From NCBI RefSeq assembly GCF_014396165.1, contig NZ_CP060715.1, forward strand, positions 1,380,001-1,412,000: a stretch of DNA of 32,000 nucleotides. Reading direction: 5' to 3'. Shown in pieces: positions 1 through 32,000 of the stretch. Each line of letters starts with the position of its first letter. Within the stretch, counting starts at the first letter, position 1. Position numbers and translations under genes: made by a program. The notes under the pieces are model-generated. The model worked only from the letters and a program-made list of their open reading frames with translations. It was not told the DNA's origin and ran no database searches. The stretch is from Erysipelothrix inopinata (lineage in GTDB: Bacteria > Bacillota_I > Bacilli_A > Erysipelotrichales > Erysipelotrichaceae).

Positions 1-446
1 TGGTCCTTGAAGCATCGTTTGCGTATATACTTAAAGAATGTTTAGATATGAATTGTAAATATTATATTCACGATTTTAAATCAGATAAACTCGATCCAAA
101 ACTCGAAGTTAATTATCAAGATTTAATCGCAGACGAAGGTCGTTATTTATGGCAGGCTGTATCTAATTTTGAAAATCTTAAAGGAGGTGGTATCTACATC
201 CATAGCGACGCAACACCGCTTGGAGAGTTCGATCCAGCATATTTACCATTTATTGAATTGTTGAAGAGTCACAATGTTGAATTCGTAAGAATTGCATGTT
301 CAGGTCATGCATTCCCAGAAGATTTAAATAAGATTGTGAACTTAATTCAACCGAAACTGCTCGTTCCGATTCATTCATTAAGACCCGATCTTTTAGAGAA
401 TGAACACGGTGAACGACTATTACCTGAAAGAGGACAAGTTATCTAG
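1..446 (+). CDS. MBL-fold (beta-CASP-like) metallo-hydrolase, C-terminal fragment; the ORF is open to the window edge
   Basis: The frame of the 48..446 ORF stays open back to nt 3 (VLEASFAYILKECLD...). The C-terminal SGHA and VPIHS histidine motifs are typical of MBL/beta-CASP folds. Confidence 0.55.
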   Translation, partial: VLEASFAYILKECLDMNCKYYIHDFKSDKLDPKLEVNYQDLIADEGRYLWQAVSNFENLKGGGIYIHSDATPLGEFDPAYLPFIELLKSHNVEFVRIACSGHAFPEDLNKIVNLIQPKLLVPIHSLRPDLLENEHGERLLPERGQVI

Positions 447-461
447 AGGAGAATACATAAA

Positions 462-1727
462 ATGAAAAAGTATTTAGTAGCTTTACTAGCAGTATTTATG
501 TTAGTTGGATGTTCTAATAAAGGATCAGGATCATCTGACGATACAATCATTGATAAAGTACCAGAAGGAACAGAAATCACATTCTGGCACGCAATGAATG
601 GTGGACAAGAAAAATCATTAACAGAGTTAACTGAGCAATTTATGGCTGAAAATAAGAATATTAAAGTTGTATTACAAAATCAAACAAAATATCCTGATTT
701 ACAAGCAAAAATTAATGCAACAGTTACATCACCAAAAGACTTACCTACAATGACTCAAGGTTATCCAAACTGGTTCTGGAGTATTTCAGAAGAAAACATG
801 CTTGTTGACTTACAACCATACATGGATCACAAGACGATTGGTATCGCTGACAAAGATGATATTGTAAAAGTATTCTTAGATGGTGCTAAAATTCATGATA
901 AACAATATGGAATGCCTTTCAACAAATCAACTGAAGTTCTATACTACAACGAAGGTATGCTAAAAGAATACGGTGTTGAAGTTCCAAAAACAATGGAAGA
1001 ACTTGCAGCAGCATCAAAAACAATTTATGAAAAATCAAATGGTGAAGTTGTTGGAGCTGGTTTCGATTCATTAAATAACTACTACGTTATTGGTATGAAA
1101 AACGAAGGTGTTGAATTCAACAAAGATGTAGATATTACAAGCCCACAAAGTGAAAAAGTAGCTCAATACTACCATGATGGTATTAAAGAAGGTTACTTCC
1201 AAATTGCAAATAAAGGTGAATATCTTTCAGCTGTATTTGGAAATGGTAAAATTGCTATGAACATTGGTTCAATGGCAGGGGAATCACACGTTAAAAAAGC
1301 TATCGAAGGAAAAAATATCGAATACGGTGTTGCTCCACGTCCAAGTGTGAAAAACTTACAACAAGGTACTGACTTATACATGTTTGCGGAAGCTACACCA
1401 GAACAACGTTCTGCAGCATTCCAATACATGAAATTCTTAGTATCTAAAGAATCACAAATGAAATTTGCTTTAGACACAGGTTACATGCCTGCACGTACAT
1501 CAGTATTCAATGATGACAAATACAAGAACACTACAGATTCTAAGATTCCAGCAATCATTGGTAACACATTAGATAATCTCTTTGCTTTACCAGTAGTTGA
1601 AAACTCAGATCCTGCATACCAATCATCACGTAATATCATGGAAAAAATTCTTTCAGATAAAAACGCTGATGTGAAAAAAGTTCTTGAAGGTTCAAAAGCT
1701 GAATTTGAAGCAACTTGGAAACAATAG
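462..1727 (+). CDS. ABC transporter substrate-binding lipoprotein (family 1 sugar/solute-binding protein)
   Basis: Signal peptide with lipobox LVGC-S. Length and motifs (FWHAMNGGQE, YGMPFNKSTEVLYYN, GYMPAR) match extracellular solute-binding family 1. SD GAGGAG lies upstream. Confidence 0.88.
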   Translation: MKKYLVALLAVFMLVGCSNKGSGSSDDTIIDKVPEGTEITFWHAMNGGQEKSLTELTEQFMAENKNIKVVLQNQTKYPDLQAKINATVTSPKDLPTMTQGYPNWFWSISEENMLVDLQPYMDHKTIGIADKDDIVKVFLDGAKIHDKQYGMPFNKSTEVLYYNEGMLKEYGVEVPKTMEELAAASKTIYEKSNGEVVGAGFDSLNNYYVIGMKNEGVEFNKDVDITSPQSEKVAQYYHDGIKEGYFQIANKGEYLSAVFGNGKIAMNIGSMAGESHVKKAIEGKNIEYGVAPRPSVKNLQQGTDLYMFAEATPEQRSAAFQYMKFLVSKESQMKFALDTGYMPARTSVFNDDKYKNTTDSKIPAIIGNTLDNLFALPVVENSDPAYQSSRNIMEKILSDKNADVKKVLEGSKAEFEATWKQ

Positions 1728-1751
1728 TTTCATAACATTATTTATACATTT

Positions 1752-1786
1752 AAGACAGATAAGTACAATTATCTGTCTTTTATTAT
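1752..1786 (+). terminator. Rho-independent terminator after the binding-protein gene
   Basis: 11-bp stem AAGACAGATAA / TTATCTGTCTT with a 6-nt loop, followed by a T-rich tail. Confidence 0.7.
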
Positions 1787-1918
1787 ATATAATTGTAAGT
1801 TGTGTATTGATTATTAAGTTTGTTACGTACTTCACAAACGATGGTTTGAATATGAAGAAAGCGCATTCTTAAATGGGGTTTAGAGTGTTATTTATTTAAA
1901 TAATGATTATTTCTTTAA

Positions 1919-1951
1919 CTTACACATTTCATACACAATTCTTACACATTT
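1919..1951 (+). repeat. Direct repeat CTTACACATTT x2 with 22-bp start-to-start spacing, upstream of the WxL operon
   Basis: Exact 11-mer at 1919-1929 and 1941-1951. An extended -10 (TGATATTAT, 1964-1972) follows with no good -35. Confidence 0.45.
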
Positions 1952-1963
1952 GTAAAAATACCA

Positions 1964-1972
1964 AATGATATT
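1964..1972 (+). promoter_or_regulatory. Candidate extended -10 promoter element for the WxL operon
   Basis: TGaTATTAT lies about 33 nt upstream of the ATG at 2005. Confidence 0.4.
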
Positions 1973-2004
1973 ATGCATGTGTCAAGAAAAGAAAGAGTGG
2001 AGAC

Positions 2005-2718
2005 ATGAAAAAAAATATATTAAAGATTGCAGCTTTTAGCCTCATTATTTCCGGCTTTGCTGTTGCGCCAATTATGGCTGGAGAGAAAGAAGATAGTGCA
2101 AACTCAAACGCTACAGTTTCGTTTAAAGCACCTGATGTAACAGATCCGGTGAAACCTGTTGACCCAACAGATCCTACGAAACCGCTAGATCCAGTAGACC
2201 CAGGAGATGGACACGAAACAGGATCAAAAGGACCTATCACTATTGACTACGTACCACATCTAGCATTTGGAGAAGTCGAAATTGATGGTACAACTAAAGT
2301 AGTTGATGCTACTTCAGTAAAACCTTACGTTCAAGTATCTGACCGTAGTGCTACTGGTAAAGGCTGGACATTATCAGCAAAAATGGGAGACTTTGTAACT
2401 GGTAAAGGAACCGCAGACGAACATACATTGAAAGGTACAAAGATTTATCTTGAAAATGGACAAGTTCAATCTTCAGATCCAGAAATTACTGCAGCTCCTA
2501 CAGGTACATCAAAAATCACTTTAGTTGGTGGCGGTACTGATACTGTAACAGTAATGGATGCAGCTAAAAACCAAGGTATGGGAACATGGATCATGAAATG
2601 GTTAAAAGATGATTCAGGTAAAACAAACAGTAAAGTAAAACTAGAAGTAAACACGAAAGACGCTCGTGCTAAAGCTTATCAAGCAGAGATTAATTGGACT
2701 TTAGGTCAACAACCATAA
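2005..2718 (+). CDS. WxL domain-containing cell-surface protein (CscB-like)
   Basis: Signal peptide and a proline-rich DP(V/T)xP stretch. Two WxL motifs are present (GKGWTLSAK and EINWTLGQQP at the C-terminus). Confidence 0.85.
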   Translation: MKKNILKIAAFSLIISGFAVAPIMAGEKEDSANSNATVSFKAPDVTDPVKPVDPTDPTKPLDPVDPGDGHETGSKGPITIDYVPHLAFGEVEIDGTTKVVDATSVKPYVQVSDRSATGKGWTLSAKMGDFVTGKGTADEHTLKGTKIYLENGQVQSSDPEITAAPTGTSKITLVGGGTDTVTVMDAAKNQGMGTWIMKWLKDDSGKTNSKVKLEVNTKDARAKAYQAEINWTLGQQP

Positions 2719-2725
2719 AAAATTA

Positions 2726-3778
2726 ATGAAAGCTTATAAACATAACAGAGTTAAAACAACATTTGCTTTAATGTTTACGCTTGGTGCGATGTTTATAACA
2801 ATGTTTATCGCACCATTGTCGTCTGTGCATGCAGATGCCTATGGTGCGTTTTACATTGAACCACATCTACCAGAAAATCAATATGATCAAAATGTAGGTT
2901 ACTTTGATCTAATGATGACCCCAAATATGGAACAAACATTAACGTTTGATGTTGTGAATCAAGGGGATAAACCGATGCTCGCGTCGCTGGAATTTCAGAA
3001 TGGAACGACATCTCTAAATGCAGAGAAGTCATACCTCAATGTTGAAAAACCAGATGTGTCGATGAAATCGCCGATGACTGAAATGGCTCAAATTTCAGAT
3101 AAAGAACTAACAATTCAACCACATGATAAAAAAACAGTTACCGTCACCGTTAAAGCTCCGCAAGAAACATTTGATGGTGTATCAGTGGGTGGGATTACTG
3201 TTACTGCAGATACGATAGATAACGATACAAAAAAAGATGACAAACAAGAATTTGAAATTGTAAGTAGAACGACATATCTTCTTGCATTACAAGTTCGAAT
3301 GAATGAAAATACTGTAGATAAAAATCTAAATTATATTAAATCTGATACAGAGATGATACAATTGGTACCTAAATTTATTTCAGTAATTCAAAATGATCGA
3401 CCTGTGGTAATGAATGATCTTACAATTGATGGAACTGTAACACACGAAAACAAAAGTGATATAGTTGCGAAAATACATAAGACAACCGGCGGTATACTTC
3501 CGAATACGCAGTTTTCAATTGCATATGATTTAGAAGGAAAAAAACTTGAACCGGGAACATATGATATTAAATTAAAAATCACAAGTGGTGATGATGAATG
3601 GGAATGGCAAGAAAAACATACTGTTGAAGCGCCTCAGGCTAAGACACTTAATGAAAATGCTCAAACACCAACTGAAAACAACACTATGATAATTATTTTA
3701 TTCTCAGTCGTAATATTATTAATACTCATTGTTTTATACTTATATTACAAAATGAAAAAGATGAAAAATCAAAAATAG
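2726..3778 (+). CDS. DUF916/DUF3324 cell-surface protein with C-terminal TM anchor (CscA-like)
   Basis: Signal peptide and the YIEPHLPENQ...GYFDL motif typical of DUF916. C-terminal hydrophobic helix followed by a KMKKMKNQK stop-transfer. Positioned between two WxL genes. The SD is weak, so the start is less certain. Confidence 0.8.
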   Translation: MKAYKHNRVKTTFALMFTLGAMFITMFIAPLSSVHADAYGAFYIEPHLPENQYDQNVGYFDLMMTPNMEQTLTFDVVNQGDKPMLASLEFQNGTTSLNAEKSYLNVEKPDVSMKSPMTEMAQISDKELTIQPHDKKTVTVTVKAPQETFDGVSVGGITVTADTIDNDTKKDDKQEFEIVSRTTYLLALQVRMNENTVDKNLNYIKSDTEMIQLVPKFISVIQNDRPVVMNDLTIDGTVTHENKSDIVAKIHKTTGGILPNTQFSIAYDLEGKKLEPGTYDIKLKITSGDDEWEWQEKHTVEAPQAKTLNENAQTPTENNTMIIILFSVVILLILIVLYLYYKMKKMKNQK

Positions 3779-3785
3779 GGGAATT

Positions 3786-6700
3786 ATGAAGCGTACAATC
3801 AGAAAAACAAGACATATCTTAATTGCATTAACAATCGCATTGGTTGTTAGTGGTTTTTCTGTGTTACGCGAGCATCCTTCTAATGCTATGCCAATCTATG
3901 CTGATACTAAAACTACTGAAATCAAACTTGGAAACGAATCCGAAAGTGGTGCGGCAGAGACTCAGCTCGATATGAATGATAAGGCAACTGACAAAGAATC
4001 GAAAACGGATGAACATGAAAATGTTAATAGCGAGAGTGAAAATCCGGAACCGGTGGATGAAGCAGTAGAAAAAAAACTGGATCCAGAAATCGAGGAAAAA
4101 CTGAAGAGTATTGATGTGAACCAATCAGTACAATCTTTGAGTGATAATAATTCAGAGTTGATAAATAGAACTATGACAGAACAATCACCACAAAGACCGC
4201 AAAATTTTGCGGCGAAAGCTATTTCTTCGAATGCTATGATTGTTACTTCTTTCGCACAATTAAAAAGTGCCATTGAAGCTGGTGGTATGGTTAACGGACA
4301 GAAGAAAACTATTTTTTACTTAGGGTCAGATATTGTTGGTACCAAAGGTGGAATCACGATACCTAACGGCTATTCCTTTTCACTTGATGGAAAAAATCCA
4401 AATACACAAGTCATACATACATTTTACGAATATGGTGGAACTACGGAGTCCGATACAATTCGTTATACAGCTAGTGGCGATCAATCCACAAATTTTATTA
4501 GAAACGTAAATATTGTAGGTCAAAACAAGAGTGGTTTTTTCACTTCCAAATATGCTAATGTGACTTTTGAATTGAGCTTTGTTGATTATACTGGACCAAA
4601 GGTTGCAGCACTTCCTAAAGGTGCTGTGGTTTTCAGAGATTCTAACGTAAATGTTACTACTGCTAGGTTAGTATCCACAGAACAAGTAGCAAGTGCACGA
4701 GAAGTATATTTAACTGAAACAAATACTATTACAACAAGCCCGGATATGAAGGAACCTGTTTTTGCCGCAACTGAACTCTTTATTATTGCTGGCGAGAAGG
4801 AACAAAATATTTATTCTGCCAATCCAATTTTAAGTAGCTCGAAAGCAAACGTTCTTATTACGGATAAAACTGTAGTTAATATAAATGGTATAGCTGTATC
4901 GGGAGAAAAAACTGTAGGCGGAATTGTAACTACTGGTTCTTTTGATAACTATGGGAACATTAACTTCAATGCAGATAAATTAACTGGTAATATCATTAGT
5001 TCAAGTGCCTTTGATAATACTGGAAAACTCAAGATAGATGTAGGAACTATTACCTCAAATGTATTATCTACTACGACCTTTAAAAATTCAGGGACAATTA
5101 CAGTTTTGAGTGAAAAAAGCAGTAGTGTTGTTAACTCATCTCAACGCATGGAAAATAAAGGAATAATAGATGCCAATATTAATGAAATTACTTCAGATAG
5201 TTTCACAACATCAATTTTCGAAAACTCAGGAGATGTAAAACTACTTAGTAACAAGGTGTCGGGAAATGTTCTCTATTCGAAAACATCATTAACGAATACT
5301 GGATTAATTGATATTAAATCAGAGATTACGACTGGACATGTTGTTAATGTTACGGAATTTATAAATGATGGAGTACTTCAGGTTAATGTTCAAGAAGTTA
5401 CTGGATCATCATCAGACGTTATCAATTCAACAAATCTTACCAATTTAAAAGAAATTGATTTGAAGACTACAAAATTGGGTAACTCTTTTATTAACAACAG
5501 TAACACCATAATTAATAAAGGTAGTATTAAAGTTAATGGCGGTGCAGTGGGACGTGATTTAATCTATTCTCGTCATTACTTCTATAACTATGGTAATGTA
5601 GATTTAAGTGCAGATACAGTTGGTTCGTATGGAATTCGAGTTGAAATATCTAATAAGGATTCATTTATCAATGAAGGCGGCAATATTAAAATCCGGGCAA
5701 ATCAAATCTCTAACTATGTTCTATATTCCTTTTATTTTATCAATAGAGATAATGCAAATGTTGATATCAATGTTCTTGAAGGGGGTACAGCAAGTCGAGG
5801 AATTACAATTTATCGTGACAATATCTTTGAAAATAGTACGGCAAAATTTGTAATTGGTAATCCGGAACAAGAAAGCAAGCCACGTACTAATGTGTTTTAT
5901 ACAGATGGATATGGTAAATTTGAATTTATTGATTCTCGTATAACGATTGATACTGCTGATTCGGGATATACAAATGTATTTAATACGCCGAGTGTTAAGT
6001 TTGTAAGTACAGGTTCCGTTCCTGCATATTTGAATATTATCAATTATTCTGGAAGTACTAATTTTGGATCATCTGGAACGAAATTTGATATTGATACCCA
6101 ACAAATTAATACTTGGGATTCCAAACCAACCTTCACAACATATCCTGATGCTACTCTGGGAGGCGCACATCGCTTCGTAATGAATGATTATCGTAATTTT
6201 AATGTAAGTGGTAGTATCAGTGCAAAAGGCGATCCAACATTTGACAAAACATCCACACCGTCTACAGATACAATTAGTATCAATGATAATCTAACATTTA
6301 ATAACCAAGAGGTTATTTCAATGGGAAATATGATGTTGGATGTTCCTAAGAACACAGAAAGTCTCAACAAGTTGAAATTAAAAACTAATCCTGGTTCATG
6401 GGTGCAACTTGCATCAAAACCTACTTTTGATACCTATGCTGATGAAAATGGTAATGTTGATACACAGTTGCCACATGGTGTAAGTAATGACAAATATCGA
6501 GTGGATTCGTTTGGCGATAATTTATATCGTAATTCAGATGTTCAATATCATGTGGATGGTGATCTAAGTATTCTTGAGATTCCAACGCAAATATCATTTC
6601 CAGAAATTGAATTGCATTCGGGACCTAATTATTATGATCGTGATTCACAGATGAAGATTGCGATTGAGGACAACAGATTAAATAAAACAGGTTGGAAATT

Positions 6701-6959
6701 AAGTGTTCGTATCATAAAACCACTGCAAATTAGTGGCCGTCCTGAATCACGTCTTGATAAAGCATTACACGTTAACAAGAATGCTATTGGTGAAGAACTT
6801 GTAACGGTCTATGAAACGACGGGACTTGATTATTCCAGTAATACTGAAGTTATCTGGGAATCGAATGAGGGAATTCAACTATACATTGAGAATTATAATC
6901 GAATTTACGCTAATACTCCGTATGAAGCATCGTTAGAATGGGTATTACAAGCGAAGTAG
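3786..6959 (+). CDS. Large WxL domain surface protein (CscC-like), 1057 aa, with acidic N-terminal linker, beta-helix-like repeat array and C-terminal WxL domain
   Basis: Signal/TM segment at the N-terminus. WxL motifs near the C-terminus (NKTGWKLSVRI and SLEWVLQAK). Internal ~23-aa repeats. SD AGGGGA. Confidence 0.8.
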   Translation: MKRTIRKTRHILIALTIALVVSGFSVLREHPSNAMPIYADTKTTEIKLGNESESGAAETQLDMNDKATDKESKTDEHENVNSESENPEPVDEAVEKKLDPEIEEKLKSIDVNQSVQSLSDNNSELINRTMTEQSPQRPQNFAAKAISSNAMIVTSFAQLKSAIEAGGMVNGQKKTIFYLGSDIVGTKGGITIPNGYSFSLDGKNPNTQVIHTFYEYGGTTESDTIRYTASGDQSTNFIRNVNIVGQNKSGFFTSKYANVTFELSFVDYTGPKVAALPKGAVVFRDSNVNVTTARLVSTEQVASAREVYLTETNTITTSPDMKEPVFAATELFIIAGEKEQNIYSANPILSSSKANVLITDKTVVNINGIAVSGEKTVGGIVTTGSFDNYGNINFNADKLTGNIISSSAFDNTGKLKIDVGTITSNVLSTTTFKNSGTITVLSEKSSSVVNSSQRMENKGIIDANINEITSDSFTTSIFENSGDVKLLSNKVSGNVLYSKTSLTNTGLIDIKSEITTGHVVNVTEFINDGVLQVNVQEVTGSSSDVINSTNLTNLKEIDLKTTKLGNSFINNSNTIINKGSIKVNGGAVGRDLIYSRHYFYNYGNVDLSADTVGSYGIRVEISNKDSFINEGGNIKIRANQISNYVLYSFYFINRDNANVDINVLEGGTASRGITIYRDNIFENSTAKFVIGNPEQESKPRTNVFYTDGYGKFEFIDSRITIDTADSGYTNVFNTPSVKFVSTGSVPAYLNIINYSGSTNFGSSGTKFDIDTQQINTWDSKPTFTTYPDATLGGAHRFVMNDYRNFNVSGSISAKGDPTFDKTSTPSTDTISINDNLTFNNQEVISMGNMMLDVPKNTESLNKLKLKTNPGSWVQLASKPTFDTYADENGNVDTQLPHGVSNDKYRVDSFGDNLYRNSDVQYHVDGDLSILEIPTQISFPEIELHSGPNYYDRDSQMKIAIEDNRLNKTGWKLSVRIIKPLQISGRPESRLDKALHVNKNAIGEELVTVYETTGLDYSSNTEVIWESNEGIQLYIENYNRIYANTPYEASLEWVLQAK
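4941..5855 (+). repeat. About 12-13 degenerate ~23-28-aa coding repeats (F-x-N-x-G-x-[IL]-x-[IV]...[TS]-[GS]-N-[VI]) inside the large WxL gene
   Basis: Read from the translation, aa ~386-690: FDNYGNINFNADKLTGNIISSSA / FDNTGKLKIDVGTITSNVLSTTT / FKNSGTITVLSEK... / FENSGDVKLLSNKVSGNVLYS... and so on. Confidence 0.7.
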
Positions 6960-6988
6960 TGATTTCTTATCACTACTTTTTTGTTTTT
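6955..6988 (+). terminator. Rho-independent terminator of the WxL operon
   Basis: Stem AGTAGTGAT / ATCACTACT with a 5-nt loop, followed by TTTTTTGTTTTT. It overlaps the TAG stop. Confidence 0.8.
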
Positions 6989-7023
6989 GAGGGGATTGTA
7001 AAAAAATGTAAAGAAATTATTAA

Positions 7024-7040
7024 TTTCACATCTTTCACAT
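7024..7040 (+). repeat. Tandem TTTCACAT-c-TTTCACAT upstream of the MFS/GDPD operon
   Basis: Exact 8-mer at 7024-7031 and 7033-7040. TACAAT (7051-7056) is a possible -10, but neither TTCACA is at canonical -35 spacing. Confidence 0.4.
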
Positions 7041-7082
7041 GTTAATAGCGTACAATGGAGATAAGATGATGGAGGAGATTTT

Positions 7083-8345
7083 ATGAAATTAAATACAAAA
7101 CGAACGGTCTTAATAGGACTTGCGTTCATGAGTATCTCTGCTTTTTGGCAACTTTATGATTTTCTTATTCCGTTAATTTTAACGAATACCTTTGGTGTTT
7201 CTGACACTATTGCTGGATTCGTTATGTCTTTGGACAATATTCTTGCTTTATTCATGCTTCCGTTCTTTGGGGCACTCTCGGATAAAGTGGATACGAAATA
7301 TGGGAAGCGAATGCCCTTTATCGTAATCGGAACTTTTGTGGCAGTAATCAGTTTAATTATAATTCCATTCGCAGCTAATGAGAAAATATTATGGTTATTT
7401 GTGATTGGTCTTTTAGTAGTTCTTATAGCAATGTCAACATACAGAAGTCCTGCTGTTGCGTTAATGCCTGATGTTACCCCAAAACCAATGCGATCTAAAG
7501 GAAATGCAATTATTAACCTTATGGGTGCGGTTGGGGGAATGATTGCCTTGCTCATGCTAAATTTCTTGTCTCCACAAAAATTTTCTGGTAACCAATATCC
7601 TATTTTCATAGGTATTGCTTTATTTATGGCAGTGTCGATTTTTATCATGATTTTATTTGTAAGAGAGAATCGTTGGCGTAAAGAAATGGAATCAATCAGT
7701 GAACACGTCCATGCTGAAGAAGAACTTGTGACAGAGTCTGGAGAGATGAAAGCAGATGTTAAGTCGAGTTTGACCTATATCTTAATTTCAATCAGTCTTT
7801 GGTTTATGGGATATAATGCGGTTATTTCCGCATTCTCGCGTTATGCTGTTAATGAGCTTCATTTGCTTGAAAGCCAAGCATCTAATATCTTACTTGTCGC
7901 AAACATTTCAGCAATTGTATGTTTTATTCCGATTGGCATCTTGGGAACAAAAATGGGACGAAAGAAAACAATTCAACTTGGGATCTTATCACTCCTCACA
8001 GCGTTTGCTACGGCGTTTTTCTATCGCGATGGGTTCTCGCCTCTAATGTACGTTAACTTTGCTCTAGCGGGCTTTGGGTGGGCTGCAATCAACGTAAACT
8101 CATTACCAATGGTATTGGAAATGACTACGGGAGGAGATGTTGGTAAGTATACTGGACTTTATTATACGTTCTCGATGTCTGCTCAAATTATCACACCTAT
8201 TTTATCGGGGTTCCTATTTGATGTTATTGGCTACCACGTCTTGTTCCCATATGCGTCTTTCTTTGTTCTCGCATCTTTATTTACTATGACACGTGTAAAA
8301 CATGGAGATGCTAAGTTGTCTTCGTATCATATTGACGAGGCTTAA
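7083..8345 (+). CDS. MFS transporter, GPH/SLC45-like
   Basis: About 12 hydrophobic segments. The DKVDTKYGKRMPFI loop motif is typical of glycoside-pentoside-hexuronide-type MFS. SD GGAGGAG. Confidence 0.8.
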   Translation: MKLNTKRTVLIGLAFMSISAFWQLYDFLIPLILTNTFGVSDTIAGFVMSLDNILALFMLPFFGALSDKVDTKYGKRMPFIVIGTFVAVISLIIIPFAANEKILWLFVIGLLVVLIAMSTYRSPAVALMPDVTPKPMRSKGNAIINLMGAVGGMIALLMLNFLSPQKFSGNQYPIFIGIALFMAVSIFIMILFVRENRWRKEMESISEHVHAEEELVTESGEMKADVKSSLTYILISISLWFMGYNAVISAFSRYAVNELHLLESQASNILLVANISAIVCFIPIGILGTKMGRKKTIQLGILSLLTAFATAFFYRDGFSPLMYVNFALAGFGWAAINVNSLPMVLEMTTGGDVGKYTGLYYTFSMSAQIITPILSGFLFDVIGYHVLFPYASFFVLASLFTMTRVKHGDAKLSSYHIDEA

Positions 8346-8346
8346 G

Positions 8347-9060
8347 ATGGAAATAAAAGGATATTTTACGCATCGAGGTTATTACACGAAAGATCAGAGT
8401 ATTCCAGAGAATTCGTTGAGCGCATTTCAAAATTCAATTGAACATGGCTTTGGTATTGAGCTCGATTTACAACTCAGTAAAGATGGTGTAGTTTATGTCT
8501 TTCATGATGATAATCTCAAACGAATGACCGGGAATGAACATCAGTTTATTGAGCTTAATTCAGACGAGATTGATGCACTTCGTATATACGGTGAAGCGAT
8601 ACCTCGGTTTGAACAGGTATTGAATCTTGTAAAGGGACAGGTCCCTCTTATTGTGGAATTGAAGTCGTTAGGTTCACACAATGAATCCCTTTGTAAAAAG
8701 AGTTGGGAACTTCTTCAAAACTATACGGGTGATTATTGTGTCGAATCCTTTGACCCGCGAATTGTAAAATGGTTTAAAAAGAATCATCCTGAAATAATTA
8801 GAGGACAACTCTTCTTAAGTTATAAAGAATATAAATCACTACCACTTAAAATATTTATGCCAACCATGCTTACTAATCTTGGTACAAGTCCTCATTTTTG
8901 TGCACTTTCCAAGCACATGGGCATAACTAAATTTGGAACATGGTATTATAAAACATTTTCAAAAAAACTAGTGGGGTGGACGATTCATGAAGGTGAAGAA
9001 AGAACATTCTATGATGCTCAGATTTTTGAATTTTTCAATCCTGATAAAAAGGAGTCATAA
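8347..9060 (+). CDS. Glycerophosphodiester phosphodiesterase (GDPD family), cytoplasmic
   Basis: THRGY...ENSLSAFQ...GIELDLQLSKDGVVYVFHDDNL is the GDPD catalytic signature. No signal peptide. The start ATG is 1 nt after the MFS stop; the upstream part of the track ORF (8302) overlaps the MFS gene. Confidence 0.88.
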   Translation: MEIKGYFTHRGYYTKDQSIPENSLSAFQNSIEHGFGIELDLQLSKDGVVYVFHDDNLKRMTGNEHQFIELNSDEIDALRIYGEAIPRFEQVLNLVKGQVPLIVELKSLGSHNESLCKKSWELLQNYTGDYCVESFDPRIVKWFKKNHPEIIRGQLFLSYKEYKSLPLKIFMPTMLTNLGTSPHFCALSKHMGITKFGTWYYKTFSKKLVGWTIHEGEERTFYDAQIFEFFNPDKKES

Positions 9061-9077
9061 GTGACTCCTTTTGCTGG
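9047..9077 (+). terminator. Weak terminator after the GDPD gene
   Basis: Stem AAGGAGTCA / TGACTCCTT around the stop codon, followed by a short TTTTG tail. Confidence 0.4.
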
Positions 9078-9163
9078 TTCAATAAGTTGTGTGAACTTTA
9101 CAGAAATTGGAATATTCGTTGTGAAGCATGGTAGAATTATACAGAAGTAAGGAGTTAGTGATT

Positions 9164-9817
9164 ATGAATTCAAAGCAAAAAAAATATCGATACTTGGTAC
9201 CCATTATTTTATATTATGTTGTAGTAACAATTATCGTAAATCCTTTTGAATATAATATTCACACTGCGATGTTGTGGAATCTTTTTTTGAGTGCAATTCC
9301 ATTGTTATTCGCGAGTCTTGTTGCCAAAGAATCAATCAAGTGGAAACCTATTTGGGTTGTTCTTTGGATAATAATGCTTCCCAACGCCTTTTATATGTTC
9401 ACGGATCTAATTCATGTTAATATGTTTAATTTTTACATTCCAACTGCCAATAATTATCAGCTCCCATATAACTCCAATATCATGGCATGGCTGGGAATTA
9501 TTCAAATTGTATTTTCAGTATTCTTAGGAGTACTGTTTGGCTTAGTTGCAATGCGCCGCGTAATTAGACATTATTTTGAAGTTGGAACACCAAAATATAC
9601 GCTCGCGGTTATTTTAGTTTCGTTCTTGAACGCTCTGGGTATTTATCTTGGACGCTTTTTACGCCTTTACTCTTGGGATATTTTCAAACCCATGACAATA
9701 CTTGCAAAATTATCGGATATGACCGTTCCTTTTGCTGTAGAATTTGTAAGCTCGTATATGATGTTGATTATTGCTTTATATTATGTTTATGAATTTGTTG
9801 TGGCAAATCGAAAATAA
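9164..9817 (+). CDS. DUF1361 domain-containing integral membrane protein
   Basis: The motifs MLWNLFLSAIP, LPNAFYMFTDLIHV and YLGRFLRLYSWD match my recollection of DUF1361. SD AAGGAG lies 8 nt upstream of the ATG at 9164. Confidence 0.75.
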   Translation: MNSKQKKYRYLVPIILYYVVVTIIVNPFEYNIHTAMLWNLFLSAIPLLFASLVAKESIKWKPIWVVLWIIMLPNAFYMFTDLIHVNMFNFYIPTANNYQLPYNSNIMAWLGIIQIVFSVFLGVLFGLVAMRRVIRHYFEVGTPKYTLAVILVSFLNALGIYLGRFLRLYSWDIFKPMTILAKLSDMTVPFAVEFVSSYMMLIIALYYVYEFVVANRK

Positions 9818-9829
9818 TTCCTCAATTCA

Positions 9830-9869
9830 TAGTATACGACGCTAACTGTCCGATATAGATGCTATACTA
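9830..9869 (+). promoter_or_regulatory. Inverted repeat TAGTATA (9830-9836) / TATACTA (9863-9869); the right arm overlaps an extended -10 (TGcTATACT, 9860-9868)
   Basis: Read directly from the sequence. It lies in the 71-nt gap upstream of the unknown/WYL gene pair. Confidence 0.4.
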
Positions 9870-9888
9870 GGTTCAAGAGGTGATCAAG

Positions 9889-10437
9889 ATGAATAAAGGA
9901 TACAGTGTTAAAGATTTCGCAATGAATTTGAAAGGAAATGATGTGACATCATTTATTAATAATCAGTCTCATCGTTTTACAGAACGTTTTGGATTATCGT
10001 TCTCTGATACAGTGCAAGTTACGCTTCGTTTTGAAGATGCACATGATGCTCAAGATTTCTACAATGAACTTCGCTATAATCAAACCTATGCACTTGACTA
10101 TACAGTCACAACATCACGTTTAAATGCATGCGAGCTTATTGTTGATGGAGCTGAAACGCTTTATGACTATTTTGGAAGTCGTGAACCTAACTTGTTAACG
10201 GTGAGTCGTGATTTAAAGCTCAATTTTGAAATTATCTATAATCAAGAATATACAGGAATTGAATTTACGGGAATGGTTCACCGTGGTGAGCTCTTATCAC
10301 GTCAATGTGTGGTAGAAGTTGCATCTGTTATACCAGAATTGTCGCTAGGTGGCTTATCCAAAATTGCTCGAGAGGCTTCAGAATTTGATGATTTATTAAC
10401 ACGTTGCTATATTGTGAAAGGAACACCATTACTATGA
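9889..10437 (+). CDS. Hypothetical soluble protein (~182 aa), no family recognised
   Basis: Long ORF with SD AGAGG 8 nt upstream of the ATG at 9889 (the track starts at a GTG at 9880). No TM or signal peptide. Its stop overlaps the next start (ATGA). Confidence 0.7.
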   Translation: MNKGYSVKDFAMNLKGNDVTSFINNQSHRFTERFGLSFSDTVQVTLRFEDAHDAQDFYNELRYNQTYALDYTVTTSRLNACELIVDGAETLYDYFGSREPNLLTVSRDLKLNFEIIYNQEYTGIEFTGMVHRGELLSRQCVVEVASVIPELSLGGLSKIAREASEFDDLLTRCYIVKGTPLL

Positions 10438-11360
10438 GTCGTTTGACCAATGCTTTACAAATGTTGGACATCTTGTCCGCACGATCGGTAGTCTCCCTAG
10501 ATGAACTTGCGGATACGCTCGAAATATCGACTCGAGCAGTTCAGAGGTTAAAAGATGATTTGGAGTCTGTAGGATATCATATTGATACTAAAATGGGCCC
10601 TAATGGAGGGTATACATTAAAATATCAAACTCAAATTCATCCTATTGAATTTAACATTGAAGAACGTAAAATATTGAAGCAAGCATTGGCACTTGTCATG
10701 CATCAAAACTCGACCCAAAGTCGAGATTTTGTGCGTGCAGTTTCAAAACTTTCACGACAGCTTGATTATCCAGAACTTAGTATGGTTGAATCCTTTCAAT
10801 CCGTTCGCCTAAATATTGATCCCGAGAAATATCAAAACTTCATAACTACACTAACGCAAGCCATTGAATCTTGTCATCGCGTTACTCTTGAATATAATAA
10901 GAATCACCGTGAAACAAAAACATATCGTTTTGAGCCCTATGAACTCGTTTTGGTTAATAAATTATGGTATGTGTTTGGGTATGATGAAAAAGGACGCTAT
11001 CTCAGTTTGAAAATAAACAAAATCAATGATGTTACGATATTAGAAAGTACATTCCTAAAAGATGAAAACACCTCTTCAAGACAAGTTCTTTCTGACTACG
11101 GATACAAAATCCAACCTGTTATGACCGAATTACTCATTACTGATCAGGATTATTTAAGTGAATATATCTGGGGAAAAAACCAAACAATCACCTGGTTAGA
11201 TGATCATCGTTTTAAATTAGAAGTGGAATTTCCAAATGAAATGTCAGTTAAAAATTTCGTGATGAGAAGTGCACGTCATATCACAATAATAGAACCCGTC
11301 TGGTTAAAAGATTGGCTTTATCAAGAAGCTCAAGAAATAATCGAAAGATACAAACAATGA
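10434..11360 (+). CDS. WYL domain-containing transcriptional regulator (N-terminal HTH, central WYL, C-terminal WCX-like; PafBC/BrxR/CapW-type architecture)
   Basis: The N-terminus (RLTNALQMLDILSARSVVSLDELADTLEISTRAVQRLKDDLESVGYHI) is a DeoR/HTH_11-type wHTH. RFEPYELVLVNKLWYVFGYDEKGRYLSLKINKI is a classic WYL core. The start is set at the ATG overlapping the upstream TGA. Confidence 0.85.
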   Translation: MSRLTNALQMLDILSARSVVSLDELADTLEISTRAVQRLKDDLESVGYHIDTKMGPNGGYTLKYQTQIHPIEFNIEERKILKQALALVMHQNSTQSRDFVRAVSKLSRQLDYPELSMVESFQSVRLNIDPEKYQNFITTLTQAIESCHRVTLEYNKNHRETKTYRFEPYELVLVNKLWYVFGYDEKGRYLSLKINKINDVTILESTFLKDENTSSRQVLSDYGYKIQPVMTELLITDQDYLSEYIWGKNQTITWLDDHRFKLEVEFPNEMSVKNFVMRSARHITIIEPVWLKDWLYQEAQEIIERYKQ

Positions 11361-11482
11361 CTTGCTTTTTTAAACGTGCCATACTAAACTTATAGTTGCA
11401 ATCAAACATAGAGGTGTGGTGCCACATGGATTTTAATTATAAAAAAATGCTAGATTATGTGTCTAAGAGAGAGGTTTACGAT

Positions 11483-12085
11483 ATGATAGTTATTGAAGGA
11501 GTCGTGGGTGTCGGAAAGAGTTCACTCATGCGTATTTTAGGTCAACAAGGATATGAAGAATTTGAGGAGCCTGTTGTCGACAATCCAGTATTGGATAAGT
11601 TTTATCACGATCGTAATCGTTATTCATTCCCTTTACAAGTTTTCTTCTTGAATAAACGATTCGAACATATTAAACAAGCGAAAGATGTTTCAAAAGCCGT
11701 TATGGATCGTAGTATTTATGGTGATGCAATTTTTGCCAGAATGCTAAACATCAACGATGAAATGTCGGATGAAGAATTTCAAATTTACTCAGAATTATTA
11801 CAAAACATGTTAGAACATGTTCATACTCCAAAACTTATGATTTACTTAGAAATCAGTGTTGATGAAGCGATGAAACGTATTCAAAAACGTGGTCGTGATT
11901 ATGAACAAATTGTTGAACGTGAGTATTGGGAAAAATTGAATCATGAATATTCAGAATATTTTGATCAATACGAATTGTCTCCAATGTTAAAAATTAATGT
12001 TGATAATCTGGACTTTGAAAACAATGAAGAAGACAGACTCTATGTCTTAAAGTTAATATCAGAAAAATTAAGCACTTTAGAATGA
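11483..12085 (+). CDS. Deoxynucleoside kinase (dAK/dGK/dCK family)
   Basis: P-loop IEGVVGVGKSS, DNPVLDKFY, the RSIYGD motif and the KRGRDYE lid are as in Bacillus/Lactobacillus deoxynucleoside kinases. The preferred start is ATG 11483 (SD GAGAGAGG 8 nt upstream). An alternative ATG at 11426 would add 19 aa. Confidence 0.85.
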   Translation: MIVIEGVVGVGKSSLMRILGQQGYEEFEEPVVDNPVLDKFYHDRNRYSFPLQVFFLNKRFEHIKQAKDVSKAVMDRSIYGDAIFARMLNINDEMSDEEFQIYSELLQNMLEHVHTPKLMIYLEISVDEAMKRIQKRGRDYEQIVEREYWEKLNHEYSEYFDQYELSPMLKINVDNLDFENNEEDRLYVLKLISEKLSTLE

Positions 12086-12095
12086 GGTTATTCCT

Positions 12096-12626
12096 ATGAG
12101 ATGGTTAGAGACCGCAAAAGCTTACAAACAACATGATCCTGCTGTTCGCAGTATATTTGAAGTTATTTTACTGTACCCAGGATATCATGCGATGTTCTAT
12201 TATCGAATAGCACATGCATTGTATCGTTGCCATCTTTATTTTCTTGCGCGTCTTGTTTCTCAGATAGGACGGTTCTTAACGCAAATTGAAATCCATCCAG
12301 GAGCAGAAATTGGAAGATGATTTGTAATCGATCATGGAAATGGTGTCGTAATTGGCGAAACAGCAATCATTGGTGATGATTGCTTGATTCACCATGGCGT
12401 TACCTTGGGAGGAAAATCTCGCGAGGTAGGGAAACGTCATCCGACTTTAGGCAATAAAGTTCATATTGGTGCAGGAGCGCAAGTTATTGGTGCTATCCAT
12501 ATTGGTGATCACGCGGTGATTGGCGCTGGTTCTGTTGTGACAAAAGATGTAGCGGATTGCGATATTGTTGCAGGTGTACCTGCACGAACAATCAGAAATA
12601 AGTGTACTGAAGAAGGCAAAATATAG
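12096..12626 (+). pseudogene. cysE: Serine O-acetyltransferase (cysE) interrupted by a single in-frame TGA at 12318-12320
   Basis: The track ORFs 12096..12320 and 12384..12626 are in the same frame. Read-through gives [40 protein letters not shown]..., the hexapeptide-repeat core of CysE. The stop occupies the position that is Arg in the B. subtilis-type sequence as I recall it (GRRFFIDHG). Confidence 0.8.
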
Positions 12627-12640
12627 CCTTCTTCTTTTTG
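12609..12640 (+). terminator. Rho-independent terminator after cysE
   Basis: Stem GAAGAAGGC / GCCTTCTTC with an 8-nt loop, followed by TTTTT. Confidence 0.75.
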
Positions 12641-12742
12641 TATAAAAATGTTCATATAATTTTCACAATGTTTTAAAGTATCAATAGGAGTGCTTTATCA
12701 CAACATTTATGCTTTTATTTAGCACTTTATAAATTAGCAGAC

Positions 12743-12771
12743 TTTACATTGAGAGTCGATAAAGATAGAAT
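12743..12771 (+). promoter_or_regulatory. Sigma-A-type promoter: -35 TTTACA, 17-bp spacer, -10 TAGAAT
   Basis: The hexamers at 12743-12748 and 12766-12771 have exact 17-nt spacing. They lie 22 nt upstream of the SD/ATG of the small gene. Confidence 0.6.
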
Positions 12772-12792
12772 AATATCAGGAGGTATTGTAAA

Positions 12793-13037
12793 ATGGCAAA
12801 AAACAATAAAGGTACTATCATTAAATTTACTGCAATGACAGCTGTCGCAGCAGGGCTGTATTTGTCGGCGTACAAACAGCAAAATATATTCAAAATCATT
12901 CTCGCGAACAAGAAGCAAAAGACTTACTAGTTGAGAAGTATGGCGAAAAAATGGAAAACAAGAAAGTAATTATCGTTGATGAAAACGAAAGCTTTCCACA
13001 ACGTGTTTTCCGTGCATTTACCTCACTTTTTATCTAA
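12793..13037 (+). pseudogene. Small single-TM protein gene (~80 aa if repaired) disrupted by a 1-nt frameshift at the A-run 12881-12884
   Basis: AGGAGG SD plus the ATG at 12793 gives MAKNNKGTIIKFTAMTAVAAGLYLSAYKQQ, then an off-frame tail to a TAG at 12928. The other frame continues KYIQNHSREQEAKDLLVEKYGEKMENKKVIIVDENESFPQRVFRAFTSLFI to a TAA at 13035-13037, directly before a strong terminator. That frame has no in-frame start before 12951. Confidence 0.5.
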
Positions 13038-13058
13038 TAACCTAAAATTTTGCTAATT

Positions 13059-13088
13059 AAAAGCCGAGATATTCTCGGCTTTTTTTTA
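13059..13088. terminator. Strong hairpin terminator, A-run on the left and T-run on the right (potentially bidirectional)
   Basis: AAAAGCCGAG-atatt-CTCGGCTTTTTTTT. Confidence 0.85.
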
Positions 13089-13780
13089 TTATCGTTTTAG
13101 AAAACCACACGCTATGCGTGTGAGAACATAAACTTATAGAGTTGTAACAGAAAAAAACCTCCATGTTATTATAAATGTGACTGACAATCGCAAATATAAA
13201 CAAGGAGGTAATAACTTGGTACCAAGTGAAAATAGTTTAGCACATACTCGATGGAATTGTAAGTATCACATTGTGTTTATTCCGAAATATAGACGCAAAG
13301 TAATCTATGGGAAACTTAGAATAGACATCGGATCAATTCTAAGAAAGTTATGTGAAATGAAAGATGTAGAAATCATTGAGGCCCATGCATGTGTAGATCA
13401 TATTCATATGTTGGTGAAGATACCACCGAAATTATCGGTATCTGCGTTTGTGGGATACCTTAAGGGTAAAAGTACATTGATGATTTTTGATAGGCATGCA
13501 AATCTCAAATATAAACAAGGAAATAGAAACTTCTGGGCAAAGGGATACTATGTGAGTACAGTAGGACTTAATCAGAAAACAATTGAGAACTACATTAGAA
13601 GCCAAGAGACAGAAGATAAGCTACGAGATGAAATGACAAAGCGAGAATATATTGATCCCTTTAAGGGATAGTAAGCAATGAAATAGCGGTTGTCAGTCTC
13701 AATGAAAAAACCCCTTTAGGGGTCGTGAGCAGGAAGCCCTTCTAGGGCGATACTAAAACTACCCGTTATACGGGTAGATA
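13085..13780 (+). mobile_element. IS200-like insertion sequence (IS200/IS605 family, tnpA only), copy 1
   Basis: 696-bp unit with a left-end hairpin (CACACGC-tat-GCGTGTG, 13106-13122), a single Y1 transposase gene, and right-end hairpins including CTACCCGT-tat-ACGGGTAG (13759-13777). No terminal inverted repeats, as expected for this family. Confidence 0.9.
13216..13671 (+). CDS. tnpA: IS200/IS605 family transposase TnpA (Y1/HUH)
   Basis: SLAHTRWNCKYHIVFIPKYRRK..., the HUH motif (DHIHMLV) and the catalytic-Tyr region (YIRSQE) are all present. The most likely start is TTG 13216, 7 nt after a perfect AAGGAGG; the track ORF begins at an upstream GTG (13177). Confidence 0.9.
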   Translation: MVPSENSLAHTRWNCKYHIVFIPKYRRKVIYGKLRIDIGSILRKLCEMKDVEIIEAHACVDHIHMLVKIPPKLSVSAFVGYLKGKSTLMIFDRHANLKYKQGNRNFWAKGYYVSTVGLNQKTIENYIRSQETEDKLRDEMTKREYIDPFKG

Positions 13781-14476
13781 TTTATTATCGTTTTAGAAAA
13801 CCACACGCTATGCGTGTGAGAACATAAACTTATAGAGTTGTAACAGAAAAAAACCTCCATGTTATTATAAATGTGACTGACAATCGCAAATATAAACAAG
13901 GAGGTAATAACTTGGTACCAAGTGAAAATAGTTTAGCACATACTCGATGGAATTGTAAGTATCACATTGTGTTTATTCCGAAATATAGACGCAAAGTAAT
14001 CTATGGGAAACTTAGAATAGACATCGGATCAATTCTAAGAAAGTTATGTGAAATGAAAGATGTAGAAATCATTGAGGCCCATGCATGTGTAGATCATATT
14101 CATATGTTGGTGAAGATACCACCGAAATTATCGGTATCTGCGTTTGTGGGATACCTTAAGGGTAAAAGTACATTGATGATTTTTGATAGGCATGCAAATC
14201 TCAAATATAAACAAGGAAATAGAAACTTCTGGGCAAAGGGATACTATGTGAGTACAGTAGGACTTAATCAGAAAACAATTGAGAACTACATTAGAAGCCA
14301 AGAGACAGAAGATAAGCTACGAGATGAAATGACAAAGCGAGAATATATTGATCCCTTTAAGGGATAGTAAGCAATGAAATAGCGGTTGTCAGTCTCAATG
14401 AAAAAACCCCTTTAGGGGTCGTGAGCAGGAAGCCCTTCTAGGGCGATACTAAAACTACCCGTTATACGGGTAGATA
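13781..14476 (+). mobile_element. IS200-like insertion sequence, copy 2, head-to-tail with copy 1
   Basis: By eye, the sequence from 13781 repeats 13085-13780 exactly (offset 696), and the encoded proteins are identical. Confidence 0.9.
13912..14367 (+). CDS. tnpA: IS200/IS605 family transposase TnpA (Y1/HUH), second identical copy
   Basis: Identical translation to 13216..13671. Confidence 0.9.
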   Translation: MVPSENSLAHTRWNCKYHIVFIPKYRRKVIYGKLRIDIGSILRKLCEMKDVEIIEAHACVDHIHMLVKIPPKLSVSAFVGYLKGKSTLMIFDRHANLKYKQGNRNFWAKGYYVSTVGLNQKTIENYIRSQETEDKLRDEMTKREYIDPFKG

Positions 14477-14477
14477 T

Positions 14478-15995
14478 TTATTTGATAACGGTAATGTTAT
14501 CAGAATGATTCACAACTACAGGTGAGTATTTAACGAGGTATTCCATGATTGTATCAATCATTTCTTCTTGAATTTCTTCAAGAGTCTCGCTTTCAGAAAC
14601 CATCGTGTAGTTTCCACCACCCATAGCGCGGTAGTTATTAGTTACGAGTTTGAATGAATCTTCGTCCTTCACCGCTTGCCCTTGATAGGTAAGTGATGTA
14701 ATTCGTGAGCCGCGTGGCTTCGAAACATCGATGGTGTAATCGATACCATCAACCATATCATAGTTATAGTGTTGTGGTTTAGGGCTTACATATTCAGGCG
14801 AAGCAATAATTTCTCCATCGTTATCGAGCGTAAAGTAATGCGCTGTGAATTCAAGCATTTCTCTTAGGTTTTTACCTGATATTTTCTTTACAACTAATGT
14901 GTTTGGATAAAGATAAGTACTCACAAGGTCACGCATCGTAATCGTTTGGTTAAACCCTTTTGTTCCATTAAATAGAGCAACAGAGGATAACTGAGCTTGA
15001 GCACGATCTAACTGAACTTGATTTATCAATGATACAAGCGGATGTTTGTGTACACGAGCATCAAATTCATCTTCGATATGAAGGGGACCATCTTGAAGTG
15101 ATCCTACTGGCTGATCTAGCCACTCTTGAACTGTTTCTTGCAATGTATCAAACGGTCTAAGTAAATCTGTATCAATCGCGTAGTCACTCGTCTGGTGAAG
15201 TTCAGTATGAATTTCGCGGCTATCTAAATCAATAGATGCAGTTGCGAATTCCTGACCTTTAAAAGCACATTGTGTAATCGGAACACCATGAACAACCTCA
15301 CTGAGGCTTCGGTGTTGGTGACCCGTAAGAAGCAGGTCAAGACCTTTAATTTGTGTCATTTCGTAACCTTGGTTTTCACCGGTTAAACGTTCTGTTGGTT
15401 CTCCAGATTGAGGATCACGTTCTAAACCTCCGTGATACATTCCAACTACGAAATCAACGTGGTCTCTAAGTCTTTCAACTTCGGATTTCATCGTTTCATA
15501 AGCATCTTTAAATTCAAAATTTTCAATATGTGATGGACGTTCCCAATTAGGAATGTAGTGTGTAAGCACACCAATAAGAGCAATCTTTTTTCCTTGATAA
15601 TCAATGATTTGAGATTGACCAATAGGTTCACCATTGAGAAGAACATTTGATGTCAGAAGTTTTGCTTTGTTTTCATGAATGTATTTTTTAAGGATATCAG
15701 GACCGTAGTTGAAGTCATGATTTCCAAGATTAATATAATCATAATTTAAAGCATTAAATGCTTGTGCCATTGGATTCATATACTCATTTGGATGCATATG
15801 TGCATAGGTAAGAATCGGAGTTCCTTGGAAGGAATCACCGTTATCAAGAAGTAGAATAGGTCCTTTCAGGCGTGCTTCTTTAATGGCAGTGCTAATGCGA
15901 CTCAAACCGTAAGATTCAATATTCTCACGACTTGTGTAATTAGTAGGGAATATATTCCCGTGTATATCTGTTGTTACTATAATATTTAGTTTCAT
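14478..15995 (-). CDS. Bifunctional metallophosphatase/5'-nucleotidase family protein (CpdB/UshA-like), no signal peptide
   Basis: The calcineurin-like motifs TTDIHGN, DNGDSFQG, GNHDFN and GHQH are followed by a 5'-nucleotidase C-terminal domain. The start is set at the ATG with AAGGTG 6 nt upstream. Confidence 0.85.
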   Translation of the reverse strand: MKLNIIVTTDIHGNIFPTNYTSRENIESYGLSRISTAIKEARLKGPILLLDNGDSFQGTPILTYAHMHPNEYMNPMAQAFNALNYDYINLGNHDFNYGPDILKKYIHENKAKLLTSNVLLNGEPIGQSQIIDYQGKKIALIGVLTHYIPNWERPSHIENFEFKDAYETMKSEVERLRDHVDFVVGMYHGGLERDPQSGEPTERLTGENQGYEMTQIKGLDLLLTGHQHRSLSEVVHGVPITQCAFKGQEFATASIDLDSREIHTELHQTSDYAIDTDLLRPFDTLQETVQEWLDQPVGSLQDGPLHIEDEFDARVHKHPLVSLINQVQLDRAQAQLSSVALFNGTKGFNQTITMRDLVSTYLYPNTLVVKKISGKNLREMLEFTAHYFTLDNDGEIIASPEYVSPKPQHYNYDMVDGIDYTIDVSKPRGSRITSLTYQGQAVKDEDSFKLVTNNYRAMGGGNYTMVSESETLEEIQEEMIDTIMEYLVKYSPVVVNHSDNITVIK

Positions 15996-16097
15996 ATTTA
16001 TCACCTTGTCACATTATATCAAAAAAACGATCATATATTCTCGATAAGCGTTAAACTTTCTAAATATTTAACTTTTGATGGTACAAAAAGGTTCAAT

Positions 16098-16107
16098 TAT
16101 GATAGAA
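16098..16107 (+). promoter_or_regulatory. Candidate extended -10 (aTGaTAGAAT) for the NusG-II/Gx/ABC operon
   Basis: Read from the sequence, about 28 nt upstream of the ATG at 16135. Confidence 0.4.
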
Positions 16108-16134
16108 TCATGTACATACTGGAAAGGAGAAATT

Positions 16135-16515
16135 ATGAATCGTTCAGATAAAATTTTCATTGGAATTGTCTTTGTTCTTGCTATCTCTTTGTTCTTTGTA
16201 ACGGGTAAACTAGCAGAAGTCATTAACAGTGATACAACCCAAGCAGTTGTTACCTATAAAGATAAAGAAGTACTTCGAATTAACATGAATTCAAATGGCT
16301 TTCATACCGTTAAGGGCGAAAAAGGAGACGTAGTCATTGAAGTAAAAGATGGACAGATTCGCGTCGCTGACGAAATTTCTCCATTGAACTATTGTTCCCT
16401 TCAAGGCTGGGTTAATAAAACGAATGTCCCAATCGTTTGCTTACCAAATAAAATCATTATCGAAGTTCAAGCAATCCAAAGTACAACACCTGAAGAGGAT
16501 ATATTCATACGATGA
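16135..16515 (+). CDS. NusG domain II-containing membrane-anchored protein (DUF1312-like)
   Basis: N-terminal TM helix, then a beta-rich domain with the PLNYCSLQGWV...VCLPNKIIIE motif typical of this family. SD GGAAAGGAG. Confidence 0.7.
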   Translation: MNRSDKIFIGIVFVLAISLFFVTGKLAEVINSDTTQAVVTYKDKEVLRINMNSNGFHTVKGEKGDVVIEVKDGQIRVADEISPLNYCSLQGWVNKTNVPIVCLPNKIIIEVQAIQSTTPEEDIFIR

Positions 16516-17012
16516 AACCACAAAACAAAACAAAGAGACTCACTTTGTTAACGATGCTACTTGGGATGGCAATGATCGTTAACATGCTTGAGCCATCATT
16601 ACCGTTTGCTTTTCCTGGAATTAAACTGGGACTTGCAAATGTATTAGGACTTTTTGCACTGTATTTTTTAGGTGTACGTGAAATGTATATTGTCAACATT
16701 ATGCGTGTACTTTTAGTTTCACTTGTAAGGGGAACATTTTTAGGAGCAGGTTTTTGGCCCGCATTTATTGGGTCATTAGTAAGCTGTACGATGGTCGTAT
16801 TATTTAGAAAATTCACAAATATGTCAGAAGTTGGAATTTCTGCTGCGTCCGCAACGTTTCATAATGTCGGCCAGATCCTTGTGATTGTCTTTTATTTTAA
16901 TTCACCATTCATGATCAGTTACTTGCCTATCATGTTATTGTTAGGAATTCCAACAGGAATTCTTACCGGTTACCTTGTACAAGCTATAAATAAACGTTTT
17001 AAAATTTCATAA
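16512..17012 (+). CDS. Gx transporter family protein (heptaprenyl diphosphate synthase component I-like membrane protein)
   Basis: About 5 TM segments with the motifs LEPSLPFAFPGIKLGLANV and HNVGQ. ATGA overlap with the NusG-II gene, which is the usual partner. Confidence 0.7.
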   Translation: MKPQNKTKRLTLLTMLLGMAMIVNMLEPSLPFAFPGIKLGLANVLGLFALYFLGVREMYIVNIMRVLLVSLVRGTFLGAGFWPAFIGSLVSCTMVVLFRKFTNMSEVGISAASATFHNVGQILVIVFYFNSPFMISYLPIMLLLGIPTGILTGYLVQAINKRFKIS

Positions 17013-17022
17013 GAGGTAAACC

Positions 17023-18819
17023 ATGAAACATATCAAATTTATTTCAAAGTATACCCAAGGCGTTCAATATCATTTATTGATTGTGCTCTTGGTATCTTTC
17101 GTATACGTTGGGGTTGTACTTATCAATCCCTTATTATTACAGTTTACCGTTGATCATGTCATCGGTACTACACCCATAACACAACCCTTTCAACAATCTC
17201 TTGTTACGTCCTTGGGAGGCGTTTCAACCTTACAAAATAATCTTTGGATTCTTGCGTTAGCCGTTGTTGTTTTGAATATGGTGAGTGGACTGGCTCTTTT
17301 CATAAGAGGACAGTCAATGGGAACTTTCGCAGAGACTTTTACAGAAAATGTTAGAAATCATCTGTACCAACATCTTCAAATATTACCGTACACATATCAT
17401 GTGAACTCTAAAACTGGAGATTTAATTCAACGCTGTACATCAGATGTTGATCAAATTAATCGTTTCTTAAACAATCAAATTCGTGAACTTATGTATGCGG
17501 TGTTGATGGTTATCATCTCCGTGACAGTTCTCTTTAAAATCAATGTAAAAATGGCATGGATTTCAATGATTGCTTTTCCTATCATCTTTGTTTTTGCATT
17601 CGTTTTCTTTAAAAAAATGCAAGTTCTCTTTAAAGAGAGTGACGAAGCTGAAGCAGAACTATCCAATGTATTTCAAGAGTCATTAGATGCCGTTCGTGTC
17701 GTTAAAGCATTTAATCGTGAACGTTTTGAATTGGAAAAATTTGAACGTAAGAATCGAGATTATCGTGATAAAACACGTCACCTCATTGAGTTGTTGGCTG
17801 TCTATTGGGGTGTTTCCGATTTAATCTGCTTCCTCCAAATCTTATTAGTACTTATCGCAAGTATCTTTGAAGTAAGAAGCGGAGCAATGAGCGTTGGGAA
17901 TGCAATCGTGTTTGTTTCTTATATTAGTATGGTTTTATGGCCAATTCGTAATGTGGGTCGTATTATTTCCGATATGGGGAAAGTTACAGTTGCTATTGAC
18001 CGACTTGAAGAAATTCTTGATGTTGAACCTGAAGAACTTGATAAAGGAATTCAACCAGAAATCAAAGGAAACATTGTGTTCGATAATGTGTCCTTTATGT
18101 ATGATGATGGTCATTCTAATGTCTTAAATGATGTGTCATTCACCATTGATGCGGGACAGACAGTAGCAATTATGGGTCCTACAGGATCTGGTAAATCAAG
18201 TTTAGTTCACTTACTAACACGAATCTATGATGTAACCAAGGGTAATATCATTATCGATGGAACAAATATTAATGAAATTGCTCCCCGATACATTCGCTCT
18301 AAAGTGGGTATTGTGCTTCAAGAACCTTATCTTTTCTCAAAATCAATTTATGAAAACATCCGTGTTGCAACACCTGAAGCATTAGAATTTGAAGTTCATC
18401 AAGCAGCTCAGATTGCTTCAGTCCATGATGTGATTGAATCATTTGATCAAGGATATGAAACGATGGTTGGAGAAAAAGGGGTAACTTTAAGTGGTGGGCA
18501 AAAACAACGCGTTGCGATTGCACGAACTGTTATCAACAAACAACCAATTGTAATCTTTGACGATTCCTTATCTGCATTGGATTCTGAAACCGATGCGAAG
18601 ATTCGCGCAGCATTACAAAAGGAAAATGGCAATGCCACAACAATTATCATTACGCACCGTGTGAACTCGGCACAAAATGCTGATAAGATTTTAGTTATTA
18701 ATAAAGGCGAAATTGTTCAAACAGGAACGCATGCCGAACTTATGAATCAAGAAGGTCTCTATCATACGATTGCTGAAATTCAAAATGTAACAAAGGAGGA
18801 TCGTGATTATGAATCCTAA
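17023..18819 (+). CDS. ABC exporter fused permease/ATPase, heterodimer subunit A (degenerate Walker B)
   Basis: Six-TM domain plus an NBD. Walker A GPTGSGKSS, signature LSGGQKQR, Walker B IVIFDD followed by S instead of the catalytic E. Confidence 0.88.
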   Translation: MKHIKFISKYTQGVQYHLLIVLLVSFVYVGVVLINPLLLQFTVDHVIGTTPITQPFQQSLVTSLGGVSTLQNNLWILALAVVVLNMVSGLALFIRGQSMGTFAETFTENVRNHLYQHLQILPYTYHVNSKTGDLIQRCTSDVDQINRFLNNQIRELMYAVLMVIISVTVLFKINVKMAWISMIAFPIIFVFAFVFFKKMQVLFKESDEAEAELSNVFQESLDAVRVVKAFNRERFELEKFERKNRDYRDKTRHLIELLAVYWGVSDLICFLQILLVLIASIFEVRSGAMSVGNAIVFVSYISMVLWPIRNVGRIISDMGKVTVAIDRLEEILDVEPEELDKGIQPEIKGNIVFDNVSFMYDDGHSNVLNDVSFTIDAGQTVAIMGPTGSGKSSLVHLLTRIYDVTKGNIIIDGTNINEIAPRYIRSKVGIVLQEPYLFSKSIYENIRVATPEALEFEVHQAAQIASVHDVIESFDQGYETMVGEKGVTLSGGQKQRVAIARTVINKQPIVIFDDSLSALDSETDAKIRAALQKENGNATTIIITHRVNSAQNADKILVINKGEIVQTGTHAELMNQEGLYHTIAEIQNVTKEDRDYES

Positions 18820-20647
18820 TTTTGAAGAAGAATCTTTTCAAAATGAGAATCTCGATACCCATTTATGGCGTAAGATTCTCGGACTTTTAAAAAATAATAA
18901 AAAATTAATGTTTACTGCACTTTTATTTGTCATGGGTGAGGCGATGATTACTGTAACGCTACCCATTCTAAATCGATATGCTATCGATGTTTTCTATACA
19001 GGACAAGGTTCTACACGAGAGATAGTCTTATTTACACTTGGATATGCCTTGCTTGTTATTCTCCAAGCATATCTTATCTACCAATTTATTAATCGGTCGG
19101 GATCGGTTGAAATGAATGTCAGTTATGAAACACGACAAAATGCGATGGAAAAACTTCAAAACTTGTCGTTCTCATACTATGATACAACACCAACTGGATG
19201 GATCATGGCTCGTGTAACGAGTGATATTGCTCGGCTTTCTGAAATTTTATCTTGGAGTTTCATTGATTTAATATGGGGTGCATTTATGATGGTCATGTTG
19301 GTTATCGTAATGCTTATTCTCAACTGGAAACTGGCGCTTGTTGTCATCGTTGTCGTTCCATTTGTTTATTATGTGAGTGCATGGTTTCAAAAAAGAATCT
19401 TACGTAACTATCGTAAAGTTCGTTCTGTAAACTCTAAAATAACAAGTGGATTTAGTGAAGGGATATCCGGAGCGAAAACAACAAAAACAATGGCATTGGA
19501 AGAACTTCATTATTCTGAATTTGTAAGTCTTACTCAAGAAATGAAAGAGAAATCAATGCGTGCTATTATCTTTAACGCGATGTATGTACCGATTGTTATT
19601 CTCTTATCATCGCTGGGTAATGCAGGTGTTATTTGGGCGGGTGGAAACCAAGTCTTGCAAGGTGTCATTCAAATTGGTACTTTACTGATGTTTACACAGT
19701 ATGCAAATCAGTTCTTTGAACCATTACGAAATATTTCTGGAATCTTGGCATCACTACAAATGGCACAAGCTTCTGCTGAACGTGTTCTCTCTTTACTTGA
19801 AATGGAATCGGATCTCGTTGATTCAGATGAAGTTATTGCGAAGTATGGTACGATCTTAGAACCCAATGAAGCAGCATATGAACCAATTACTGGTGATATT
19901 GAATTTAAAAATGTCGATTTTTACTATAACAAGGAAGAACCTATCTTGACAAACTTTAATCTTAAGGTTGAACCAAAGAAGCGAATTGCCTTAGTAGGTG
20001 AAACAGGATCGGGTAAGAGTACGATTGTGAATCTTATTTGTCGATTCTATGAACCGAAGGCAGGAGAACTTTTAATTGATGGTGTTGATTATCGTGAACG
20101 TTCCATTGGATGGCTCCATTCAAATCTTGGATATGTCTTGCAAGCACCACACTTGTTCTCAGGCTCTGTAAGCGACAATATTCGTTATGGTCGCTTAGAT
20201 GCCACGGATGAGGAAATCATTGAAGCAGCGAAGCTGGTGGATGCACATGAGTTTATTATGGAATTAGAGGATGGTTACAATACAGATGTAGGAGAGGGTG
20301 GTGGTCGTTTATCGACTGGTCAAAAACAACTTATTTCATTTGCGCGTGCGCTCATTGCACAGCCATCCATCTTTATTCTTGATGAAGCCACATCTTCTAT
20401 CGATACTGAAACTGAAGCAATCATTCAAAATGCTGTTGAAAATGTTCTTCGTGAGAAAACGAGTTTTATTATTGCGCACCGCCTTTCAACTATCGTAAGT
20501 GCGGATCGAATCTTAGTTATTCGCGAAGGTAAAATTATTGAAGATGGTACGCATCAAGAACTCTTGGCTTTAGAAGGTTATTACTATAACTTATATACAA
20601 ACCAATTTAATGAAGACCAAGAAAAAATACTGATGACTGAACTTTAA
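18809..20647 (+). CDS. ABC exporter fused permease/ATPase, heterodimer subunit B (canonical Walker B, deviant signature)
   Basis: Walker A GETGSGKST, signature LSTGQKQL, Walker B IFILDEATSSID. AAGGAGG lies 9 nt upstream of the ATG at 18809. It overlaps the end of subunit A by 11 nt. Confidence 0.88.
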   Translation: MNPNFEEESFQNENLDTHLWRKILGLLKNNKKLMFTALLFVMGEAMITVTLPILNRYAIDVFYTGQGSTREIVLFTLGYALLVILQAYLIYQFINRSGSVEMNVSYETRQNAMEKLQNLSFSYYDTTPTGWIMARVTSDIARLSEILSWSFIDLIWGAFMMVMLVIVMLILNWKLALVVIVVVPFVYYVSAWFQKRILRNYRKVRSVNSKITSGFSEGISGAKTTKTMALEELHYSEFVSLTQEMKEKSMRAIIFNAMYVPIVILLSSLGNAGVIWAGGNQVLQGVIQIGTLLMFTQYANQFFEPLRNISGILASLQMAQASAERVLSLLEMESDLVDSDEVIAKYGTILEPNEAAYEPITGDIEFKNVDFYYNKEEPILTNFNLKVEPKKRIALVGETGSGKSTIVNLICRFYEPKAGELLIDGVDYRERSIGWLHSNLGYVLQAPHLFSGSVSDNIRYGRLDATDEEIIEAAKLVDAHEFIMELEDGYNTDVGEGGGRLSTGQKQLISFARALIAQPSIFILDEATSSIDTETEAIIQNAVENVLREKTSFIIAHRLSTIVSADRILVIREGKIIEDGTHQELLALEGYYYNLYTNQFNEDQEKILMTEL

Positions 20648-20655
20648 GTATCTAA

Positions 20656-20698
20656 GAGCCAACAGATTCTCGATTAGAGAGCTGTTGGTTCTTTTTTA
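20656..20698 (+). terminator. Rho-independent terminator of the ABC operon
   Basis: Stem GAGCCAACAG / CTGTTGGTTC followed by TTTTTT. Confidence 0.75.
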
Positions 20699-20934
20699 TG
20701 GACTATCTTAAGGTGTAAAGACACTATAGAATGGATAGAAGTAGAAAAGACAATTTATAAACTTTGACTATTTTTTATCAAAATTGGCTATCGTTTTGGA
20801 TGCTAGCTTGGAATGTTTGTGGTATGATAACACATGTTATAAACATATGTCACAAATTAAAGGTGCGGAAGATTGTTTATATGTCAAAAATGACCAGTCT
20901 TGCACATTTTTAAATCAAAGTAGGAGATGAAATA

Positions 20935-22053
20935 ATGACAAAAAAGAATGAATCAATCAAGCTTGAAGAAGCTTATGGAGATGTTAACTTAAACATGTTG
21001 GCTGACTTTACCTTAACAAATGGTATTTCAGGTCATGAACGCGACGTTGCGGAAGTTTTTAACTCATGGGTTAAAGATTCTGCAGATGATGTTACTTATG
21101 ATAACTTAGGTTCTATTATCGCTCATAAAAATGGTACTAATGGTGGTCCTAAAATTATGTTTGCAGGACATATTGATGAAATTGGTTTCTTAGTTCGTGA
21201 TATCGAACCGAATGGTTACCTTCGCATTCATCCAGTAGGCGGCTGGTGGCCTCATGTGCTCTTATCTCAACCGGTTACTATCCAAACTCGCGATGGCAAG
21301 TTATACGTCGGTGTGGTGGGTTCTAAAGCGCCTCACGGCATGGCACCTGCTGTTCGTAACAAAGTTATGGATATTAAAGATTTATTCGTAGACCTAGGTG
21401 TGGCTTCTAAAGAAGAAGTTGAACTATTAGGTATTCAAATTGGTGATCCAATTACTCCTAAAGCAGACTTCCATGTTCTTGCAAACCCAAACTACTTAAT
21501 GTCAAAAGCATGGGATAACAGAATTGGTGCAGCAATCGTTGTAGATGTTCTTCGTGAACTCCAAAATGAATCAACAGATGCACATATCTATTCTGTAGGA
21601 ACAGTTCAAGAAGAAGTTGGCCTTAGAGGGGCAAAAACAGCTGCACAAAAAATTAATCCAGATATCGCAATCACAATTGATACAACGATTGCTACTGATA
21701 CACCAGGTGAAGACAACCGAATTAAGTTAGGTGTTGGAACTACATTTGAAGTCATGGACTCATCCTATATTGGTCATAAAGGCCTTATGTATCATCTTCA
21801 AGATCTTGCAGATGAGATGGGAATTGATTACCAATTCGAAGTTCTTGCAGCGGGTGGAACAGATTCTGGAGAGATTCATAAAGTTCATGATGGTGTTATT
21901 ACATTATCAATTTCTATTCCTACTCGTTACATTCACTCACATTACGGAATTGTTCACCGCAAAGATTATGCAGATACTGTAAAGCTTTTAGCTGAGTTCT
22001 GCCGTCGCTGTGATGCAAATGTTCTAACAGAACTTACAAATTACAAACGATAA
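20935..22053 (+). CDS. M42 family metallopeptidase (glutamyl aminopeptidase / YsdC-like)
   Basis: The motifs GISGHERDV, AGHIDEIGF, KAWDNRIG, VQEEVGLRGA and GGTDSG match M42. Confidence 0.85.
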   Translation: MTKKNESIKLEEAYGDVNLNMLADFTLTNGISGHERDVAEVFNSWVKDSADDVTYDNLGSIIAHKNGTNGGPKIMFAGHIDEIGFLVRDIEPNGYLRIHPVGGWWPHVLLSQPVTIQTRDGKLYVGVVGSKAPHGMAPAVRNKVMDIKDLFVDLGVASKEEVELLGIQIGDPITPKADFHVLANPNYLMSKAWDNRIGAAIVVDVLRELQNESTDAHIYSVGTVQEEVGLRGAKTAAQKINPDIAITIDTTIATDTPGEDNRIKLGVGTTFEVMDSSYIGHKGLMYHLQDLADEMGIDYQFEVLAAGGTDSGEIHKVHDGVITLSISIPTRYIHSHYGIVHRKDYADTVKLLAEFCRRCDANVLTELTNYKR

Positions 22054-22058
22054 TACTC

Positions 22059-22086
22059 AAAACAGTCGAAAGGCTGTTTTTTTTTC
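22059..22086 (+). terminator. Rho-independent terminator after the M42 peptidase gene
   Basis: ACAGTC-gaaa-GGCTGT hairpin followed by a 9-T run. Confidence 0.75.
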
Positions 22087-22224
22087 TTGTGTGATAATTA
22101 TGTGTAATCGGTGAAGAAACGAAATTATTTAACTACTTTTGTCATAAATGAATGTAAAGAGTGTAATATTGAATATCAAAAAATCACGCAAAAGAAAATA
22201 ACAAACTAATTTGTGAAGTAAGCC

Positions 22225-22253
22225 TTTACAAACATTATAATATTATGTATAAT
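22225..22253 (+). promoter_or_regulatory. Near-consensus promoter: -35 TTTACA, 17-bp spacer, -10 TATAAT
   Basis: Hexamers at 22225-22230 and 22248-22253. This predicts a ~90-nt leader before the EIIC start. Confidence 0.65.
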
Positions 22254-22305
22254 ACGTTTGTAATTGGTACCTACAACTTAGAAATTGGTGTCAAATACAT
22301 TATAG

Positions 22306-22326
22306 TAGCCAACTGGGAATTGGCTA
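22306..22326 (+). promoter_or_regulatory. Perfect 7-bp palindrome/hairpin TAGCCAA-n7-TTGGCTA in the EIIC leader, just 5' of the SD
   Basis: Read from the sequence. It includes the third AATTGG copy in the leader (others at 22262 and 22283). Confidence 0.4.
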
Positions 22327-22346
22327 ATAGGAGACAGGAGGATATT

Positions 22347-23720
22347 ATGGATAACATAATACAGTTTTTCGAAGATAAACTCGTTCCGATTGCAGCGAAA
22401 ATTGGTAATCAACGCCATTTAGTAGCGATTCGTGACGGATTTGCAGCATTAATGCCACTTGTTATGGCTGGTGCTATTGCATTGTTACTGAACAACGTTG
22501 TATTCAGCCCAACAAGTTTGATTGCTGAATTGACAGGAGCAGGTGAAAGTGGACTTTACCAATTCTTTGGTACATACATTTCCCCAATCCTAGGAAGTAT
22601 CGATGCTGGTACATTATCAATGCTTGGGTTAGCATTAACCTTTGCAATTGCATACTTACGTGCACAAGCTGAAGATCAAGATGCTTTAATCACAGGTACT
22701 ATCGCAATGGGAGCATACATCATCTTAGGTGCTTTAAGCCGTAAGAATACAGTTGTTGCTCCATGGGTAGGTCACTATCTTGGTAGTCAAGGTGTCTTCG
22801 TTGCATTATTGGTAGGACTTATTGTTCCTGCAATTTATTTCGGAATTGTAAATAAAAACTGGACAATCAAAATGCCAGACACTGTTCCACCAGCAGTTTC
22901 ACGTGGATTCATGGGTATTATTCCAGGTACACTTGTACTTGTAATTATTGCGGCATTTAAATTCTTACTTGTTAAGATTCCATTTTCAGGAATGGAAACA
23001 ATGTTTGGAGATGCTCCAACAACAGTCTTTATGATTTTTGAATACTATATTGCATTACCATTCTCAAGTATTTCACAAGGACCAGTATTAGTGTTAATTA
23101 TTTCAACACTTGTACCATTGCTATGGTTCTTCGGACTTCACGGAGCAAACTTACTTGCTGCAGTTACAAGTCCAATTTATGGAAACTTACAAAACCATAA
23201 CTTACAAGCATACGAACAAGGTATTCGCGAAATTAGTGCGAACCCATTAGCTGATAACAAATTAGCATTCTGGGTAAGCGGATCATGGGATGCATATGTA
23301 TACCATGGTGGATCAGGGGCTACATTGCCATTGATTATCGCTATCCTACTATTCTCAAAAGTTAGAGATCAAAAAGAAGTTGCTCGACTCAGTCTTGCTC
23401 CAGGTATCTTCATGATTAACGAACCAGTATTATTTGGTATTCCAATTGTGTTGAACCCAATCTACTTGATTCCATTTGTAATTAACCAACCTATTCTAGC
23501 TATGATTGCATTCTATGCATCAAAAACTGGATTTGCAGGTCCAATTGTTAACTCAATTCCATGGACAACACCTCCAATTTTAAATGCTCTACTTGCAACA
23601 AACTTTAGTTGGGGTGCTGGACTTATTGCTACATTGAACTTAGTAATCGCATTTGCAATTTACGTACCATTCGTATTTGTTGCTAACAGTGCAGATAGTA
23701 AGATCAATAAAGAAGCATAG
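22347..23720 (+). CDS. PTS sugar transporter subunit EIIC, lactose/cellobiose (type 3) family
   Basis: MDNIIQFFEDKLVPIAAKIGNQRHLVAIRDGF is a typical CelB-type N-terminus, with FFGLHG and NEPVLFG motifs. SD GGAGG lies 6 nt upstream of the ATG at 22347; the upstream part of the track ORF covers the promoter/leader. Confidence 0.88.
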   Translation: MDNIIQFFEDKLVPIAAKIGNQRHLVAIRDGFAALMPLVMAGAIALLLNNVVFSPTSLIAELTGAGESGLYQFFGTYISPILGSIDAGTLSMLGLALTFAIAYLRAQAEDQDALITGTIAMGAYIILGALSRKNTVVAPWVGHYLGSQGVFVALLVGLIVPAIYFGIVNKNWTIKMPDTVPPAVSRGFMGIIPGTLVLVIIAAFKFLLVKIPFSGMETMFGDAPTTVFMIFEYYIALPFSSISQGPVLVLIISTLVPLLWFFGLHGANLLAAVTSPIYGNLQNHNLQAYEQGIREISANPLADNKLAFWVSGSWDAYVYHGGSGATLPLIIAILLFSKVRDQKEVARLSLAPGIFMINEPVLFGIPIVLNPIYLIPFVINQPILAMIAFYASKTGFAGPIVNSIPWTTPPILNALLATNFSWGAGLIATLNLVIAFAIYVPFVFVANSADSKINKEA

Positions 23721-23796
23721 TATTAACCTAAAAAATTAGTGTTTTGTACGCAAGTCCTGTATAATTAATATACAGGACTTGTGTTAAGGAGTAATT

Positions 23797-24234
23797 ATGA
23801 TAAAAGAGACGATTTATATTGAAAAACCAATCAATGAAGTCTGGGATTTCGTTGAACTTCAGTTTGCAAAAGCATTTAAATGTAGTCCCTCAAAGATTTT
23901 AGGGAAAGAAACTACAGCTGAAACCTTAAACTTTACAGGAAAAACTATGACTGTAAGTCAAAAAATCACAACTGTTGATAAAGAAAAACATCTTGTGATG
24001 ACTTCAGAAAGTGGTAAAGATCTGGTTGAAAGCCATTATGAGTTTGAAGCTGATGAAGCTGATAACGGTACTTACCTGACATTTTATGAATCTGGTGAAG
24101 GAAAAAAGAGTAAATTACGTTCAATGAATTTTTCTTTCTTTTCGCTTCCGATTTTGCGACGATCTACAAAGAAAAAATTCCGACGTCGTCTTGAAAGTTT
24201 AAAAGTAATGATAGAAAGTGATGATGAATTATGA
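23797..24234 (+). CDS. SRPBCC-fold-like small protein (possibly DUF3284, a family often linked to cellobiose PTS operons)
   Basis: The N-terminal IEKPINEVWDFV pattern resembles START/Bet v1-like proteins. The C-terminal tail is basic. The family assignment is from memory and tentative. Confidence 0.5.
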   Translation: MIKETIYIEKPINEVWDFVELQFAKAFKCSPSKILGKETTAETLNFTGKTMTVSQKITTVDKEKHLVMTSESGKDLVESHYEFEADEADNGTYLTFYESGEGKKSKLRSMNFSFFSLPILRRSTKKKFRRRLESLKVMIESDDEL

Positions 24235-24452
24235 TAGTAGTATCTTCTCCTCTTAAAAGAGATTTTATGGTAGAACTTGTTGATGGTTATACCATTGATG
24301 ATTTTGAATTTAGACATGTTAAAACTGAAGGCATGAAGTTGTACTTTGAGTGCACTAATCCTGATACAGAAAAAGCAGTTAGACATGTCAAGAATCTTAT
24401 CAAGGGTTCCGAAATGGGTCGTGCTTTATACTTTACAGTTACAGCAGAGTAG
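24231..24452 (+). CDS. Hypothetical small protein (73 aa from the ATGA-overlapping start, or 61 aa from ATG 24267)
   Basis: The ORF is followed by a good terminator. No family recognised. The start is ambiguous. Confidence 0.45.
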   Translation: MIVVSSPLKRDFMVELVDGYTIDDFEFRHVKTEGMKLYFECTNPDTEKAVRHVKNLIKGSEMGRALYFTVTAE

Positions 24453-24510
24453 ATCCTCAATGAAGTTGTAAACAGGTATTCCTTTTACCCAACCAAAAAT
24501 ATCATATCTA

Positions 24511-24545
24511 GAAAATCTACGGGGTGGTTAGATTTTCTTTTTTTA
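24511..24545 (+). terminator. Rho-independent terminator of the EIIC operon
   Basis: Stem GAAAATCTA / TAGATTTTC with a 9-nt loop, followed by a T-run. Confidence 0.75.
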
Positions 24546-24552
24546 TGCCTTC

Positions 24553-24580
24553 ATAAAAAAAAACGCATCGAAATGCGTTT
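24553..24580 (-). terminator. Rho-independent terminator of the GntR gene (minus strand)
   Basis: AAACGCAT-cgaa-ATGCGTTT with a run of A on the plus strand (T on the minus strand). It overlaps the stop codon. Confidence 0.7.
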
Positions 24581-25289
24581 AGTAGAGTAGATTTGATAGT
24601 TTAAGGAAACGGGTGTATTTATAATGATGTACGTCGATAGAGTAATCGAAAATTTCACCTGTTTTAAACATTGATTTGTTGGTTGATATAAGTGCAGGGT
24701 CACCAACTTCAAGTCCAAGTAGCTTTGCATCCTTTTCATTTAGAGGTGCTGCTTCAATCACGCGGTCAACGTAACCAATTTGTTTTTTAAGACCAGTTTG
24801 GATATATTGATAGATTGAATCTAAGATAATTTCACGATTTAGATAAGGGATGTACTCTTTATTGAAATAAGAGTATTCTACAACCCACTGTTTTCCATCG
24901 ATAATTCTTAAACGGTTAATGTAATAGAGTTCTTGTCCTTCTTCACATTTCATGATTTCCGCAATTTCTTTATTTGCTTGAATTTCCTTGAATTCTAAAA
25001 GCTCAGTTGTAACTGTATTGCCTTGATGATCAGCAGTTAACCCTTTAAAATTTTCAAGATTAATCGCGTTTTTATACGATACATCACGGATGAACAATCC
25101 ACTACCTTGGACAGGCATGATATGTCCTTTTTTCACGAGATTATCAATTGCTTTACGTATTGTATTACGACTGACATTGTACTCATGAATTAATTCTTCT
25201 TCTGTTGGGAGCTTACTACCCGCATGATAATACCCGGTAAGAATTTTTTCTTCGAGTTCTTGGCTGATAGTTTTGTACTTATGAGTCAT
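24579..25289 (-). CDS. GntR family transcriptional regulator, HutC subfamily (wHTH + UTRA domain)
   Basis: KLPTEEELIHEYNVSRNTIRKAIDNLVKKGHI is the GntR wHTH. The C-terminal ~150 aa are UTRA-like. The start is at the ATG with GGAGG 5 nt upstream. Confidence 0.88.
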   Translation of the reverse strand: MTHKYKTISQELEEKILTGYYHAGSKLPTEEELIHEYNVSRNTIRKAIDNLVKKGHIMPVQGSGLFIRDVSYKNAINLENFKGLTADHQGNTVTTELLEFKEIQANKEIAEIMKCEEGQELYYINRLRIIDGKQWVVEYSYFNKEYIPYLNREIILDSIYQYIQTGLKKQIGYVDRVIEAAPLNEKDAKLLGLEVGDPALISTNKSMFKTGEIFDYSIDVHHYKYTRFLKLSNLLY

Positions 25290-25322
25290 TCTGACCTCCA
25301 TATTTTACATGATTCTATTGAT

Positions 25323-25331
25323 ATTATACCA
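25323..25331 (-). promoter_or_regulatory. Extended -10 (TGgTATAAT on the minus strand) for the GntR gene
   Basis: The reverse complement of ATTATACCA at 25323-25331. The same 10-mer ATTATACCAT recurs at 26113. Confidence 0.5.
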
Positions 25332-25382
25332 TAATAAAAGGCTTTACCACAATTGGCAAGCCTTAATAGGTATTTACAAATT

Positions 25383-26093
25383 TTATAGGTCGGAATATTT
25401 AATAAATTCGACACCATTTGCTTTCGCAATTTCTTTTAATTCTGGATCTGTCATGATTTTTAATTCATCCATACGCCATTCAGCATAACTTGAAATTGAA
25501 CGTAAGTAGTCATCTACATATGCAGGATGAGTCATGATATCTACTGCTTCGTATTTTTTATCTTCAAAGAGGTTTACAAAGTATTCTTTTGTGACGCCAG
25601 CTTTATAGAAATGATTTTCGCAATCCACTTCGTTTGGTAATACAGTACGATCAGATCGGAATGGAACATTATACTTCTTAGCGAGCTTTTCAGCTACGGG
25701 TCTTAGACGAGGTACAAGATGGACATGATGATGGGAATCAAGATGATCAATCGGAATATGTTTAACGATTGATGCAATTTGTGCATCCCATTCGTTGTAG
25801 AGTTCTTCAAGATCAATAGACTCGTCAATAGTATCAGGTCTAAACTTGAAACTACCATCTTCTTTAACTAATGTTTTATGAGATTTTAATAGAGGACTTT
25901 GAGTTGTGAGAACCATATGTACTCCGACTCCAAGGCCAGGATTTTCCTTTGCAAGTTCAATTGCTTCTTCAGTATACTTGGTATTTGCCATCAAAGTTGT
26001 TGATGTTAAAATACCATCTTGGTATGCTTCAATAATTGCTTTGTTTCCGCCGTGAGTTAAACCAAAATCATCGGCATTTACTATAACTTTCAT
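25383..26093 (-). CDS. chbG: YdjC/ChbG family carbohydrate (chitooligosaccharide) deacetylase
   Basis: The N-terminus (VNADDFGLTHGGNKAIIEAYQDGILTSTTLMAN) and the DSHHHVH motif are characteristic of YdjC/ChbG. Confidence 0.85.
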   Translation of the reverse strand: MKVIVNADDFGLTHGGNKAIIEAYQDGILTSTTLMANTKYTEEAIELAKENPGLGVGVHMVLTTQSPLLKSHKTLVKEDGSFKFRPDTIDESIDLEELYNEWDAQIASIVKHIPIDHLDSHHHVHLVPRLRPVAEKLAKKYNVPFRSDRTVLPNEVDCENHFYKAGVTKEYFVNLFEDKKYEAVDIMTHPAYVDDYLRSISSYAEWRMDELKIMTDPELKEIAKANGVEFIKYSDL

Positions 26094-26112
26094 TTGAATT
26101 CCTCCTAGTAAA

Positions 26113-26134
26113 ATTATACCATGTTTGGTATCAT
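26113..26134. promoter_or_regulatory. Back-to-back extended -10 boxes forming the palindrome ATACCA-tgtt-TGGTAT between chbG (-) and the cyclophilin gene (+)
   Basis: The minus strand reads TGgTATAAT (26113-26121) and the plus strand reads TGgTATCAT (26126-26134). Confidence 0.45.
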
Positions 26135-26151
26135 ATTTGTGGAGGTATATT

Positions 26152-26631
26152 ATGAATTATACAATTAAAATCACCATGGAAAATGGTAAAGAAATGGTTG
26201 CGGAACTTTATGAAGATATTGCTCCAAAAACAGTTGCGAATTTTGTTAAACTAGTTAAAGAAGGGTTCTATGATGGACTCATCTTCCACCGTGTTATTCC
26301 AGGATTCATGATTCAAGGCGGATGCCCTGATGGAACAGGTATGGGTGGTCCAGGATACCAAATTGAAGGGGAATTCACTTCAAACGGTTTCAAGAATGAT
26401 TTAAGACATACTAAAGGAATTTTATCAATGGCACGTGCTATGGATCCTAACTCTGCTGGAAGTCAATTCTTTATTATGGCTCAAGACTCACCACATTTAG
26501 ATGGACAATACGCTTCATTTGGAAAGGTGATTGAAGGCCTTGATGTAGTGGATGAAATTGTCGCAGTAAAACGCAATCATAACGATCGACCATTTGAAGA
26601 TCAAAAAATTCAAAAAATCGAACTTATCTAA
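26152..26631 (+). CDS. ppiB: Peptidyl-prolyl cis-trans isomerase, cyclophilin type
   Basis: The motifs FHRVIPGFMIQGG, GILSMA and GSQFFI are cyclophilin signatures. SD GGAGG lies upstream of the ATG at 26152. Confidence 0.9.
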   Translation: MNYTIKITMENGKEMVAELYEDIAPKTVANFVKLVKEGFYDGLIFHRVIPGFMIQGGCPDGTGMGGPGYQIEGEFTSNGFKNDLRHTKGILSMARAMDPNSAGSQFFIMAQDSPHLDGQYASFGKVIEGLDVVDEIVAVKRNHNDRPFEDQKIQKIELI

Positions 26632-26636
26632 AAAAA

Positions 26637-26673
26637 GAAAACAGTTTACAAATCAGTGAACTGTTTTCTTTTG
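26637..26673 (+). terminator. Rho-independent terminator after the cyclophilin gene
   Basis: Stem AGAAAACAGTT / AACTGTTTTCT followed by TTTT. Confidence 0.7.
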
Positions 26674-26695
26674 GTTAATTTTTCTTCAGGAGGGT

Positions 26696-26722
26696 AAAAA
26701 AAAGAGGCAGCTTTCGCTGCCA
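26696..26722 (-). terminator. Minus-strand rho-independent terminator about 100 nt downstream of the M24 peptidase stop
   Basis: The minus strand reads GGCAGC-gaaa-GCTGCC followed by TCTTTTTTTT. Confidence 0.65.
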
Positions 26723-26825
26723 ATGCTTTGAGGGGATGTAAAGCATTACAATCTTGTGATTGCATGAATATCATAACGCGATTTTATGAAGATGTAAAAC
26801 GATTTGAGTCGATTTCACAAACCTT

Positions 26826-27872
26826 TCACAGGCTTATCATAGAAAATTCTTTTGGCGCATGATTCATTACGAAACCACCATCTTTTGTCACACAAATGAG
26901 GTCTTCAATGCGAATTCCTCCGAGTCCTTCTATATAGATTCCTGGCTCAATTGAGAAGCACATACCTTCTTTGATTATCGTATCATTTGTTGAACTGACA
27001 TTGAGATTTTCGTGACACTCAATTCCGATTCCGTGTCCCGTACGGTGAACAAAGTAGGGACCATATCCAGCTTGCTCAATAACACTTCGTGCGGCCTTAT
27101 CAACTTCGGATAAAGGGATACCGGGTTTAACGGTTGCAATCGCATTTAAATTTGCTTCTAAAACAATGTTATAGATTTTCTCTAATTCGGAATTATCACC
27201 GAAGAAGAAACAACGTGTCATATCTGAACAGTACCCCTTGTAAATGCCACCCATGTCAATCTGAATGACATCACCTTTTTTGAGCTTTCGGTTTGAAGGA
27301 ATCCCATGAGGGTCCGCAATGTTTTCGCTAAAGAGGGCGATGGGTTCGAAACTTACTCCAGTAAGGGGATCCGTGCTTTGTTTTTTACGAATAATTTCTG
27401 CAAGTTCTATTTCAGAAATACCCTCGACAAAATATTCTTTTAATGATTCCATAATTTGGTCATTTAAGTTTGAAGCTTCTTTCATGATTTCTATTTCGGA
27501 TGCATCTTTTATATTGCGAACAGCTTCAAGATAAAGCGAAGCATTTTCTAATTTTACTGTTTCAATGAGTGGGATAATAAACTTTGCTGAACAATTGCCG
27601 TCAACTGCAAGTGTTTCATGCGCATTGATATTAGCTAATAAAATGCTTGTGATATCATCACTGTCCTCAAATGGAATGGTATTGTATTCACTAGGAATTT
27701 CAAATAATTTATTGATGAAAAAAGTTGGTTCACCTTCTTTGGGAACATACACACCAATGAAACGTTCTCCGACATCATATCTCAAACCTGTATAATAAAA
27801 AATCATAATTGGGTCAGTTATGAGTAGTTGATTCACCCTCATACTGCTTTGTAATCGATTAATTCGTGACAT
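26826..27872 (-). CDS. M24B family Xaa-Pro dipeptidase/aminopeptidase
   Basis: Metal-ligand motifs DMGGIYKGYCSDMTR, HRTGHGIG, SIEPGIY and GGIRIED. The start is at the ATG with AGGAGG 7 nt upstream. Confidence 0.88.
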   Translation of the reverse strand: MSRINRLQSSMRVNQLLITDPIMIFYYTGLRYDVGERFIGVYVPKEGEPTFFINKLFEIPSEYNTIPFEDSDDITSILLANINAHETLAVDGNCSAKFIIPLIETVKLENASLYLEAVRNIKDASEIEIMKEASNLNDQIMESLKEYFVEGISEIELAEIIRKKQSTDPLTGVSFEPIALFSENIADPHGIPSNRKLKKGDVIQIDMGGIYKGYCSDMTRCFFFGDNSELEKIYNIVLEANLNAIATVKPGIPLSEVDKAARSVIEQAGYGPYFVHRTGHGIGIECHENLNVSSTNDTIIKEGMCFSIEPGIYIEGLGGIRIEDLICVTKDGGFVMNHAPKEFSMISL

Positions 27873-27965
27873 AACAAATCCTCCTGTGACTATTATAGGT
27901 GTCAAGCAGTATAGAATGCAATGATTAGAAAATTATGATACTATTTAATTGAAAGGATGATATAT

Positions 27966-28322
27966 ATGAAAGAAATGCAACAATCACAAGTTATTATCGT
28001 TAATCGAAATCCAGCTGATTCATCAATTCAGATTATTATCCCACCTTTTAGACCGATAAATCTTTTTGAAATTGAAGATAATTTCGAAGGGATCACTCAG
28101 GAAATTGAAACTAAAGTTTCTGATAACCAAATATCAGAGCAAATTATTCATTTTGTCACAGCATTTAAAGACTCTATGGAAGAAGAAGATATTCTTCCTA
28201 TCGTTGAATACTTCCTCATTAGAGATGTGGAAGCTATGAATCCTGAGGAAATCAAAATGATTTTTGATGCGGTTAAAGAATTTATAGAATATATTAAAGA
28301 TGATAATCGTTTGATGCATTAG
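27966..28322 (+). CDS. Hypothetical acidic cytoplasmic protein (118 aa)
   Basis: ORF with SD GAAAGGA 8 nt upstream and a terminator immediately after it. No family recognised. Confidence 0.55.
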   Translation: MKEMQQSQVIIVNRNPADSSIQIIIPPFRPINLFEIEDNFEGITQEIETKVSDNQISEQIIHFVTAFKDSMEEEDILPIVEYFLIRDVEAMNPEEIKMIFDAVKEFIEYIKDDNRLMH

Positions 28323-28350
28323 AAAACCACGGATAATCCGTGGTTTTTTA
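28322..28350. terminator. Bidirectional hairpin terminator between convergent genes
   Basis: AAAACCACGGA-taa-TCCGTGGTTTT, flanked by A-rich sequence on the left and T-rich on the right. Confidence 0.8.
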
Positions 28351-29214
28351 TTGATGAATCATCACATTGTTTTTTAATCCATCGATATTAATTCTGATAT
28401 AAGGCGTATTTTCTATTGAGGAATTATATCGGGAATGTACACTGGTAAGTGTATTTTTTTGAATCTTGTTGTGAAGGGTATCATTTAGTTCATTATGTAA
28501 ACCATTCGTATCAACATTATAATTCACCTCTGCTGTTTTGATGTCCATGGAAGAATTTAAGGCATTCAGTTCAAAATCACTTGTCTCAGCGAGATTCATG
28601 AGTAATAAATCTGCAGTTAGCGCATCAATTCGTGCAGTACCACCAAAATTATCGAAAGATCCTGTAACCTTTGCTCCATTAATCTCGAGGTTTGTATTGA
28701 TGTTTTTCATCGAAGTATTGGTGTGCAAGGCATCAATTTTCACGGATTTGAGTGATTGTAGTTCGTCACTCGTTATCGTAATATCACCATTTACCGACTT
28801 CACAGAGATACTACCGTCGTAATTGAGTGGTAGTGAGACAACCATTGAATCAATTTGTGCTTCTGTACAAGCAAACGTTATATTATTGGTACAAATTTGA
28901 TCGGATGATTTAATGTATGTTGATCCTTGAGCTTCAATGATTTTAAAATCTTGTAAGTCGCCGCTGACGTTAACTTTTGGAGTATCTGTCTCTGTGAACA
29001 TAATTTCGAGTTTATTCATTTGGCTCAGTTCGATTTCTAGCTTACTATTTAAATTAAAGGTTTCTTCTCGCTGAGTAAAACTAGAATTTACAATCACAGG
29101 ACGATTAAAACTGTTTATAATATCGCCGCCAAGATTACCAATTGCAAGAACGACGAGGAAGATACCAAGGAAGAAAATTCCTAAAGCAATCCAAATTTTA
29201 TTTTTACGACGCAT
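28348..29214 (-). CDS. DUF4097-like beta-strand-repeat protein with N-terminal TM anchor (putative adhesin/LiaG-like fold)
   Basis: TM helix, then repeated short strand motifs (VNGDITITS, NGAKVTGSF, ...). It is the third gene of a PadR-DUF1700 module, the usual context for this family. The start ATG at 29214 overlaps the upstream gene by 11 nt. Confidence 0.6.
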   Translation of the reverse strand: MRRKNKIWIALGIFFLGIFLVVLAIGNLGGDIINSFNRPVIVNSSFTQREETFNLNSKLEIELSQMNKLEIMFTETDTPKVNVSGDLQDFKIIEAQGSTYIKSSDQICTNNITFACTEAQIDSMVVSLPLNYDGSISVKSVNGDITITSDELQSLKSVKIDALHTNTSMKNINTNLEINGAKVTGSFDNFGGTARIDALTADLLLMNLAETSDFELNALNSSMDIKTAEVNYNVDTNGLHNELNDTLHNKIQKNTLTSVHSRYNSSIENTPYIRINIDGLKNNVMIHQ

Positions 29215-29785
29215 AGTAATGGCCTCCAGATTTAGTTCTAAATGCAAGTCGGATCAATCTCATGACAAGACGATGGAACGCGAGGAGTGCATACCATGAT
29301 AACCATGTAACTGCGACACCAATCATTGCAATACCCAATGCTAATAGTAGAATGTTAAAGAATGATATACCTGTAATTAAAGTCATGAAAAATCCGAATA
29401 CTGTGATGACAGAACAGAGTATTAAGACAAGTCCAACAATACACATTGTAAATAAAGTAGCATAAAGTCCAATTACAGGTCCAATTAGAATTACTGAAGC
29501 ACAAATACCAATAATAATTCTTAGTGTTGAATTTACATCGGAGCTCTCATTCACATACTGAAATGATTCATTACGCGTGTTGTTTGTTTTTTCGCTTTCA
29601 GGGAGATACTGTTTCGCCATTTCAATGGGACTCCCTAAAAGAGTACATATTTCTTCTTCTGATTTTCCTTCTGCTTGAGCAAAATCAAAATGTTCGTTTA
29701 AGTCATTTATTATTTCATCAAGTTCGTCTTGAGGAAGTGATTGTAAATGCCTTTTTAAAGTATCTATATATTCAATTCTTTTCAT
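29204..29785 (-). CDS. DUF1700 (HAAS-type) membrane protein, PadR partner
   Basis: The N-terminus (YIDTLKRHLQSLPQDELDEIINDLNEHFDFAQAEGKSEEEICTLLGSP) is the canonical DUF1700 helix bundle, followed by 3-4 TM segments. Confidence 0.75.
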   Translation of the reverse strand: MKRIEYIDTLKRHLQSLPQDELDEIINDLNEHFDFAQAEGKSEEEICTLLGSPIEMAKQYLPESEKTNNTRNESFQYVNESSDVNSTLRIIIGICASVILIGPVIGLYATLFTMCIVGLVLILCSVITVFGFFMTLITGISFFNILLLALGIAMIGVAVTWLSWYALLAFHRLVMRLIRLAFRTKSGGHYYAS

Positions 29786-30099
29786 ACTTTAGTTCCTTTC
29801 AGTAATGTATTCACATGATCGGTAAATGTATACCATTCATCAATTTTTTCTTGTGTGTAAGTTCTTCCTATAGGTGTTAGTGAGTAGTACTTTCGAGAAG
29901 GGCCTTGATCAGATTCAACCAATCGTGTTGTGACATAACCATCGTCCCTTAATCTTTTTAATAGGGGATACATAGTTCCTTCAGATATTTCAATGGTCTC
30001 AGAAACTGTACTTATAATTTCGTAGCCATAATAATCTCTTTCTAATAGAAGCGAAAGCACACATAATTCAAGAACACCTTTTTTGAATTGTGTATTCAT
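29782..30099 (-). CDS. PadR family transcriptional regulator
   Basis: LELCVLSLLLERDYYGYEI...EGTMYPLLKRLRDDGYV...RKYYSLT is the PadR wHTH signature. ATGA overlap with the DUF1700 gene. Confidence 0.9.
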   Translation of the reverse strand: MNTQFKKGVLELCVLSLLLERDYYGYEIISTVSETIEISEGTMYPLLKRLRDDGYVTTRLVESDQGPSRKYYSLTPIGRTYTQEKIDEWYTFTDHVNTLLKGTKV

Positions 30100-30198
30100 A
30101 TCGTCACCGCCTGGATAAATGGTACCACATAGTATCTTGCATTACAAGGTACCTTTCAATATTTATTAGTTAAATTGTAATTTGTTGTGTTTCATGCT

Positions 30199-30223
30199 TT
30201 ATTTATTGAAAAACAATAAATAA
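30199..30223. promoter_or_regulatory. Perfect 10-bp inverted repeat TTATTTATTG-n5-CAATAAATAA in the divergent intergenic region
   Basis: Arms at 30199-30208 and 30214-30223, about 25 nt upstream of an extended -10 (TGATATTAT, 30246-30254) for the DUF2975 operon. Confidence 0.45.
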
Positions 30224-30272
30224 TTGTTGCGTTTTGAGAAAAATATGATATTATTTGATTGTGGAGGATGTT

Positions 30273-30743
30273 ATGAAACGAAAAGAGTTTTATCTAATAT
30301 CACAGATTTTAGCAGTTGTATTGATTTTAATTGGTATTGTTTTGGTCAACGAAATGCCAAAACAGATTCGAATCCAAATGACTGATCTTGATACAAATTC
30401 GATCAAGATTTGGGTTGGGATTATATATCTAACTGCCGCAACATATTTTTTATCAGTTTATGAACTGGTGCGCATCATTCTGAGAACTAAAGCAACAGAA
30501 ATAACTAATATCGAAAATGCAAAGCATTTTAAAAGGATTGCATACTATGCTCTCATTAACGCCATTATTTACATTGTCATGCTATTGATATTTACACTAT
30601 CAAGCAATTTATCAAGTTTTGTATTCTTGATTGGCTTCAGTATTGTGGTAGTTGGTTTGGGTGCAAGTGCTATTTGTACCGTTTGTTCCTATCTAATTCA
30701 AAAGAATTACAAATTAGAAGAAGAAAGTAGGTTGGTCATCTAA
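30273..30743 (+). CDS. DUF2975-like multi-pass membrane protein
   Basis: Four hydrophobic segments. It lies immediately upstream of, and overlaps (TAATG), a YozG-type HTH gene, which is the typical DUF2975 pairing. SD GGAGG. Confidence 0.6.
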   Translation: MKRKEFYLISQILAVVLILIGIVLVNEMPKQIRIQMTDLDTNSIKIWVGIIYLTAATYFLSVYELVRIILRTKATEITNIENAKHFKRIAYYALINAIIYIVMLLIFTLSSNLSSFVFLIGFSIVVVGLGASAICTVCSYLIQKNYKLEEESRLVI

Positions 30744-30958
30744 TGGGCGAGATTATTGTAGATCTAGATGTCATGCTTGCGAAAAGAAAAATGACCGTAA
30801 CGGAACTATCGGAGTTGATTGGCATCACTATTTCGAATGTCTCGATTCTAAAGACTGGAAAAGCAAAAGCGATTCGTTTTGATACACTTGCGAAAATCTG
30901 TGATGTCTTGGCATGTCAGCCAGGGGATATCTTACGATACGAAAAAGAGGATAATTAA
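30743..30958 (+). CDS. Small XRE-family HTH regulator (YozG-like)
   Basis: VMLAKRKMTVTELSELIGITISNVSILKTGKAKAIRFDTLAKICDVLACQPGDIL matches the ~70-aa YozG/Cro-C1 type. Confidence 0.85.
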   Translation: MGEIIVDLDVMLAKRKMTVTELSELIGITISNVSILKTGKAKAIRFDTLAKICDVLACQPGDILRYEKEDN

Positions 30959-30959
30959 A

Positions 30960-31190
30960 ATGAAAAAATTATATAACTTTACGATTGGTCTAATACTATT
31001 AGGATTTATTTTACTAGCAATTAAATCTGCTTCCCCAGAATATATAGATGAACAGGGGATACTTCATGAAACATTTTATTTAATAGGTTTGGGTACTTTT
31101 AGCATATTGGGTGGTACTATTCTCACAATTATCAATGCAATTGTAATTAAACTAAGAAAGAAAACAACATTAAAACAAGTCTCAAACTAG
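30960..31190 (+). CDS. DUF3955-like two-TM small membrane protein
   Basis: The start ATG at 30960 has SD AGAGGA upstream. The motif YIDEQGILHETFYLIG between two TM helices resembles DUF3955. The upstream part of the track ORF overlaps the HTH gene. Confidence 0.55.
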   Translation: MKKLYNFTIGLILLGFILLAIKSASPEYIDEQGILHETFYLIGLGTFSILGGTILTIINAIVIKLRKKTTLKQVSN

Positions 31191-31211
31191 TAATGAAAGT
31201 GGGGTGTTAAA

Positions 31212-31976
31212 ATGAAGCTAGATGGTAAAACAATACTTGTTACAGGAGTGAGTCGATTGGGTGGTATTGGAGCTGCAATTGCACTGAAGTTAAGTGAGTC
31301 AGGTGCAAAAGTTATCATCCATGGGCATAGTGATTTTGATATTGAAGCAAAGTATAGTGATTCGGACGATTCATTTCCTTCTGAGTTTTGCAAAAAACAC
31401 GAAAATATCTTTGTGGCGCCGTCTTCTGATCTCTCATCAGGACGTAACTGTGAGTCGCTAATAGAATTTGTAAATGAAAAGTACGGTGTAATACATGGAT
31501 TAGTCTTAAATCATGCTTATTCGACTCAAGGAAGTTTTGGTGAACTAAAAGAAGATGAGATAAACAAGCATCTTAATACGAATGTAACTGGCAATTTATT
31601 ATTAATTCAGAATTTTTCTGAACAATTGGTAGATGGTAATCGTGGTGCAATCACTTTATTTACAAGTGGTCAGTATCTCGGACCAATGACACAAGAAATT
31701 GCGTATGCAGTGTCGAAGGATGCAATCATTGGTATCACGAATCAGGCATCGTATGCTCTAGCACCTAAAAACATTCAAGTAAATGCCATAAACCCTGGAC
31801 CTACGGATACGGGTTATGCGAGTGGTGATGACTATGAACGGATTAAAAATATGTTCCCAGCAAAACGATGGGGAGTGCCAGAAGATGCCGCAAACTTAGT
31901 AGCGTTTTTACAAAGTGATGAATCGAGCTGGATAACAGGTCAAATCATTGCGAGTGAAGGTGGATTTACACGTTAA
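31212..31976 (+). CDS. SDR family oxidoreductase
   Basis: N-terminal Rossmann-type glycine-rich motif VTGVSRLGGIG, catalytic YAVSK, and PGPTDT. Confidence 0.85.
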   Translation: MKLDGKTILVTGVSRLGGIGAAIALKLSESGAKVIIHGHSDFDIEAKYSDSDDSFPSEFCKKHENIFVAPSSDLSSGRNCESLIEFVNEKYGVIHGLVLNHAYSTQGSFGELKEDEINKHLNTNVTGNLLLIQNFSEQLVDGNRGAITLFTSGQYLGPMTQEIAYAVSKDAIIGITNQASYALAPKNIQVNAINPGPTDTGYASGDDYERIKNMFPAKRWGVPEDAANLVAFLQSDESSWITGQIIASEGGFTR

Positions 31977-32000
31977 AAAGACATTATCTCTTGCGGGATA

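Follow-up and report, generated by a model that had tools for sequence, protein, structure and literature searches.

A two-gene module of Erysipelothrix with a DriD-type box at its promoter: a candidate WYL-activator switch and its narrowly distributed putative target

The window, i.e., the whole 32,000-nt stretch of Erysipelothrix inopinata DNA that we analysed (NZ_CP060715.1), contains a short gene, here called X, followed by the gene of a transcription factor with a winged helix-turn-helix (wHTH) and WYL and WCX domains, and by a deoxynucleoside kinase (Table 1). The first-pass annotation described X as overlapping the regulator gene by an ATGA, and the coordinates of the two genes agree: the TGA of X (10435–10437) overlaps the ATG of the regulator (10434–10436). 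The Shine-Dalgarno of X has the core GAGGTG (9877–9882), and AGAGGTGA is kept upstream of X across the related loci. That of the regulator is weak to moderate, because only AAAGGAA (10417–10423, about 10 nt ahead of its ATG) precedes the start, which accords with its earlier description as weak. It was also correct that the next gene is a deoxynucleoside kinase, as the Pfam match attests, with no intervening terminator: no terminator-like site was found in the window between 9817 and 12609–12634.

Table 1. Features of the X–regulator locus (positions in the window)
Feature	Position	Strand	Remarks
21-bp palindromic candidate operator ATACGAC-GCTAACT-GTCCGAT	9834..9854	.	DriD-type box, 12/14 specified positions, in the place of the −35
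Putative extended −10, TG-C-TATACT	9860..9868	+	box-proximal GTC (9848–9850) exactly 12 nt upstream
Shine-Dalgarno of X, AAGAGGTGA	9875..9883	+	ATG of X 6 nt further; read from the sequence
X	9889..10437	+	182-aa ORF, ATG at 9889; gene downstream of the DriD-type box
wHTH-WYL-WCX transcription factor, 308 aa	10434..11360	+	HTH_11, WYL and WCX in Pfam
Putative sigmaA-type kinase promoter TTGCTT, 17 nt, TAAACT	11362..11390	+	3' limit of the module
Deoxynucleoside kinase	11426..12085	+	PF01712, 1.4e-54; neighbour outside the module, read-through possible

We fetched 24 related loci (designated by L and a number), about 17 of which are distinct. In all 24, the gene directly 3' of X encodes a regulator of one and the same WYL subfamily. 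The two genes overlap by 1–44 nt except in L003 and L004, with a stop/start overlap in about 16 of the 17 distinct loci, and the two families have equally narrow, matching distributions. The pairing proposed from the single sequence is thus conserved, X being 5' and adjacent in every locus examined, and X and the WYL regulator are a genuine, strictly conserved two-gene module. One locus is of particular use. In L003 a new promoter lies between the two genes, as does a terminator hairpin (−24.1 kcal/mol, z −5.9), and the box is retained in front of X. Because the terminator parts the genes yet the box stays with X, this split is a natural experiment. It also argues against the suggestion that the two proteins are made in an obligatory fixed stoichiometry, since a strong terminator and a separate promoter stand between their genes.

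The surroundings are those of a syntenic chromosomal locus. The genes that the loci have in common around the pair (adenylosuccinate synthase, NusG_II, ABC exporters) have the look of inherited synteny, and in E. rhusiopathiae the pair belongs to the core genome (539 collection blocks), a syntenic housekeeping setting at odds with the plastic region that had been suspected. PADLOC identified no defence genes beside the pair or anywhere in the window, and the pair was not found in IMG/VR or in 50,697 phage records. The locus is core, syntenic chromosome rather than a defence island.

X was initially reported to belong to no recognisable family, and it has no match in Pfam, NCBIfam, or PADLOC. 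The comparison of 21 family members with Pfam at E<5 returned scattered noise only, weak RRM-like matches among it, and searches of PDB with sequences and profiles gave only chance-level matches to UMP1. There is one weak PHROG match (phrog_3723, 2e-4, residues 25–60). The family has 19 representatives among 1.84 billion (1.84e9) proteins, all Erysipelotrichaceae-like, with identities between homologues that span 98% to 17%. X is a real gene, and its family is real but narrow.

The structural check proposed for X gave a confident AlphaFold2 model (mean pLDDT 91, pTM 0.85) and no confident family; X is an acidic, soluble, two-lobed alpha/beta protein. Foldseek matched the model to BFVD proteins annotated as "YubB ferredoxin-like domain" (E 1e-4 to 4e-3, probability 0.99–1.0) and to Api92 (PDB 2ijr, E 0.015), with a weak fold similarity (TM-scores 0.22–0.38). 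This weak likeness to the ferredoxin-like fold of YubB/Api92 (DUF1281) has no counterpart in sequence or profiles: none of the 21 family members matched the Pfam DUF1281/YubB ferredoxin-like models at E<5. The YubB/Api92 proteins are themselves without known function, and the literature that we searched on DUF1281, Api92, and YubB yielded no helpful information. Initiator Met aside, Q119 and G133 are the only invariant residues of the X family, whose alignment shows no conserved residues of catalytic type, and the polar motifs conserved within the genus are altered in distant homologues. X is probably a non-enzymatic protein that works through a binding partner.

The regulator, identical to E. 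inopinata WP_187533209.1, matches three Pfam domains above their cut-offs: HTH_11 (PF08279, 2.1e-8, residues 8–60), WYL (PF13280, 7.8e-12, residues 137–201), and WCX (PF25583, 4.5e-6, 27.3 bits for a cut-off of 23.9 bits, residues 243–302). In its structural model, residues 3–64 form a winged HTH of three helices and a beta-wing. Residues W178 and Y179 are invariant, as are R34 and R38 (24 sequences), and the basic pair K193 and R196 is nearly so. In the alignment, R34/R38 correspond to R46/R50 of PafB, and K193/R196 align with its FRLSRI motif. The best Foldseek matches are PafBC (9fnd, 2e-11) and DriD (8tp8, 5e-11), and PafBC provides the best matches by both Foldseek and HMM (9fnd, 6sj9). 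The E-values range from 2e-11 to 1e-9 for the activators PafBC and DriD, and from 4e-7 to 3e-5 for the repressors CapW and BrxR. The initial placement of the protein among the ligand-sensing WYL switches is supported. DriD and the regulator are not orthologues, because their sequence similarity is marginal, at about 15% identity (profile E 0.02–0.14 for the PDB chains of DriD; 14–16% identity in the Foldseek alignments). A genome scan with a narrower regulator alignment recovered seven loci, all from Erysipelothrix, and a literature search on Erysipelothrix and WYL found nothing relevant.

The first-pass annotation missed a DriD-type operator, and it is this operator that gives the module a concrete candidate mechanism. 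The palindrome ATAYGAC-N7-GTCRTAT is conserved upstream of X, at the same position, in the orthologous loci, and at the level of sequence it equals the published DriD box of Caulobacter, ATACGAC(N7)GTCGTAT (PMC10853764). The match is 14/14 in L001, L005, L014, L015, and L020, i.e., in five lineages that include E. rhusiopathiae. A perfect ATATGGAC-N7-GTCCATAT palindrome is present in L023 and L024, where X is just 17–25% identical. The site at 9834–9854 is the only one with at least 12/14 matches in the 32-kb window, and a search of the related loci (217 kb) revealed no second box.

The box extends from about −41 to −21 in the putative X promoter, where there is no −35 consensus and a consensus promoter scan found no −35/−10 pair. 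The arrangement GTC-N12-TAnnnT occurs in 12 of 15 loci (1.4% expected by chance), and an extended −10 (TGn) is present in the majority of loci. Some loci deviate: in L008 the spacing is N11 and the palindrome has a 9-nt gap, the box of L010 has TAC/GTA half-sites, the distal half-site is degenerate in L006, L018, and L019, and L022 shows no clear box upstream of X. As far as can be read from the sequence, the geometry of the X promoter is that of the activator promoters of PafBC, SiwR, and DriD, and the regulator is predicted to bind the 21-bp box.

Among the known systems, DriD, the activator of the SOS-independent response to DNA damage in Caulobacter crescentus, has the same wHTH-WYL-WCX domain order, and in its promoters, too, the box lies at a constant distance from the −10 and covers the place of an absent −35. 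Its recognition helix carries an i/i+4 pair of arginines, R37/R41, the counterpart of R34/R38 (PMC10853764), and among the genes it activates is an adjacent one, CCNA_03891, whose function is unknown. It differs in its host (Alphaproteobacteria rather than Bacillota), in its sequence, and in its layout: driD is transcribed divergently from its neighbour and does not regulate itself, whereas here the putative target is upstream of the regulator and co-transcribed with it.

SiwR, a homodimeric WYL activator of Mycobacterium smegmatis, is a single-gene factor of the adjacent dinS operon, and the dedication to a small operon would be similar here. Its palindrome (19 bp in the published description, roughly 19–21 bp) is placed between −35 and −10, and the −26 region is required, a position like that of our box (PMC10693628). 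The HTH arginines R38/R42 of SiwR have the i/i+4 spacing of R34/R38, and R204/R207, a basic pair of its WYL domain needed for ssDNA-dependent activation, the three-residue spacing of K193/R196 (PMC10693628). In contrast, its box has a conserved GGA triplet at −26, its targets are DinB/YfiT-like proteins (DUF664) of a fold unrelated to that of X, and they are transcribed from a promoter region that separates siwR from the operon.

The proximal half-site of the box obeys the motif of PafBC, the actinobacterial DNA-damage activator that acts by sigma adaptation, tGTCgg(N10)tA(N3)T with no −35, where R46/R50 of PafB, aligned with our R34/R38, read the GTC (PMC8635444). PafBC differs in being a heterodimer or a fusion of two WYL proteins on a non-palindromic site, in its tie to the Pup-proteasome locus, and in controlling about 150 genes. 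The regulator is not PafBC itself: there is a single WYL gene, and neither pafA nor proteasome genes are in the window or the loci. CapW and BrxR, also wHTH-WYL-WCX homodimers, recognise palindromic sites in the promoter of an adjacent operon, and CapW senses ssDNA. Unlike the activators, they repress, their genes lie beside CBASS, BREX, or other defence islands, and they are the weaker structural matches. A defence setting of the BrxR/CapW type was rejected, as no recognised defence system is nearby and the neighbours are housekeeping genes.

These comparisons favour an activator-type WYL factor, and indirectly the palindrome of the operator speaks for a dimer. By analogy, its ligand is probably ssDNA. 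It could be another molecule, because MbpR, a WYL factor of Bacillota, senses c-di-GMP rather than ssDNA (PMC11880434). The sign of the regulation, which we infer from the analogous systems, would be activation. On balance, and with moderate confidence, we favour a scenario in which a homodimeric activator of the DriD/SiwR/PafBC kind, probably sensing ssDNA, drives X from a promoter where the box replaces the −35. The homodimer would bind the palindrome, which would stand in for the −35 of the promoter of the X–regulator operon. Upon binding of the ligand to the WYL domain, most likely ssDNA from DNA damage or from phage or plasmid replication, it would recruit or adapt RNA polymerase. X would then be induced, and so would the regulator through translational coupling, a positive feedback. 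X would be the locally controlled output, because the ligand-bound regulator would activate the X promoter, and the kinase would be a separately promoted neighbour. X is probably a stress-induced output of the regulator, outside any nucleotide-salvage or phage-defence module.

The promoter also lends itself to the opposite sign. An extended −10 with a box at −41 to −21 could allow transcription independent of the factor, and this fits a repressor equally well. A regulator of the CapW/BrxR kind would block RNA polymerase at the box until the ligand de-repressed X and the regulator itself; such negative autoregulation is common among co-transcribed regulators, and WYL repressors of the CapW type sense ssDNA too (PMC11662680). 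We consider this unlikely, even if far from negligible: the promoter geometry is documented for the activators PafBC, SiwR, and DriD, the structural matches to activators are better than those to CapW or BrxR by 4–5 orders of magnitude, and no defence system adjoins the pair.

Similarly doubtful, to about the same degree, is that X is a physical partner of the regulator, i.e., a co-sensor, an anti-activator, or a feedback inhibitor kept in a set ratio, instead of or besides being its output. The pair would then resemble the small co-regulators encoded beside other stress regulators. The strict co-occurrence of the two families with their matching narrow distributions, the frequent stop/start overlap, and the scarcity of invariant residues in X without any catalytic signature are all in line with it, and polar motifs that hold within a genus and shift in distant homologues are expected of a co-evolving interface. 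Against this reading, L003 transcribes the two genes separately, and DriD, SiwR, CapW, and BrxR function without such a partner.

The first-pass annotation suggested that the module could be linked to dNTP salvage, with X, the regulator, and the kinase in one operon that responds to a nucleic-acid or nucleotide signal. The terminator-free stretch from 9817 to 12609 permits this, and the kinase directly follows the regulator in all Erysipelothrix loci and is no more than 1–2 genes away in L008 and L011. Yet the kinase has its own conserved promoter of sigmaA type (TTGCWW-17/18-TAAACT-like) in the gap, with this −35/−10 pair conserved in L001, L005, L020, and L022, and no DriD-type box was found ahead of it. 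Furthermore, Mrp/ParA or ZIP genes intervene in L008 and L011, and the kinase was not seen in the sequence covered at L010, L023, and L024, where phosphate ABC transport or cell-wall genes lie downstream. PADLOC gave only generic kinase matches for this protein. We regard the single operon as improbable.

Still less probable is that the pair forms a mobile module of anti-phage or toxin-antitoxin-like nature, in which X would be a toxic effector restrained by the WYL protein. The regulator does match WYL models that PADLOC takes from sets for CRISPR-associated signalling, numerous WYL factors adjoin defence systems (PMC9122601), and the overlapping, apparently autoregulated pair resembles type II toxin-antitoxin loci. 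But X is unmatched in PADLOC and lacks conserved catalytic residues, the window has no defence genes, and across the family the locus is core and syntenic instead of patchy; it was not found in the viral collections. The type II toxin-antitoxin assignment itself was discarded on the same distribution and on the lack of a toxin family match for X.

If the activator scenario is correct, the X–regulator pair extends a class of switches that is still emerging. The descriptions of PafBC, DriD, SiwR, and DdaA, WYL activators that respond to DNA damage independently of SOS, come from Actinobacteria and Proteobacteria. In Erysipelotrichia the cis-logic recurs, with the sequence of the DriD box, a predicted reading of GTC by an arginine pair, and a −35 replaced at a PafBC-like spacing, and this suggests an ancient and portable promoter grammar for this family of regulators. 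The module is a minimal, ready-made test system, with one promoter, one regulator, and one cargo of unknown function; it occurs in E. rhusiopathiae, a veterinary and zoonotic pathogen that can be cultured, and it makes a 182-aa "hypothetical protein" that had no annotation a specific candidate for a function induced by damage or phage. A bolder proposal, which we put forward tentatively and think less likely to be right than wrong, is that X founds a new class of stress-induced effectors or co-regulators, cytosolic, non-enzymatic, and confined to Erysipelotrichaceae. Induced X would bind a core machine (e.g., the divisome, RecA, or the replisome) or feed back on the regulator. The pair would then be the core of an uncharacterised SOS-independent circuit for DNA damage or phage alarm, in a lineage of Bacillota that includes the pathogen E. 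rhusiopathiae.

Two broken genes and an insertion sequence had also been reported around the module, and we confirmed one of the two genes as broken. The serine-acetyltransferase-like hexapeptide gene at 12096–12626 is interrupted by one in-frame TGA (12318–12320) and therefore reads as two ORFs. The insertion sequence is present as two identical copies of an IS200-like tnpA, downstream of the broken hexapeptide gene.

In every locus retrieved, the gene for a protein that we call X lies immediately 5' of a WYL-domain regulator of the same subfamily. The loci come from Erysipelothrix sp. HDW6C, E. rhusiopathiae, E. tonsillarum, E. anatis, E. aquatica and E. urinaevulpis, together with several MAGs and metagenomic Erysipelotrichaceae-like contigs. 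The first-pass annotation had described the pair in the window as a candidate module; reading the sequence bears out that layout, and the survey of gene neighbourhoods extends it to the related loci. The TGA of X and the ATG of the regulator (identical, at 100%, to WP_187533209.1 of Erysipelothrix inopinata) overlap as ATGA at 10434-10437, and the two genes overlap by 1-44 nt in all loci except L003 and L004. Given this overlap, and because the second ATG is preceded only by AAAGGAA, about 10 nt away, translational coupling of the two genes is plausible. The terminator scan found no terminator-like site ahead of 12609-12634.

Features of the window and of related loci (window coordinates unless a locus is named; dNK, deoxynucleoside kinase; SD, Shine-Dalgarno sequence)
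Feature	Position	Particulars
X gene	9889-10437	182 aa; strong SD, AAGAGGTGA, at 9875-9883
Palindromic box upstream of X	9834-9854	12/14 match
Regulator gene	ends 11360	308 aa; Pfam HTH_11, WYL and WCX, all above the Pfam cut-off
dNK promoter, sigmaA-type	TTGCTT 11362-67; TAAACT 11385-90	17-nt spacing; in the regulator-dNK gap
dNK gene, following the regulator	ATG 11426	PF01712, 1.4e-54
Genes 3' of regulator, Erysipelothrix loci		dNK directly
Genes 3' of regulator, L008		Mrp/ParA, then dNK
Genes 3' of regulator, L011		ZIP, Mrp, dNK, hexapeptide transferase
Genes 3' of regulator, L010		phosphate ABC transporter
Genes 3' of regulator, L023 and L024		polysaccharide deacetylase, MurT, GatD
Strong hairpin and U-run between X and regulator, L003	L003 6558-6607	-24.1 kcal/mol, z -5.9
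WxL surface-protein cluster	2005-6959	third ORF 3786-6959, 1057 aa
Hexapeptide gene	12096-12626	in-frame TGA 12318-12320
IS200-like unit	13085-14476	tnpA copies 13177-13671 and 13873-14367
Weak DriD-box-like site	16016-16036	ATATCAAAAAAACGATCATAT, 11/14; also L013 9190

X is a real gene of a very narrow family. It matches nothing in Pfam, NCBIfam or PADLOC, so its description as a protein without a recognisable family stands. A word-indexed search gave 18 clusters, of which the few named ones are Erysipelothrix, and a profile search run exhaustively against 1.84 billion representatives gave 19 X proteins, the distant ones at 17-29% identity. Neither IMG/VR nor a set of 50,697 phage records contains X, and tblastn found no homologue in phage records; its N-terminal helices (residues 25-60) weakly match phrog_3723, an 83-position phage family of unknown function (E 2e-4). 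The regulator subfamily is equally narrow (31 clusters, each at least 42% identical), and the E. rhusiopathiae member is indexed in 539 collection blocks, which marks it as a core gene of that species.

In the fold check put forward in the first-pass annotation, the AlphaFold2 model of X, built on the 19-sequence alignment, is a confident two-lobed alpha/beta structure (pLDDT 91, pTM 0.85), but Foldseek found nothing in the PDB at E<=0.001. The best PDB match was 2ijr (Api92, DUF1281; E 0.015), and BFVD gave three matches at E<=1e-3 plus several "YubB ferredoxin-like domain" proteins. Because TM-scores of the BFVD matches are low (0.34-0.38) and no family member matches the Pfam models for Api92/YubB, X can be described only as weakly similar to these proteins, whose own function is not known. 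The family is mildly acidic (pI mostly 4.5-5.9). Its sole invariant residues besides the initiator Met are Q119 and G133, a pattern more in keeping with a binding protein than with an enzyme.

When the sequences 5' of X were aligned by their -10 elements, a palindrome at fixed position emerged, ATAYGAC-N7-GTCRTAT. The match is 14/14 in L001, L005, L014 (E. tonsillarum), L015 (E. anatis) and L020 (E. rhusiopathiae; ATACGAC CATTAAT GTCGTAT), and in the most distant loci (L011, L023, L024) the box takes the form of a perfect variant, ATGGAC-N7-GTCCAT. The exceptions are L008 (N11 spacing, palindrome gap of 9 nt), L010 (half-sites TAC/GTA), L006, L018 and L019 (only the proximal half-site well kept) and L022 (no clear box). 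The box is a predicted DriD-type operator, the consensus in Caulobacter, from another phylum, being ATACGAC(N7)GTCGTAT (PMC10853764). Its significance comes from positional conservation across loci with diverged flanks rather than from the window match alone, which is not rare (0.57 expected per 32 kb). In 12 of 15 loci a spacing of exactly 12 nt separates the proximal GTC from the -10 (1.4% per region expected by chance); this -10 is TATACT, frequently preceded by TGn, and the X promoter has no -35 consensus. A search of the window and of 217 kb of the loci turned up no further copy of the box. The weak site ATATCAAAAAAACGATCATAT, in the divergent intergenic region between a 5'-nucleotidase and a NusG_II-domain gene, scores within chance (6.7 such sites expected per window).

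This promoter architecture is common to three activating WYL factors, PafBC, SiwR and DriD. The PafBC motif, tGTCgg(N10)tA(N3)T, has a "-26 element" in place of the -35 (PMC8635444); for SiwR, the palindrome is 19 bp long and sits between -35 and -10, and the -26 region is indispensable (PMC10693628). The protein bears the same likeness. R34 and R38 of the regulator are invariant in 24 homologues and correspond in a profile alignment to PafB R46/R50, which read both guanines of GTC (PMC8635444); DriD R37/R41 (PMC10853764) and SiwR R38/R42 (PMC10693628) form the same i/i+4 pair. The nearly invariant K193 and R196 align with the PafB FRLSRI motif and have the spacing of SiwR R204/R207, required for ssDNA-dependent activation (PMC10693628). 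Box, geometry and arginine pair thus appear shared with the DriD/SiwR/PafBC activator class. In the AlphaFold2 model of the regulator the domains are good (pLDDT 77) and their packing uncertain (pTM 0.36); its best matches are PafBC (9fnd, 2e-11) and DriD (8tp8, 5e-11), against 4e-7 to 3e-5 for CapW and BrxR.

Given the observed anatomy, its conservation and its geometry, we propose that a homodimeric DriD/SiwR-like WYL factor would bind the palindrome replacing the -35 of the X promoter and, on binding its ligand, would activate transcription of X, together with that of its own gene in most lineages. The ligand would most likely be ssDNA, but it is not the only candidate: in L. plantarum, the WYL factor MbpR responds to c-di-GMP (PMC11880434). 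The main rival is a CapW-like repressor, which is favoured by the extended -10 and differs from the proposed activator in sign only. What is new is the occurrence in Erysipelotrichia, the layout with the target gene first and co-transcribed, and the cargo family X; the DriD box, identical across phyla and with PafBC-like spacing, is of interest to specialists and testable in E. rhusiopathiae.

Another rival, compatible with the proposed model, has X act on the regulator as physical partner or feedback modulator; strict coupling and the lack of catalytic residues favour it, and L003, the most divergent Erysipelothrix MAG, speaks against it. There a strong terminator hairpin follows X and the regulator has its own promoter (TTGATA-17-TAATAT). 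The box stays before X although the regulator is separately promoted, which supports X as the regulated gene. The fixed stoichiometry suggested at first is consequently not obligatory. The simple terminator scan missed this hairpin, probably through an internal loop and bulge in its stem.

By sequence, the regulator is an orthologue of none of DriD, PafBC, CapW and BrxR (about 15% identity, with DriD at E 0.02-0.14); PafBC is ruled out by the single gene, palindromic site and lack of a proteasome link, and a defence-island BrxR/CapW is likewise ruled out, those proteins flanking defence islands whereas the window holds no defence genes.

Unlike the invariant pair, the genes 3' of the regulator differ between loci. 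The -35/-10 pair of the window's dNK promoter recurs in L001, L005, L020 and L022. The conserved promoter and the variable downstream genes identify dNK, as far as sequence can tell, as a separately promoted syntenic neighbour, with read-through possible. The supposed link from the module to dNTP salvage is weakened accordingly, dNK being non-adjacent in L008 and L011, and other genes following the regulator in L010, L023 and L024. A perfect palindrome, TTTGTCATGACAAA, lies between the -35 and -10 of the E. rhusiopathiae dNK promoter (L020 6940-6953), where it could act as operator for a different regulator; the L005 gap has an imperfect version only, TTTGTCAGTACAAA, and the window promoter lacks TTTGTCATGACAAA.

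Apart from this locus, the window is ordinary housekeeping chromosome, without Rfam elements. In the WxL cluster, the genes for a WxL-domain protein and for a WxL-interacting protein that carries PGBD and HBD domains are followed by the third ORF, which matches nothing in Pfam at E<=1e-5. The IS200-like unit (Y1 transposase, PF01797), tandemly duplicated with a 696-bp period and identical tnpA copies, occupies the place of purA (adenylosuccinate synthase) in E. rhusiopathiae, E. tonsillarum and HDW6C; tblastn detected no purA remnant in the window. The serine-acetyltransferase-like hexapeptide gene 3' of dNK is collinear with, and 81% identical to, an intact 176-aa orthologue in L001. Its in-frame TGA (…IGR*FVIDHG… vs …IGERFIIDHG…) means that the gene is a nonsense pseudogene, is read through or contains a sequencing error; it is not frameshifted.
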